A stretch of 64,000 bases of DNA. Origin: Escherichia coli. GTDB lineage: Bacteria > Pseudomonadota > Gammaproteobacteria > Enterobacterales > Enterobacteriaceae. The translations under genes were made by a program, and so were the position numbers. The notes beneath the pieces were generated by a model, which saw only the letters and a list, made by a program, of their open reading frames with translations, had not been told where the DNA came from and did not search any database. Positions 1 through 64,000 of the stretch are shown piece after piece. Location: the NCBI RefSeq assembly GCF_051903065.1, contig NZ_CP178438.1. One strand, written 5' to 3'. How positions within the stretch are numbered: position 1 is the stretch's first letter; every line of letters begins with the position of its first letter.

Positions 1-13789: not shown

Positions 13790-13862
13790 GCGTCGCATCA
13801 GGCATAGGTTACCGGATGCAGTGTAAACGCCTTATCCGTCCTACGGGGTGGTGCTGTTCGTA
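13790..13862. repeat. REP / palindromic unit (right half of interrupted BIME)
   Basis: gcgtcgcatcaggcat...ccggatgcagtgtaaacgccttatccgtcctac. Confidence 0.6.
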
Positions 13863-13871
13863 TGAGGCGTA

Positions 13872-14924
13872 TCAGGCAATAGTAATTTTGCTATCGAGAT
13901 AAACGTCCTGCACGGCGTTAATCAGTTTCACGCCGTCAGCCATCGATTTCTTGAACGCCTTACGTCCAAGAATCAGCCCCATTCCGCCAGCGCGTTTGTT
14001 GATAACCGCAGTACGCACTGCATCGCTGAGGTCAGTTTCACCGCCTGCAGCACCACCGGAGTTTATCAACCCGGCCCGGCCCATATAGCAGTTAGCTAAC
14101 TGATAACGCACCAGATCAATCGGGTTTTCGCTGGTTAACTTGCTGTACACGCGATCGTCGGTATAACCGTAATTAATCGCTTTATAGCCGCCGTTATTTT
14201 CCGCCATTTTTTGTTTGACGATATCTGCACCTATGGTTGCTGCCAGATGGTTCGCCTGACCAGTCAGGTCGGCGGAAACATGGTAATCAACGCCATCTTT
14301 CTTAAAGGCGGAGTTACGCAAATAGGCCCACAGCACTGTCACCATGCCCAGCTCGTGCGCACGTTCAAAAGCCGCAGAAATTTCTTCAATCTGGCGACGT
14401 GACTCTTCCGAGCCAAAATAGATAGTCGCACCAACCGCCACCGCGCCCATGTTGAAGGCCTGCTCCACGCTGGCATACAGCGTTTGATCGTAGGTATTCG
14501 GGTAACTTAGCGTCTCGTTGTGATTAAGTTTGACGAGAAATGGAATGCGATGCGCATAGCGCCGCGATACCGACGCCAGCACGCCGTAAGTTGATGCCAC
14601 ACAGTTACAGCCCGCTTCGATCGCCAGTTCAACAATGTTTTTCGGGTCAAAGTAGAGCGGGTTAGCGGCAAATGAAGCTCCGGCAGAGTGCTCAACGCCC
14701 TGGTCAACGGGCAGAATAGAAAGATATCCTGTGCCAGCCAGACGCCCGGTGTTGTACAACGTCTGCATATTACGTAACACCGCTGGCGGGCGATTATTGT
14801 CAATCATCACGCGGTCTACGTAGTCATGTCCGGGGAGATAAAGCTGGTCAGAAGGAATAGTCATACAACGGTGCTGTAAAAGGTTGTCGGCGTCTTTGCC
14901 AAGCAACTGCGCAATATCTGTCAT
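13872..14924 (-). CDS. fbaB: Fructose-bisphosphate aldolase class I
   Basis: 350 aa from [10 protein letters not shown]; upstream 24 codons of the 374-aa ORF judged extension. Confidence 0.9.
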
Positions 14925-15180
14925 TACTATGCTCCCGTAAATTCCGATTGGATATCGGCTATGGATTGTCCTGGCCCGCCATTTGCGGGCAATCATAATC
15001 CTGGTCGTTACGGGCGAGTTTTTCCATCTTTTGGATGTTTTTTCAGCGTTTTCTGTTGGCTCGATTCATCAGAAAAAATGTTAGCGCGGTCAAGTTTTCA
15101 CCGCAAAGGTATTTAAAAGGTATTATTAAGTGGTATTGTCATCGCGTACCTTACATTACCTGTCATGAAGGAATTAAAAG

Positions 15181-16458
15181 ATGAAAACAACAGCAAAGCT
15201 GTCGTTCATGATGTTTGTTGAATGGTTTATCTGGGGCGCGTGGTTTGTGCCATTGTGGTTGTGGTTAAGTAAAAGCGGTTTTAGTGCCGGAGAAATTGGC
15301 TGGTCGTATGCCTGCACAGCCATTGCGGCGATCCTGTCGCCAATTCTGGTTGGCTCCATCACTGACCGCTTTTTCTCGGCGCAAAAAGTGCTGGCGGTAT
15401 TGATGTTCGCTGGTGCGGTGCTGATGTATTTCGCCGCGCAACAGACCACTTTTGCCGGGTTCTTCCCGTTACTGCTGGCCTACTCGCTAACCTATATGCC
15501 GACCATTGCGCTGACTAACAGCATCGCTTTTGCCAACGTGCCGGATGTTGAGCGTGATTTCCCGCGCATTCGTGTGATGGGCACTATCGGCTGGATTGCC
15601 TCCGGTCTGGCATGTGGTTTCTTGCCGCAAATGCTGGGGTATGCCGATATCTCACCGACTAACATCCCGCTGCTGATTACCGCCGGAAGTTCTGCTCTGC
15701 TCGGTGTGTTTGCGTTTTTCCTGCCCGACACGCCACCAAAAAGCACCGGCAAAATGGACATTAAAGTCATGCTCGGCCTGGATGCGCTGATCCTGCTGCG
15801 CGATAAAAACTTCCTCGTCTTTTTCTTCTGTTCATTCCTGTTTGCGATGCCACTGGCGTTCTATTACATCTTTGCCAACGGTTATCTGACCGAAGTTGGC
15901 ATGAAAAACGCCACCGGCTGGATGACGCTCGGCCAGTTCTCTGAAATATTCTTTATGCTGGCATTGCCGTTTTTCACTAAACGCTTTGGTATCAAAAAGG
16001 TATTATTGCTTGGTCTGATCACCGCTGCGATCCGCTATGGCTTCTTTATTTACGGTAGTGCGGATGAATATTTCACCTACGCGTTACTGTTCCTCGGTAT
16101 TTTGCTTCACGGCGTAAGTTACGATTTTTACTACGTTACCGCTTACATCTATGTCGATAAAAAAGCCCCCGTGCATATGCGTACCGCCGCGCAGGGGCTG
16201 ATCACGCTCTGCTGCCAGGGCTTCGGCAGTTTGCTCGGCTATCGTCTTGGCGGTGTGATGATGGAAAAGATGTTCGCTTATCAGGAACCGGTAAACGGAC
16301 TGACTTTCAACTGGTCCGGGATGTGGACTTTCGGCGCGGTGATGATTGCCATTATCGCCGTGCTTTTCATGATTTTTTTCCGCGAATCCGACAACGAAAT
16401 TACGGCTATCAAGGTCGATGATCGCGATATTGCGTTGACACAAGGGGAAGTTAAATGA
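15181..16458 (+). CDS. yegT: MFS nucleoside:H+ symporter family transporter YegT
   Basis: 425 aa, 12 predicted TM segments. Confidence 0.88.
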   Translation: MKTTAKLSFMMFVEWFIWGAWFVPLWLWLSKSGFSAGEIGWSYACTAIAAILSPILVGSITDRFFSAQKVLAVLMFAGAVLMYFAAQQTTFAGFFPLLLAYSLTYMPTIALTNSIAFANVPDVERDFPRIRVMGTIGWIASGLACGFLPQMLGYADISPTNIPLLITAGSSALLGVFAFFLPDTPPKSTGKMDIKVMLGLDALILLRDKNFLVFFFCSFLFAMPLAFYYIFANGYLTEVGMKNATGWMTLGQFSEIFFMLALPFFTKRFGIKKVLLLGLITAAIRYGFFIYGSADEYFTYALLFLGILLHGVSYDFYYVTAYIYVDKKAPVHMRTAAQGLITLCCQGFGSLLGYRLGGVMMEKMFAYQEPVNGLTFNWSGMWTFGAVMIAIIAVLFMIFFRESDNEITAIKVDDRDIALTQGEVK

Positions 16459-17459
16459 AAACAGAACGTATTCTCGGTGCTCTTTATGGGCAGGCGTTAG
16501 GGGATGCGATGGGGATGCCCTCCGAGCTTTGGCCACGCAGCCGCGTTAAAGCACACTTTGGCTGGATTGACCGTTTTCTGCCTGGACCAAAGGAGAATAA
16601 CGCGGCCTGTTATTTTAACCGCGCCGAATTCACCGACGATACCTCGATGGCGCTGTGTCTGGCGGATGCGTTGCTGGAACGTAAAGGCAAGATCGATCCG
16701 GATCTGATTGGGCGTAATATTCTCGACTGGGCGCTGCGTTTCGACGCCTTTAATAAAAACGTACTAGGTCCGACCTCGAAGATTGCGCTTAACGCCATTC
16801 GCGACGGTAAACCCGTTGCTGAACTGGAAAACAATGGCGTGACAAACGGCGCAGCGATGCGCGTCTCGCCATTAGGTTGTTTGCTTCCGACGCACGATGT
16901 TGATTCCTTTATTGATGATGTGGCGCTGGCGTCCAGCCCGACCCATAAATCCGATCTGGCGGTTGCAGGCGCGGTAGTCATCGCATGGGCGATTTCTCGT
17001 GCCATTGACGGAGAAAGCTGGTCAGCGATTGTTGATTCACTGCCTTCAATTGCCCGACATGCCCAGCAAAAACGCATCACTACCTTCAGCGCCTCACTGG
17101 CGGCACGGCTGGAGATTGCGCTGAAAATTGTGCGCAATGCCGACGGCACCGAATCCGCCAGCGAACAGCTTTACCAGGTCGTTGGCGCAGGTACCAGCAC
17201 TATTGAGTCCGTTCCGTGCGCCATTGCGCTGGTTGAACTGGCACAAACCGACCCGAATCGCTGCGCCGTCCTGTGCGCTAACCTTGGCGGCGACACAGAC
17301 ACCATCGGCGCTATGGCAACGGCGATTTGCGGCGCGTTGCATGGCGTTAACGCTATCGATCCTGCATTAAAGGCGGAACTGGATGCGGTAAATCAGCTTG
17401 ATTTCAACCGCTATGCCACAGCGCTGGCGAAATATCGTCAACAACGGGAGGCGGTATGA
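16455..17459 (+). CDS. yegU: ADP-ribosylglycohydrolase family protein YegU
   Basis: 334 aa; start overlaps yegT stop (ATGA). Confidence 0.85.
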   Translation: MKTERILGALYGQALGDAMGMPSELWPRSRVKAHFGWIDRFLPGPKENNAACYFNRAEFTDDTSMALCLADALLERKGKIDPDLIGRNILDWALRFDAFNKNVLGPTSKIALNAIRDGKPVAELENNGVTNGAAMRVSPLGCLLPTHDVDSFIDDVALASSPTHKSDLAVAGAVVIAWAISRAIDGESWSAIVDSLPSIARHAQQKRITTFSASLAARLEIALKIVRNADGTESASEQLYQVVGAGTSTIESVPCAIALVELAQTDPNRCAVLCANLGGDTDTIGAMATAICGALHGVNAIDPALKAELDAVNQLDFNRYATALAKYRQQREAV

Positions 17460-18421
17460 GCGGCGCTCGATTACACACGCTGCTGCCTGAATTAACCTCG
17501 CGTCAGCCGGTGATGGTCGTCGGCGCGGCGGTCATTGATGTGATCGCCGACGCTTATGCCCTCCCCTGGCGTGGGTGCGATATCGAACTGAAACAGCAGA
17601 GCGTTAACGTTGGCGGCTGCGCACTGAATATTGCCGTGGCGTTAAAGCGCCTCGGCATCGAAGCGGGTAATGCCTTGCCGCTCGGTCAGGGCGTGTGGGC
17701 GGAGATTATTCGCAACCGGATGGCAAAAGAGGGCTTAATCAGCCTGATCGATAACGCCGAAGGTGATAACGGCTGGTGTCTGGCGCTGGTTGAGCCGGAT
17801 GGCGAACGCACTTTTATGTCATTCAGCGGTGTGGAAAATCAGTGGAATCGCCAGTGGCTGGCGCGATTAACCGTTGCGCCTGGCAGCCTGCTCTATTTTT
17901 CCGGTTATCAACTGGCCTCGCCCTGCGGCGAATTATTAGTGGAATGGCTGGAAAAGCTGCAAGACGTGACGCCGTTTATCGATTTTGGCCCACGTATTGG
18001 CGATATCCCGGATGCATTACTGGCGCGGATCATGGCCTGTCGACCTTTAGTGTCACTCAATCGTCAAGAGGCTGAGATTGCCGCCGAACGTTTTGCTTTA
18101 TCCGCAGAGATAACAACACTTGGCAAGCAATGGCAGGAGAAATTTGCCACGCCGTTGATCATTCGTCTCGATAAAGAGGGCGCATGGTATTTCAGCAACG
18201 ACGCTTCTGGCTGCATTCCGGCATTTCCCACGCAAGTTGTCGACACCATTGGGGCGGGCGACAGTCATGCAGGTGGCGTACTTGCCGGGCTGGCCTCTGG
18301 TCTGCCACTGGCGGATGCCGTATTACTGGGCAATGCAGTGGCGTCGTGGGTTGTCGGGCATCGCGGCGGTGATTGTGCGCCAACGCGCGAGGAACTACTC
18401 CTCGCACACAAAAACGTATAG
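17456..18421 (+). CDS. yegV: PfkB-family sugar/nucleoside kinase YegV
   Basis: 321 aa; C-terminal GAGD motif (DTIGAGDSHAGG); start overlaps yegU stop. Confidence 0.85.
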   Translation: MSGARLHTLLPELTSRQPVMVVGAAVIDVIADAYALPWRGCDIELKQQSVNVGGCALNIAVALKRLGIEAGNALPLGQGVWAEIIRNRMAKEGLISLIDNAEGDNGWCLALVEPDGERTFMSFSGVENQWNRQWLARLTVAPGSLLYFSGYQLASPCGELLVEWLEKLQDVTPFIDFGPRIGDIPDALLARIMACRPLVSLNRQEAEIAAERFALSAEITTLGKQWQEKFATPLIIRLDKEGAWYFSNDASGCIPAFPTQVVDTIGAGDSHAGGVLAGLASGLPLADAVLLGNAVASWVVGHRGGDCAPTREELLLAHKNV

Positions 18422-19141
18422 ATCGCTGCGACAGTGGCTGATGCTGTATTCAATAGGCCGTTGCTGTTGGTCAAGCGCCACTTGCTTGATCACCAGCACC
18501 GGTATTTTGCTATCTAACTGAATATGTGACTGAAACTCGGCATCTGGCATCCGGGCGCTAACGCGGGAACGTGTACGTTGTGGGTAAATGTGCTGGCTGC
18601 GGAAATAGTCATAAAGAGAAATTCCGATGGCATCAACATCATGAATTAAATGCGCCGGAACCCACGATTCCTCAATCGATACCGCTTCTTCATCGACATA
18701 GCGAATACGCTTAAGCAAAAAGACATCACTTCCCGCTTCGACCGCAAGCTGCTGCGCGACTTCTTCGGGACATTTCACGACACGCTTGTTAACCCATAGC
18801 GTATCGGGCTTTTTCCCGCGCAATACCACCTGCTGAGAAAAACCTCGCGCTTCTTTCAACGAGTATTCGAAGATGTTGTTGATCTGCGTGCCGTAACCAC
18901 GCGAACGCGTCACCACGCCCTCTTCTTCCAGCGCCTGCATCGCCTTGCGCACCGTAATGCGCGAAACGCCGGTTAACTGACTTAAATCACGCTCACCGGG
19001 CAAAATATTGCCATGCTCCAGCACCCCGCTGCGCACGGCATTTTTTACCGTTTCGGCAAACTTAATATAAAGCGGCGTGTTATCCGCCGCTAAAATACGC
19101 TCGTTCAGTTGGGCAATCAGCTGGGTATGCGCTTGTTCCAT
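18395..19141 (-). CDS. yegW: GntR/HutC-family transcriptional regulator YegW
   Basis: 248 aa; N-terminal wHTH, UTRA-like C-terminus; 3' end overlaps yegV convergently. Confidence 0.85.
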   Translation of the reverse strand: MEQAHTQLIAQLNERILAADNTPLYIKFAETVKNAVRSGVLEHGNILPGERDLSQLTGVSRITVRKAMQALEEEGVVTRSRGYGTQINNIFEYSLKEARGFSQQVVLRGKKPDTLWVNKRVVKCPEEVAQQLAVEAGSDVFLLKRIRYVDEEAVSIEESWVPAHLIHDVDAIGISLYDYFRSQHIYPQRTRSRVSARMPDAEFQSHIQLDSKIPVLVIKQVALDQQQRPIEYSISHCRSDLYVFVCEE

Positions 19142-19192
19142 TTGTCTTTTTCCTGCCAGGGAGTCTGGTGGGAGTATATCACTGCTTCTTAT

Positions 19193-20011
19193 TTAAGGCG
19201 TTTCTTTAATCCCATCAACGAATGCCTGCAACTCCTCCACCGTGCCATTAAATACATTAAAATCCACCGGACCATTGATGCCATCTACCTGTCCACGGTC
19301 GGAATGCTGCCAGAAACGCCAGGCCATGCCGTCATTGTCCGGACGACGTTGATAGTAGTGAGCCACCCACCACGGATATTCATTGAAATAGCCCGCCAGA
19401 TTGGTGTGATAAAAAACGGCTCCTGAGTAAATAATCGGCTTTTTTCCCGTACTTTTTTCGACCATTTTTAGCCACTGACTTACCCGCTTGCGTAATTCTT
19501 TTGCCGATAATTTTCCCCGTTCCTCTACGTCCAGCACGGCAGGGAAATCGCCTTGTGAGAAATCCACCGTTTGCAGAAATAATCGCGCCTGAACAAGCGC
19601 TGCTACCGACGGGGAGAAATAATGATACGCCCCGCGCAGCAGGCCATTTTCGCGGCTTAGTTGCCAGTTACGCGAAAAATAGGGGTCCACCAGCTTTTCG
19701 CCTTCCGTCGCCTTGATAAAGGCAAATTGTAAGCGGATACCGTTATCGCGCATTTTTGCCACCCGCTGCCAGTCGATCCGCTCCTGCCAGCGCGAAACAT
19801 CTATTCCGTGAATGGTGTAACTGGCAGGAATACGAATAGCGAAAGATTTAACCGGGCGATAACCGTAGAAGTGGATGTAGTCTGTAATCTGAACTGCTGT
19901 CGAATAGAAAAAATTCACCGTCTGACGCGGATAAATTGCAACGATGGAAATTAGCCCAAGAGCGCATAATAGAGCGGTGAGTTTTTTTCGACTGGTAATT
20001 CTTAGCTGCAT
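19193..20011 (-). CDS. yegX: Glycoside hydrolase family 25 (lysozyme-like) protein YegX
   Basis: ORF 19193..20020; GH25-like core; start codon choice (MKPMQ vs MQLRI) uncertain. Confidence 0.75.
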   Translation of the reverse strand: MQLRITSRKKLTALLCALGLISIVAIYPRQTVNFFYSTAVQITDYIHFYGYRPVKSFAIRIPASYTIHGIDVSRWQERIDWQRVAKMRDNGIRLQFAFIKATEGEKLVDPYFSRNWQLSRENGLLRGAYHYFSPSVAALVQARLFLQTVDFSQGDFPAVLDVEERGKLSAKELRKRVSQWLKMVEKSTGKKPIIYSGAVFYHTNLAGYFNEYPWWVAHYYQRRPDNDGMAWRFWQHSDRGQVDGINGPVDFNVFNGTVEELQAFVDGIKETP

Positions 20012-20075
20012 TGGTTTCATCCCTGAATGTCAGTGCCAAAGGCTGACAATAACCAAAGCAGCTATAGTACGGTGC

Positions 20076-20876
20076 TCACCACCAGGCGTGGAAGTGGTGA
20101 ACCGGACCAATACCGTGACCAACTTCCAGCGTGTCGGCCTGTGCTAACGCCGATGAAAGCCAGCTTTTTGCCTCCTGTACGGTGTCAGCCCAGTTTGTAT
20201 GGCGCGGGCGTAGTGCAGCCAACGCCGCAGAGAGCGTACAACCAGTGCCGTGGGTGTTTTTGGTCATAATGCGCGGTGCAGTAAATCGTTGTTCTCCCTC
20301 ACGAGTAAACAGCCAGTCCGGGCTTTGCTCATCATCCAGATGACCACCTTTCATTAGCACTGCGCCACAGCCCATCGCCAACAGCGATCGCCCTTGTTCC
20401 AGCATTTCCTGTTCGGTGCGCACGTGTGGCGCGTCGAGCAAGGCGGCTGCTTCGGGCAAGTTTGGCGTTATTAATGAAACCTGTGGCAATAATCGACTGC
20501 GTAGCGTGGCAACTGCCGAAGGTGAAAGCAGTGGGTCGCCGCTTTTTGCCAGCATAACGGTGTCGAGTACCACGTTTTGGATCTGATAACGTTGCAACCG
20601 TTCTGCCACCGCTTCAACAATATCGGTTTCCGCCAACATACCGATTTTAGTGGTATCGATTCGCACATCGCTGAACACCGAATCGAGCTGGGCGGCGACA
20701 AAATCAGGCTCAATGCGATACACCGACTGTACGCCACGGGTATTTTGCGCCACCAGTGCAGTAATAACTGAGCAACCATAAGCGCCAAGTGCCGAGAAGG
20801 TTTTAAGATCGGCCTGAATCCCCGCACCACCACTCGGATCAGTACCGGCAATCGTCAGAGCGTTAATTCGTTTCAT
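20076..20876 (-). CDS. thiD: Hydroxymethylpyrimidine / phosphomethylpyrimidine kinase
   Basis: 266 aa; PfkB-like fold, GTGCT motif; overlaps thiM stop. Confidence 0.92.
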
Positions 20877-21661
20877 GCCTGCACCTCCTGCGTCAATTGC
20901 CAGAGCGCATCAAGGAAATGTGGAACAAAACTGCCTGGCCCCTCGCTTCTGGCGACTGCGCGTTCTCCGGCTTGTTTCATCCAGTGACAGGCAGATGCGA
21001 CATTTTCCAGCATATCGCCTGGTAACGCACAGCAGGCAGCGATAACTGCCGATAATGCACAGCCAGTTCCTACCACTTTGGCCATTAACGGATCGCCGCC
21101 GTGAATGCCAACGGTGCGACGACCATCGGTAACATAATCCACCTCGCCAGTGACCACGACGATTGCGCCAGTTTCCCGTGCCAGTGTTTGTGCAGCGGGT
21201 ATCGCGTTAGCTGCGGCGTCAGTGGTATCCACTCCCCGTCCACAATTAGCAACGCCAGCTAATGCCATGATTTCCGAAGCATTACCACGTATCGCTGCCG
21301 GTTTAAAAGATAAAAGTTCATGACAAAAATGGCGGCGATAATCGAGCGCACCAATCGCTACTGGATCAAGCGTCCAGGGGGTTTGAGAGCTTTTTGCTTG
21401 CTCAACGGCGGCACGCATCGCCTGTGCGCGTGGCTGCGTCAGCGTGCCAACGTTAATCAACAAGGCACTGGCGATAGCCGCAAACTGACTGGCCTCTTCG
21501 GTTTCGATAACCATCGCTGGCGATGCACCGAGCGCCAGCAAGGTATTGGCAGTAAAGGTTTGCACCACATCGTTGGTCATGCAGTGTACAAGAGGGGAAT
21601 GTTGGTGAAAAAGGTGTAACGTGTGCGCAGATTGCGCGGAACTCAGCAGGTCGACTTGCAT
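20873..21661 (-). CDS. thiM: Hydroxyethylthiazole kinase
   Basis: 262 aa; preceded by thi-box riboswitch. Confidence 0.92.
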
Positions 21662-21800
21662 AGTTTGCTCCTGCCATAACGTGAAGAAGCAATGACCTGG
21701 TGGTCCGTGACTTCCCTACGCTGGCATTATCCAGATCAGGTGATACGGGTATTTCTCAGCCTTCACGCAGAAGGGCACCCCGAGTCGTTTGGTTGCGATG
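21662..21800 (-). promoter_or_regulatory. TPP riboswitch (thi-box) in thiM 5' leader
   Basis: Minus-strand reads ...cggggtgcccttctgcgtgaaggctgagaaatacccgtatcacctgatctggataatgccagcgtagggaa..., the canonical E. coli thiM aptamer, followed by the SD-sequestering segment ggcaggagcaaactATG. Confidence 0.88.
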
Positions 21801-21883
21801 ATAAATCGCAGAGGAAGATGGTAATGTCCAGCGCACGCGTTGTAAACGAGGAAAAACCGCAGTTTTACAATCGCGTTAATAAA

Positions 21884-22156
21884 TTATTTGATATAAGAAT
21901 CCAGCACCTTCAGAACGACATCCAGATCTTCTTCACGCTTTAGTTCATCGCCCTGGTGAACAATGTGTTCTGTCAGATGACCTTTAATCACTTCCCGCAT
22001 CAGGCCGTTTACCGCGCCACGGATAGCAGCAATCTGTTGTAAAACTGCAGCGCATTCGTGCGGCTCGTCGAGCATTTTCTTGAGCGCCACGACCTGGCCC
22101 TGAATCTTACTGGCACGCGCTTTCAGTTTCTGTTTATCACGGATTGTATGAGACAT
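21884..22156 (-). CDS. rcnR: Ni/Co-responsive repressor RcnR (CsoR/RcnR family)
   Basis: 90 aa ([41 protein letters not shown]...). Confidence 0.92.
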
Positions 22157-22204
22157 GGCAACACCTGGTTAACAAGAATATGAAAAATCATAGCACTATT
22201 AATC

Positions 22205-22239
22205 TACTGGGGGGTAGTATCAGGTACTGGGGGGGAGTA
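22205..22239. promoter_or_regulatory. Tandem RcnR operator sites (TACT-G6/7-N-AGTA)
   Basis: tactggggggtagta (22205-22219) and tactgggggggagta (22225-22239) in the divergent rcnR-rcnA intergenic region. Confidence 0.8.
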
Positions 22240-22276
22240 GAATAAGATTGCCGAATTAATACTAAGAATTATTATC

Positions 22277-23101
22277 ATGACCGAATTTACAACTCTTCTT
22301 CAGCAAGGAAACGCCTGGTTCTTCATCCCCAGCGCCATCTTACTTGGTGCGCTTCATGGCCTGGAACCAGGGCACTCAAAAACGATGATGGCGGCGTTTA
22401 TCATCGCCATCAAAGGCACCATTAAACAGGCGGTGATGCTCGGACTGGCAGCAACCATTTCACATACTGCGGTGGTCTGGTTGATTGCCTTTGGCGGGAT
22501 GGTGATCAGCAAGCGCTTTACTGCTCAATCAGCAGAACCGTGGCTCCAGCTGATTTCCGCAGTGATCATTATTAGCACCGCGTTCTGGATGTTCTGGCGT
22601 ACCTGGCGCGGCGAACGCAACTGGCTGGAGAATATGCACGAGCATGATCATGAGCATCATCACCACGATCACGAAGATCACCAAGACCATGGACATCATC
22701 ACCATCACGAACATGGCGAGTATCAGGATGCCCATGCACGAGCCCATGCCAATGACATTAAACGACGCTTTGATGGTAGAGAGGTCACCAACTGGCAAAT
22801 TTTGCTATTTGGCTTAACCGGTGGCCTTATCCCCTGCCCGGCAGCAATTACCGTGCTGTTGATTTGCATTCAGTTGAAAGCCCTGACACTGGGCGCAACA
22901 CTGGTCGTCAGTTTCAGCATTGGCCTGGCGTTAACGCTGGTCACCGTAGGCGTTGGCGCAGCAATCAGCGTTCAGCAGGTCGCAAAACGCTGGAGCGGAT
23001 TTAACACTCTCGCTAAACGCGCCCCCTATTTTTCCAGTCTGTTGATTGGCTTAGTCGGTGTGTATATGGGCGTACATGGATTCATGGGCATAATGCGATA
23101 A
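22277..23101 (+). CDS. rcnA: Ni/Co efflux permease RcnA
   Basis: 274 aa; His-rich cytoplasmic loop (HEHDHEHHHHDHEDHQDHGHHHHHEHG). Confidence 0.92.
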   Translation: MTEFTTLLQQGNAWFFIPSAILLGALHGLEPGHSKTMMAAFIIAIKGTIKQAVMLGLAATISHTAVVWLIAFGGMVISKRFTAQSAEPWLQLISAVIIISTAFWMFWRTWRGERNWLENMHEHDHEHHHHDHEDHQDHGHHHHHEHGEYQDAHARAHANDIKRRFDGREVTNWQILLFGLTGGLIPCPAAITVLLICIQLKALTLGATLVVSFSIGLALTLVTVGVGAAISVQQVAKRWSGFNTLAKRAPYFSSLLIGLVGVYMGVHGFMGIMR

Positions 23102-23319
23102 CTCAATCCTTTAGGCTTGCATGTTATCTTCAGCCCAGGATGATTCTTAAATCAGCTATTTCCGCTGACTCTCTGCTCGATAAGGATGCTTTTAGGGCAT
23201 CCTTTCATTTACACTTTTTACGAAATCATGGGATCACTAACAAAATATCGCTTGTCAGTTATATTGTATGGCATGAAAGATATGCGACTGATATTACAGA
23301 TCCCCAAAGTGGAGAATTT

Positions 23320-23658
23320 ATGACCATTAAATATAAGATGTTGCTGGGTGCGCTTTTGCTGGTTACCAGTGCCGCCTGGGCCGCACCAGCCACCGCGGGT
23401 TCGACCAATACCTCGGGAATTTCTAAGTATGAGTTAAGCAGTTTCATTGCTGACTTTAAGCATTTCAAACCAGGGGACACCGTACCAGAAATGTACCGTA
23501 CCGATGAGTACAACATTAAGCAGTGGCAGTTGCGTAACCTGCCCGCACCTGACGCCGGAACCCACTGGACCTATATGGGTGGCGCGTACGTGTTGATCAG
23601 CGACACCGACGGTAAAATCATTAAAGCCTACGACGGTGAGATTTTTTATCATCGCTAA
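23320..23658 (+). CDS. rcnB: Periplasmic Ni/Co homeostasis protein RcnB (YohN)
   Basis: 112 aa from MTIKYKMLLGALLLVTSAAWA (signal peptide); upstream part of ORF judged spurious. Confidence 0.85.
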   Translation: MTIKYKMLLGALLLVTSAAWAAPATAGSTNTSGISKYELSSFIADFKHFKPGDTVPEMYRTDEYNIKQWQLRNLPAPDAGTHWTYMGGAYVLISDTDGKIIKAYDGEIFYHR

Positions 23659-23690
23659 AAAAAGCCCCCTCATCATGAGGGGGAAATGCA
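23656..23690. terminator. Bidirectional rho-independent terminator between rcnB and yehA
   Basis: aaaaaaagccccctcatcatgagggggaaatg: GC hairpin flanked by A-run and T-rich stretch. Confidence 0.6.
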
Positions 23691-23739
23691 GACACCTTGT
23701 TATTTTTTATTATTAGCCACTTGCTCGTCTTGCTTGTTA

Positions 23740-24774
23740 TTAGTCGTATTTCACGTTGATTAGTGCGGTTGCCTCCAGTGCGCCAGATTTAACTTTGTTT
23801 GTATCGTAGACGTAGTAACTGGCTGTTATCGGAATTGAAACCGTTGTATCTGTAAGTTTTAACTTTGCCGCAATTTCTTTTAAATTTGTGTATCCTTTAC
23901 TGCTGTTAGTGATATTTAAAAGTGTGACTGGCGAACCATTACTTTCAAGAATAAATCCTACGCCATTATCTTCCGCACCTTTCAGTATTGTGTTGCTGTT
24001 GGTTAACAAGTCAGAACTTGATAAATACACCTGCATTTTCCGTGATGTTTGATTTTGTTGACCTAATAAATTTTTACAACGCAGAATAATATCCCCTTTT
24101 TTACTATTTACTGTTGCTTTGTTACCTGTGGCTGGTAATTGTGAAACGGGAATACTCTCTAAAGTAATTAATAAATCGTCCGGTTTGCAGGTTGTGGTTA
24201 TCGGGTTGTATGACAATGTCAGATTAAAGGAATAGACACCTGCATTTTGTGCCAATGCATTTCTGTAGCTATTTACACATGCATCCCATGACTTGCCACC
24301 TAATAAACACAGTAGAAATTGTACTGCGGCACTCCCGCGTGTCGATGATGAAGCACTGGATAATGTCGCAACACCATTAATCATCACTGAACCGCCGCCC
24401 CCCGCAGAAACATTCACTTTTGCATTACTGGCCGCAGGTGTCACCGTTACCGAATAACCACTGGTGAAACTGGTCTGATTATTTGACAACGTGATGTTAT
24501 TTTTATTGGTCCATTCAAAATGTAAATTTAATTTAATAGTATCGTTATAAAGTCCAACAATAATATCCGACGGGCTCATAGGGGTGATAGTATTTGTACT
24601 TACGCATGACGAATCATTAAAATTATGCTCATAGGTCGCCATTTGTGTTTGAGTAAGTGCAAAATCCCCCTGAACAACCAAATTGTGCTGAACAGATAAC
24701 TCACTATAACATGCTGCATAGCTCACTGGCATAACCATCATCATTAATATAAATAGCATTATGCGAATTTTCAT
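23740..24774 (-). CDS. yehA: Fimbrial adhesin-like protein YehA (chaperone-usher fimbriae)
   Basis: 344 aa, signal peptide, Ser/Thr/Asn-rich; last gene of yehDCBA. Confidence 0.8.
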   Translation of the reverse strand: MKIRIMLFILMMMVMPVSYAACYSELSVQHNLVVQGDFALTQTQMATYEHNFNDSSCVSTNTITPMSPSDIIVGLYNDTIKLNLHFEWTNKNNITLSNNQTSFTSGYSVTVTPAASNAKVNVSAGGGGSVMINGVATLSSASSSTRGSAAVQFLLCLLGGKSWDACVNSYRNALAQNAGVYSFNLTLSYNPITTTCKPDDLLITLESIPVSQLPATGNKATVNSKKGDIILRCKNLLGQQNQTSRKMQVYLSSSDLLTNSNTILKGAEDNGVGFILESNGSPVTLLNITNSSKGYTNLKEIAAKLKLTDTTVSIPITASYYVYDTNKVKSGALEATALINVKYD

Positions 24775-24789
24775 AGAACCACCTGACTA

Positions 24790-27285
24790 TTACTGGCAAA
24801 TATAATTTCTACTTTCATCAATCTCTTTACCGAAGGTGATTGTGCATGAAAGTCCTTGTTGCTTATTAATTGCCACATTAACCGATGGCGGTACTTCATT
24901 GGTGCGAATAAATAACTGACTTCCCTGGCCGACAACGCCAATATTATGACCGTGGATATCATTGACTTCATAACCAAACGTTAATGGTTGCCCATCCGCT
25001 CTTAACGCTTTTATAAACCAGGGCTTGCGCTGATCGGTATCAAAATTAACCAGTACAACCGCGCCGCGATAAGGGGCGGCAATTTTCCGGTTGCCACGTA
25101 ATTCTGCTTCGCTATCGCTTTGCGACACATCCAGCATCAGGTGATTTTCCCGATAAGGTGTCATTCCGTCGTATACCACCACTCCATTACGGTTTGTTGT
25201 GCGATATTTTTGCCCATTGACATAGGCATCTTTAATTCCTGGCGCATTCATCACAGCAAACGTTTCGGAAAGACGGTTCGCCAGATTAACGCCACCCGAC
25301 CAGGCGACAATGCCCCCTGAAACACTGGCTCCAGCCTGTCGATAAGTACTCGACTGACTATAACTGCCATTCACTGTTGCCACCGGCGCGTTCCAGGTTA
25401 AATTCGCTCCAGCTGTCGTTTCATTTCCCTGATGTTGATGACTCAGGTTGACACCATAATTGAACTGTTCCCGACTCCCTACTGTTCCTGATAATCCCGT
25501 ATTATTTGAGGCAAACCCCTGATCATCAAACGTCGTTGAGTTAGACATATATATTTGCCGACGAGGCGTCGAAACGTCATCACCCCAATCAAAGGGAATC
25601 GATATAAAAATATTAAAACGTTTCTCTTCATGATGATTCTCGTCATAAGCCTGGCTTGCCGCGAGGGTATAGCTTATCCGTCGCAGGTTGTTGGAATAAC
25701 TCAACTGATAATCCTTACTACTGCCGCTACGCCCCCAGTAATCTCGCCATAACGTACTTAATGACACAGAACCCCAACCTTCTGGCAATGACTGGCTCAT
25801 ATTGGCGGAAAAGCTATTTTTGCGACCAAAATCATTCTGGTAATAATCGGCAATGTCATAGACATCGTTTTCATTACGGCGATAATTATCTTTATTGTTT
25901 GCCCAAACGTGATCATTAAATGTCCGGTAATCACGCGACGAATAACGCCAGGCCGCCAGACCAAAACGCGTCGACGTTTGGCTCACAAATTTGTTGTAGG
26001 CAATTTGATAACTTTGCCCGTCAAACACATCGCCGTTGTCTTGTTTACTATGCGACTTCGTGGCATCGACGGAAATGGCACCAATGCGTGTATTCCAGCC
26101 AGTCCCCAAAGTGAACGCGTAATAATTATTCGCGACCATCGAGCCACCATACAGCGTCAATAAGTTATTAAAACCACACTGATAACCCGCCTGGACAAAA
26201 TCACTTTGTTTGCTCGCCCCTTCAATATGGCTACGACCCGCCGCAAAATCATATTTCGACACGCCGGGTTGCAGCATATTTGGCACGGCTGCATAAGGCA
26301 CCAGATAGGTGGTTACCGAACCGTCCGCCTCTTTCACGCTGACATCAAGATCTGCTCCACCACCGGCCAACTGCAAATCTGTAATCGCAAACGGGCCAGG
26401 AGGAACCTCTTTCTGATAAACCACAAAACCATTCTGTTCAATAGTTATCAGCGCGTTACTCTGAGCAATCCCCTGCACCCGTGGCGTAAAATTTTGTTTC
26501 GAGTTAGGCAACATCTGCATATCACGAAACAACCGCACACCTCTGAAGCGAACAGAATCAAAAATATCGCTTGATGTGTACATATCACCCACGCGAAGCG
26601 TGCCGAGAAGTTGGGCAAATCCACGTTCCAGATACAGGGTATTGCTTTTCCACACCCCTGGATTGTTATTTGTTTTACTGAAACTGGCATCAGAATGCAG
26701 TTGCCACCCCAGTAAATTTAACCCGCTGTTAAAACGTACATATGTACTCTTACTATTACCCGACGCTTTATAGTCACTGTAATACTGACTCACATAATAA
26801 GAGGTATAAAACGCATTAATACCCCGCTCCCAGTTTTCCGGTGGAACATAGCCACTTTCCAGTTCTTCCACCCAGGCCTGCGGGACACTGAAATCGAGAC
26901 GAAAGACCCCGATATCCCAGGTATAGCTCCCACCCTGAACAAGTTGCTCAAATGTTAAACATTGCTTTCCACTGGCGAAGTTATCGGTGTTAATGCCTAA
27001 CCGCTTGATAATTTCCCTTGATAAACAAGTTTCTTGCGGGTTGTCTTTAACAATGATCTCATATTTCCCGCGCCATTTCTTATTGACATAAATATCGATG
27101 TCATACTGCCCCGGTAAGGGTTGATTATCATCAAGACGAATATTTGCAACCTGCTGGTCTTTCATTCCACCTATCATAAAATGGGTATCAAAGGTTTCTT
27201 CAGCTGCATAAGCTTCAATGCCGAGCAATAACGCTACGATTGCTGATGCAAGTGGGGTCATTCTCAACATAGGCAGCTCCTGCAA
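24790..27285 (-). CDS. yehB: Fimbrial outer-membrane usher YehB
   Basis: ~830 aa usher-type protein; exact start codon not resolved. Confidence 0.85.
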   Translation of the reverse strand: MQELPMLRMTPLASAIVALLLGIEAYAAEETFDTHFMIGGMKDQQVANIRLDDNQPLPGQYDIDIYVNKKWRGKYEIIVKDNPQETCLSREIIKRLGINTDNFASGKQCLTFEQLVQGGSYTWDIGVFRLDFSVPQAWVEELESGYVPPENWERGINAFYTSYYVSQYYSDYKASGNSKSTYVRFNSGLNLLGWQLHSDASFSKTNNNPGVWKSNTLYLERGFAQLLGTLRVGDMYTSSDIFDSVRFRGVRLFRDMQMLPNSKQNFTPRVQGIAQSNALITIEQNGFVVYQKEVPPGPFAITDLQLAGGGADLDVSVKEADGSVTTYLVPYAAVPNMLQPGVSKYDFAAGRSHIEGASKQSDFVQAGYQCGFNNLLTLYGGSMVANNYYAFTLGTGWNTRIGAISVDATKSHSKQDNGDVFDGQSYQIAYNKFVSQTSTRFGLAAWRYSSRDYRTFNDHVWANNKDNYRRNENDVYDIADYYQNDFGRKNSFSANMSQSLPEGWGSVSLSTLWRDYWGRSGSSKDYQLSYSNNLRRISYTLAASQAYDENHHEEKRFNIFISIPFDWGDDVSTPRRQIYMSNSTTFDDQGFASNNTGLSGTVGSREQFNYGVNLSHQHQGNETTAGANLTWNAPVATVNGSYSQSSTYRQAGASVSGGIVAWSGGVNLANRLSETFAVMNAPGIKDAYVNGQKYRTTNRNGVVVYDGMTPYRENHLMLDVSQSDSEAELRGNRKIAAPYRGAVVLVNFDTDQRKPWFIKALRADGQPLTFGYEVNDIHGHNIGVVGQGSQLFIRTNEVPPSVNVAINKQQGLSCTITFGKEIDESRNYICQ

Positions 27286-27960
27286 TTAAATTTTGTCACT
27301 AATATAATTGCCGTGGTCATCGATAATGGTCAGATACCAGTTATTTGCATTATTACTTTTGACATTAACACTCTGACTTTCTAAGGGGGCAATCATAATA
27401 GTTTCATAATTGACTTTAACATTATTAGCTTTGACATCCGAAATCGTCACCCAATTAGCTGAGTCATTTTTTATCACCAATCCATTGCCACTGCGATTTA
27501 CCAGTAACTTTTTAAAGGTCGCTTTATTTACCGGAGCAATACCCGCCGGGCGGTAAAACAATTTGATTCTGTTTTGCATCGCAAACTTCAGTGCATTCTT
27601 ACCTTCTTGTTCTGGACTATTTGGTGGAATATCCAGAACATTCAGATAAAAAATGCTTTCTTTATTAGTGGGCAGTTTATTCGGCATAATTTTGATTTTT
27701 ACTTGCTGCCCGGAATTTGCCCCTATTTTTGCCACTGGTGGCGTTAACATGAAAGGAACCTGAATTTTTTCTGGTGGTAACGACGTATCGCCATCATCAA
27801 TCCACGCCTGCAGCAGCGAAGAACGGTTTCCCTGGTTCATCAACTGCACCATAACTTCTTTATTTTCTGCCGGGTAAATAATGCGCGTCCCGTAGATAAC
27901 AATTCCGGCATGTGCAGGAAGGACCATAGAAAAAATGAGTAAAGATAATAATCCTTTCAT
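27286..27960 (-). CDS. yehC: Periplasmic fimbrial chaperone YehC (PapD-like)
   Basis: 224 aa; signal peptide; adjacent to usher. Confidence 0.85.
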   Translation of the reverse strand: MKGLLSLLIFSMVLPAHAGIVIYGTRIIYPAENKEVMVQLMNQGNRSSLLQAWIDDGDTSLPPEKIQVPFMLTPPVAKIGANSGQQVKIKIMPNKLPTNKESIFYLNVLDIPPNSPEQEGKNALKFAMQNRIKLFYRPAGIAPVNKATFKKLLVNRSGNGLVIKNDSANWVTISDVKANNVKVNYETIMIAPLESQSVNVKSNNANNWYLTIIDDHGNYISDKI

Positions 27961-28040
27961 CTTAATGCCTCTTAAATTAAAAAGCCGCCATGGGGATAGC
28001 GGCCATGTTTATTACCTGGAGAAACTTGCAATTTTATTTA

Positions 28041-28583
28041 TTAATCCTGCGCCACACGCATAACCAGAGAAGATAACACATCACCTGATTGCACTGAGTT
28101 ATCTGTCAGTTTCAGGTATTTTGCTTTAAACGGAATAGCATATTGACCTTCCGCTGTTTTATAACTCTCAATATTAAAAGGTGCAGAAACATCCAGGACA
28201 TCGCTGTTATCACCTAAATAGAGATAGTAACCCACAGTATCGTTGCTACTGGCTATCGCCTTATCGTTACCAGTTATTTTATCGTTGGTAATCAACGAGA
28301 GTTTTACACCAGCAACTTCTTTCGGGCAGCTAATTTTTAACATGCTACTGGTTACACCGACTGCATCATCATAGGTAGAATATTTAGCTTTACCTTCAAA
28401 GACAGTGGTTGGTACAGTTGGCATATTAATACTTACTGAATCACCACCCGCTTCGAATTTACACGGAGATTCTGCAATATTTCCTTTAATGGTTAATGTT
28501 CCGGTATCAACGTCTGCAGCAAATACTCCAGCGCTCATAAAAAAAGAAGAAAAGACAGCGACAGCAATAATTGAACGTTTCAT
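28041..28583 (-). CDS. yehD: Major fimbrial subunit-like protein YehD
   Basis: 180 aa; signal peptide; AT-rich upstream region. Confidence 0.85.
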   Translation of the reverse strand: MKRSIIAVAVFSSFFMSAGVFAADVDTGTLTIKGNIAESPCKFEAGGDSVSINMPTVPTTVFEGKAKYSTYDDAVGVTSSMLKISCPKEVAGVKLSLITNDKITGNDKAIASSNDTVGYYLYLGDNSDVLDVSAPFNIESYKTAEGQYAIPFKAKYLKLTDNSVQSGDVLSSLVMRVAQD

Positions 28584-28875
28584 AATATGTTCCTTAATAA
28601 AATTTATTTTTGGTTGTTAAGAGTCTGTATCTCTTGGAAACAAATTTCTCACATCAAAAAAGTTGCCGCAATGTAAACATATTGTTTTATTGATTTAAAA
28701 CAAATTAACCATTGCAATATAAATACAACAAATACTTAAGAGTATTAAATATTTATCGTATCTATTAATTAATGTAGATTTATGTAAATGGTATTGTTGA
28801 TATCAATAAAAAAGCCGAAATCATTTATATAAATGATTTCGGCTTTCTAAATGCAATTAAAATCAGGTTGCCAAA

Positions 28876-29157
28876 TTAATCGTAGCGATTTAACACGATT
28901 CGACGTTTGCTATCACTACCTGCAACAACCACTTCTGTCGTTACACCTTTGACGGGCGAAGAAACCTGATGACGGGTATCGACATTATACGTTAACTGAC
29001 CACAATGCTGTTGAGGTTGACTATTAACCATAGCCATACTGCATGTTGGGGGACTGATCCTGCCATTAATCGTTAATGTGGCAGTCTCTGAAGAGAACGC
29101 GGGAGAAGCCAATCCATAGGCAAGAAAAATAATTCCTGACAGCCAATACTTATTCAT
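28876..29157 (-). CDS. yehE: Small secreted protein YehE
   Basis: 93 aa with signal peptide (MNKYWLSGIIFLAYGLASPAFS). Confidence 0.6.
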   Translation of the reverse strand: MNKYWLSGIIFLAYGLASPAFSSETATLTINGRISPPTCSMAMVNSQPQQHCGQLTYNVDTRHQVSSPVKGVTTEVVVAGSDSKRRIVLNRYD

Positions 29158-29345
29158 TGAACGTTATCCCTGTAGTAAAGGTTATGCCTGGATAGAATGA
29201 GTGCATAACAAACTATAGCTGTACATCCACTACACAGCACGAAGGATGATAATGAAGCATTGCCTGTACGATCAATCGACTTTGTAGAGTTTCGGACGAA
29301 GGTCCGCAGAATATTCGCAGTATTAAATAAGTGTTCATTAATGCG

Positions 29346-29388
29346 GCAAAAACAAATACACCGCATCAATGTAACATCTCTGCGGTGT
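29346..29388 (-). terminator. Rho-independent terminator downstream of mrp
   Basis: Minus-strand hairpin acaccgca-N15-tgcggtgt followed by atttgttttt. Confidence 0.5.
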
Positions 29389-29418
29389 ATGAAGAATAAC
29401 CAGAATGGTTAATAGGCG

Positions 29419-30528
29419 TTAGACCGCGCGGAAGGAAATCTCGCCTGGAATGACTTCACCCTGCCAGTAGAGCTGAGCTGCAACGCGGTCAGCCAGCTGG
29501 CGGTAGATAGCGGTAAATTCGCTCTCCGGACGGCTGATAACCGTTGGCGTGCCTTTATCGAGATCCTCACGTAAGGAAATATGTAACGGCATCTGCCCCA
29601 GCAGTTGTGTGTGGTATTTCTCTGCCAGTTTCTCTGCACCACCGGTACCAAAAATCGGTTCATGGTGACCACAGTTACTGCAAATATGCACACTCATGTT
29701 CTCGACAATACCGAGCACCGGAACCTCGACTTTCTCGAACATCACAATGCCTTTTTTCGCATCGATCAACGCGATGTCCTGCGGGGTGGTGACCACGACT
29801 GCACCAGTTACTGGAATGTTTTGCGCCAGCGTCAATTGAATGTCACCGGTGCCTGGCGGCATATCAAGCACCAGATAGTCGAGATCCGGCCACAAGGTTT
29901 CCTGCAACATCTGCATTAACGCCTTGCTCGCCATCGGTCCACGCCACACCATCGCATTGTCGTCAGTGACCAGATAACCAATTGAATTGGTTGCCAGGCC
30001 ATGAGACATAATCGGTGCCATATGGGTACCGTCCGGCGAAGTTGGACGCTGATTTTCTGCGCCCAGCATGGTGGGAATTGATGGGCCGTAGATATCGGCG
30101 TCCAGAATGCCGACTTTCGCCCCTTCCGCCGCCAGTGCCAGCGCCAGGTTTACCGCCGTGGAGGATTTACCCACGCCGCCTTTACCGGAACTGACCGCAA
30201 TGATGTTCTTCACGCCATTAATACCCGGCTGATTCTTCACGCGTTTTAAGGTGGCGATATTGTGCGACAGTTTCCAGTCGATAGCTTTCGCCCCGGTGAT
30301 ACGCAGCAGTTCGGCGCTACATTGCTCTTTTAACTCTTCAAACGCGCTATGCCAGACGAATGGCATAACCAGTTCCACATGCAACGTGTCGTCCATCCAG
30401 GCGACATGGTGCAACGCTTTCAGCGTGGTGAGGTTATGCTTCAGGGTTGGGTGCTGAAAATTGGCCAGTGTCCCGGCGACCATTGCGCGCAAGGCTTCTG
30501 GTGATTTGGCCTGGGATTGTTCGTTCAT
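29419..30528 (-). CDS. mrp: Fe-S cluster carrier ATPase Mrp/ApbC
   Basis: 369 aa from MNEQSQAKSPE; deviant Walker A (GKGGVGKSS) and CxxC (CSNCGH). Confidence 0.92.
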   Translation of the reverse strand: MNEQSQAKSPEALRAMVAGTLANFQHPTLKHNLTTLKALHHVAWMDDTLHVELVMPFVWHSAFEELKEQCSAELLRITGAKAIDWKLSHNIATLKRVKNQPGINGVKNIIAVSSGKGGVGKSSTAVNLALALAAEGAKVGILDADIYGPSIPTMLGAENQRPTSPDGTHMAPIMSHGLATNSIGYLVTDDNAMVWRGPMASKALMQMLQETLWPDLDYLVLDMPPGTGDIQLTLAQNIPVTGAVVVTTPQDIALIDAKKGIVMFEKVEVPVLGIVENMSVHICSNCGHHEPIFGTGGAEKLAEKYHTQLLGQMPLHISLREDLDKGTPTVISRPESEFTAIYRQLADRVAAQLYWQGEVIPGEISFRAV

Positions 30529-30659
30529 CCCGACTCCTTTTTTGTATAGATAAACCATCAGCTGATAGTTTACCTGAAGAATATAGAGAAGTACTTACTT
30601 AACATTTTCCCATTTGGTACTATCTAACCCCTTTTCACTATTAAGAAGTAATGCCTACT

Positions 30660-32693
30660 ATGACTCAAGTCGCGAAGAAAATTCTGGTGACGTGCGCACT
30701 GCCGTACGCTAACGGCTCAATCCACCTCGGCCATATGCTGGAGCACATCCAGGCTGATGTCTGGGTCCGTTACCAGCGAATGCGCGGCCACGAGGTCAAC
30801 TTCATCTGCGCCGACGATGCCCACGGTACACCGATCATGCTGAAAGCTCAGCAGCTTGGTATCACCCCGGAGCAGATGATTGGCGAAATGAGTCAGGAGC
30901 ATCAGACTGATTTCGCAGGCTTTAACATCAGCTATGACAACTATCACTCGACGCACAGCGAAGAGAACCGCCAGTTGTCTGAGCTTATCTATACTCGCCT
31001 GAAAGAAAACGGTTTTATTAAAAACCGCACCATCTCTCAGCTGTACGATCCGGAAAAAGGCATGTTCCTGCCGGACCGTTTTGTGAAAGGCACCTGCCCG
31101 AAATGTAAATCCCCGGATCAATACGGCGATAACTGCGAAGTCTGCGGCGCGACCTACAGCCCGACTGAACTGATCGAGCCGAAATCGGTGGTTTCTGGCG
31201 CTACCCCGGTAATGCGTGATTCTGAACACTTCTTCTTTGATCTGCCCTCTTTCAGCGAAATGTTGCAGGCATGGACCCGCAGCGGTGCGTTGCAGGAGCA
31301 GGTGGCAAATAAAATGCAGGAGTGGTTTGAATCCGGTCTGCAACAGTGGGATATCTCCCGCGACGCGCCGTACTTCGGTTTTGAAATTCCGAACGCGCCG
31401 GGTAAATATTTCTACGTCTGGCTGGATGCGCCGATTGGCTATATGGGTTCTTTCAAGAATCTGTGCGACAAGCGCGGCGACAGCGTAAGCTTCGATGAAT
31501 ACTGGAAGAAAGACTCCACCGCCGAGCTGTACCACTTCATCGGTAAAGATATTGTTTACTTCCACAGTCTGTTCTGGCCTGCAATGCTGGAAGGCAGCAA
31601 CTTCCGCAAGCCGACCAACTTGTTTGTTCACGGCTATGTGACAGTGAACGGTGCGAAGATGTCCAAGTCTCGCGGCACCTTTATTAAAGCCAGCACCTGG
31701 CTGAATCATTTTGACGCCGACAGCCTGCGTTACTACTACACTGCGAAACTCTCTTCGCGCATTGATGATATCGATCTCAACCTGGAAGATTTCGTTCAGC
31801 GCGTGAATGCCGATATCGTTAACAAAGTGGTTAACCTGGCCTCTCGTAATGCGGGCTTTATCAACAAGCGTTTTGACGGCGTGCTGGCAAGCGAACTGGC
31901 TGACCCGCAGTTGTACAAAACCTTCACTGATGCCGCTGAAGTGATTGGTGAAGCGTGGGAAAGCCGCGAATTTGGTAAAGCAGTGCGCGAAATCATGGCG
32001 CTGGCTGATCTGGCTAACCGCTATGTCGATGAACAGGCTCCGTGGGTGGTGGCGAAACAGGAAGGCCGCGATGCCGACCTGCAGGCAATTTGCTCAATGG
32101 GCATAAACCTGTTCCGCGTGCTGATGACTTACCTGAAGCCGGTACTGCCGAAACTGACCGAGCGCGCAGAAGCATTCCTTAATACGGAACTGACCTGGGA
32201 TGGTATCCAGCAACCGCTGCTGGGCCATAAAGTGAATCCGTTCAAGGCGCTGTATAACCGCATAGATATGAAGCAGGTTGAAGCACTGGTGGAAGCGTCT
32301 AAAGAAGAAGTGAAAGCAGCTGCCGCGCCGGTAACTGGCCCGCTGGCAGATGATCCGATTCAGGAAACCATCACCTTTGACGACTTCGCTAAAGTTGACC
32401 TGCGCGTGGCGCTGATTGAAAACGCAGAGTTTGTTGAAGGTTCTGACAAACTGCTGCGCCTGACGCTGGATCTCGGCGGTGAAAAACGCAATGTCTTCTC
32501 TGGCATTCGTTCTGCTTACCCGGATCCGCAGGTACTGATTGGTCGTCACACCATTATGGTGGCTAACCTGGCACCACGTAAAATGCGCTTCGGTATCTCT
32601 GAAGGCATGGTGATGGCTGCCGGTCCTGGCGGGAAAGATATTTTCCTGCTAAGCCCGGATGCCGGTGCTAAACCGGGTCATCAGGTGAAATAA
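30660..32693 (+). CDS. metG: Methionyl-tRNA synthetase
   Basis: 677 aa from [14 protein letters not shown] motif (GSIHLGH), KMSKS, zinc knuckle (CPKC...CEVC). Confidence 0.95.
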
Positions 32694-32702
32694 TCCCCCT
32701 TC

Positions 32703-32734
32703 AAGGCGCTGCATCGACAGCGCCTTTTCTTTAT
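32703..32734 (+). terminator. Rho-independent terminator of metG
   Basis: aaggcgctgcatcgacagcgcctt followed by ttctttat. Confidence 0.6.
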
Positions 32735-32833
32735 AAATTCCTAAAGTTGTTTTCTTGTTTGTTCAACGCTCTTAATTTTTTTCATTAACTGCTAGCATCC
32801 GCTTATAACTGGATATAAATACAGGGAACGCGG

Positions 32834-35800
32834 ATGAAGAGTTATATCTATCAGGACGAAAAATCACATAAATTCTGGGCGGTGGAGCAGCAGGGAAACG
32901 AGTTGCATATCAGCTGGGGAAAAGTTGGTACCCAAGGGCAAAGCCAGGTAAAAAATTTTGCTGATGTTGCAGCAGCGGAAAAAGCGAAACTGAAGCTTAT
33001 CGCGGAGAAAACGAAAAAAGGCTATGTGGAAAATGCTTCAGCAAACGTGCATATCCCCCCCATTACCAAAGCCACTCCTGAAGTTGAAACTTCCCCTGAG
33101 AGTAAAAACCAACGCCCCTGGCTGGCTGATGATGCGGTCATTCGGCTAACTGACGATATTAATCGATTTGCTTTTCCTCATCGCTCTCGCCCCAGAGAGA
33201 TCAATTATCTGCACAAAGATGGTCAAATATGGCAGCTCATCGCGAATAACACCAGAGCATATGATCCCGCCAACAATTACCGTTCTTATCCAGAAAACTG
33301 GCAGCAGGCTTTTGCTGAGTTACAAATGCGAGTTCAGGGTAATCAACAGACAGGGAGTGTGCAATCTGATGCAGCATTGCTCTGGAGTTTCTGGAACTCT
33401 TACTCTGCAGATGAACTGGTCGATGACTTAGTCATTCGCTGTGGTCTGGAAAGTGCCGTTGAAATTGCCCTTCTCGCTCTTCAACTTAGATATAAACCAG
33501 TAAAAGCCGACGTCACCACCATCATTCCCCCTGATCTCAAAGCAGAATCGCTACCGAACTGGCATCAACGTCTATGTCATCATCTTTCACTCGCTTCAGA
33601 AGATGAGTGGCAACGCTGTGTAGATAAGGTACTCGCGGCTATTCCCTCGCTATCCCCAGCACGGCAACCTTTTGCGGCGTTACTGATCCCTGAACGCCCG
33701 GATATCGCCAATGCTATGGCGCTACATTATGCAGATCAAAACGTTCCGGCGATGACCTGGTTAAGTATGATGGTAAGCGATGATGTTGCCCTGGCCATCC
33801 AGGAAAAATATGGTTTCCCACCGCTATATAATGATTTCCGCAAATATCTGGCTACGTTACTGGCAAATAATGGAATGCGTGGTGTAAGCCGGATTCTTCT
33901 CAAGCTACCTGTCGACTATCCCGTAAAATACACGGACCTTTTCACTCACATACACGCCAATGCTGAAAATCTTGTCAAATGGCTATGGAAAACGAATCAC
34001 CCGGATGCGATTCAAATTCTGATCCTCGGTGTAAATGGCAAGAAAAAGCACCTGGAATACTTAAGCAAAGCCTGCCAAAAACATCCCGCTGCGGCTATTG
34101 CCGCTTATGCTACTTTGCTGGCAATACATGAAAATAATGAGTGGCGTAAAGCGCTTGTCAAACTGATTACCGCCACGCCAGAGTTAGTATGCGAGGTCAT
34201 TCCCTGGGTTAATGCTAAGGCGGCAGGCATCTTATCTGAATGTCGTCCGCTGCCAATAGCTGAAGAATGTGAATATGCCACTGTGGATATGTTGCCGGAG
34301 CTGCTGGTCGCTCCACCGTGGGTAATAAATAAGAAAAAGAATGTCATACCCGTATTTGATTTACCGGTACTTCCCATTCCTGCCGTCACGGATATCACAC
34401 CAGGAATTACAGAGTTAATCAGTCATACTGACATATCCAGATTCAGTGAAATCGCGCAATATCAGGCATCACAGCAAACCTTATTTACCGACCTGCCACT
34501 AATTGAAAAAGAAAGCTGGGAGACATCTTTCATTCCTTTTACACCAGAACAACAAATTCTTTGGCAATTAGGTTTTAATGAATGGCTGCATTGCGAAAAT
34601 GACTTACATGAAAAAAAATATATACCGCAAAGCGCTGTTGATGCCTTGTTGCGCTTTGATTTTTCAGCACTAAAAGCTGAGTTTGCGAAATATCACAACA
34701 ATGCCAACAAAAGCTGGAATCTATCTGCGCTTTGTTACTTACCGGGACAACAGGCGATCTCATTTCTCAACCAAATAATCATTGAGGAGCGATATTCAGG
34801 TGAGAAAGAGATTCTGGCGGTTTTTGGTAGTACGGCCATTCCTGCGTTTATGACCTGCTTGCAACGAGATCATCAACGCCTGTGGATATTCACCCTTTTT
34901 ATTGGAGCCAGTGAACTAGCCTTACCAATGGCGCAGCGGTTACAGAAAAAAATAGCTTACAAGGATGCCGTTAATTGGCTGGCAAATAACCCGCGCCATG
35001 CCGCCGCCGGGCTACTGCCTTTGGCGCTGGGCAAACCGTGCCAAAATCGGGAATATGCCCGCCAGGCACTCCTCCTGCTAGTGAAATTAAACCAGCGAGA
35101 AACGATTGAGGAAATCGCCCAAGGATATAATCAACCTGATGTTTTAGCTGCGCTGGCAACATTATTTGATAGCGACCCACTGGAAGAATATCCTGCAAAA
35201 ATCGCCCCACTGCCCGGCTTTTATCAGTTCCCCTTATGGCGCAGACCTCGGCTTAAAAGTAACAACCTGCCTCTGCCAGATGACGCTATGCGCCACCTCG
35301 GCACAATGTTGAGCTTTCCACGCGACATTACCTCCTACGCTGGGCTGGCGATCATCAAAGAGACCTTCACCCGCGAATCACTGGCTGACTTTGGCTGGGA
35401 TCTCTACACGGCATGGACAGAAGCAGGCGCACCCGCAAAAGAGAACTGGGCATTTACCTCGCTGGGGATTCTAGGCAATGACGACACCGCGCGTAAACTA
35501 ACCCCGCTCATCCGCGCCTGGCCGGGTGAATCCCAGCATAAACGCGCGGTTTACGGGCTGGATGTGTTAGCCAGTATCGGTAGCGACATTGCGCTTATGT
35601 TGCTTAATGGCATTGCGCAAAAGATTAAATTCGTTGCATTACAGGAATATGCCAGCGACAGAATCAATATGGTCGCCGAAAATCGCGGACTGACAATGGC
35701 CGAACTGGAAGATCGCCTGGCACCGGATTTAGGGCTTGATAGCAGTGGCTCGCTAATATACTGGATTTCGGCCCCCGCAAATTCACCGTTGGTTTTGACG

Positions 35801-36636
35801 AAACCTTAAAACCTGTAGTGTGCGATGCAAACGGCAAAGTCCTGAAAGATTTACCTAAGACAAACCAGAGCGATGATAAAACACTGGCAACTGACGCAGT
35901 TAATCTCTTCAAACAGTTGAAAAAAGATGTTCGTGCTATCGCCAGCCAGCAAATTACCCGTCTGGAACAGGCTATGTGCCAGCGCAGACGCTGGACGGCA
36001 GAGCAGTTCCGCCTGTTTCTGGTGGAGCATCCGCTGGTACGTCACTTAACCCGACGGCTGTTATGGGGGGTTTATAACGATGAAAACGCCCTTATCATCT
36101 GTTTTCGCGTGGCAGAAGACAGCACTTACAGCGATGCGCAGGATGAGTTATTCACGCTGCCAGCAGGAAACATCGGTATACCGCATGTGCTGGAAATCCC
36201 CCCTGAATCCGCCGCTGCATTCAGGCAAATTTACGTTGATTACGAACTGCTTCCCCCTTTCCAACAGCTCGAACGTGGTAGTTACCACCTTGCTGATAAC
36301 GAACGTAATGTCCATGAATTGTCACGCTGGAACGGACGTCTCTGCCAGGCCGGACGCATTGTCGGGCTGGAACGCAGAGGCTGGCAACGTCTGGAAGAAA
36401 GCGGCAGCGTCTATGCGATGCGCAAATCTACCCCTTATGGTGCTCTCGAACTTGAAACAGAACCTTTTTCATTAATTTATGGCGAAACGGGGTATAGCGA
36501 CCTGCTGCCTGTCGAAAGCGTAAAAATCACCGCCCCTTATGATCGCTATGGTAAACAATCCTCACCCACTTTCTCCGTGCTCGACGACATCACCGCCAGC
36601 GAGCTGATTAACGACATTGAATCACTGTTTGATTAA
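32834..36636 (+). pseudogene. Giant WGR-domain / DUF4132-family protein (molR/yehH-like), disrupted by a frameshift near 35757
   Basis: ORFs 32834..35809 (991 aa) and 35818..36636 (272 aa) are in different frames; joined they are colinear with the intact 1249-aa paralog downstream; break is at ctaatatactggat. Confidence 0.75.
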
Positions 36637-36648
36637 AAGGATTTAACA

Positions 36649-39600
36649 ATGAAAACCTATATTTATCAGGACGAAAAATCACATAAATTCTGGGCGGTGG
36701 AGCAGCAGAGAAACGAGCTGCATATCAACTGGGGCAAAGTCGGCACTAACGGGCAAAGTCAGGTAAAAAGCTTTGCTGATGCTGCGGCGGCAGAAAAAGC
36801 GGAACTGAAGCTGATTGCGGAGAAGGTGAAGAAGGGGTATGTGGAAGAATTATCTTCACCATCCCAACCCGCAATCAAAATAGAAACGATCGAAGTAGAT
36901 ACAGCTGACGTGGCAGAAACCAAAGTCGTATTTGACCAAAGTATGGTTGTTGAACCTGCTGAGACACCATGCCCGTGGCTGACAGATGATTCCACTATCC
37001 ATCTATCGGAGAAAAAGTCTCAGGGGGCCTTACCTTCCCGACGTTTTCCTGGGGATGCTGTAAGCGAACCACAAGACAGCCTCCTTATGAATTTAGGTCA
37101 GGATATTCATAATCTATCAGGAAAATTAACAACATACGATTTCAGTGCATGTTCTGCTAACTGGCAGCAGAATATCAATGAAGCTCTCGCTAATGGTCCA
37201 CTTTCTCCTGCTGCGTTGGCTGTACAGGTTGTTCTGGTTTCACGTAAATTCTGGGGCGAATGCCCTGAACTCATGGATGAAATTGTCTATGTCTACGGAC
37301 TAGAATTTGCCGTGGATATGTTTATTGCCATGCAATATATCTCGTTCGATTGCACTTATCACAGAACAAGCATACACATAACTTTTCAGCCATTATTAAT
37401 CCACGCACATTGTGTTACCCCCTTTGACGTTCGACTGCGTAAACATTTGGCTCTAGCAGAAGAAACTTTGTGGCAACGCTGTGTAGATAAATTCATTACA
37501 GCTTTGCCTGATATTCCTCCCGTTCAACAACCGATGGTAGCGCTAATGCTACCGGAACGCCCGGAGATTGCAGAAGAAGTCGCACGACGGTTACTGGAGC
37601 AGAAAAATGGCCACACTGTTGAATGGCTGAAACTTGTTGTACAAGAATCTTCCTTGCTCAAAGCACTGGAATCTTATTGCGCGTACGACCTTTTTAATGA
37701 CTATTACCATGGTTGCATCTGGAATGTCACCGTTTTGCAGGAGCAAGGGATTGCCGGAATCGCTCGCTTCGCCCCCTATGCTTATGCTGATCTTTGCGGA
37801 AGTATTCTCGCAGAGATCAATCACCCACAAGCATTAATGCTACTTATACGTGTGTCTGGCAAAACTAAACGCTGCCATGAACGAATGACTACGGCTTGCG
37901 CTGCGTTCCCACACGCAGCACTGGCAGCACTGGCGGAACTTCTAGTGCAAAAAGAAGAGAATAGTTGGCGCATTATGCTAATGACGATGCTTATCTCGCA
38001 ACCGACACTAGCAGAACAGGTCATTCCCTGGCTTTCGACACCCGCAGTTGCAGTGCTGAAATCATGCCAGCAACAACTGACACAGCCCTCAAACCATGCC
38101 TGCGTCGATCTACTGCCTGCCGTATTAGTCTCACCGCCCTGGCTTTCGAAAAAGAAAAAATCTGTAATGCCGGTATTGGATTTAACGCCATTACCGTTGG
38201 AGTCATGCTGTACATTGACCGAGACGGCAGAAAAAGAGATTCATGCAAGGCATCGCTGGCACGCACATCAAATAGACATCGGCCAAAAAGAGGATATTCA
38301 GAACTACCTGGCACGTCTGGGTTTCAATCGCTGGAATAATGGCCAGTATATGAAAGCGCCTGATGCTGCTATAGAGCTCTGGCAAAGGGGAGATTATTCC
38401 GCGCTGATCAGCGAATTTAAAACCTTCTGGCACTCCTATCAACGGGAATGGCAGCTTTACATGTTAGCCGCCCTGCCTATCGAAAAGACAGCGCAGGCGT
38501 GGAATGTCCTCAGTAAAGAGCCACACGTCGGTGTCGAGTTTGTCATGACGCACCTGCAACTCACTGGGTTACAGGGTTTTATTCACTCCTTTTCACGCTA
38601 CCCGCAAGAAGCTCTGCCTGTAGCACAATATTTTGCGGCTATCGAATTAGCGCCACTGATCGCCCGTGCCTTCAACAAACTCAAAACCCTACGACAAGAC
38701 GCCCGTAGCTGGCTGCTAAAATACCCGGAACACGCCATAACCGGCCTGCTGCCTTCGGCGCTCGGCAAAGCCGGTGAAGCACAGGATAACGCTCGCGCTG
38801 CCTTACGTATGCTTACCGAAAACGGTCATCAGCCATTACTGCAAGAAATCGCCCGGCGTTATAACCAGCCGGAAGTAACCGACGCGGTGAACGCTCTGCT
38901 TGCGCTCGATCCCTTAGATAATCACCCGACAAAAATCCCCACTCTTCCGGCCTTTTATCAGCCATCGCTCTGGACGCGCCCGGTATTAAATACAAACGCC
39001 CAATCACTGCCAGATAGCGCACTCCAGCACCTCGGTGAAATGCTCCGCTTCCCTCAGGAAGAGGCCCTGTATCCGGGATTATTGCAGGTGAAAGATGCCT
39101 GTACCGCCGACTCACTGGCTGAATTTGCCTGGGATCTGTTTACCGCCTGGTTGACTGCGGGCGCACCGTCGAAAGAGAGTTGGGCGTTCACTGCGTTAGG
39201 CGTTCTTGGTAACGATGACACCGCCCGCAAACTGACGCCATTAATACGCGCCTGGCCTGGTGAATCCCAGCATAAACGCGCCACCGTTGGGTTGGATATT
39301 CTCGCCGCTATCGGTAGTGATATCGCCCTGATGCAGCTTAACGGTATTGCCCAGAAACTGAAATTCAAAGCATTACAGGAGCGGGCAAAAGAAAAAATTG
39401 CCGACATTGCCGAAAGCCGCGAACTCACGGTGGCAGAGCTTGAAGATCGGTTAGCACCGGATCTCGGTCTGGATGATAACGGTTCGTTGCTGCTGGATTT
39501 CGGCTCACGCCAGTTCACCGTCAGCTTTGATGAAACCTTAAAACCGTTTGTGCGTGATGTTTCTGGCAGCCGTCTGAAAGACCTGCCCAAACCAAACAAA

Positions 39601-40398
39601 AGCGATGATGAATCACAGGCGAACGATGCTGTTAACCGCTACAAATTGCTGAAAAAAGATGCGCGTACCGTCGCCGCCCAGCAGGTAGCAAGGCTGGAAT
39701 CCGCCATGTGCCTGCGCCGCCGCTGGTCGCCGGAAAACTTCCAGCTCTTCCTGGTTGAGCATCCGTTGGTTCGCCACTTAACCCGCCGTCTGATTTGGGG
39801 TGTTTATAGCGCCGAAAACCAGCTACTGGCTTGCTTTCGCGTAGCGGAAGATAACAGCTACAGTACCGCTGACGATGATCTTTTCACCCTGCCGGAAGGC
39901 GATATCTCTATCGGCATTCCTCACGTTCTGGAAATATCACCAACGGATGCTGCCGCCTTTGGTCAGCTTTTTGCCGACTACGAACTGCTACCACCGTTCC
40001 GTCAGCTTGACCGTAACAGTTACGCCCTGACAGAAGCCGAGCGCAACGCCAGCGAACTGACCCGCTGGGCAGGCAGAAAATGCCCGAGCGGTCGGGTCAT
40101 GGGGCTGGCGAATAAAGGCTGGATAAAGGGCACCCCGCAGGATGGAGGCTGGATCGGCTGGATGATCAAACCTCTCGGTCGCTGGTCGTTAATCATGGAA
40201 ATCGATGAAGGTTTTGCGGTAGGCATGTCGCCAGCCGAACTGAGTGCCGAGCAGCTCTTAAGCAAGCTGTGGCTATGGGAAGGCAAAGCAGAAAGCTATG
40301 GCTGGGGGAGTAATTCAACACAGGAAGCGCAGCTCTCCGTACTCGATGCCATCACCGCCAGCGAGCTGATTAACGATATTGAAGCTCTGTTTGAATAA
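36649..40398 (+). CDS. Giant WGR-domain / DUF4132-family protein (molR/yehI paralog), intact
   Basis: 1249 aa; N-terminal 66 aa near-identical to the upstream gene (MKTYIYQDEKSHKFWAVEQQ...WGKVG); 12-bp gap from upstream gene. Confidence 0.8.
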   Translation: MKTYIYQDEKSHKFWAVEQQRNELHINWGKVGTNGQSQVKSFADAAAAEKAELKLIAEKVKKGYVEELSSPSQPAIKIETIEVDTADVAETKVVFDQSMVVEPAETPCPWLTDDSTIHLSEKKSQGALPSRRFPGDAVSEPQDSLLMNLGQDIHNLSGKLTTYDFSACSANWQQNINEALANGPLSPAALAVQVVLVSRKFWGECPELMDEIVYVYGLEFAVDMFIAMQYISFDCTYHRTSIHITFQPLLIHAHCVTPFDVRLRKHLALAEETLWQRCVDKFITALPDIPPVQQPMVALMLPERPEIAEEVARRLLEQKNGHTVEWLKLVVQESSLLKALESYCAYDLFNDYYHGCIWNVTVLQEQGIAGIARFAPYAYADLCGSILAEINHPQALMLLIRVSGKTKRCHERMTTACAAFPHAALAALAELLVQKEENSWRIMLMTMLISQPTLAEQVIPWLSTPAVAVLKSCQQQLTQPSNHACVDLLPAVLVSPPWLSKKKKSVMPVLDLTPLPLESCCTLTETAEKEIHARHRWHAHQIDIGQKEDIQNYLARLGFNRWNNGQYMKAPDAAIELWQRGDYSALISEFKTFWHSYQREWQLYMLAALPIEKTAQAWNVLSKEPHVGVEFVMTHLQLTGLQGFIHSFSRYPQEALPVAQYFAAIELAPLIARAFNKLKTLRQDARSWLLKYPEHAITGLLPSALGKAGEAQDNARAALRMLTENGHQPLLQEIARRYNQPEVTDAVNALLALDPLDNHPTKIPTLPAFYQPSLWTRPVLNTNAQSLPDSALQHLGEMLRFPQEEALYPGLLQVKDACTADSLAEFAWDLFTAWLTAGAPSKESWAFTALGVLGNDDTARKLTPLIRAWPGESQHKRATVGLDILAAIGSDIALMQLNGIAQKLKFKALQERAKEKIADIAESRELTVAELEDRLAPDLGLDDNGSLLLDFGSRQFTVSFDETLKPFVRDVSGSRLKDLPKPNKSDDESQANDAVNRYKLLKKDARTVAAQQVARLESAMCLRRRWSPENFQLFLVEHPLVRHLTRRLIWGVYSAENQLLACFRVAEDNSYSTADDDLFTLPEGDISIGIPHVLEISPTDAAAFGQLFADYELLPPFRQLDRNSYALTEAERNASELTRWAGRKCPSGRVMGLANKGWIKGTPQDGGWIGWMIKPLGRWSLIMEIDEGFAVGMSPAELSAEQLLSKLWLWEGKAESYGWGSNSTQEAQLSVLDAITASELINDIEALFE

Positions 40399-40407
40399 GG
40401 AAAGAGC

Positions 40408-43400
40408 ATGGACAAGGAATTACCGTGGCTGGCGGATAACGCCCAAGTGGAACTGAAATATAAAAAAGGCAAAACACCACTCAGCCATCGCAATTGGCCG
40501 GGCGAACCGGTGCCTGTTATCACTGAAAGCCTCATCCAGACACTGGGTGATGAATTGCTACAAAAAGCAGAGAAGAAAAAAAACATTGTCTGGCGTTATG
40601 AAAATTTTTCACTGGAGTGGCAGTCCGCCATTACGCAGGCCATCAACTTGATCGGCGAACACAAACCCTCAGTCCCGGCCCGCACAATGGCGGCGCTAGC
40701 CTGTATCGCGCAAAATGACAGCCAACAGTTGCTCGACGAAATCGTCCAACAAGAGGGGCTGGAATATGCGACTGAGGTGGTGATTGCACGCCAGTTTATT
40801 GCACGGTGTTATGAAAGTGATCCTCTGGTAGTCACATTGCAGTATCAGAACGAGGACTATGGCTATGGTTATCGCTCAGAAACCTATAACGAATTCGATC
40901 TCCGACTGCGTAAACACCTCTCTCTGGCAGAGGAAAGCTGCTGGCAGCGTTGCGCCGACAAACTCATTGCCGCACTGCCAGGAATAACCAAAGTTCGCCG
41001 TCCTTTTATTGCGCTGATCCTCCCGGAAAAGCCTGAAATAGCCAATGAACTCGCCAGTCTTGAAAGCTCCCGGTCAAGTCTCCATTCAAAGGAGTGGTTA
41101 AAGGTCGTTGCTACTGATAATACGGCGGTAAAAAAACTCGAACGATACTGGGGCCTGGACGTATTTAGCGATCGCGAAGCCAGCTACATGTCACAAAAAA
41201 ACCACTTCGGCTACGCGGCCTGCGCCGCCCTTTTGCGCGAACAAGGACTGGCAGCCATTCCGCGCCTCGCGATGTATGCCCATAAAGAAGATTGCGGCAG
41301 TCTGTTGGTACAAATTAACCATCCGCAGGTCATCCACACCTTGCTACTGGTGGCTGATAAAAACAAACCCAGCCTGCAACGTGTGGCTAAATACAGTAAA
41401 AACTTCCCCCACGCGACGCTCGCGGCACTGGCAGAACTGCTGGCGTTAAAAGAACCACCAGCCCGCCCTGGTTATCCAATCATCGAAGACAAAAAGCTGC
41501 CTGCCCAGCAAAAAGCACGCGATGAATACTGGCGTACGCTGTTACAAACGCTGATGGCATCGCAGCCACAACTGGTAGAAGAGGTGATGCAGTGGTTAAG
41601 TACTCAAGCCCGGGCAGTACTGAATAGTTATTTATTGGCACCGCCCAAACCGGTTATTGATGGCACCGATAACAGCAATCTGCCTGAAATCCTCGTTTCA
41701 CCACCGTGGCGTAGTAAGAAAAAAATGACAGCTCCACGTCTTGATTTGGCACCGCTCGAATTAACCCCGCAAGTTTACTGGCAACCAGGCGAACAAGAGA
41801 GGCTTGCCTCCACTGAGTCTGCCCGTTATTTCAGCACGGAATCTCTTGCGGAACGCATGGAACAAAAAAGTGGGCGAGTTGTATTACAGGAACTGGGTTT
41901 TGGGGATGATGTATGGCTGTTTCTGAATTATATACTCCCCGGAAAACTGGATGCTGCACGCAATTCACTCATTGTTCAGTGGCATTACTACCAGGGGCGG
42001 GTTGAAGAGATCCTGAATGGCTGGAACTCCCCGGAAGCACAATTAGCAGAACAGGCGCTCCGCAGCGGTCACATAGAAGCGTTAATTAACATATGGGAAA
42101 ATGACAACTACTCACGTTATCGTCCGGAAAAGAGTGTCTGGAACCTGTATTTATTGGCACAGTTGCCGCGTGAGATGGCTTTGACCTTCTGGCTGCGTAT
42201 CAATGAGAAAAAACATCTGTTCGCGGGTGAGGACTATTTTCTCAGTATCCTCGGATTGGATGCGCTACCAGGTCTGCTGTTGGCTTTTTTACATCGTCCA
42301 AAAGAAACATTTCCGTTAATTTTAAATTTTGGCGCAACAGAACTGGCCCTGCCCGTTGCCCGCGTCTGGCACCGTTTTGCGGGCCAGCGTAATCTGGCTC
42401 GCCAGTGGATTTTACAATGGCCGGAACATACGGCTACTGCACTTATCCCTCTTGTCTTTATCAAACCCAGCGATAATAGCGAAGCCGCATTACTTGCCCT
42501 GCGTTTACTGTACGAACAGGGACATGGCGAGTTGCTGCAAACCGTGGCAAACCGCTGGCAACGCGCTGATGTATGGCCTGCCCTGGAGCAGTTGCTTAAA
42601 CAGGGTCCAATGGACATTTACCCGGCACGCATTCCAAAAGCCCCTGATTTCTGGCATCCGCAAATGTGGTCCAGGCCGCGCCTTATCACTAATAATCAAC
42701 CTGTTACCGATGACGCTCTGGAAATTATCGGCGAAATGCTGCGCTTTACCCAGGGGGGACGTTTTTATAGCGGTCTGGAACAACTGAAAACGTTTTGCCA
42801 GCCACAAACGCTGGCCGCTTTTGCCTGGGATCTCTTCACTGCGTGGCAACAAGCTGGTGCCCCCGCAAAAGACAACTGGGCATTTCTGGCGTTAAGTCTC
42901 TTTGGTGACGAAAGCACGGCTCGGGATCTGACGACACAGATCCTCGCCTGGCCACAAGAAGGCAAATCTGCCCGTGCTGTCAGCGGCCTGAACATCCTTA
43001 CCCTGATGAATAATGATATGGCGCTGATGCAGCTGCATCATATATCGCAACGGGCTAAATCCCGCCCCTTACGTGATAACGCGGCGGAATTTCTTCAGGT
43101 GGTCGCAGAAAATCGCGGGCTAAGCCAGGAAGAGCTAGCGGACAGATTAGTCCCAATCCTGGGCCTTGATGATCCGCAGGCGTTGAGTTTTGATTTTGAT
43201 CCCCGGCAGTTTACCGTTCGCTTCGATGAAAACCTCAACCCGGTTATCTTTGATCAGCAAAACGTTCGCCAGAAAAGTGTTCCCCGGTTGCGTGCCGATG
43301 ACGATCAACTGAAAGCGCCCGAGGCACTGGCCCGACTAAAAGGGCTAAAAAAAGATGCTACTCAGGTGAGCAAAAACCTGCTCCCGCGTCTTGAAGCTGC

Positions 43401-44040
43401 CCTACGTACCACCCGACGCTGGTCGCTGGCAGATTTTCATTCTCTGTTTGTTAATCATCCCTTTACCCGCCTGGTTACCCAGCGATTAATATGGGGGGGT
43501 TATCCGGCAAATGAACCGCGTCGTTTACTCAACGCCTTTCGTGTGGCCGCAGAGGGGGAGTTCTGCAATGCGCAGGATGAGCCCATTGACCTTCCTGCGG
43601 ATGCTCTGATTGGCATTGCCCACCCGTTAGAAATGACAGCAGAAATGCGCAGTGAATTTGCACAGCTTTTTGCCGATTACGAAATTATGCCGCCTTTTCG
43701 CCAGTTGTCGCGCCGCACGGTGCTGCTCACACCTGACGAGTCAACCAGTAACAGCCTGACTCGCTGGGAAGGTAAATCCGCTACCGTTGGGCAACTTATG
43801 GGAATGCGATACAAAGGCTGGGAATCAGGCTATGAGGACGCATTTGTCTATGACCTGGGTGAGTACCGGCTGGTCCTTAAGTTTTCACCCGGTTTTAACC
43901 ACTACAATGTTGATAGCAAAGCGCTAATGAGCTTCCGTTCTCTTCGAGTGTACCGTGACAATAAATCCGTCACTTTTGCCGAACTTGATGTGTTTGATTT
44001 GAGAGAGGCGTTAAGCGCACCTGACGTCATTTTCCATTAA
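40408..44040 (+). CDS. yehI: Giant DUF4132-family protein YehI (paralog lacking the N-terminal WGR module)
   Basis: 1210 aa; shares conserved C-terminal blocks with the two upstream genes (e.g. DDTARKLTPLIRAWPGESQHKRA-like, RRWS..F..FLVEHP..R); 9-bp gap from upstream gene. Confidence 0.8.
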   Translation: MDKELPWLADNAQVELKYKKGKTPLSHRNWPGEPVPVITESLIQTLGDELLQKAEKKKNIVWRYENFSLEWQSAITQAINLIGEHKPSVPARTMAALACIAQNDSQQLLDEIVQQEGLEYATEVVIARQFIARCYESDPLVVTLQYQNEDYGYGYRSETYNEFDLRLRKHLSLAEESCWQRCADKLIAALPGITKVRRPFIALILPEKPEIANELASLESSRSSLHSKEWLKVVATDNTAVKKLERYWGLDVFSDREASYMSQKNHFGYAACAALLREQGLAAIPRLAMYAHKEDCGSLLVQINHPQVIHTLLLVADKNKPSLQRVAKYSKNFPHATLAALAELLALKEPPARPGYPIIEDKKLPAQQKARDEYWRTLLQTLMASQPQLVEEVMQWLSTQARAVLNSYLLAPPKPVIDGTDNSNLPEILVSPPWRSKKKMTAPRLDLAPLELTPQVYWQPGEQERLASTESARYFSTESLAERMEQKSGRVVLQELGFGDDVWLFLNYILPGKLDAARNSLIVQWHYYQGRVEEILNGWNSPEAQLAEQALRSGHIEALINIWENDNYSRYRPEKSVWNLYLLAQLPREMALTFWLRINEKKHLFAGEDYFLSILGLDALPGLLLAFLHRPKETFPLILNFGATELALPVARVWHRFAGQRNLARQWILQWPEHTATALIPLVFIKPSDNSEAALLALRLLYEQGHGELLQTVANRWQRADVWPALEQLLKQGPMDIYPARIPKAPDFWHPQMWSRPRLITNNQPVTDDALEIIGEMLRFTQGGRFYSGLEQLKTFCQPQTLAAFAWDLFTAWQQAGAPAKDNWAFLALSLFGDESTARDLTTQILAWPQEGKSARAVSGLNILTLMNNDMALMQLHHISQRAKSRPLRDNAAEFLQVVAENRGLSQEELADRLVPILGLDDPQALSFDFDPRQFTVRFDENLNPVIFDQQNVRQKSVPRLRADDDQLKAPEALARLKGLKKDATQVSKNLLPRLEAALRTTRRWSLADFHSLFVNHPFTRLVTQRLIWGGYPANEPRRLLNAFRVAAEGEFCNAQDEPIDLPADALIGIAHPLEMTAEMRSEFAQLFADYEIMPPFRQLSRRTVLLTPDESTSNSLTRWEGKSATVGQLMGMRYKGWESGYEDAFVYDLGEYRLVLKFSPGFNHYNVDSKALMSFRSLRVYRDNKSVTFAELDVFDLREALSAPDVIFH

Positions 44041-44100
44041 AACACAGCGGGCAGTGATGCAACTGCCTGTTATTAACACGACTTACCAGCGGGGAAAGCG

Positions 44101-44418
44101 ATGATCGTGCAAAAAGAGCTGGTTGCTATTTACGATTATGAGGTCCCTGTACCTGAAGATCCGTTTTCCTTCAGACTTGAGATCCATAAATGCTCTGAAT
44201 TATTTACAGGTTCCGTCTATCGACGGGAGCGATTCCGGCTACATCCAACATTTCATCAACGTGATCGAGAAGATGCTGACCCGCTAATAAATGATGCGTT
44301 GATTTATATAAGAGATGAGTGTATTGATGAGCGGAAATTACGAGGTAAATCACCTGAAACTGTAATAGCAATTTTTAATCGTGAACTACAGAATATATTC
44401 AACCAAGAAATAGAATAA
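44101..44418 (+). CDS. yehK: Small hypothetical protein YehK
   Basis: 105-aa ORF, AT-rich, immediately downstream of yehI. Confidence 0.7.
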   Translation: MIVQKELVAIYDYEVPVPEDPFSFRLEIHKCSELFTGSVYRRERFRLHPTFHQRDREDADPLINDALIYIRDECIDERKLRGKSPETVIAIFNRELQNIFNQEIE

Positions 44419-44527
44419 TATACTCTAGATAATTCAAGTCGCAGCACATGCAACTTGAAGTATGACGAGTATAGCTTTATTAAAGGGGGAAGCGGTTTTC
44501 CCCCTTAGATGCGTTTCAATTTGCCCG

Positions 44528-44617
44528 TTACTTCAACAAATCAATCAACCGTAACAGAGCCACTAATAACTCCAGTACGGCAATGAGCACGATTAACTTT
44601 TGTGTCAGCGTGTCCAT
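44528..44617 (-). CDS. Type I toxin, ZorO/ZorP-like 29-aa hydrophobic peptide (copy 1)
   Basis: Minus-strand ORF MDTLTQKLIVLIAVLELLVALLRLIDLLK with strong SD (taaggagagcggATG); downstream terminator hairpin gggggaa-gcgg-ttttccccc. Confidence 0.85.
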   Translation of the reverse strand: MDTLTQKLIVLIAVLELLVALLRLIDLLK

Positions 44618-44802
44618 CCGCTCTCCTTATTAAGGAGCGCAACACCAGCACCTTACCCTTACACTGCCTGTCGATACTGGTTTACGTATGTTGGTACGAA
44701 ACGTTGCTCTCCGGATCAGGGCACCGCCTGCGGCACCACCCGTCCAGCAGCCAGGACTTAAAATTGGTCCGATCCGGCACAACCTCCCAACGGGCAGGAT
44801 TA

Positions 44803-44849
44803 TAAATCTCATTCACTGAATTGCAATGGAGTGTGGATATGGTTATAAT
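44803..44849. promoter_or_regulatory. Back-to-back sigma70 promoters sharing one palindromic -35 hexamer TTGCAA (copy 1)
   Basis: -35 ttgcaa 44821-44826; rightward -10 tataat 44844-44849 (17-bp spacer) for orz; leftward -10 (plus-strand attata 44803-44808, 16-bp spacer) for zor. Confidence 0.55.
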
Positions 44850-44856
44850 TTATTCG

Positions 44857-44936
44857 TTGGTACGAAATGTTGCACAATCAGCAAGTTAGCGTCACTGTAG
44901 TAAATAAAAGAACCTGCCTCACCAGCAGGTTTTTTT
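44857..44936 (+). ncRNA. Orz-type antitoxin sRNA (copy 1)
   Basis: Starts after the tataat box, ends at hairpin acctgcctcaccagcaggt + T7; 5' region guugguacgaaauguugc pairs over 18 nt (one G.U) with the zor 5' UTR (plus 44693-44710); ends approximate. Confidence 0.65.
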
Positions 44937-45135
44937 ATTTTCTGCGATCTACTTTCCAGATATTTTTTGCCAATAGCCCACCATAAATATTCACATCCCG
45001 GTCAAATGGTGCGTTGAATATAAAATCGATGAACTTATAAATAAACATGAGTTATATGATGAATTAATAAAAACAGTAATCATTTTATTAAAGGGGGAAG
45101 CGGTTTTCCCCCTTAGATGCGTTTCAATTTGCCCG

Positions 45136-45225
45136 TTACTTCAACAAATCAATCAACCGTAACAGAGCTACTAATAGCTCCAGTACGGCAATGAGCACGG
45201 TTAACTTTTGTGTCAGCGTGTCCAT
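45136..45225 (-). CDS. zorO: Type I toxin ZorO-like 29-aa peptide (copy 2)
   Basis: Minus-strand ORF MDTLTQKLTVLIAVLELLVALLRLIDLLK (differs from copy 1 at residue 9, T vs I); assignment of zorO vs zorP to the two copies is uncertain. Confidence 0.8.
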   Translation of the reverse strand: MDTLTQKLTVLIAVLELLVALLRLIDLLK

Positions 45226-45406
45226 CCGCTCTCCTTATTAAGGAGCGCAACACCAGCACCTTACCCTTACACTGCCTGTCGATACTGGTTTACGTATGTT
45301 GGACCACGATGTTGCACTCCGGATCAGGGCACCACCTGCAGCACCACCCGTCCGGTAGCCAGGACTTGAAATAGGTTCGATCCGGCGCAACGTCCCAACG
45401 GTCTGG

Positions 45407-45457
45407 ATTATAAATCTCATTATCTTAATTGCAACGGGGTCCAGCCGTGGTTATAAT
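45407..45457. promoter_or_regulatory. Back-to-back sigma70 promoters sharing palindromic -35 TTGCAA (copy 2)
   Basis: -35 ttgcaa 45429-45434; rightward tataat 45452-45457; leftward -10 as plus-strand attata 45407-45412. Confidence 0.55.
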
Positions 45458-45464
45458 TCGTTCG

Positions 45465-45547
45465 TTGGAACACGATGTTGCACAGGCTGTGGTGTTAGGC
45501 CTGAAAATAGTAAATAAAAGAACCTGCCTCACCAGCAGGTTTTTTTA
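45465..45547 (+). ncRNA. Orz-type antitoxin sRNA (copy 2)
   Basis: guuggaacacgauguugcac complementary (one mismatch) to the copy-2 zor 5' UTR; terminator acctgcctcaccagcaggt + T-run; ends approximate. Confidence 0.65.
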
Positions 45548-45658
45548 TTTACTATGATCTGCTTTCCAGATATTTTTTGCTCAAACAACTAATGCGCCAA
45601 ACATTTATTGCGCGTAAAATATCGTTTATTTCATTAATACATTTCAGGGATGAATATA

Positions 45659-46746
45659 TGTCACCGCAGAATAATCATCTGCAGCGTCCGCCTGCTGCTG
45701 TGTTATACGCCGATGAACTGGCAAAATTAAAACAAAATGATACCGCACCTTGCCCGCCCGGTTGGCAGTTAAGTTTGCCTGCGGCCCGTGCTTTTATCCT
45801 TGGCGATAGCGCGCAAAATATTAGCCGTAAAGTGGTGATTAGTCCCTCCGCTGTCGAACGTATGTTAGTCACTCTTGCCACCGGACGCGGTTTGATGTTG
45901 GTGGGGGAACCTGGCACCGCAAAATCTCTCCTGTCTGAATTACTGGCAACCGCTATTAGCGGCGATGCCGGGTTAACCATCCAGGGCGGTGCATCTACTA
46001 CCGAAGATCAAATCAAGTACGGCTGGAACTACGCCCTGCTTATCAATCATGGTCCATCAACGGAAGCGCTGGTCCCTGCCCCGCTTTACCAGGGAATGCG
46101 CGACGGCAAAATCGTCCGTTTTGAAGAGATAACGCGTACACCGCTGGAAGTGCAAGACTGTCTGTTAGGTATGCTTTCTGACAGGGTGATGACGGTGCCG
46201 GAACTCACTGGTGAAGCCAGTCAGCTCTATGCGCGAGAAGGCTTTAATATTATTGCCACTGCCAATACCCGCGATCGCGGCGTCAATGAAATGAGTGCTG
46301 CGCTAAAGCGTCGCTTCGATTTTGAAACTGTCTTTCCGATTATGGATTTCGCCCAGGAGCTGGAGCTTGTCGCCAGTGCTTCGGCGCGTTTGCTGGCCCA
46401 TAGCGGTATTCCGCATAAAGTGCCTGACGCGGTACTGGAGTTACTGGTCCGCACTTTCCGCGATCTGCGTGCCAACGGCGAAAAGAAAACGTCAATGGAT
46501 ACACTAACAGCGATTATGTCCACCGCTGAAGCCGTGAACGTGGCCCACGCTGTGGGCGTCCGCGCCTGGTTTTTGGCGAATCGCGCAGGTGAGCCAGCCG
46601 ATCTGGTGGACTGTATTGCCGGAACCATCGTTAAAGATAACGAAGAAGATCGCGCTCGTCTGCGCCGTTACTTCGAACAGCGTGTCGCCACACATAAAGA
46701 AGCTCACTGGCAGGCTTATTATCAAGCCCGCCACCGCCTGCCGTGA
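45659..46746 (+). CDS. yehL: MoxR-like AAA+ ATPase YehL
   Basis: 362 aa from MSPQNNHLQ (SD agggatgaatatATG); Walker A GEPGTAKS, Walker B-like IVRFEEI. Confidence 0.88.
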
Positions 46747-46756
46747 GGAAAGATGC

Positions 46757-49036
46757 ATGAGCGAGCCGTTAATTGTCGGCATCCGGCATCATAGTCCGGC
46801 CTGCGCCCGGCTGGTGAAATCGTTAATCGAAAGCCAGCGGCCACGATACGTGTTGATTGAAGGCCCGGCTGATTTTAATGACCGGGTAGACGAACTGTTT
46901 TTAGCCCACCAGCTTCCGGTAGCTATTTACAGTTATTGCCAGTATCAGGACGGTGCAGCCCCCGGGCGTGGTGCCTGGACGCCATTTGCTGAATTTTCGC
47001 CGGAGTGGCAGGCGCTACAAGCCGCTCGTCGTATTCAGGCACAAACTTACTTCATCGATTTGCCTTGCTGGGCACAGAGTGAAGAAGAGGACGATTCGCC
47101 TGATACGCAAGAGGAAAGCCAGACCTTGCTGCTGCGTGCCACCCGCATGGATAACAGCGATACCCTGTGGGATCACTTGTTCGAAGATGAAAGCCAGCAA
47201 ACTGCATTACCCTCTGCACTGGCGCACTATTTTGCCCAACTGCGGGGCGATTTCCCCGGCGATGCACTCAATCGTCAGCGCGAAGCCTTTATGGCTCGCT
47301 GGATTGGATGGGCGGTGCAGCAAAATAATGGCGACGTGTTAGTCGTCTGCGGTGGCTGGCACGCTCCGGCACTGGCAAAAATGTGGCGCGAATGCCCGCA
47401 GGACATTAACAAGCCAGAATTGCCCTCGCTGGCAGATGCCGTTACAGGTTGTTATCTCACACCCTACAGTGAAAAGCGCCTTGATGTGCTGGCAGGATAC
47501 CTTTCAGGAATGCCTGCCCCGGTCTGGCAAAGCTGGTGCTGGCAGTGGGGCTTACAGCAGGCGGGAGAACAACTGCTAAAAACGGTTCTTACCCGTTTGC
47601 GCCAACACCACTTGCCTGCTTCGACCGCGGATATGGCTGCCGCTCATCTGCATGCGATGGCGCTGGCACAGTTGCGCGGACATAAACTACCGTTACGCAC
47701 TGACTGGCTGGATGCCATAGCAGGCTCGCTGATTAAAGAAGCCCTGAACGCGCCGTTGCCGTGGAGCTATCGCGGAGTTATTCATCCCGACACCGATCCG
47801 ATTCTGCTAACGTTGATAGACACATTAGCGGGTGACGGATTCGGTAAACTTGCCCCTTCTACGCCACAACCGCCTCTGCCAAAAGATGTCACCTGCGAAC
47901 TGGAACGTACCGCAATCTCTCTTCCGGCGGAGCTTACCTTAAATCGCTTTAACCCCAATGGACTAGCGCAAAGTCAGGTGTTACATCGGCTGGCAATACT
48001 GGAGATCCCAGGGATTGTACGCCAGCAGGGAAGCACACTGACACTTGCAGGCAACGGTGAAGAACGCTGGAAATTAACCCGCCCGCTTAGCCAGCATGCG
48101 GCATTGATTGAGGCCGCCTGCTTTGGTGCCACACTCCAGGAAGCCGCACGCCATAAATTAGAAGCCGATATGCTGGACGCGGGTGGAATCGGCAGTATCA
48201 CCACATGTCTTAGCCAGGCGGCGTTAGCGGGTCTGGCGTCCTTCAGTCAACAATTACTGGAGCAACTCACATTATTAATCGCCCAGGAAAATCAATTTGC
48301 CGAAATGGGGCAGGCGCTGGAAGTCCTTTATGCCTTATGGCGGTTAGATGAAATCAGCGGTATGCAAGGCGCGCAGATATTGCAGACGACGTTATGTGCG
48401 GCTATCGATCGCACGCTCTGGCTGTGTGAATCCGACGGCAAACCGGATGAAAAGGAGTTTCACGCTCACCTGCATAGCTGGCAGGCGCTTTGCCATATCC
48501 TGCGCGATCTACATAGCGGCGTTAATTTACCCGGCGTTTCTCTTTCTGCGGCGGTGGCCTTACTGGAACGCCGCAGTCAGGCAATTCATGTCCCGGCGCT
48601 GGATCGCGGCGCGGCTCTTGGCGCACTGATGCGTCTGGAACATCCCAACGCCAGTGCCGAAGCGGCGCTGACAATGCTGGCGCAGTTATCCCCGGCACAA
48701 TCCGGCGAGGCGCTGCACGGTTTGCTGGCGCTCGCCCGTCATCAACTGGCCTGCCAGCCGGCATTTATCGCCGGTTTCAGCAGTCATTTAAATCAACTGA
48801 ATGACGACGATTTTATTAACGCCCTGCCCGATTTACGCGCGGCGATGGCCTGGCTACCACCACGAGAACGCGGGACGCTGGCGCATCAGGTGCTTGAGCA
48901 TTATCAACTGGCGCAACTTCCCGTTTCGGCGCTGCAAATGCCGTTGCATTGTCCACCACAAGCCATTGCACATCATCAACAACTCGAACAGCAGGCACTG
49001 GCATCGCTGCAAAACTGGGGAGTTTTCCATGTCTGA
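46757..49036 (+). CDS. yehM: Large uncharacterised protein YehM (partner of MoxR ATPase)
   Basis: 759 aa from MSEPLIVGIRHHSPACARL; 10 bp after yehL stop; stop overlaps yehP start by 8 nt. Confidence 0.85.
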   Translation: MSEPLIVGIRHHSPACARLVKSLIESQRPRYVLIEGPADFNDRVDELFLAHQLPVAIYSYCQYQDGAAPGRGAWTPFAEFSPEWQALQAARRIQAQTYFIDLPCWAQSEEEDDSPDTQEESQTLLLRATRMDNSDTLWDHLFEDESQQTALPSALAHYFAQLRGDFPGDALNRQREAFMARWIGWAVQQNNGDVLVVCGGWHAPALAKMWRECPQDINKPELPSLADAVTGCYLTPYSEKRLDVLAGYLSGMPAPVWQSWCWQWGLQQAGEQLLKTVLTRLRQHHLPASTADMAAAHLHAMALAQLRGHKLPLRTDWLDAIAGSLIKEALNAPLPWSYRGVIHPDTDPILLTLIDTLAGDGFGKLAPSTPQPPLPKDVTCELERTAISLPAELTLNRFNPNGLAQSQVLHRLAILEIPGIVRQQGSTLTLAGNGEERWKLTRPLSQHAALIEAACFGATLQEAARHKLEADMLDAGGIGSITTCLSQAALAGLASFSQQLLEQLTLLIAQENQFAEMGQALEVLYALWRLDEISGMQGAQILQTTLCAAIDRTLWLCESDGKPDEKEFHAHLHSWQALCHILRDLHSGVNLPGVSLSAAVALLERRSQAIHVPALDRGAALGALMRLEHPNASAEAALTMLAQLSPAQSGEALHGLLALARHQLACQPAFIAGFSSHLNQLNDDDFINALPDLRAAMAWLPPRERGTLAHQVLEHYQLAQLPVSALQMPLHCPPQAIAHHQQLEQQALASLQNWGVFHV

Positions 49037-50165
49037 ACTGAACGATCTTCTGACCAACCGTGAGCTACAACGCTGGCGATTAATTCTTGGCGAAGCGGCA
49101 GAAACGACGCTTTGTGGGCTGGATGACAACGCCCGGCAGATAGACCACGCGCTGGAGTGGCTGTATGGGCGCGATCCTGAACGGCTCCAGCGTGGTGAAC
49201 GTTCCGGTGGATTAGGTAGCTCAAATCTCACCACCCCTGAGTGGATCAACAGTATTCACACGCTGTTTCCGCAACAGGTGATTGAGCGGCTGGAAAGCGA
49301 TGCCGTACTGCGCTACGGCATTGAAGATGTGGTGACGAATCTCGACGTGCTGGAACGTATGCAGCCTTCTGAAAGCCTGCTACGCGCCGTTTTGCACACC
49401 AAACATCTGATGAACCCCGAAGTACTGGCTGCCGCCCGCCGGATAGTGCGCCAGGTTGTTGAAGAAATTATGGCTCGACTGGCAAAGGAAGTTCGTCAGG
49501 CTTTTTCTGGTGTCCGCGATCGCCGTCGCCGCTCATCTATTCCACTGGCGCGAAACTTTGATTTCAAAAGTACTCTTCGCGCCAATCTGCAACACTGGCA
49601 CCCGCAACACGGCAAGTTGTATATCGAATCCCCCCGCTTTAACAGCCGCATTAAACGCCACAGTGAACAATGGCAACTGGTCTTACTGGTTGATCAAAGC
49701 GGATCGATGGTGGACTCGGTGATCCACTCTGCGGTGATGGCGGCCTGTTTGTGGCAGTTACCCGGCATTCGTACCCATCTGGTGGCGTTTGACACCAGCG
49801 TGGTTGATCTCACGGCAGACGTTGCCGATCCGGTAGAGTTATTAATGAAAGTGCAATTAGGCGGCGGAACCAATATCGCCAGTGCCGTGGAATATAGTCG
49901 GCAACTTATTGAACAACCAGCGAAAAGCGTCATTATCCTCGTGAGCGATTTTTACGAAGGGGGTTCATCATCATTACTGACGCATCAGGTGAAAAAGTGT
50001 GTCCAGAGCGGCATCAAAGTGCTGGGATTGGCAGCGCTCGATAGCACAGCTACGCCTTGCTATGACCGCGATACGACCCAGGCGCTGGTTAATGTCGGCG
50101 CACAAATAGCCGCCATGACGCCGGGCGAGCTGGCATCATGGCTTGCGGAGAATCTTCAGTCATGA
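49029..50165 (+). CDS. yehP: von Willebrand factor A (VWA) domain protein YehP
   Basis: 378 aa from MSELNDLLT; MIDAS motif DxSxS (LLVDQSGSM); upstream part of the 454-aa ORF overlaps yehM and is judged spurious. Confidence 0.85.
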   Translation: MSELNDLLTNRELQRWRLILGEAAETTLCGLDDNARQIDHALEWLYGRDPERLQRGERSGGLGSSNLTTPEWINSIHTLFPQQVIERLESDAVLRYGIEDVVTNLDVLERMQPSESLLRAVLHTKHLMNPEVLAAARRIVRQVVEEIMARLAKEVRQAFSGVRDRRRRSSIPLARNFDFKSTLRANLQHWHPQHGKLYIESPRFNSRIKRHSEQWQLVLLVDQSGSMVDSVIHSAVMAACLWQLPGIRTHLVAFDTSVVDLTADVADPVELLMKVQLGGGTNIASAVEYSRQLIEQPAKSVIILVSDFYEGGSSSLLTHQVKKCVQSGIKVLGLAALDSTATPCYDRDTTQALVNVGAQIAAMTPGELASWLAENLQS

Positions 50166-52165
50166 ATTCACTACGTCCGGAATTATTAGAACTGACACCG
50201 CAGGCACTGACGGCGTTAAGCAATGCCGGTTTTGTTAAGCGCAGCCTTAAGGAACTGGAAAATGGCAACGTCCCGGAAATCAGCCATGAGAACGGCGCTT
50301 TAATCGCCACCTTCAGTGACGGTGTCCGTACCCAGCTGGCGAACGGTCAGGCACTGAAAGAGGCTCAGTGCACCTGCGGGGCTAGCGGCATGTGCCGTCA
50401 TCGCGTGATGCTGGTGTTAAGTTATCAGCGACTTTGTGCCACCACCCGGCCCACGGAAAAAGAAGAAGAGTGGCAGCCTGCAATCTGGCTGGAAGAACTG
50501 GCTACCCTGCCCGATGCCACCCGCAAACGTGCACAGGTGCTGGTCGCTAAAGGCATCACCATTGAGTTGTTCTGTGCGCCTGGCGAAATTCCCTCAGCCC
50601 GCTTACCGATGAGCGATGTGCGTTTTTATTCCCGCAGCAGTATTCGTTTCGCCCGCTGTGATTGTATTGAAGGCACACTTTGCGAACATGTCGTACTGGC
50701 TGTGCAGGCCTTCGTCGAGGCCAAAACTCAGCAAGCGGAATTTACTCATTTAATCTGGCAGATGCGCAGCGAACACGTCACATCATCTGACGACCCGTTT
50801 GCCAGCGAAGAAGGCAACGCGTGTCGTCAATATGTTCAGCAATTAAGCCAGGCATTATGGCTTGGCGGCATCAGCCAGCCGCTTATTCACTACGAGGCCG
50901 CTTTCAGCCGCGCGCAGCAAGCGGCGGAACGCTGCAACTGGCGCTGGGTGAGTGAATCGCTACGGCAACTGCGCGCCAGCGTTGATGCCTTCCACGCCCG
51001 CGCCAGCCACTATCATGCAGGAGAATGCTTACGTCAGCTTGCGGCATTAAACAGTCGATTAAATTGCGCACAAGAGATGGCCCGGCGCGACAGTGTTGGT
51101 GAAGTTCCTCCTGTGCCGTGGCGCACGGTCGTTGGCTCTGGCATTGCCGGAGAAGCAAAGCTTGATCATCTGCGGCTGGTGTCTTTAGGTATGCGTTGCT
51201 GGCAGGATATTGAGCATTATGGTTTACGCATCTGGTTTACCGATCCCGACACCGGCAGTATTTTGCACCTTTCGCGCAGTTGGCCGCGAAGTGAACAGGA
51301 AAACTCACCGGCAGCTACGCGTCGGCTGTTTAGTTTTCAGGCTGGCGCACTGGCGGGTGGGCAAATTGTTTCACAAGCAGCAAAACGCAGTGCCGATGGC
51401 GAGCTGCTGTTAGCTACCCGCAACCGCTTAAGCAGCGTTGTGCCGCTGTCGCCTGATGCCTGGCGAATGTTGAGCGCGCCGTTACGCCAGCCGGGCATTG
51501 TGGCTTTGCGGGAATATTTACGCCAGCGTCCCCCCTCCTGCATACGGCCTCTTAATCAGGTCGATAACTTATTTATTCTGCCGGTCGCTGAGTGTATTTC
51601 GCTCGGTTGGGATAGCAGCCGCCAGACGCTGGATGCGCAGGTAATCAGCGGCGAAGGTGAAGATAATCTGCTGACGTTATCACTGCCAGCCTCAGCCAGC
51701 GCGCCTTATGCCGTTGAACGCATGGCGGCGCTTTTGCAACAAACAGACGACCCCGTGTGTCTGGTTTCTGGCTTTGTCAGTTTTGTTGATGGGCAATTGA
51801 CACTGGAACCACAGGTAATGATGACAAAGACTCGTGCCTGGGCGCTGGACGCAGAAACTGCGCCTGTGGTGGCATCACTACCTTCTGCCAGCGTTCTGCC
51901 TGTGCCGTCTACTGCTCATCAGTTGCTGATGCGCTGCCAGGCATTACTTATTCAACTGCTCCATAACGGCTGGCGCTATCAGGAACAGAGTGCTATTGGT
52001 CAGGCAGAGTTGCTGGCGAATGACCTCACCGCGGTGGGTTTTTATCGGCTGGCACATGTATTGGGACAATTTCGTAATACAGAAAGCGAGGCACGGGTAG
52101 AAGCAATGAATAACGGTGTTTTGCTGTGCGAACAATTATTCCCCATGCTTCAGCAACAAGGATGA
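50162..52165 (+). CDS. yehQ: SWIM zinc-finger protein YehQ
   Basis: Start ATG overlaps yehP stop (ATGA); two CxCx(n)CxH SWIM-type motifs (CTCGASGMCRH, CDCIEGTLCEH). Confidence 0.82.
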   Translation: MNSLRPELLELTPQALTALSNAGFVKRSLKELENGNVPEISHENGALIATFSDGVRTQLANGQALKEAQCTCGASGMCRHRVMLVLSYQRLCATTRPTEKEEEWQPAIWLEELATLPDATRKRAQVLVAKGITIELFCAPGEIPSARLPMSDVRFYSRSSIRFARCDCIEGTLCEHVVLAVQAFVEAKTQQAEFTHLIWQMRSEHVTSSDDPFASEEGNACRQYVQQLSQALWLGGISQPLIHYEAAFSRAQQAAERCNWRWVSESLRQLRASVDAFHARASHYHAGECLRQLAALNSRLNCAQEMARRDSVGEVPPVPWRTVVGSGIAGEAKLDHLRLVSLGMRCWQDIEHYGLRIWFTDPDTGSILHLSRSWPRSEQENSPAATRRLFSFQAGALAGGQIVSQAAKRSADGELLLATRNRLSSVVPLSPDAWRMLSAPLRQPGIVALREYLRQRPPSCIRPLNQVDNLFILPVAECISLGWDSSRQTLDAQVISGEGEDNLLTLSLPASASAPYAVERMAALLQQTDDPVCLVSGFVSFVDGQLTLEPQVMMTKTRAWALDAETAPVVASLPSASVLPVPSTAHQLLMRCQALLIQLLHNGWRYQEQSAIGQAELLANDLTAVGFYRLAHVLGQFRNTESEARVEAMNNGVLLCEQLFPMLQQQG

Positions 52166-52289
52166 AATAGTGCTTTTTACTAAGAGTTCTACTCCAGTTC
52201 CGGACTGCTCACGCCACGGTATTAGGCATATCCTATATAGCCCCTGGTGAGAGTCACCAGTTCCTTGATTAAATAAAATGGAGTTTTAC

Positions 52290-52751
52290 ATGAAGGCTTT
52301 CAATAAGCTGTTTTCCCTTGTTGTTGCATCTGTTCTGGTTTTCTCTCTTGCTGGCTGCGGTGACAAAGAAGAATCGAAGAAATTCAGCGCCAATCTGAAC
52401 GGCACTGAAATTGCCATTACCTATGTCTACAAAGGTGACAAGGTGCTTAAGCAATCTTCTGAAACCAAAATTCAATTTGCCTCCATTGGTGCTACCACCA
52501 AAGAAGATGCTGCCAAGACACTTGAGCCGTTAAGCGCCAAATACAAAAACATCGCGGGTGTTGAAGAAAAATTAACCTATACCGATACCTACGCGCAGGA
52601 AAACGTGACTATCGATATGGAAAAAGTGGATTTTAAAGCCCTGCAGGGTATTTCAGGAATCAACGTTTCTGCTGAAGATGCCAAAAAAGGTATCACTATG
52701 GCGCAAATGGAACTGGTGATGAAAGCCGCTGGTTTTAAAGAAGTGAAATAA
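52290..52751 (+). CDS. yehR: Lipoprotein YehR (DUF1307)
   Basis: 153 aa; lipobox LAGC (MKAFNKLFSLVVASVLVFSLAGC). Confidence 0.8.
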   Translation: MKAFNKLFSLVVASVLVFSLAGCGDKEESKKFSANLNGTEIAITYVYKGDKVLKQSSETKIQFASIGATTKEDAAKTLEPLSAKYKNIAGVEEKLTYTDTYAQENVTIDMEKVDFKALQGISGINVSAEDAKKGITMAQMELVMKAAGFKEVK

Positions 52752-52792
52752 TCTGTCGGCGGCCATGTTTGCGCATGGCCGCCATACCCGTC

Positions 52793-53263
52793 TTAGCTTT
52801 TCTTCACATGCTGGCGCGCTGCCAGTCCACGCAGAAAATAACGTAAAAATTGATCGCCGCATTCGCGGAAGTTTTTATGATCCGGTGCGCGCATCATCGC
52901 TGTAATTTCCGGCATCGAAACGCGGAACTGCTGTTCGGTGAGGATCGCCAGAATGTCATCGGTTTTCAGCGAAAACGCGATGCGTAATTTTTTCAGCACG
53001 ATGTTGTTATTAATGCGACGTTCCGGCTCCAGTGCCGGAGCAGACTCATCCTTGCCGCGTTTTTCATAAATCAGGCCATTGAGGAATGACGACAAAACAA
53101 TGTCCGGACAACGCTGAAAACCCTCTTCGTCTTCTTTACGTAGCCAGACGGCGATCTGTTCCGCGGTGGCTTCGACATTACCCAGCGCCAGAATACGCAC
53201 CAGGTCATTATTATTGGCTTTCAAAATGTAGCGCACGCTGCGCAGAATATCGTTACTTAGCAT
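52793..53263 (-). CDS. yehS: DUF1456 protein YehS
   Basis: 156 aa from MLSNDILRSVRYILK; internally duplicated ~70 aa module. Confidence 0.8.
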   Translation of the reverse strand: MLSNDILRSVRYILKANNNDLVRILALGNVEATAEQIAVWLRKEDEEGFQRCPDIVLSSFLNGLIYEKRGKDESAPALEPERRINNNIVLKKLRIAFSLKTDDILAILTEQQFRVSMPEITAMMRAPDHKNFRECGDQFLRYFLRGLAARQHVKKS

Positions 53264-53309
53264 GAGGCCTTCAGGTGTTGATGAGGCAAAAAGCCATTTT
53301 AGCAGTCTT

Positions 53310-54029
53310 TTACAGACCAATCGCCTCTTTTAAGCTTTTCAGATAACGGCGGCTGACCGGCACGGTTAAGCCATTACGCAAAATCAACTCGGCCTGGCCG
53401 TTATCTTCCAGACGAATCTCCTGTAAATGCGCGAGGTTAACCAGATACTGACGATGGCAGCGCAGTAGTGGTGTACGACTTTCCAGGGTACGTAATGTCA
53501 ATTCGGTAAAGCCCTCTTTCCCTTCGTGGCTGGTAACGTAGACACCGCTCATCCGACTGCTGACAAATGCCACATCTTTCATTTGCAGCAAATAAATCCG
53601 ACTATGCCCCGTACAAGGGATAAATTTCAGCGCCTGTTGATTTTCCGGTAACAGCGAAACATCCTGCTTGCTGCGTTCCTGACGCAAACGCGTCAGCGTT
53701 TTCTCCAGTCGCGCTTCATCAATTGGCTTCAGCAGATAGTCAAAGGCATGTTCTTCAAAGGCTTTAATAGCGTATTCGTCAAACGCGGTGAGAAAAACAA
53801 TATACGGACGATGTTCCGGGTCGAGCATCCCCACCATTTCCAGACCACTGATGCGCGGCATCTGGATATCGAGAAACAGCACATCCGGGCGCAGTTTATG
53901 CACCGCGCCGATCCCTTCCACGGCGTTTGAACACTCACCAACGATTTCAATATCGCTCTGCTCCTGCAAAAATACGCGCAGGTTCTCCCGTGCTAACGGT
54001 TCATCATCGACAATTAAGACTTTAATCAT
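53310..54029 (-). CDS. btsR: LytTR-family response regulator BtsR (YehT)
   Basis: 239 aa from [16 protein letters not shown]; receiver + LytTR DNA-binding domain. Confidence 0.9.
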
Positions 54030-55711
54030 GCCTCGTCCCTCCATGGTAGTCGTAACGTTATTCGGGTGTAACTATCAGGCTCACAGGCGACGCTTATCCC
54101 ATAGTCATCGCCAAACCGTTCACGTAAACGCTTATCCACCAGATTCATCCCCAGCCCACTGGCATTGGTTACCGGTTGATACAAACCGGCATTGTCTTCG
54201 ATCTCCAGCATCAAATGTTGCCCCTCACGTCGGGCGCTGATTGCCACTCGCCCTGTATCCAGCAGTTGTGATGTCCCATGTTTAATGGCGTTTTCCACTA
54301 TCGGTTGCAGGGTAAACGCGGGCAATTGCTGCTGGGATAATTCTTGCGGAATAGCAATGTTGACCTGCAACCGCGACTGGAAGCGCGCCTTTTCAATTTG
54401 CAGATAAGCGTTCACATGTTCAATTTCGTCGGCGAGAGTAACAAACTCCGAAGGCCGCTTTAAGTTTTTGCGGAAAAAAGTGGAAAGATACTGCACCAGC
54501 TGGCTGGCCTGTTCGCTGTCGCGGCGGATCACCGCTTTAATGGTGTTAAGCGCATTAAACAAAAAATGGGGATTCACCTGGGCGTGAAGCAGTTTGATCT
54601 CTGACTGGGTGAGCATCGCTTTTTGCCGCTCATATTGCCCGGCAAGGATCTGCGCCGAAAGCAATTGCGCAATCCCCTCACCCAACGTGCGGTTGATTGA
54701 ACTGAACAAACGGTTTTTGGCTTCATACAATTTGATGGTGCCCATCACCCGCTGATTTTCACCACGCAACGGAATTACCAGCGTCGACCCCAGTTTGCAT
54801 TGCGGATGCAAAGAGCAACGGTAAGGTACTTCGTTGCCATCAGCGTAGACCACTTCACCGGTTTCAATCGCTTTTAAAGTATAAGTTGAAGAAATCGGTT
54901 TGCCGGGTAAATGGTGGTCGTCACCAATTCCGGTAAAGGCCAGCAATTTCTCTCGATCGGTAATCGCGACTGCACCAATATCCAGCTCCTGATACAGCAC
55001 CTGAGCCACTTTCATGCTGTTCACTTCGTTAAACCCCTGTCGCAAAATGCCTTCCGTCGAGGCTGCCACTTTCAGCGCAGTGGCAGAAAAAGCCGAAGTG
55101 TATTTTTCAAACATCGCGCGTTTATCGAGCAATATACGCATAAACAGCGCCGCGCCGACGGTATTGGTGACCATCATTGGCGCAGCAATATTACTCACCA
55201 GACGCACCGCATCTTCATAAGGTCGGGCGATCGCCAGGATGATCAACATTTGCACCATTTCAGCGACGAACGTGACGGCACCGGCGGTAATGGGGTTAAA
55301 GACTTTATCAGTGCGCCCGCGGCGGATCAGGATGCTGTGTACCAGGCCACCGAGCAATCCTTCAACGATGGTCGAGATCATGCAACTTAGCGCGGTCATG
55401 CCCCCCATCGAATATCGATGTAACCCGCCGGTCAGGCCAACCAGCCCACCGACGACCGGACCGCCGAGTAAGCCGCCCATTACCGCGCCTATCGCACGGG
55501 TATTGGCAATAGAATCGTCAATGTGCAACCCAAACCAGGTGCCCATGATGCAGAAGATGGAAAAGACGATGTAGCAGAGAAATTTATGCGGCAGACGAAC
55601 CGTGACCTGCATTAACGGTATGAATAATGGCGTTTTACTCATTAACCATGCAATGACTAAAAAAACGCACATCTGCTGAAGCAGCAGCAACACCAGATTA
55701 AAATCGTACAT
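54026..55711 (-). CDS. btsS: LytS-type sensor histidine kinase BtsS (YehU), pyruvate sensing
   Basis: 561 aa from [12 protein letters not shown]; 5TM-LytS membrane domain, GAF, HisKA_3/HATPase. Confidence 0.9.
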
Positions 55712-55932
55712 ACCCGCAAACCACACTTCCCTTTAAAACGCGTAACATACATTGCCTGCGTTTAACTTTCTTTGAACTCTTGCAGAAAAATGAGAATTCG
55801 TGAGTACGATCACTCAAAATCGCCAGGCAAAAATAAAATCACCCTATAGATGCACAAAAAACGGGTAAAACTACCTGGTTCGCAAAACTGCGTCTAAAGT
55901 TAAACCGGGACCTCGCGAGCAAGGGTGAGACG

Positions 55933-56664
55933 ATGGCGCTTTACACAATTGGTGAAGTGGCGTTGCTTTGTGATATTAACCCTGTCACGTTACGCGCGTG
56001 GCAGAGGCGTTACGGATTGCTGAAACCGCAACGGACAGACGGCGGTCATCGGCTGTTCAACGATGCCGATATTGACCGGATCCGCGAGATCAAACGCTGG
56101 ATCGACAACGGCGTGCAGGTCAGCAAAGTTAAAATGCTGCTCAGTAATGAAAATGTTGATGTGCAGAACGGCTGGCGCGATCAGCAAGAAACATTACTGA
56201 CTTACTTGCAAAGCGGCAATCTGCATAGCCTGCGAACGTGGATCAAAGAGCGCGGTCAGGATTACCCCGCCCAGACGCTCACCACGCATCTGTTTATTCC
56301 TCTGCGCCGACGGCTTCAGTGCCAACAACCAACTCTCCAGGCGCTGCTGGCGATCCTCGACGGCGTACTGATCAACTACATCGCCATCTGTCTGGCTTCG
56401 GCACGTAAAAAACAGGGTAAAGATGCGCTGGTGGTTGGCTGGAATATTCACGATACCACCCGTCTGTGGCTGGAGGGCTGGATTGCCAGTCAACAAGGAT
56501 GGCGCATTGATGTCCTCGCCCACTCGCTCAATCAACTACGCCCTGAACTGTTCGAAGGCCGTACATTGCTGGTGTGGTGCGGTGAAAATCGAACCTCCGC
56601 CCAACAACAGCAACTCACCAGTTGGCAAGAACAAGGCTATGATATTTTCCCACTCGGCATTTAA
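55933..56664 (+). CDS. mlrA: MerR-family regulator MlrA (csgD activator)
   Basis: 243 aa; N-terminal MerR HTH (MALYTIGEVALLCDINPVTLRAWQRRYGLLKPQRT). Confidence 0.9.
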   Translation: MALYTIGEVALLCDINPVTLRAWQRRYGLLKPQRTDGGHRLFNDADIDRIREIKRWIDNGVQVSKVKMLLSNENVDVQNGWRDQQETLLTYLQSGNLHSLRTWIKERGQDYPAQTLTTHLFIPLRRRLQCQQPTLQALLAILDGVLINYIAICLASARKKQGKDALVVGWNIHDTTRLWLEGWIASQQGWRIDVLAHSLNQLRPELFEGRTLLVWCGENRTSAQQQQLTSWQEQGYDIFPLGI

Positions 56665-56723
56665 TGATTCGTTAACAAATGCGCTTTACTGTACAATCCT
56701 TTCGTTAACATAAGGAGTGCATT

Positions 56724-56831
56724 ATGCGCATAGCTAAAATTGGGGTCATCGCCCTGTTCCTGTTTATGGCGTTAGGCGGAATTGGTGGCGTCATGCTCGC
56801 AGGTTATACCTTTATTTTGCGTGCTGGCTAA
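56724..56831 (+). CDS. yohO: Small membrane protein YohO (35 aa)
   Basis: [35 protein letters not shown] with SD taaggagtgcattATG; not in the supplied ORF track (below length cutoff). Confidence 0.7.
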
Positions 56832-57543
56832 GCGCCTGCACCAGCCTTTCAAACAGGCGGTCTGCGATGATCGCCGCCAGTGCCACCAGTAACGCCCCCT
56901 GGATCACATACGCGGTATTAAATCCGCTAAGCCCGATGATGATGGGCGTACCCAGCGTGCTGGCCCCTACCGTTGAGGCGATCGTCGCCGTACCAATGTT
57001 GATAATCACCGAAGTTCGCACGCCCGCCAGAATCACCGGAGCCGCCAGCGGTAGCTCGACCTTACGCAGTCGCTGACCACGACTCATTCCCATACCTTTC
57101 GCAACTTCTGTCACACTGGCATCAATCGCTCCCAGCCCGGCAAGTGTCGCCTGCAGGACGGGCAGCACACCGTAAAGGATCAAGGCGATAATCGCTGGTT
57201 GCAGACCAAAGCCTATCACCGGAACGGCGATCGCCAGCACCGCGACGGGCGGAAAAGTCTGTCCAACGGCGGCAATAGTTTCCACCAGTGGGCGAAATTC
57301 CGCGCCCCACGGGCGAGTGACAGCAATTCCGGCACCAGTACCAATGATCACCGCAAACAAACTCGAAATTCCCACCAGCCAGAAATGAGCCAGCGCCAGG
57401 GCCGCAAAACTTTCTTGCTGATAAACGGGTCTCGGCAGTTGTGGGAACAAGGCAGCAAACAGCGGCTGGCTGTAAGGCAGCCAGAAAATCAGCGCCACAA
57501 AAAGAGCAATGAGCCAGAACAGCGGATCGCGCAACATCTTCAT
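56812..57543 (-). CDS. yehW: Osmoprotectant ABC transporter permease YehW
   Basis: 243 aa, TM-rich, ABC permease signature region. Confidence 0.88.
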
Positions 57544-57547
57544 ACGC

Positions 57548-58474
57548 TTACGCCTCCACCAGCAGATCCTGAAAATGCAGCGTGCCGCTAGGCTGGCCCT
57601 GCGTGTTCACCACCGGCAGCACCTCGCATCCCCGCGCGACAAACAGAGAGAGCGCATCGCGTAGCGTCATCTCTTCTGCCAGTGCCTCACCTTCTGCTCG
57701 TTCTTCGCGACGCACGTAATCCGCCACACTACGTAACGAAAGCAGGCGCACACCCAGTTCACTACGTCCAAAAAACTGGCGGACAAAATCATTCGCCGGA
57801 CGAGTCAGCATCGTCAGCGGATTCCCCTGCTGCACCACTTCACCGTGATCCATCAATACCAGATGTTCTGCCAGCCGTAGCGCCTCATCAATATCATGAG
57901 TGACCAGCACAATGGTACGCCCCAGCAAACGGTGAATGCGCGTCATCTCTTGTTGCAACGCGCCGCGCGTTACCGGGTCCAGTGCGCCAAAAGGTTCATC
58001 CATCAGTAAGACTTGCGGATCGGCAGCCAGTGCGCGCGCTACTCCCACACGTTGCTGCTGACCACCGGAAAGCTGATGCGGATAACGCTCACGTAAATTT
58101 GACTCCAGCCCCAGTAGCGCCATTAATTCGTCGATACGATCGTCAATCCTCGCCCGCGACCATTTTTGTAATTGCGGCACGGTGGCAATGTTTTGTGCCA
58201 CGCTCCAGTGGGGAAACAGGCCAATAGATTGAATGGCATAGCCCATCCGGCGGCGCAACTCCAGTACTGGCAGCGAGCGAATTTCTTCTCCGGCAAAGCG
58301 GATCTCTCCGCTGTCATGCTCCACCAGGCGGTTAATCATTTTCAGGGTGGTGGATTTACCGGAGCCAGATGTGCCAATCAGCACCGAAAAACTCCCTTTC
58401 TGAAAATTGAGATTGAGATCGTTAACGGCTTTTTGTGCGCCGAACAGTTTGCTGACATGGCTAAATTCAATCAT
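57548..58474 (-). CDS. yehX: Osmoprotectant ABC transporter ATP-binding protein YehX
   Basis: 308 aa; Walker [10 protein letters not shown], signature LSGGQQQR, Walker B LLMDEP. Confidence 0.9.
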
Positions 58475-59624
58475 TACGTTTCACCTTCAGCAGTGCGATA
58501 AGCAAATCGAACAGCGCGTCGGTAAGCACCGCCAGAACAATTACCGGGATCACCCCCAGCAACACTAAATCAATGGCGCTGCTTAGCAGCCCCTGGAAAA
58601 CCAGCGCACCAAAACCGCCTGCGCCGATTAACGCCGCAATCACCGCCATGCCTACAGTTTGCACCATCACCACCCGCAGGCTGCGCAGAAATACCGGTAA
58701 CGCCAGCGGTAACTGAACATGCAGGAATCGCTGCGCCCCGCTCATCCCCATCGCTCTGGCGCTCTCCAGCACATCGCGCGGGATCTGGTTCAAGCCTACT
58801 ACCACGCCGCGCACCAGCGGCAGCAAGGCATAGAGCACCAGCGCAATCAGTGCGGGTGTCATTCCGGTTCCTGCTATGCCGAACTTCCCCAGCCACGGAA
58901 AGGCCGTAACCAGTCCGGCAAGCGGCGCAATCAGCAGGCCAAAGAGCGCCACCGAAGGCACGGTCTGAATGACATTGAGCAGAGAAAAAATTGCCCCCTG
59001 CCGCGCAGTGGAAAAGTAGCACCAGATGCCCAACGGCACACCAATCACTAACGCAGGCAGCACCGCACCAAACAGCAACGTCAGATGTTGTGCCAGCGCG
59101 TCGTCAAACACATCCTGACGGTTGGCGTATTCTTTCATTAGTGAGAGATCGTTAAGCGTGCCGGAGTACAGCAACCACAGCGGAATAATGGCAATCTGCA
59201 TATGCAACAACCAGCGCCACAGCGGATGCGTGGAGATTCGGCGGATGGCATCGCTACAGGCCAGCAATGCCAGCGCCGCAGCCAGCCAGAAACCACTGCC
59301 GAGGCTGGTACGCGCCAGCGCACTGCCATTTTGCGCCAGTTGGGTCGCCGCCTTTCCTGCTCCCCACACCAGCAATACGAAGACGAATTGCGCCAGAATG
59401 AGTGCAAAAATGCTGCCTTTTTTAGCGGGAATAAAACAGGCTGTCAGCCAGGCGCAACCAACGCCCACCAGCATCCAAATCGTTTGCGGCCACAGCTGCC
59501 AGAGATGTCGCCCTTCACCCGAGACTAAACGATTAGGCGCGTAGCTGATAAACGGCAGCGCCGCTGCGATTGCCGTCAGCAACAGCAGCAGCGCCAGAAC
59601 AGGATTGATACGTAGATAAGTCAC
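58467..59624 (-). CDS. yehY: Osmoprotectant ABC transporter permease YehY
   Basis: 385 aa, TM-rich. Confidence 0.88.
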
Positions 59625-59630
59625 GGGAAA

Positions 59631-60548
59631 TTACTTCGTCCACCCTTTTTGTTTCAGGTAGTCGGCAGCCACTTTTTTGGCATCCAGTCCTTCAACTGCA
59701 ATGCTGGCATTCAGTTGCTGCAATGTTTTTTCATCGAGGCTGGCGAAGACTGGCTGTAGCCACTGTGCCATTTGCGGATACTCCTTCAACACCGATTCAC
59801 GCACCACTGGTGCAGGCGCGTAGATAGGTTGCACGCCTTGCGGATCGCTTAAGGTTTGCAGCCCCAGCGCCGCGACCGGACCGTCAGTGCCGTAAGCCAT
59901 TGCGGCATTAACGCCAGAAGTTTGTTGGGCAGCGGCTTTAATCGTTACCGCCGTGTCGCCGCCAGCCAGTGACAGTAACTGATCCTGATCGAGTTTAAAG
60001 TCGTAGGCTTTTTCAAACGCGGGTAACGCATCGGCGCGTTCGATAAACTCTGCCGAGGCTGCCAGTTTGAAGGTGCCACCCTCTTGCAGATAACGACTCA
60101 GGTCAGCAAGCGAAGTGAGTTTGTTTTTCTCTGCCACATCCTGACGCACGGCGATGGTCCAGGTGTTATTTGCAGGTGCGGGCGTCAGCCAGATTAACTT
60201 GTTTTGCTCTGCATCGAGTTTTTTGACTTTCTCGTAACCTTGCTGCGCGTTTTTCCACGCTGCATCGTTTTCATCTTTAAAGAAAAACGCGCCATTGCCG
60301 GTATATTCCGGATAGATATCCAGTTCACCGGAAGTAATCGCCCCGCGCACCACAGGAGTCGTTCCGAGTTGCACTTTATTGACCGTCGGTACGCCGTGGC
60401 TTTCCAGTACCTGCAAAATGATATTGCCGAGCAGCGCGCCTTCAGTATCGATTTTTGAACCGACTTTAACGGGAGAAGCTGCCTGTAGCGGCAGGCTCAC
60501 GGCTGCCAACATAACCAGTGAACCTGCCCAGACCTTTGAGAGTGGCAT
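59631..60548 (-). CDS. osmF: Osmoprotectant (glycine betaine) binding periplasmic protein OsmF (YehZ)
   Basis: 305 aa with signal peptide; first gene of osmF-yehYXW. Confidence 0.9.
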   Translation of the reverse strand: MPLSKVWAGSLVMLAAVSLPLQAASPVKVGSKIDTEGALLGNIILQVLESHGVPTVNKVQLGTTPVVRGAITSGELDIYPEYTGNGAFFFKDENDAAWKNAQQGYEKVKKLDAEQNKLIWLTPAPANNTWTIAVRQDVAEKNKLTSLADLSRYLQEGGTFKLAASAEFIERADALPAFEKAYDFKLDQDQLLSLAGGDTAVTIKAAAQQTSGVNAAMAYGTDGPVAALGLQTLSDPQGVQPIYAPAPVVRESVLKEYPQMAQWLQPVFASLDEKTLQQLNASIAVEGLDAKKVAADYLKQKGWTK

Positions 60549-60659
60549 GATGCTTTCCTCATTCTTTTACTGTTGTTTTCAGCGAATTAAGAGAAAAGCA
60601 TAGTTGATAATGACAGGGTTAGCCTGAGCGGACGGATTCAGTTGCAGAATCAGATAAAT

Positions 60660-60730
60660 ACTTAAGAGGCATATTTGGTCCGGCGTTTCCTGCCGGATGC
60701 GGCGCGAGCGCCTTATCCGGCCTACAAAGG
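60660..60730. repeat. REP / palindromic unit
   Basis: tgccggatgcggcgcgagcgccttatccggcctac between osmF and bglX. Confidence 0.6.
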
Positions 60731-60799
60731 GCGAAAATTCAGCAAGTTAAGATATGAACATCAGGCAAAGGGCGCAAACATCGCGCCCTTGCTAAAGCA

Positions 60800-63097
60800 T
60801 TACAGCAACTCAAACTCGCCTTTCTTAACGCGTGCGGAATCAGTGCCGATAAAGACATTGAACTTGCCAGGCTCGGCGTCATATTTCATCTGTTGATTCC
60901 AGAACTTCAGCGCCTCGATATCAATCGGGAAGCTGACGGTCTGAGTTTCGCCCGGCTTCAGGGTGATTTTCTCAAAGCCTTTCAGCTGCTTCACTGGACG
61001 GCTCATGGAAGCCGTCACATCCTGCAAGTACATCTGCACTACCGTGGCTCCTTCGCGTTTACCGGTGTTCGTCACCTGCACGCTGGCCGTCACTTTGCCG
61101 TCACGCTTCATGGTAGGCGCAGAAAGTTTCACATCAGAGACGGTGAAAGTGGTATAGCTCAGACCATAGCCGAACGGATACAGCGCCCCGTTAGCTTCAT
61201 CAAAATAACGCGAAGTGTATTTGTTCGGCTTGTCGGCATTATACGGACGACCGGTGTTCAGATGGCTGTAGTACACCGGGATCTGCCCGACAGAACGCGG
61301 GAAGGACATCGGCAGCTTGCCGGACGGGTTGTAATCGCCAAACAATACATCGGCAATTGCATTACCTCCTTCAGTCCCCGCAAACCAGGTTTCCAGAATC
61401 GCATCAGCCTGCTGATCTTCTTTCACCAGCGCCAGCGGACGCCCGTTCATCAGCACCAGCACCAGCGGTTTACCGGTCGCTTTCAGCGCCGCAATCAAGT
61501 CACGTTGGCTTTGCGGAATAGTAATATCGGTACGGCTGGAGGCCTCGTGCGCCATCCCCTGTGCTTCACCGACCACAGCCACCACCACATCAGATTGTTT
61601 CGCAGTCTGCACCGCTTCATCAATCATCTCTTGCGGCGAGCGCGGATCGACTTTGACCGCTTCTTCATACTGATTCAGGAAATCGATAATGCCTTTGTCA
61701 CTGGTAACGTTCGCCCCTTTGGCATACAGCACTTTACCGTTTTCACCGACGGCATTTTTAATCCCGGTCAGCACGGTCACGGATTGATCTGCAACACCTG
61801 CCGCCGACCAGCTTCCCATCACGTCACGCTTGCTGTCTGCCAGCGGGCCAACCACCGCAATGGTTGCGGATTTTTTCAGCGGTAACGTTTCGAGACGGTT
61901 TTTCAGCAACACCAGGCTTTCACGCGCCACTTCACGCGCTTCTTTGCGGTGCAAGCGGCTTTCGGCATTGGTATCCACCGGGTCAGACTCTTTCGGACCG
62001 AGATGGCTGTATGGGTCGTTAAACAACCCCATATCATATTTAACGTTCAGTACATGGCGGGCAGCATCGTCCAGCTCTGCCATCGTCACTTTACCGGATT
62101 TAATCAACCCAGGCAGATACTTCGAGTAGTACTCGTCGCTCATGCTCATGTTGATTCCGGATTTCAACGCCACGCGCACCGCATCTTCCGGATCTGCCGC
62201 CGTGCCATGTTTAATCAGCTCTTTGATTGCACCGTGATCGGAAACGGTGATGCCTTTAAAACCCCACTGGTCGCGCAGAACATCTTTCAGCAGCCAGGAA
62301 TCGGAGGTGGCTGGCGTGCCGTTCAGCGAGTTCAGCGCCACCATCACCGCGCCGCTGCCTGCGTCCAGCCCCGCTTTGTACGGCGGCATATAATCATTAA
62401 ACAGGCGCTGCGGACTCATATCGACGGTGTTGTACTCTTTACCGCCTTCTACCGCACCGTATGCGGCAAAGTGTTTGACGCTGGTCATCACTGAGTAGCG
62501 ATCTGCCGGGCTTTTACCCTGCATCGCTTCCACCATGGTTTTACCCATTATTGAGGTGAGATACGTATCTTCGCCAAAACCTTCGGAAGCACGTCCCCAG
62601 CGCGGATCGCGCGAGACATCGACCATCGGTGCCCAGGTCATATTCAGGCCATCATCTGCCGCTTCATAAGCAGAGACACGTCCGACCGTTTTTACTGCAT
62701 CGAGGTTAAAAGACGAGGCCAGACCGAGGCTAATCGGGAACACCGTGCGCTGACCGTGCAGCACGTCGTAAGCAAAGAAAAGAGGAATTTTCAGGCGGCT
62801 TAATTCCATCACCTGATCCTGCATGGCGCGGATATCCTGACGGGTTACGGTGTTGAAAATCGCCCCAACCTGACCGTCTTTGATCATCTCGCGGATCGCC
62901 TCTTTCGGGTTATCCGGGCCGACGCTGATTAAGCGCAGCTGACCAATTTTCTCATCAACTGTCATTTTCTTAAGCAGTTCGGTGACGAACGCATCCCGCG
63001 CTTCAGGCGTTAATGGATGGTTACCGAATAAATCATCCGCCAGTGCTGGCTGCAGGGCCAGACTCACCGCGATTCCTACTGAACATAGCCATTTCAT
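60800..63097 (-). CDS. bglX: Periplasmic beta-glucosidase BglX (GH3)
   Basis: 765 aa from MKWLCSVGIAVSLALQPALA (signal peptide); upstream 24 codons of the ORF judged extension. Confidence 0.92.
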   Translation of the reverse strand: MKWLCSVGIAVSLALQPALADDLFGNHPLTPEARDAFVTELLKKMTVDEKIGQLRLISVGPDNPKEAIREMIKDGQVGAIFNTVTRQDIRAMQDQVMELSRLKIPLFFAYDVLHGQRTVFPISLGLASSFNLDAVKTVGRVSAYEAADDGLNMTWAPMVDVSRDPRWGRASEGFGEDTYLTSIMGKTMVEAMQGKSPADRYSVMTSVKHFAAYGAVEGGKEYNTVDMSPQRLFNDYMPPYKAGLDAGSGAVMVALNSLNGTPATSDSWLLKDVLRDQWGFKGITVSDHGAIKELIKHGTAADPEDAVRVALKSGINMSMSDEYYSKYLPGLIKSGKVTMAELDDAARHVLNVKYDMGLFNDPYSHLGPKESDPVDTNAESRLHRKEAREVARESLVLLKNRLETLPLKKSATIAVVGPLADSKRDVMGSWSAAGVADQSVTVLTGIKNAVGENGKVLYAKGANVTSDKGIIDFLNQYEEAVKVDPRSPQEMIDEAVQTAKQSDVVVAVVGEAQGMAHEASSRTDITIPQSQRDLIAALKATGKPLVLVLMNGRPLALVKEDQQADAILETWFAGTEGGNAIADVLFGDYNPSGKLPMSFPRSVGQIPVYYSHLNTGRPYNADKPNKYTSRYFDEANGALYPFGYGLSYTTFTVSDVKLSAPTMKRDGKVTASVQVTNTGKREGATVVQMYLQDVTASMSRPVKQLKGFEKITLKPGETQTVSFPIDIEALKFWNQQMKYDAEPGKFNVFIGTDSARVKKGEFELL

Positions 63098-63292
63098 ATG
63101 GATTTTTCTTCCTTTGTTGCCCGACGTGGCAGCGAAAATGGTGCAAAAACCGTAGTTTGCCATAAGCATGATGGAGAGAGAAAAAGAATGCTCAGTTTAT
63201 TGTCTGAATTTTCAAAATATTCACTCGCTGAATTGTCATACAAGGCGCTATTCTAGTTTGTGATATTTTTTCGCCACCACAAGGAGTGGAAA

Positions 63293-64000
63293 ATGTCTTC
63301 CATGACAACAACTGATAATAAAGCCTTTTTGAATGAACTTGCCCGTCTGGTCGGTCATTCACACCTGCTCACCGATCCCGCAAAAACGGCCCGCTATCGC
63401 AAGGGCTTCCGTTCTGGTCAGGGCGACGCGCTGGCTGTCGTTTTCCCTGGCTCACTACTGGAATTGTGGCGGGTGCTGAAAGCCTGCGTCACCGCCGACA
63501 AAATTATTCTGATGCAGGCTGCCAATACAGGCCTGACCGAAGGATCGACGCCAAACGGTAACGATTATGATCGCGATATCGTGATCATCAGCACCCTGCG
63601 TCTCGACAAGCTGCACGTTCTCGGCAAGGGCGAACAGGTGCTGGCCTATCCGGGCACCACGCTTTATTCGCTGGAAAAAGCCCTCAAACCGCTGGGACGC
63701 GAACCGCACTCGGTGATTGGTTCATCGTGCATTGGCGCATCGGTCATCGGCGGTATTTGTAACAACTCAGGCGGCTCGCTGGTGCAACGTGGCCCGGCGT
63801 ATACCGAAATGTCGTTATTCGCACGCATAGATGAAAACGGCAAGCTGACGTTGGTTAACCACCTGGGGATTGATCTGGGCGAAACGCCGGAGCAGATCCT
63901 TAGCAAGCTGGATGACGATCGCATCAAAGATGACGATGTGCGTCACGATGGTCGTCACGCCCACGATTATGACTATGTCCACCGCGTTCGTGATATTGAA
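63293..64000 (+). CDS. dld: FAD-dependent D-lactate dehydrogenase Dld, N-terminal part (3' end outside window)
   Basis: MSSMTTTDNKAFLNELARLVGHSHLL...; SD aaggagtggaaaATG; runs to window end. Confidence 0.92.
   Translation, partial: MSSMTTTDNKAFLNELARLVGHSHLLTDPAKTARYRKGFRSGQGDALAVVFPGSLLELWRVLKACVTADKIILMQAANTGLTEGSTPNGNDYDRDIVIISTLRLDKLHVLGKGEQVLAYPGTTLYSLEKALKPLGREPHSVIGSSCIGASVIGGICNNSGGSLVQRGPAYTEMSLFARIDENGKLTLVNHLGIDLGETPEQILSKLDDDRIKDDDVRHDGRHAHDYDYVHRVRDIE

Follow-up and report, generated by a model that had tools for sequence, protein, structure and literature searches.

Tandem zorO/orzO and zorP/orzP type I toxin-antitoxin units between yehK and yehL in an Escherichia coli genome

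The zor-orz locus of Escherichia coli, its mechanism, its copy-number variation and the orphan orzP of K-12 have all been described in the literature between 2010 and 2024 (PMC2887945, PMC3919570, PMC5397157, PMC11264685), and the 2010 paper places zor/orz between yehI/yehK and yehL (PMC2887945). For the EDL933 genes, the overproduced peptide is toxic and the cognate Orz rescues through RNase III (PMC3919570, PMC2887945); the ALLRL residues at ZorO positions 20-24 are reported to be necessary (PMC6669753). A 174-nt UTR has been published with the coordinates of its RBS and EAP (PMC5397157), and the promoter hexamers are >99% conserved (PMC11264685). Better growth with aminoglycosides is described in the literature only for multicopy clones. 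By their descriptions, the E. coli type I systems tisB-istR1 and shoB-ohsC resemble zor/orz in having a divergent sRNA gene, an 18-21-nt pairing far upstream of the RBS in a long leader, 5' processing that frees a standby site, and decay that depends on RNase III, but their toxin and RNA sequences are unrelated and tisB is under SOS control.

We analyzed a 64,000-nt stretch of an E. coli contig (NZ_CP178438.1; the window), in which the genes are ordered yehI-yehK, zor/orz, yehL-yehM-yehP-yehQ. We are nearly certain that the region between yehK and yehL consists of two known chromosomal type I toxin-antitoxin units, zorO/orzO beside yehK and zorP/orzP beside yehL. An initial annotation had proposed tandem zor-orz type I units here, and Rfam, the toxin peptides, EDL933 oligonucleotides and the position of the locus all agree with this assignment. 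The two ~495-bp direct repeats that it described are units of 495 and 497 nt (44476-44970 and 45084-45580), which repeat with a period of 608-610 nt and align globally with 88.9% identity (442/497), far above chance. The oligonucleotides published for zorO, orzO and orzP of EDL933 match the window exactly and identify unit 1 as zorO/orzO and unit 2 as zorP/orzP; EF524, EF976 and EF541 among them fix the sRNA starts. The repeats and the two toxin genes are located as follows.

44476-44775 and 45084-45383: direct-repeat family D1, 300 nt, 94% identical, copies spaced 608 nt apart
44898-44970 and 45508-45580: direct-repeat family D2, 73 nt, 95% identical, copies spaced 610 nt apart
44971-45083, no strand: inter-unit spacer, 113 nt, A+T-rich, 29% G+C
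44528-44617, minus strand: zorO ORF from the ORF list, 29 aa, MDTLTQKLIVLIAVLELLVALLRLIDLLK, T9I allele of published ZorO
45136-45225, minus strand: zorP-locus ORF from the ORF list, 29 aa, MDTLTQKLTVLIAVLELLVALLRLIDLLK

Similarity between the inter-unit spacer and the other flanks does not exceed that of shuffled controls, and the duplication junction can therefore not be reconstructed. RefSeq annotation omits the zor/orz genes in all genomes examined, which is an annotation gap rather than a sign of gene absence.

The closest relative is the EDL933 zorO-orzO/zorP-orzP locus, which has the same genes, order, site, promoters, sRNAs, pairing sites, 174-nt leader and RBS. An O157:H7 genome differs from the window at 18 nucleotides over the full intergenic stretch, and the sRNAs, pairing sites, promoter hexamers and RBS are free of these changes. 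The peptides do differ: compared with EDL933, the window has ZorO-T9I for ZorO in unit 1, and T3 (the ZorO peptide) for the S3 of ZorP in unit 2.

Both units encode a 29-aa hydrophobic Zor toxin, and translation of the minus-strand ORFs yields exactly the peptides quoted in the initial annotation. In unit 2 the peptide matches published ZorO at every residue (PMC6669753), and a cluster look-up returns UniProt names (ZORO_ECO57 for the ZorO peptide). The unit-1 peptide differs from ZorO by T9I alone, at a position where the O157:H7 genome has T9. Both exact peptides exist in public collections, where we find ZorO on at least 1000 contigs, ZorP on 457, an A20S variant on 326 and ZorO-T9I on 74, the latter labelled "hypothetical protein". 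Two details are strain-specific, the ZorO-T9I allele in unit 1 and a ZorO peptide encoded by the zorP unit. The T9I toxin could differ in potency. It is a minority allele, as would be expected if unit 1 were a decaying copy in this strain with a weakened or inactivated toxin. We consider such decay improbable, since the ORF, RBS, promoters, sRNA and pairing site of unit 1 are all intact, the exchange of threonine for isoleucine is conservative within a hydrophobic helix, the necessary ALLRL residues are unaltered, and a paralogue found on genomic islands (see below) likewise has I9.

Upstream of each toxin gene we located a divergent sRNA gene; toxin and sRNA each have their own sigma-70 promoter with TTGCAA and TATAAT hexamers on both strands.

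44799-44849, both strands: PzorO and PorzO back to back, -10 elements at 44799-44804 (minus) and 44844-44849 (plus), from the promoter scan
45407-45457, both strands: PzorP and PorzP back to back, common -35 TTGCAA at 45429-45434, from the promoter scan
44856-44938, plus strand: orzO, sRNA of ~81-83 nt, +1 at G44856, terminator hairpin and U7; RF02083, 88.8 bits, E 2.4e-14
45464-45548, plus strand: orzP, sRNA of ~83-85 nt, +1 at G45464; RF02083, 99.9 bits, E 1.1e-16; published primer EF541

PzorO and PorzO use one palindromic -35 hexamer (TTGCAA, 44821-44826) and score 10/12 matches each in the promoter scan. On the plus strand, both orz promoters read TTGCAA-17-TATAAT (44821-44849 and 45429-45457), and the hexamers are those conserved in the literature. 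Conceivably, though with low probability, the shared palindromic -35 allows either the toxin or the antitoxin transcript to be initiated, but not both at once. Both sRNAs match the full-length Rfam model RF02083 (OrzO-P) above its gathering threshold of 60 bits, and primer EF976, a 1-nt mutant used for an orzO construct, matches the window from G44856 at all remaining positions. The orz terminator folds into a strong hairpin of 14 bp, followed by U7. The plus-strand short RNA ending in a hairpin and T-run, as first read from the raw sequence, is thus confirmed by its promoters, its hairpin and U7, and the Rfam matches; together with the ZorO-identical peptide of unit 2, these place peptide and sRNA alongside known zorO/orzO. 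Sub-threshold Rfam matches to STnc370 (32 versus 54 bits), the Thr and Trp leaders, isrH and CrcZ were set aside as terminator or A+T-rich look-alikes, and a literature search on STnc370 returned nothing relevant.

The toxin mRNAs have long leaders, in which we identified the following elements.

44618-44791, minus strand: zorO 5' UTR, 174 nt, inferred +1 at G44791, RBS AAGGAG at +164 to +169, EAP at +73 to +102 (44690-44719)
45226-45399, minus strand: zorP 5' UTR, 174 nt, inferred +1 at G45399
44690-44709, minus strand: target of OrzO within the zorO leader, 73-92 nt ahead of the ATG; repeat family D3, probe EF524
45298-45317, minus strand: OrzP pairing site in the zorP leader, from position-by-position pairing
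44483-44506, minus strand: zorO 3' hairpin with a GGGGGAA/UUCCCCC core followed by UUUAAUAAA, from sequence and fold
45091-45114, minus strand: zorP 3' hairpin, from sequence and fold

When the +1 is set 7 nt past the -10 element, the published RBS (+164 to +169), EAP (+73 to +102) and 174-nt UTR coincide with AAGGAG and with the pairing site. The Shine-Dalgarno sequence (AAGGAG, 44623-44628, minus strand) lies 5 nt ahead of the zorO ATG and corresponds to the strong SD of the initial annotation. In minimum-free-energy folds, which are predictions only, the RBS would be sequestered in a hairpin, in line with published work, and the 5' end of the full-length leader pairs with the EAP, which becomes more open once 28 nt are removed. 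At the 3' end, the minus-strand terminator of the initial annotation is present at both units as a 9-bp, G+C-rich hairpin; its U-tract is weak and not canonical, consisting only of UUUAAUAAA, and a consensus terminator scan did not call the hairpin. Even with this poor U-tract, the zorO 3' hairpin is likely to act as a terminator.

Since no regulatory element differs, we carry the published EDL933 mechanism over to the window. In each unit, a sigma-70 promoter would drive the minus-strand mRNA that encodes the 29-aa toxin of the inner membrane, and the back-to-back promoter an sRNA of ~83 nt from the plus strand. [quoted passage not shown] The first 18-20 nt of Orz would pair with the 3' part of the EAP and block translation, and pairing would lead to RNase III-dependent decay without Hfq. 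For transcription, toxicity, processing and repression in this strain we thus rely on the literature.

We next compared the two pairings. Folding of full-length sRNA-mRNA duplexes was uninformative and was replaced by position-by-position pairing over 20 positions. OrzO pairs with its own target through 18 Watson-Crick pairs and 1 G-U pair with 1 mismatch, and OrzP through 19 Watson-Crick pairs with 1 mismatch. The non-cognate combinations form 15 Watson-Crick and 1 G-U or 14 Watson-Crick and 2 G-U pairs, so that cognate pairs reach 19/20 and non-cognate pairs 16/20 with 4 mismatches. Duplex energies separate them likewise (cognate z = -6.8 and -6.5; non-cognate z = -3.7 and -2.8). OrzO and OrzP differ at four positions of the 20-nt seed, each matched by a corresponding change in the target. 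The units have diverged mainly in the pairing target (65% identity) and the sRNA 5' half (80% and 46%), whereas the ORF and 3' end are 98% and the proximal UTR 100% identical. Judged from these complementary changes, co-variation of sRNA 5' end and target appears to insulate the two units from each other. Anatomy, family membership, cognate pairing, position and conservation can all be read directly from the DNA.

Part of the leader has relatives elsewhere. A 113-nt stretch of the zorO leader (44652-44764) shares 74% identity with dinQ leaders on 47 Salmonella, E. coli and Klebsiella plasmids, a likeness to the dinQ upstream region that has been reported previously (PMC11264685). The dinQ plasmids differ in carrying another toxin ORF (DinQ), and no orz-like sRNA match is found there.

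Strains differ in copy number, carrying no unit, orz only, one unit, or two or more; between about one third and two fifths of E. coli genomes have the two-copy form. Some 30% of E. coli genomes carry an orz gene with conserved promoters but no toxin gene (PMC11264685), and our own sampling agrees: in about a third of genomes the toxins are lost and the yeh genes kept. K-12 had been said to lack the family at this position. The toxins are indeed absent from the site, where zorO/orzO, the zorP ORF and the pairing site are gone, but an intact orzP gene is retained (OrzPmg, PMC11264685), with its first 83 nt and promoter hexamers identical to unit 2 and an equal distance to yehL; of zorP, only the promoter and about 30 nt of the leader are left. 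The locus occupies the same yehK-yehL site in O157:H7 and, outside E. coli, in three other Escherichia species. These species were recovered with a genome-contig DNA pattern that demands an exact V10-L22 core and under-counts, missing E. fergusonii, a reported carrier (Fozo 2010). A copy on an IncF plasmid is embedded with yehI and yehL-yehQ homologues.

The constant position raises a link to the neighbours, in which the terminal orz unit would be coupled to yehLMPQ (MoxR/DUF5682/VWA/SWIM) as an upstream promoter-terminator, a leader module or a regulator. In every locus examined (among them K-12, a single-copy strain, the three other Escherichia species and the IncF plasmid), orz lies co-oriented ~110 nt upstream of the yehL ATG, and this 110-nt spacer hardly changes, even where YehI identity falls to 87-88%. 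A strict, if crude, promoter scan finds no promoter between the orzP terminator and yehL, and the intergenic region upstream of yehL-yehM is H-NS bound, with the genes up in hns/stpA mutants (PMC3686432); this H-NS silencing note is all that our literature search on yehL/M/P/Q returned. The retention of orz with conserved promoters in genomes without toxins also fits such coupling. Yet read-through is expected to be low, given the strong orz terminator, and the Orz 5' ends pair with the yehL leader and start or with yehK mRNA no better than shuffled controls (z = -0.9, -1.6, -0.1 and -0.4). Retention of orz next to yehL may simply mark the end of a recurrent deletion. We therefore find coupling to yehLMPQ unlikely. 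The functional link to the DUF4132 and MoxR neighbours that was initially raised gains no support, as the toxins are lost with yeh genes kept and Orz pairing does not exceed chance; a PADLOC scan of YehK and YehL returned no families, and a reading of the locus as neighbour of a defence island finds no support either.

A merely selfish mobile element that landed by chance between yehK and yehL, the other suggestion made at the outset, is very improbable: copy number does vary between strains, an ERIC-like repeat fragment abuts unit 1 and a diverged relative sits on integrase-bearing islands, but the position is constant in E. coli and three other Escherichia species, transposase, integrase and att-like ends are missing from the flanks, IMG/VR viral contigs give no match to a pattern for both Zor types, a phage collection yields only two low-coverage "unverified" contigs (both with the island paralogue), the plasmid copy travels amid its yeh neighbours, and in-place tandem duplication and deletion account for the variation. 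A resident pair of zor/orz units thus remains our preferred reading.

During these searches we found a diverged zor/orz-like unit on P4-like, integrase-bearing islands of Salmonella enterica and rare E. coli, where it adjoins a tyrosine integrase. It shares with zor/orz a 29-aa toxin (MDML[MT]RKLIVLIAVLELLLALLRLIDLLK), an RBS hairpin, back-to-back promoters with a common TTGCAA, and an sRNA 5' end complementary to the leader ~74-94 nt upstream of the ATG. At the DNA level it is no more than 78-86% identical, it pairs through an entirely different sequence (GCTAGGATTGTATTATCACGC), and its sRNA scores below the Rfam threshold (39-42 versus 60 bits). In E. coli G4/9, a reverse transcriptase gene is part of the island, which sits at a tRNA-Asn gene; on one contig (L012), P4-type isrK and C4 RNA elements follow downstream of the unit.

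Taken together, the tandem Zor/Orz pair between yehK and yehL is well studied and not new, and the locus, a textbook example of a type I toxin-antitoxin pair, contributes little by itself. Its recovery illustrates that reading raw sequence can find real genes missed by an annotation pipeline. The constant placement of orz just upstream of yehL may be of specialist interest: if coupling were true, an orz gene within the H-NS-silenced yehLMPQ control region would explain why a third of genomes keep orz without zor. The island unit, with a new pairing "address" in Salmonella, extends a family known in the literature surveyed only from Escherichia and Shigella.

The locus lies in a segment of the E. 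coli chromosome; 1,241 nt around it match strain 23CRST027 at 100% identity, and the genes there run in the order DUF4132 gene, yehI, yehK, a 1.24-kb unannotated gap, yehL, yehM, yehP and yehQ. The initial annotation had described two direct repeats here, each with a 29-aa minus-strand ORF, and these are recovered at the positions it proposed by a repeat finder (blocks of 300 nt at 94% and 73 nt at 95% identity, spaced 608–610 nt), by global alignment (units 88.9% identical) and in the ORF list. A scan against all Rfam families returned two full-length plus-strand matches to the OrzO-P antitoxin family RF02083 (gathering score 60).

Features of the two repeat units (window coordinates)
44476–44970, direct repeat, unit 1 (repeat finder)
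45084–45580, direct repeat, unit 2 (repeat finder)
44528–44617, minus strand, unit-1 toxin ORF, 29 aa, MDTLTQKLIVLIAVLELLVALLRLIDLLK (ORF list)
45136–45225, minus strand, unit-2 toxin ORF, 29 aa, MDTLTQKLTVLIAVLELLVALLRLIDLLK (ORF list)
44863–44936, plus strand, RF02083 match in unit 1, 88.8 bits
45471–45546, plus strand, RF02083 match in unit 2, 99.9 bits
44821–44826 and 45429–45434, both strands, palindromic TTGCAA, the −35 element common to zor and orz promoters (promoter scan)

The naming of the units rests on oligonucleotides listed in the supplement of Wen et al. 2014 (PMC3919570). Probe EF524, used for zorO northern blots (GTTGGTACGAAACGTTGCTCTCCG), corresponds to 44690–44713, and primer EF976, a 1-nt mutant made for the orzO construct, matches from G44856 at all other positions. 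Primer EF541 sets the start of orzP at G45464. By these matches, unit 1 is zorO/orzO and unit 2 zorP/orzP. The O157:H7 genome has the same order, with ZorO adjoining yehK and ZorP (S3) adjoining yehL, and the locus described by Fozo et al. 2010 (PMC2887945), placed between yehI and yehL, is exactly the present one. The unit-2 peptide equals, letter for letter, the ZorO peptide synthesized in PMC6669753. The identification as tandem zor-orz units thus stands on the RF02083 matches, the ZorO peptide identity, the oligonucleotides of the EDL933 paper and the published position: the finding is real, its interpretation is correct, and it is already known in detail. None of zorO, zorP, orzO and orzP is present in the RefSeq annotation of the five E. 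coli loci fetched for comparison (L001–L005), in which the 1.2-kb interval appears empty.

A repeat fragment (44425–44473) abuts the upstream side of unit 1 and recurs at a median of 5 places per E. coli genome; in the single-copy strain Rb-3 (L003, 1430–1545) the same site holds an insertion of a longer form. We take it to resemble the end of an ERIC/IRU element; in Rfam it returned a sub-threshold isrH match alone (22 versus 45 bits). The orz terminator hairpins (44911–44931 and 45521–45541) have an A-run upstream and a T-run downstream, so the scan calls a terminator on the minus strand as well, which would halt read-through from zorP into orzO/zorO and antisense transcription from the yehL side.

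Each unit contains back-to-back promoters (TTGCAA-16-TATAAT on the minus and TTGCAA-17-TATAAT on the plus strand; promoter scan), and RNA polymerase may be unable to hold both simultaneously. The zor and orz starts are symmetric about the common TTGCAA (32.5 nt on each side), and both transcripts start GUUGG. With zor starts set at G44791 and G45399, 7 nt past the −10 element, the leaders measure 174 nt, the published length. The published ribosome-binding site (RBS, +164 to +169) then lands exactly on AAGGAG (44623–44628), and the region exposed after 5′ processing (EAP, +73 to +102) corresponds to 44690–44719, its 3′ part being the Orz pairing site.

Counted position by position, the OrzO/zorO pairing comprises 18 Watson-Crick pairs, 1 G-U pair and 1 mismatch, and OrzP/zorP 19, 0 and 1, compared with 15, 1 and 4 for the crossed pair OrzO/zorP and 14, 2 and 4 for OrzP/zorO. 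Duplex energy z-scores against shuffled targets are −6.8 and −6.5 for the cognate and −3.7 and −2.8 for the crossed pairs. In the alignment, divergence between the units clusters at the RNA contact sites: identity is 98% over the ORF and 3′ end, 100% over the RBS-proximal leader and 65% over the Orz target, and in the sRNAs 80% over the first 20 nt and 46% over the next stretch. All four seed differences between OrzO and OrzP are mirrored in their targets; this seed region corresponds to V1, the discrimination region described by Wen et al. 2014 (PMC3919570).

In minimum-free-energy folds, the 5′ end of the full-length leader (GUUGGGAGGUUGUGCCGGAUC) pairs with the EAP, which is more open once 28 nt are removed from that end, and the RBS lies within a CUCCUU/AAGGAG hairpin in both forms. 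These predictions agree with probing data summarized in PMC5397157. We adopt the published mechanism (PMC3919570, PMC5397157), in which the full-length leader would fold back, cover the EAP and sequester the RBS, 5′ processing would open a putative standby site, and Orz would bind there, block translation and trigger RNase III-dependent decay without Hfq. We infer these steps strongly for the present strain, because its whole intergenic region shows just 18 differences from an O157:H7 genome, all outside the sRNAs, pairing sites, promoter hexamers and RBS. The zorO mRNA 5′ end (GUUGGGAGGUUGU..., 44771–44791, minus strand) has a predicted pairing with the CCAAC...GCAAC segment, which is also the target of the OrzO 5′ end (GUUGGUACGAAAUGUUGC..., 44856–44875, plus strand), and hence resembles an antitoxin mimic acting in cis. 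The region upstream of dinQ on a plasmid (L010, 1501–1615) is 74% identical to 113 nt of the zorO leader (44652–44764); this likeness, present on 47 Salmonella, E. coli and Klebsiella plasmids, has been remarked earlier (PMC11264685).

Comparison with the O157:H7 genome gives two allelic changes in the peptides. Position 44592 yields ZorO T9I, which leaves untouched the ALLRL segment reported to be necessary for toxicity (PMC6669753), and position 45219 yields T3 instead of S3 at the zorP locus, whose peptide therefore equals ZorO. By exact look-up, the T9I peptide occurs on 74 contigs under the name 'hypothetical protein' alone. The corresponding contig counts are at least 1000 for ZorO, 457 for ZorP and 326 for ZorQ, the A20S variant.

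Copy number was assessed on 60 evenly spaced rows out of the 5,444 records, from 5,426 complete E. coli genomes, that matched a query including the yehI, yehK and yehL flanks. Rows were classed by match span, and the classes were checked on loci L002–L005.

Copy-number classes among the 60 sampled rows
Two units, about 19 rows, 6 of them probably of zorQ + zorP type (confirmed on one locus, L004)
One unit, about 18 rows
orz only, as in K-12, about 20 rows
No yehI-yehK-yehL match, 3 rows (match outside the zor/orz locus)

These shares agree broadly with the published 42% two-copy, 25% one-copy, about 30% orz-only and 3% without (n = 2,212 assemblies; PMC11264685). The zorQ + zorP type appears to make up about 10% of the sampled genomes, as checked on L004 alone (strain 99E2750, 3734–4750), where a zorQ-type unit (toxin A20S) adjoins yehK and is followed by a zorP-type unit encoding the ZorO peptide. 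That K-12 lacks the locus, as initially proposed, is true of the toxins but not of orzP, which K-12 keeps together with the two promoters and a remnant of the zorP leader. Its orphan RNA OrzPmg was detected by northern blot (PMC11264685) and appears in current K-12 sRNA lists.

We find no positive evidence for a functional tie of zor/orz to its neighbors. The toxins are gone and the yeh genes kept in about a third of genomes, YehK and YehL matched no defense family in PADLOC, and pairing of OrzO and OrzP to the yehL leader and to yehK mRNA did not exceed that of shuffled controls. At every copy number, the yehL ATG is preceded, about 110 nt upstream, by an orz gene in the same orientation, and the spacer between the orzP terminator and this ATG (45549–45657) hardly varies among E. 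coli and two other Escherichia species, even where YehI is only 87–88% identical; a strict scan found no promoter in it. In K-12, H-NS is reported to bind the intergenic region upstream of yehL, and yehL and yehM go up when hns and stpA are mutated (PMC3686432). Spacing, spacer conservation and H-NS response are compatible with a regulatory role of the orz module for the yehL side, or more simply with conservation of yehL control sequences and a deletion endpoint that recurs, and we regard the regulatory role as improbable.

The locus does not behave as a mobile element, a reading we rejected on its occurrence at the same yehK-yehL site in other species, the lack of any zor/orz match in IMG/VR viral contigs and the yeh genes flanking the plasmid copy. 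A degenerate pattern for the toxin core, searched in representative genomes, places it between yehK and yehL in E. whittamii, Escherichia sp. E1V33 and Escherichia sp. MOD1-EC7003. The 181-kb IncF plasmid NZ_CP103756.1 (L009, 6001–6493) carries one unit, 89% identical and flanked by yehI and by genes homologous to yehL, yehM, yehP and yehQ, whose annotations read MoxR ATPase, DUF5682, VWA and SWIM zinc-finger proteins; the plasmid is conjugative, comes from a blood isolate and is a genuine plasmid with a chromosomal segment. The near-identical 'plasmid' matches fall in records between 365 kb and 4.9 Mb long that seem to be chromosomal sequence filed wrongly.

A diverged zor/orz-like unit is present on two phage-collection contigs (1.5-kb, low-coverage 'UNVERIFIED_ORG' records from phage preparations) and on integrase islands.

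Island zor/orz-like units (contig coordinates)
1039–1400 of contig L011
1–480 of contig L012
8960–9460 of L013 (E. coli G4/9, island at tRNA-Asn)

On the two phage-collection contigs, identity to zor/orz is 78–81% over the ORF and proximal leader and 83–86% over the sRNA terminator. The island unit has the RBS hairpin, the same back-to-back promoters with a common TTGCAA as −35, and an sRNA 5′ end that repeats a leader segment about 74–94 nt upstream of the ATG. However, it would pair through a wholly different sequence (GCTAGGATTGTATTATCACGC; identical over 21 nt in L012, with two G-U changes in L013), and its sRNA scores only 39–42 bits on RF02083, below threshold. The toxin peptide MDMLMRKLIVLIAVLELLLALLRLIDLLK is recorded mainly from Salmonella enterica (313 contigs) and a close variant, MDMLTRKL..., from E. 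coli (238 contigs), the consensus being MDML[MT]RKLIVLIAVLELLLALLRLIDLLK. The unit immediately follows the tyrosine integrase gene of a P4-like island. P4-type isrK and C4 RNA elements lie downstream of it in L012, and the E. coli G4/9 island, located at a tRNA-Asn gene, also carries a reverse transcriptase gene. It was matched at 92% in only 2 of the 5,426 complete E. coli genomes. The papers we searched gave no description of it, and the 2024 survey (PMC11264685) may have met it as 'less conserved Zor'. The island unit lies outside the window and leaves the verdict on the zor/orz finding unchanged.

What the first reader, a model, noticed from the sequence alone, without database searches (positions are those of the whole stretch)
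44690..45320. Cognate-specific co-variation between each Orz sRNA and its own zor 5' UTR target
Copy 1 sRNA 5' region gttggtacgaaatgttgc against copy 1 UTR gttggtacgaaacgttgc gives one G.U pair. Copy 2 sRNA gttggaacacgatgttgcac against copy 2 UTR gttggaccacgatgttgcac gives one mismatch. Cross-pairing copy 1 with copy 2 introduces 3 to 4 mismatches in the core. The duplicated units therefore appear to have diverged in a compensatory way that keeps each antitoxin matched to its own toxin, which would make the two units insulated from each other rather than redundant.
Basis: seen in the sequence. Interest (0 to 1): 0.55.

Follow-up and report, generated by a model that had tools for sequence, protein, structure and literature searches.

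The report
Known zorO-orzO / zorP-orzP antitoxin specificity
Two tandem E. coli toxin/small-RNA antitoxin pairs each keep a matching 18-20 base pairing patch that differs between the pairs, which is real but was already shown by experiment in 2014 to make the antitoxin specific for its own toxin.

Summary
The window (about 44480-45550) holds the tandem zorO-orzO / zorP-orzP type I toxin-antitoxin locus of E. coli, between yehK and yehL. Each Orz sRNA 5' end matches a patch in the 5' UTR of its own divergently transcribed zor mRNA. Copy 1 pairs over 18 nt with one G.U. Copy 2 pairs at 19 of 20 nt with one A.G mismatch at +7. Four positions (+6, +9, +10, +11) differ between the copies on both partners and stay Watson-Crick. 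Predicted duplexes are -31.3 and -32.7 kcal/mol for own pairs, against -23.1 and -18.9 for crossed pairs.

Wen, Won and Fozo (NAR 2014, PMC3919570) showed that OrzP cannot repress zorO. They showed that +9..+11 ("V1", GAA vs ACG) sets specificity and that compensatory zorO mutations restore repression. A 2024 mSystems survey (PMC11264685) noted that the variable pairing region may prevent crosstalk and described a third type, zorQ/orzQ.

I add three things: a five-position covariation count across natural types, a type census in 5,426 genomes, and rare arrays in which short gene conversion swapped only the UTR patch. I found no test of the reverse direction (OrzO on zorP).

The parts
44528..44617 (-). 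zor copy 1 toxin ORF, 29 aa (MDTLTQKLIVLIAVLELLVALLRLIDLLK). It differs from the commonest Zor peptide in my sample at residue 9 (I for T).
   Evidence: translation; RBS AAGGAG at 44623-44628 equals mRNA +164..+169 as published
44484..44791 (-). zorO mRNA. The TSS at 44791 is inferred from the 174-nt 5' UTR. The transcript ends at a terminator hairpin around 44484-44506.
   Evidence: -10 TATAAT at 44799-44804 (- strand) with -35 TTGCAA; ATG at +175, which matches the published 174-nt UTR
44690..44707 (-). [quoted passage not shown]
   Evidence: published EAP +73..+102 and OrzO pairing at its 3' end
44821..44826 (.). palindromic -35 hexamer TTGCAA shared by the divergent zorO and orzO promoters
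   Evidence: the same hexamer is scored on both strands, with a 16-nt spacer to the zor -10 and a 17-nt spacer to the orz -10 (44844-44849)
44856..44938 (+). orzO sRNA. Pairing patch +1..+18 = 44856-44873; V1 (+9..+11, GAA) = 44864-44866; terminator hairpin 44909-44931 followed by a T run.
   Evidence: Rfam RF02083, 88.8 bits, at 44863-44936; V1 numbering fits Wen et al.; fold
45136..45225 (-). zor copy 2 toxin ORF, 29 aa (MDTLTQKLTVLIAVLELLVALLRLIDLLK)
45298..45317 (-). OrzP target patch in the zorP 5' UTR (mRNA +83..+102; TSS inferred at 45399)
45429..45434 (.). shared -35 TTGCAA of the zorP and orzP promoters (-10 boxes at 45407-45412 on the - strand and 45452-45457 on the + strand)
45464..45548 (+). 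orzP sRNA. Pairing patch +1..+20 = 45464-45483; V1 (ACG) = 45472-45474. It lies outside the finding's stated range.
   Evidence: Rfam RF02083, 99.9 bits, at 45471-45546

Best explanation
This is the known tandem type I toxin-antitoxin locus zorO-orzO / zorP-orzP of E. coli, in the yehK-yehL intergenic region. Each 608-bp unit encodes a 29-aa membrane toxin on the - strand, behind a 174-nt structured 5' UTR. It also encodes a divergently transcribed sRNA of about 83-85 nt on the + strand. The first 18-20 nt of the sRNA pair with mRNA +83/85..+102, at the 3' end of the 'exposed after processing' region that probably acts as a ribosome standby site. This pairing blocks translation and triggers RNase III-dependent decay (published, not tested here). 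The two units carry different alleles of the pairing patch. The main difference is at +6 and at +9..+11 (V1: GAA in O, ACG in P), and the change is mirrored in the UTR. So each sRNA forms a long stable duplex only with its own mRNA, and the units are insulated rather than redundant. Shown here: the anatomy, the complementarity, the energy gap and the covariation. Shown in the literature: OrzO represses zorO, OrzP does not, and V1 decides. Inferred: OrzP represses zorP, and OrzO does not repress zorP.
For: Rfam RF02083 hits above the gathering score for both sRNAs. The locus is 100% identical to E. coli 23CRST027 between yehK and yehL, and is present in most of 5,426 complete genomes. ORFs, promoters and the 174-nt UTR geometry fit the published coordinates. 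Duplex energies for the first 20 nt of each sRNA against the UTR are -31.3 (O/O), -32.7 (P/P), -23.1 (O/P) and -18.9 (P/O) kcal/mol. Across 5 sRNA types and 3 UTR types, cognate duplexes are -25.8 to -34.4 (major types -31.3 to -34.4; the L017 variant -25.8), against -15.4 to -27.5 for non-cognate ones. No crossed pair has more than 9 contiguous pairs, whereas Wen et al. found that 15 continuous or 17 discontinuous pairs are needed. In the covariation count, +5, +6, +9, +10 and +11 change on both sides. 94% of cells are paired, against 28-40% with slid partners, and 0/500 shuffles reach the observed score. In the census, each UTR type is about as frequent as, or rarer than, its cognate sRNA type: O 1255 vs 1261; P 2864 vs 4695; Q 1098 vs 856+238. 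Published experiments are in PMC3919570, PMC5397157 and PMC11264685.
Against: Only the OrzP-on-zorO direction was tested experimentally in the papers found; zorP toxicity and its repression by OrzP were not. The crossed OrzO x zorP duplex is still fairly stable (-23.1 kcal/mol; only 1/1000 shuffles does as well), so partial cross-repression at high sRNA levels is not excluded by calculation. Energy calculations ignore kinetics and the proposed kissing-loop initiation. Rare natural units pair a UTR with a non-cognate neighbouring sRNA. One short metagenome contig (L027) might represent a toxin without any cognate sRNA.
Confidence: 0.93

Rival explanations
1. The units are functionally redundant. 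The patch differences are neutral drift, and either sRNA can silence either toxin.
For: The units are about 90% identical overall and the toxins differ by one residue. The crossed OrzO x zorP duplex is still -23.1 kcal/mol.
Against: OrzP failed to rescue cells from zorO, and a V1 swap transferred specificity. Crossed pairs have at most 9 contiguous pairs, against the 15 needed. Differences on both partners are mirrored at 4-5 positions, which neutral drift does not predict.
Confidence: 0.03
2. The function is the same, but the history differs. The matched patches did not arise by stepwise compensatory point mutation after a local duplication. O, P and Q are old specificity alleles, assembled into arrays in various combinations and exchanged as cassettes by short-tract gene conversion or recombination.
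For: The same yehK-yehL site carries O-P, Q1-P, Q1-O, Q1-O-P-like, P-only and Q2-only arrays. E. whittamii has O then P with identical patches. Within groups defined by flanking sequence, patches show whole-type switches and never single-base variants, and one sRNA body carries three different 5' patches. In two complete genomes a short conversion tract replaced just the UTR patch: unit positions 213-239 in JNE23-001 and 207-219 in SL112.
Against: Conversion moves existing alleles but does not explain how a new matched pair first arises. sRNA and UTR patches of one type are not identical copies: +7 is mismatched in P, Q1 and Q2, and there are G.U pairs at +5, +8 or +13. So simple copying of one patch onto the other is not the whole story. 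The sample is small (43 units).
Confidence: 0.45
3. The complementarity is a by-product of a direct DNA repeat with no RNA-level role.
For: On the + strand the sRNA 5' end and the UTR patch are direct repeats 166 bp apart.
Against: Both copies lie exactly at the sRNA +1 and in the mapped OrzO binding site of the mRNA. The first 18 nt of OrzO grafted onto other sRNAs suffice for repression.
Confidence: 0.01

Closest known systems
zorO-orzO / zorP-orzP of E. coli O157:H7 EDL933 (Fozo et al. 2010; Wen, Won, Fozo 2014, PMC3919570; Rfam RF02083)
   Same: The locus, the gene order, the sRNA 5' patches and the V1 triplets (GAA, ACG) are the same. So are the 174-nt UTR geometry and the promoters. O157-like genomes carry patches identical to those of the window.
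   Different: Only allelic details differ. The copy 1 toxin has I at residue 9, where the unit-1 toxin of the O157-like genomes L001 and L004 has T. The copy 2 toxin has T3, where unit 2 of L001 and L004 has S3, the T3S difference published for ZorP. The window is 100% identical to strain 23CRST027, not to an O157 strain.
zorQ/orzQ, the third locus type (mSystems 2024, PMC11264685)
   Same: The architecture and the principle are the same: a distinct patch allele (V1 GCC) mirrored in the UTR.
   Different: It is not present in this window. I see two sRNA sub-alleles (Q1 and Q2) pairing with one Q UTR patch.
tisB-istR1 and shoB-ohsC (divergent, trans-encoded type I antitoxins of E. coli)
   Same: The sRNA is transcribed divergently. 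Its 5' end pairs far upstream of the RBS in a long, processed 5' UTR at a standby-type site, and RNase III cleaves the duplex.
   Different: These are single-copy loci with no paralogous partner to discriminate against. Their sequences are unrelated.
ibs-Sib paralogous type I pairs of E. coli
   Same: They are multi-copy type I systems in which each sRNA discriminates its own toxin mRNA through short recognition domains. Wen et al. cite them as a precedent.
   Different: Sib RNAs are fully antisense (cis-encoded) and have two recognition domains, whereas zor-orz has one short trans patch. I made no sequence comparison here.

Membership tests
zor-orz type I toxin-antitoxin (Rfam RF02083 OrzO-P) | the sRNA matches the OrzO-P covariance model above the gathering score | tested here: met
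   88.8 and 99.9 bits against a gathering score of 60
zor-orz type I toxin-antitoxin (Rfam RF02083 OrzO-P) | a divergently transcribed 29-aa hydrophobic Zor ORF behind a 174-nt 5' UTR | tested here: met
   ORFs at 44528-44617 and 45136-45225 on the - strand; ATG at +175 from the inferred TSS; RBS at +164..+169
zor-orz type I toxin-antitoxin (Rfam RF02083 OrzO-P) | 18-19 nt complementarity between the sRNA 5' end and the EAP region of the toxin UTR | tested here: met
   18 nt (O) and 19/20 nt (P) at mRNA +85/83..+102
zor-orz type I toxin-antitoxin (Rfam RF02083 OrzO-P) | V1 triplet at +9..+11 is GAA in OrzO and ACG in OrzP, mirrored in the cognate UTR | tested here: met
   44864-44866 GAA with UTR GAA; 45472-45474 ACG with UTR ACG
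zor-orz type I toxin-antitoxin (Rfam RF02083 OrzO-P) | toxin overexpression is toxic and is rescued only by the cognate sRNA, dependent on RNase III | not testable with these tools
   Published for zorO with OrzO and OrzP. Not published, as far as I could search, for zorP.
insulated (orthogonal) paralogous sRNA-target pairs | the cognate duplex is markedly more stable than every crossed duplex | tested here: met
   Cognate -25.8 to -34.4 kcal/mol (major types -31.3 to -34.4; L017 variant -25.8), against non-cognate -15.4 to -27.5. The longest crossed run is 9 pairs or fewer.
insulated (orthogonal) paralogous sRNA-target pairs | no cross-repression in vivo in both directions | not testable with these tools
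   One direction is published (OrzP does not repress zorO). I did not find the reverse.

The most novel reading that the evidence does not exclude
The pairing patch may behave as a movable specificity cassette. E. coli populations hold at least three UTR alleles and four sRNA alleles. Short gene-conversion tracts of a few tens of bases occasionally overwrite only the UTR patch of one unit with that of its neighbour. This rewires that toxin to the neighbour's antitoxin and leaves an orphan sRNA but, in the two complete genomes examined, no orphan toxin. If general, it would be a concrete route by which type I TA arrays change wiring under the constraint that a toxin must never lose its antitoxin. 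It would also explain the abundant orphan orzP genes. The conserved +7 mismatch in P, Q1 and Q2 could be a tuned feature. The untested reverse direction (OrzO on zorP) could still reveal asymmetric crosstalk.
Probability: 0.3. Interest if true: 0.35.

Novelty: already known. Interest (0 to 1): 0.12.

Why it matters
This is a textbook-style example of how duplicated RNA-regulated toxin modules avoid crosstalk through a few mirrored base changes. The principle and the key nucleotides were established experimentally in 2014 and surveyed across E. coli in 2024, so the finding adds no new biology. It is useful mainly as a correct annotation, because RefSeq/PGAP leaves these genes unannotated. It also gives a small lead on how patch alleles are shuffled between units.

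Tried and rejected
1. I tested whether patches are more conserved than the rest of the unit. One search used a fuzzy pattern that hit the wrong site. One search grouped units by the patch itself, so its '0/120 polymorphic columns' (Fisher p = 0.0005) is circular and I discard it. The non-circular version shows only whole-type switches. The sample is too small for a rate claim.

2. The metagenome and species-genome scans with a 32-nt conserved UTR word gave only 18 and 3 loci. That was enough to find variants but not enough for statistics.

3. The weak Rfam hits near the locus (STnc370, Thr and Trp leaders, isrH, CrcZ, and a - strand OrzO-P hit at 45516-45626) are all far below their gathering scores. 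Most of them overlap the orz sRNAs and their terminator hairpins; isrH overlaps the small repeat at 44418-44473, and the CrcZ match (45019-45130) covers the spacer between the units and the 3' end of zor copy 2. I ignored them.

4. Full-length sRNA against full UTR with duplexfold gives unrealistically long interactions (about -53 to -62 kcal/mol), because intramolecular structure is ignored. I used the 5' 20-22 nt and opening energies instead. Opening costs are similar for both copies: about 5.7-6.0 kcal/mol for the processed UTR and about 6.3-6.5 for the sRNA. They therefore do not change the ranking.

5. I checked whether the chimeric metagenome contigs L020 and L027 are assembly artefacts. 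Neither has a match of 99% or better in complete genomes. Analogous chimeras do exist in two complete genomes, so the phenomenon is real. L027 itself remains unresolved.

Full report
**What is there**

Window 44480-45550 contains two tandem 608-bp units, each with the same anatomy.

- On the - strand is a 29-codon ORF: 44528-44617, MDTLTQKLIVLIAVLELLVALLRLIDLLK, and 45136-45225, the same peptide with T at residue 9.
- The ORF is preceded by an AAGGAG ribosome binding site and a long leader.
- On the + strand, transcribed divergently, is a small RNA gene ending in a strong hairpin and a T run.
- Rfam's OrzO-P antitoxin model (RF02083, gathering score 60) matches 44863-44936 at 88.8 bits and 45471-45546 at 99.9 bits.
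- The stretch is 100% identical to E. coli strain 23CRST027. It sits between yehK and yehL, and two-unit versions occur in about 3,390 of 5,426 complete E. coli genomes.
- RefSeq annotation lists nothing between yehK and yehL in any genome I fetched.

**Transcript boundaries**

A consensus scan finds exactly four promoter-like sites in 44400-45700, two per unit. In each unit both promoters use one palindromic TTGCAA hexamer (44821-44826; 45429-45434) as the -35 for both directions. A 16-nt spacer leads to the zor -10, and a 17-nt spacer leads to the orz -10.

Placing sRNA +1 at 44856 and 45464 makes +9..+11 read GAA and ACG. These are the V1 triplets published for OrzO and OrzP.

Placing the zor TSS 174 nt upstream of the ATG (44791; 45399) puts the RBS at +164..+169 and the ATG at +175, as published. 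The complementary patches then fall at mRNA +85..+102 (copy 1) and +83..+102 (copy 2). That is the 3' end of the published 'exposed after processing' (EAP) region, +73..+102, where OrzO was shown by probing to bind. The refutation condition 'stretch lies outside the real transcripts' is therefore not met.

**Checking the observation**

The last lies outside the stated range.

In-register pairing:

| sRNA x mRNA | Pairing |
|---|---|
| OrzO x zorO | 18 contiguous pairs, one U.G at +13 |
| OrzP x zorP | 19/20, one A.G mismatch at +7 |
| OrzO x zorP | 4 mismatches (+6, +7, +10, +11) and a G.U at +9 |
| OrzP x zorO | mismatches at +6, +9, +10 and +19, G.U at +11 and +13 |

Between the two copies, +6, +9, +10 and +11 differ on both partners and remain Watson-Crick.

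**Energies and chance**

Duplex energies for the first 20 nt of each sRNA against the whole UTR:

| Pair | kcal/mol |
|---|---|
| O/O | -31.3 |
| P/P | -32.7 |
| O/P | -23.1 |
| P/O | -18.9 |

In every case the best site is the expected one. Against 1000 shuffles of the sRNA 20-mer, cognate pairs have z of about -7.3 (0/1000). OrzO x zorP is matched by 1/1000 shuffles. OrzP x zorO is indistinguishable from shuffles (103/1000). Opening costs of target and sRNA are similar in both copies, so they do not alter the ranking.

**What the literature already shows**

Wen, Won and Fozo (PMC3919570) named these genes and reported the following:

- OrzO rescues cells from zorO, dependent on RNase III and independent of Hfq.
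- The first 18 nt of OrzO grafted onto IstR or OhsC are sufficient for repression.
- OrzP, expressed at equal levels, does not rescue.
- Changing OrzO V1 from GAA to ACG abolishes repression, and a compensatory zorO V1 mutant restores it.
- Changing OrzP V1 from ACG to GAA makes it repress zorO.
- Repression needs 15 continuous or 17 discontinuous pairs.

Wen et al. 2017 (PMC5397157) add that OrzO pairing at the EAP region also blocks translation, probably by competing with ribosome standby binding.

[quoted passage not shown] It reports that 99.8% of Orz can pair with their cognate zor by the above rules. It also describes a third type, zorQ/orzQ, and widespread orphan orzP genes such as the one in K-12.

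In the papers I could search, only OrzP-on-zorO was tested. Neither zorP toxicity, nor OrzP-on-zorP, nor OrzO-on-zorP appears.

**Independent comparative check**

I analysed 43 complete units from 17 complete genomes, 18 metagenome contigs and 3 other Escherichia species. They fall into these patch classes:

| Type | sRNA patch | UTR patch (same sense) |
|---|---|---|
| O | GTTGGTACGAAATGTTGCAC | GTTGGTACGAAACGTTGCTC |
| P | GTTGGAACACGATGTTGCAC | GTTGGACCACGATGTTGCAC |
| Q1 | GTTGAGATGCCATGTTGCAC | GTTGAGTCGCCATGTTGCAC |
| Q2 | GTTGGGGCGCCATGTTGCAT | same Q UTR patch |

There is also one divergent O-like sRNA variant (L017).

- Cognate duplexes of the four major types are -31.3 to -34.4 kcal/mol, and the L017 variant gives -25.8. 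Non-cognate duplexes are -15.4 to -27.5, and no crossed pair exceeds 9 contiguous pairs.
- On an alignment of the five cognate sRNA:target pairs, five positions (+5, +6, +9, +10, +11) change on both sides. 94% of cells pair, against 28-40% when partners are slid. 0/500 shuffles reach the observed covariation score. Including the two chimeric classes weakens the signal but does not remove it.
- E. whittamii carries O then P with identical patches, so the alleles predate the divergence of E. coli from E. whittamii.

**Census**

I used type-specific 55-nt megablast queries, designed so that other types cannot seed a match.

| Type | Genomes with UTR patch | Genomes with sRNA patch |
|---|---|---|
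| O | 1,255 | 1,261 |
| P | 2,864 | 4,695 |
| Q | 1,098 | 856 (Q1) + 238 (Q2) |

These are marginal counts only. They fit 'every toxin type is accompanied by its antitoxin type, and orphans are antitoxins'.

**Exceptions**

Four units pair a UTR with a non-cognate neighbouring sRNA.

- Complete genome JNE23-001 has the array Q/Q1, O/O, Q-UTR + orzP. Its third unit is P-type throughout, except for a Q tract at unit positions 213-239 and position 286. The UTR patch occupies positions 209-228.
- Complete genome SL112 has the array P-UTR + orzQ1, P/P. Its first unit is Q1-type, except for a P tract at 207-219.

These look like short gene conversions of just the target patch from the neighbouring unit. 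In both genomes the converted toxin still has a cognate sRNA in the array, and the leftover orphan is an sRNA.

- Metagenome contig L020 is similar: orzQ1 lies upstream and the tract spans 207-303.
- L027 is a 1.36-kb contig with a crossover between positions 315 and 347. It could be a toxin without a cognate sRNA, or it could be a chimeric assembly. I cannot tell.

Such chimeras are rare. No complete genome matches either chimeric segment at 99% or better. One genome reaches 97.1% and one reaches 95.9%.

**Mechanism: what is shown and what is inferred**

- Shown here: two insulated sRNA/UTR pairs by sequence, position and thermodynamics, plus natural covariation.
- Shown in the literature: 5'-end pairing at the EAP region represses zorO by RNase III-dependent decay and translational block, and V1 decides between OrzO and OrzP.
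- Inferred: the same holds for zorP-orzP, and OrzO does not repress zorP. The crossed duplex of -23.1 kcal/mol leaves some room for weak crosstalk.

The evolutionary route also remains open. It could be stepwise compensatory mutation or exchange of old alleles. The mix of array types, the whole-type switches within flank-defined groups and the conversion tracts favour a role for allele exchange.

**Verdict**

Interest is low. The small residue of novelty is the patch-only conversion events, the conserved +7 mismatch in three of the four types, and the untested reverse cross.

Noticed in passing
window 44821-44826 and 45429-45434: One palindromic TTGCAA hexamer serves as the -35 for both divergent promoters of each unit (zor: 16-nt spacer; orz: 17-nt spacer). 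Toxin and antitoxin transcription therefore start from physically overlapping promoters.
   Followed up: partly
L039 (NZ_AP045064.1, strain JNE23-001) 1914-3318; L037 (NZ_CP043486.1, strain SL112) 1219-2014: In two complete genomes, a short tract covering just the UTR pairing patch has been replaced by the neighbouring unit's allele. The result is two toxins wired to one sRNA plus an orphan sRNA.
   Followed up: yes
L027 (OJMD01002987.1) 241-428: This 1.36-kb metagenome contig has a P-type zor UTR next to orzQ1, followed by the yehL-side flank. If real and single-copy, it would be a toxin without a cognate antitoxin. It could equally be a chimeric assembly.
   Followed up: partly
sRNA position +7: window 45470 with 45304; also L006, L011: Position +7 is a mismatch in the P, Q1 and Q2 cognate pairs (A.G, A.A, G.A) and is paired only in O. 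A mismatch at the same place in three types may be tolerated or may be tuned.
   Followed up: partly
L017 7328-7515; L011 and L013: sRNAs with nearly the same body (+21..+58) carry three different 5' patches: Q1, Q2 and an O-like variant, GTTGGTGCGAAATATTGCAT, which sits next to an O-type UTR. This suggests the patch changes independently of the rest of the sRNA.
   Followed up: partly
window 44528-44617 and 45136-45225: The copy 1 toxin has I at residue 9, where most units in my sample have T. The copy 2 toxin lacks the T3S change seen in unit 2 of the O157-like genomes L001, L003 and L004. Metagenome locus L019 has lost the stop codon (...LLKQWAN).
   Followed up: no
window 44418-44473: A small repeated element lies just downstream of yehK. 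It matches other places in E. coli genomes (hits H29 and H30; median of 5 places per genome for the whole query). It also gives a weak partial Rfam isrH hit, well below the gathering score.
   Followed up: no
L014 (K-12 ER2796) 432-453: K-12 keeps an orphan orzP with the same 5' patch but no zor gene, as already reported (OrzPmg). In the census, sRNA-P is found in 4,695 genomes against 2,864 with the P-type UTR.
   Followed up: partly
window 3923-4008 (+) and 21696-21792 (-): There is a CyaR/RyeE sRNA (100.7 bits) and a TPP riboswitch (71.2 bits) elsewhere in the window. Both are ordinary, known elements.
   Followed up: no
window 44400-45660 and every fetched RefSeq locus: PGAP/RefSeq annotates neither the zor ORFs nor the orz sRNAs in any of the 17 complete genomes inspected.
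   Followed up: no

What the first reader, a model, noticed from the sequence alone, without database searches (positions are those of the whole stretch)
44803..44849. Divergent zor and orz promoters share a single self-complementary -35 hexamer (TTGCAA)
TTGCAA is its own reverse complement. It lies 17 bp upstream of a consensus TATAAT on the plus strand (orz) and 16 bp upstream of TATAAT on the minus strand (zor). Because the two promoters use the same -35 element, RNA polymerase cannot occupy both at once, which gives a built-in competition between toxin and antitoxin transcription. The same architecture recurs in copy 2 (45407-45457). The predicted zor start gives a 5' UTR of roughly 175-180 nt.
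Basis: seen in the sequence. Interest (0 to 1): 0.55.

Follow-up and report, generated by a model that had tools for sequence, protein, structure and literature searches.

The report
zor/orz promoters share one −35 box
In this E. coli window a small toxin gene (zor) and its antitoxin RNA gene (orz) are read in opposite directions from two promoters that use the same six-base palindrome as their −35 box; the boxes and start sites are real but already published, and the idea that the two promoters compete for RNA polymerase is reasonable but untested and probably a small effect.

Summary
Both tandem copies carry ATTATA-N16-TTGCAA-N17-TATAAT (44799-44849 and 45407-45457). This is the known zorO-orzO/zorP-orzP type I toxin-antitoxin locus between yehK and yehL of E. 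coli. Published figures place zorO +1 at 44791 (174-nt leader) and OrzO +1 at 44856. Both fit the boxes, and the two starts are 65 bp apart and exactly symmetric about the TTGCAA centre. In 12 copies (8 distinct cores, four Escherichia species) all 18 hexamer positions and both spacer lengths are invariant, while 20 of 33 spacer positions vary (p = 1e-5).

The architecture is not new. Wen 2014 boxes these elements, and Shore 2024 lists -35 TTGCAA and -10 TATAAT for both genes; only one TTGCAA lies between the two -10 boxes.

Mutual exclusion of RNA polymerase follows from its footprint (about 46 bp of overlap). A regulatory "built-in competition" is not shown. Work on overlapping and bidirectional E. 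coli promoters finds that interference needs very high occupancy. TTGCAA matches the consensus at only 4 of 6 positions.

Verdict: a real, conserved, already described promoter pair of a known kind (overlapping divergent promoters). The competition idea is a modest, testable hypothesis.

The parts
44528..44617 (-). zor copy 1 coding sequence (29 aa plus stop), MDTLTQKLIVLIAVLELLVALLRLIDLLK
   Evidence: translation
44618..44791 (-). zor copy 1 5' UTR, 174 nt. +1 = 44791 (G). RBS AAGGAG at 44628..44623 = +164..+169. OrzO target at 44690-44707 = +85..+102.
   Evidence: Sequence combined with published figures: 174-nt UTR and RBS +164..+169 (PMC5397157). The fold pairs +1..+5 with +98..+102.
44799..44804 (-). 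zor copy 1 -10 hexamer TATAAT (positions -13..-8), followed by the discriminator CCTGCCC
   Evidence: invariant in 12 copies
44821..44826 (.). Shared palindromic -35 hexamer TTGCAA, read by both promoters. The conserved block is AATTGCAA.
   Evidence: listed as the -35 of both zor and orz in PMC11264685 Table 3
44844..44849 (+). orz copy 1 -10 hexamer TATAAT (positions -12..-7). The conserved block is TGGTTATAATT.
44856..44937 (+). Orz copy 1 sRNA, about 82 nt. +1 = G at 44856. Its first 18 nt are complementary to the zor UTR (one G-U). Terminator stem at 44911-44931 followed by a T run.
   Evidence: Rfam RF02083, 44863-44936, 88.8 bits. 5' end from PMC3919570. 3' end by analogy with the MG1655 Term-seq 3' end.
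45136..45225 (-). zor copy 2 coding sequence (29 aa plus stop), MDTLTQKLTVLIAVLELLVALLRLIDLLK
   Evidence: translation
45226..45399 (-). zor copy 2 5' UTR, predicted 174 nt, +1 at 45399 by homology with copy 1
   Evidence: alignment; fold
45407..45457 (.). Copy 2 core: zor -10 at 45407-45412 (-), shared -35 TTGCAA at 45429-45434, orz -10 at 45452-45457 (+); spacers 16 and 17
45464..45547 (+). Orz copy 2 sRNA, 84 nt. In the alignment its promoter core and the Orz region through the terminator match the MG1655-type orz-only locus L005.
   Evidence: Rfam RF02083, 45471-45546, 99.9 bits. In MG1655, the predicted +1 at 2,204,402 and the Term-seq 3' end at 2,204,485 give 84 nt.

Best explanation
These are two sigma-70 promoters arranged tail-to-tail that drive the zor toxin mRNA leftward and the Orz antitoxin sRNA rightward.

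Anatomy. Both promoters use one self-complementary -35 hexamer. Each has its own consensus -10 box. The starts lie 65 bp apart, each 29 nt beyond the shared hexamer. TTGCAA is the only palindromic hexamer that keeps the critical TTG in both orientations, and it is among the best balanced in-register compromises (4/6 each way).

Mechanism. Each initiation event commits RNA polymerase to one direction, and a bound polymerase sterically excludes binding in the other direction. I infer that how initiations are split between the two directions is set by the features that differ between the arms. These are the 16-bp AT-rich spacer and GC-rich discriminator for zor, against the 17-bp GC-rich spacer and AT-richer discriminator for orz.

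Size of the effect. I expect the resulting interference to be small under ordinary conditions. Control of the toxin would then remain mainly post-transcriptional: leader structure, 5' processing and OrzO pairing.

Shown: the sequence anatomy, its conservation, and agreement with published mapped starts. Inferred from established polymerase footprints: mutual exclusion. Inferred by analogy only: the size of any competition. I put the chance of a 2-fold or larger reciprocal effect at about 0.3.
For: - Boxes and spacers.
- Locus identity.
- Starts mapped by primer extension for both mRNAs and both sRNAs: Fozo 2010.
- Positions recovered from the 174-nt UTR and RBS +164..+169, and from OrzO's first 18 nt being the pairing region. 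These give 44791 and 44856.
- In MG1655 the same core predicts an 84-nt OrzP that ends at the Term-seq 3' end 2,204,485. This matches the ~85-nt northern band.
- Purifying selection on the elements and on the geometry: 0/18 hexamer columns variable against 20/33 spacer columns (Fisher p = 1e-5), and spacer lengths fixed in 8 distinct cores from E. coli, Escherichia sp. E1V33, E. whittamii and MOD1-EC7003.
- 99.4% or more conservation in 2,439 loci (Shore 2024).
- TTGCAA is the unique TTG-starting palindrome and is among six hexamers tied for the best balanced 4/6 + 4/6 match.
- Polymerase footprint of -55..+20 and the exclusion model: Bendtsen 2011.
Against: - The -35 assignment is a prediction in the published papers. 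No mutation of it has been reported in the texts I could read.
- With a consensus -10 box, either promoter might depend little on the -35. Conservation of TTGCAA could then be driven by one promoter alone.
- Relative strength cannot be read from the sequence, because spacer and discriminator features point in opposite directions.
- The supplementary figure holding the primer-extension gels (Fozo 2010, Fig. S4) is not held. Start positions were therefore reconstructed from numbers in later papers.
- No genome-wide start-site table could be consulted.
Confidence: 0.8

Rival explanations
1. Strong built-in competition. The two promoters are occupied often enough that polymerase bound at orz substantially represses zor, and the reverse. 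Any shift in one promoter, for example with growth phase, ppGpp or supercoiling, then reciprocally changes the other. This adds a transcriptional layer to toxin control.
For: - Footprints overlap by about 46 bp, so binding is exclusive.
- Both promoters have a consensus -10 box and near-optimal spacers.
- Orz sRNAs are abundant in exponential phase and fall in stationary phase.
- Raising activity in one direction does repress the other at shared -10 promoters (section 15 of PMC12825309).
- The geometry is strictly conserved.
Against: - Interference needs very high occupancy. A 2-bp -35 change or a 1-bp -10 change in a fully consensus promoter abolished it.
- Five natural bidirectional promoters showed none at basal level.
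- The shared -35 is only 4/6.
- No reciprocal expression data exist for zor and orz in the papers read.
Confidence: 0.3
2. The sharing is incidental or a relic. The region is a pseudo-palindrome left by an inverted duplication, or it was shaped by both RNAs needing the same 5' sequence. The two promoters then behave as independent constitutive promoters with no functional coupling.
For: - The symmetry extends to the start regions. CCAACG at 44787-44792 mirrors CGTTGG at 44855-44860. Both RNAs begin GUUGG, and the starts are exactly equidistant from the dyad centre.
- Both 5' ends are predicted to pair with the same CCAAC/GCAAC target in the zor leader. This agrees with the probing-defined EAP region.
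- Overlapping divergent promoters are common: about 14% of E. coli forward promoters.
- Promoter hexamers of unrelated genes are also conserved at 99% or more within E. coli.
Against: - The spacers have diverged heavily while the hexamers and both spacer lengths have not. The geometry is therefore maintained and not merely inherited.
- This does not exclude independence of the two promoters. It only shows that each is under selection.
Confidence: 0.45
3. The conserved AATTGCAA block is, or overlaps, an operator for an unidentified DNA-binding protein that shuts or opens both promoters together.
For: - The conserved blocks are wider than the hexamers: AATTGCAA, GATTATAAATCTC and TGGTTATAATT.
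- The authors report unpublished carbon-source sensitivity of endogenous zorO and orzO expression.
- Regulation of the locus is described as unknown.
Against: - No regulator is reported.
- The extra conserved bases are few and adjoin promoter elements, where polymerase contacts or UP-like effects could explain them.
- The longer palindrome around TTGCAA in copy 1 (I1) is absent from copy 2.
Confidence: 0.1
4. Positive coupling. Transcription leaving one promoter puts negative supercoils behind it and stimulates the divergent partner. On this reading the close back-to-back arrangement co-activates toxin and antitoxin transcription and does not set them against each other.
For: - Transcription-driven topological coupling of divergent promoters is documented (PMC5175336, listed).
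- The zor promoter has a GC-rich discriminator. From general knowledge of stringent and rRNA-type promoters, that class tends to be supercoiling-sensitive.
Against: - Orz is an untranslated RNA of 82-84 nt, so it should generate little anchored supercoiling.
- No data exist for this locus.
- The documented case (PMC5175336) concerns non-overlapping promoters.
Confidence: 0.1

Closest known systems
zorO-orzO / zorP-orzP type I toxin-antitoxin locus of E. coli (Fozo 2010; Wen 2014, 2017; Shore 2024)
   Same: It is this locus. It has the same yehK-yehL position, 29-aa Zor peptides, Orz sRNAs, a 174-nt leader, and the same published -35 TTGCAA and -10 TATAAT for both genes.
   Different: Nothing structural differs. 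The window's strain differs from EDL933-like genomes by a few substitutions (98.5% identity). The published texts I could read do not comment on the palindrome or on polymerase competition.
Overlapping divergent ('tail-to-tail') promoters with RNA polymerase as repressor (Bendtsen et al. 2011; aroP P1/P3; lambda PR/PRM)
   Same: The promoters are divergent and their polymerase footprints overlap, so binding is mutually exclusive. The reverse start lies within the -80..+20 zone used to define overlap (here -65).
   Different: Here the overlap is exact and in register on one palindromic -35 hexamer, and no regulator is known. Interference has been demonstrated in those systems but not here.
Bidirectional promoters that share a -10 region (Warman et al. 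2021, 2026)
   Same: [quoted passage not shown]
   Different: Those have starts 7-25 bp apart (mode 18) with a shared -10 and separate -35 boxes. Here the starts are 65 bp apart with a shared -35 and separate -10 boxes, which is the mirror arrangement. The defining spacing is not met.
[quoted passage not shown]
   Same: The toxin mRNA has a long 5' leader. A divergently transcribed sRNA uses its 5' end to pair with that leader.
   Different: The published promoters of shoB (GTGACC/TAAAAT) and ohsC (TTGTAA/CATAAT) are separate. In the tisB/istR region of MG1655 the scan found only one promoter-like site and no shared -35 pair.

Membership tests
zor-orz type I toxin-antitoxin locus | Small hydrophobic 29-aa Zor ORF | tested here: met
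   MDTLTQKL(I/T)VLIAVLELLVALLRLIDLLK
zor-orz type I toxin-antitoxin locus | Divergent Orz sRNA that matches the OrzO-P family | tested here: met
   Rfam RF02083, 88.8 and 99.9 bits against a gathering score of 60
zor-orz type I toxin-antitoxin locus | About 18 nt of complementarity between the Orz 5' end and the zor 5' UTR | tested here: met
   44856-44873 against 44690-44707, 18 nt with one G-U. Copy 2 is analogous.
zor-orz type I toxin-antitoxin locus | Location between yehI/yehK and yehL | tested here: met
   Matching E. coli chromosomes carry yehK upstream and yehL downstream
zor-orz type I toxin-antitoxin locus | Zor is toxic when overproduced, and Orz represses it | not testable with these tools
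   Shown experimentally for EDL933 (PMC3919570)
sigma-70 promoter | -35 and -10 hexamers separated by 16-18 bp | tested here: met
   10/12 matches on each strand, spacers 16 and 17
sigma-70 promoter | Transcription start 6-8 nt downstream of the -10 box | tested here: met
   Published figures place +1 at 44791 and 44856, which is 7 and 6 nt beyond the hexamers. The original gels were not seen.
sigma-70 promoter | Activity lost when a hexamer is mutated, and polymerase binds | not testable with these tools
   No such experiment was found in the papers read
Overlapping divergent promoters with polymerase interference | The opposing start lies within -80..+20, so the -40..+10 regions overlap | tested here: met
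   Starts are 65 bp apart and the shared hexamer is at -35..-30 of both
Overlapping divergent promoters with polymerase interference | Weakening one promoter raises output of the other | not testable with these tools
   Needs in vitro transcription or reporters
Bidirectional promoter in the sense of Warman et al. | Divergent starts 7-25 bp apart around a shared -10 region | tested here: not met
   65 bp apart, with two separate -10 boxes

The most novel reading that the evidence does not exclude
The palindromic -35 acts as an orientation toggle. Each polymerase that lands commits either to toxin or to antitoxin transcription. The bias is set by the unequal spacers and discriminators, and it shifts with growth rate, ppGpp or supercoiling. 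The locus would then produce anticorrelated, cell-to-cell variable bursts of zor and Orz, which could seed toxin-expressing subpopulations. This would be a shared -35 counterpart of the shared -10 bidirectional promoters, with a physiological output.
Probability: 0.12. Interest if true: 0.55.

Novelty: already known. Interest (0 to 1): 0.2.

Why it matters
Transcriptional control of zor-orz is still described as unknown. If polymerase exclusion at the shared -35 measurably coupled toxin and antitoxin synthesis, it would add a transcriptional layer to a system so far explained only at the RNA level. It would also give a natural example of the mirror image of shared -10 bidirectional promoters. 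As things stand, the promoter anatomy is published, the class (overlapping divergent promoters) is common in E. coli, and analogous experiments suggest the effect is small. The finding mainly confirms existing annotation.

Tried and rejected
- The Fozo 2010 supplement with the primer-extension figure is not held.
- Genome-wide start-site tables: the Ettwiller 2016 supplements are held only in part and contain no nearby coordinates. Thomason 2015 is not held. Only a Term-seq 3' end for OrzP in MG1655 could be recovered.
- Bogati 2022 (J Bacteriol) is not held.
- The Shore 2024 supplement has no text on the hexamers.
- Phrase searches for shared or overlapping -35 elements returned nothing relevant.
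Conservation therefore rests on close relatives.
- I scanned the other divergent type I loci of MG1655 for the same architecture.
  - shoB/ohsC has a promoter-like site that shares the ohsC -35, but it is not the published shoB promoter. I do not count it as a second case.
  - tisB/istR and dinQ/agrB showed nothing comparable.
- I considered predicting which promoter dominates from spacer and discriminator features. I dropped this because the features conflict.
- I recalled from memory a resemblance of GTTGCAAT to the CytR octamer. I did not pursue it, because there are no flanking CRP sites and no tool to test it.

Full report
**What is in the sequence**

The window between 44480 and 45560 holds two tandem units of about 605 bp. 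In unit 1 the plus strand reads ATTATA (44799-44804), 16 nt, TTGCAA (44821-44826), 17 nt, TATAAT (44844-44849). Unit 2 repeats this at 45407-45412, 45429-45434 and 45452-45457.

The promoter scan reports the same four sites, each with 10 of 12 matches. The spacer is 17 on the plus strand and 16 on the minus strand. The 18-base pattern occurs twice in the window, against none in 100 shuffles. A whole-window scan of my own found these as the only tail-to-tail promoter-like pairs that share a -35. Shuffles gave a mean of 0.38 such pairs, and 0.04 with both members at 10/12 or better.

Two details need correcting. Copy 1 begins at 44799, not 44803. TTGCAA matches TTGACA at 4 of 6 positions, not 5.

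**What the locus is**

- Both plus-strand RNAs match Rfam OrzO-P (RF02083), at 88.8 and 99.9 bits.
- The minus-strand ORFs encode the 29-aa peptides MDTLTQKL(I/T)VLIAVLELLVALLRLIDLLK.
- The 1161-bp segment is 100% identical to an E. coli chromosome and is found in 5424 of 5426 complete E. coli genomes. It lies between yehK and yehL.
- RefSeq does not annotate either gene.

This is the zorO-orzO/zorP-orzP type I toxin-antitoxin locus (Fozo 2010, PMC2887945; Wen 2014, PMC3919570).

**Do mapped starts fit the boxes?**

Fozo 2010 mapped the starts of both toxin mRNAs and both sRNAs by primer extension. The figure itself is not held, so I recovered the positions from later numbers.

- Wen 2017 gives a 174-nt zorO 5' UTR with the RBS at +164..+169. 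With the ATG at 44617 and AAGGAG at 44628..44623, both figures give +1 = 44791. That is 7 nt beyond the minus-strand TATAAT.
- Wen 2014 shows that the first 18 nt of OrzO are the pairing region, and that deleting 3 nt leaves 15 nt of continuous pairing. Complementarity to the zor leader begins at 44856, so OrzO +1 = 44856. That is 6 nt beyond the plus-strand TATAAT.
- In MG1655, which keeps only orz, the same core predicts +1 at 2,204,402. Term-seq reports a 3' end at 2,204,485 (Adams 2021 supplement). This gives an 84-nt RNA, matching the ~85-nt northern band.

The two starts are 65 bp apart.

**Is the arrangement maintained?**

I aligned 12 copies (8 distinct cores) from this window, four other E. 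coli genomes, Escherichia sp. E1V33, E. whittamii and Escherichia sp. MOD1-EC7003.

- None of the 18 hexamer columns varies, but 20 of the 33 spacer columns do (Fisher p = 1e-5).
- Both spacer lengths are fixed.
- The spacers are the most variable part of the unit. They vary at 61% of columns, against 10-31% in the coding sequence, leader and Orz.
- The conserved blocks run slightly beyond the hexamers: GATTATAAATCTC, AATTGCAA and TGGTTATAATT.
- Shore 2024 found 99.4% or more identity of these elements in 2,439 loci. The same study found comparable conservation for promoters of unrelated genes, so within-species identity alone says little.

**Is it new?**

No. Wen 2014 Fig. 1A boxes the predicted -35 and -10 elements and marks the mapped starts. 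Shore 2024 Table 3 lists "-35 (TTGCAA)" and "-10 (TATAAT)" for both zor and orz, with identical -35 percentages in the two columns. Only one TTGCAA lies between the two -10 boxes, so the published -35 of both genes is this hexamer.

None of the texts I could read mentions the palindrome or polymerase competition. A 2025 review says regulation of the locus remains to be worked out.

**How it most likely works**

TTGCAA is the only palindromic hexamer that begins with TTG. Among in-register shared hexamers it is one of six that reach the best possible balanced score of 4/6 in both directions, and it keeps the most important TTG for each.

A polymerase on a promoter covers about -55 to +20. For these two promoters that means about 46 bp in common, including the single sigma region 4 site. 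Simultaneous occupancy is therefore excluded. This step is an inference from established footprints, not a test.

Whether exclusion matters depends on occupancy.

- In the model and synthetic constructs of Bendtsen 2011, interference scaled with the time polymerase spends on a promoter. A fully consensus reverse promoter repressed its neighbour about 4-fold. One -10 change or two -35 changes abolished that effect.
- Warman 2026 found no competition at the basal activity of five natural shared -10 promoters. Competition appeared only when one side was strengthened or activated.

Here both -10 boxes are consensus, but the shared -35 is two bases from consensus. I therefore expect weak interference and put the chance of a 2-fold or larger reciprocal effect at about 0.3.

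The two arms differ consistently. The zor arm has a 16-bp AT-rich spacer and a discriminator that is 4-6/7 GC. The orz arm has a 17-bp GC-rich spacer and a discriminator that is 1-3/6 GC. These features pull in opposite directions for strength, so I make no prediction of which promoter dominates.

**A further symmetry**

CCAACG (44787-44792) mirrors CGTTGG (44855-44860), and copy 2 has the same feature. Both RNAs therefore begin 5'-GUUGG. Both starts lie exactly 32.5 bp from the centre of TTGCAA, because 16+6+7 = 17+6+6 = 29 nt.

Folding the zor leader pairs +1..+5 with CCAAC at +98..+102, and +9..+13 with +85..+89. That is the OrzO target. This fits the published finding that the first 28 nt close the +73..+102 "EAP" region and that OrzO binds its 3' part.

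The toxin mRNA's own 5' end thus resembles the antitoxin's 5' end. This could explain the extended palindrome either by function or by an ancient inverted duplication. I could not decide between the two.

**Comparison with known systems**

The arrangement belongs to the common class of overlapping divergent promoters: about 14% of E. coli forward promoters overlap a reverse one. It is the mirror image of shared -10 bidirectional promoters and fails their defining 7-25-bp start spacing.

For shoB/ohsC, the published promoter elements are separate for the two genes. In the tisB/istR region of MG1655 the scan found a single promoter-like site and no shared -35 pair. In MG1655 a weak promoter-like site does share the ohsC -35 and would give the same 65-bp geometry. 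It is not the published shoB promoter.

**Verdict**

The anatomy is already known. Interest is low to moderate.

Noticed in passing
window 44787-44792 / 44855-44860; 45392-45400 / 45463-45471: The pseudo-palindrome extends to the start sites (CCAACG/CGTTGG). Both RNAs begin GUUGG, and both starts are exactly 32.5 bp from the centre of TTGCAA. Folds pair the zor 5' end (+1..+5, +9..+13) with the OrzO target (+85..+102), so the toxin leader's 5' end resembles the antitoxin's 5' end.
   Followed up: partly
window 44805-44820 and 44827-44843 (and copy 2): The promoter spacers are the most variable part of the whole unit: 61% of columns vary, against 10-31% in the CDS, leader and Orz. Their lengths never change. 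The zor spacer is AT-rich and the orz spacer is GC-rich in every copy.
   Followed up: partly
L008 (MG1655) 6310-6490 = NC_000913.3 2,204,309-2,204,489: The orz-only locus of K-12 keeps the complete zor promoter and about 29 nt of the zor leader. If active, this promoter would fire antisense towards the 3' end of yehK. Term-seq also lists a second plus-strand 3' end inside OrzP, at 2,204,446.
   Followed up: partly
L009 (MG1655 shoB-ohsC) 663-713: A minus-strand promoter-like site (TTTACA-16-TAGCAT) overlaps the ohsC -35 (TTGTAA) by 5 bp. It would put a start 65 bp from the ohsC start, the same geometry as zor/orz. It is not the published shoB promoter.
   Followed up: partly
window 44863-44936, 45471-45546: The Rfam OrzO-P model starts 7 nt downstream of the mapped Orz 5' end. 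It therefore omits part of the toxin-pairing region.
   Followed up: no
window 44480-45560; loci L004-L008: Neither the zor ORFs nor the orz sRNAs are annotated in the RefSeq E. coli records examined, including MG1655's expressed OrzP.
   Followed up: no
window 44911-44931 and 45521-45541: The Orz terminator hairpin is flanked by T-rich runs on both strands and scores as a terminator on the minus strand too. It may act bidirectionally between the tandem units.
   Followed up: no
window 3923-4008 (+) and 21696-21792 (-): A CyaR/RyeE sRNA (100.7 bits) and a TPP riboswitch (71.2 bits) are elsewhere in the window. No tRNA genes were found.
   Followed up: no
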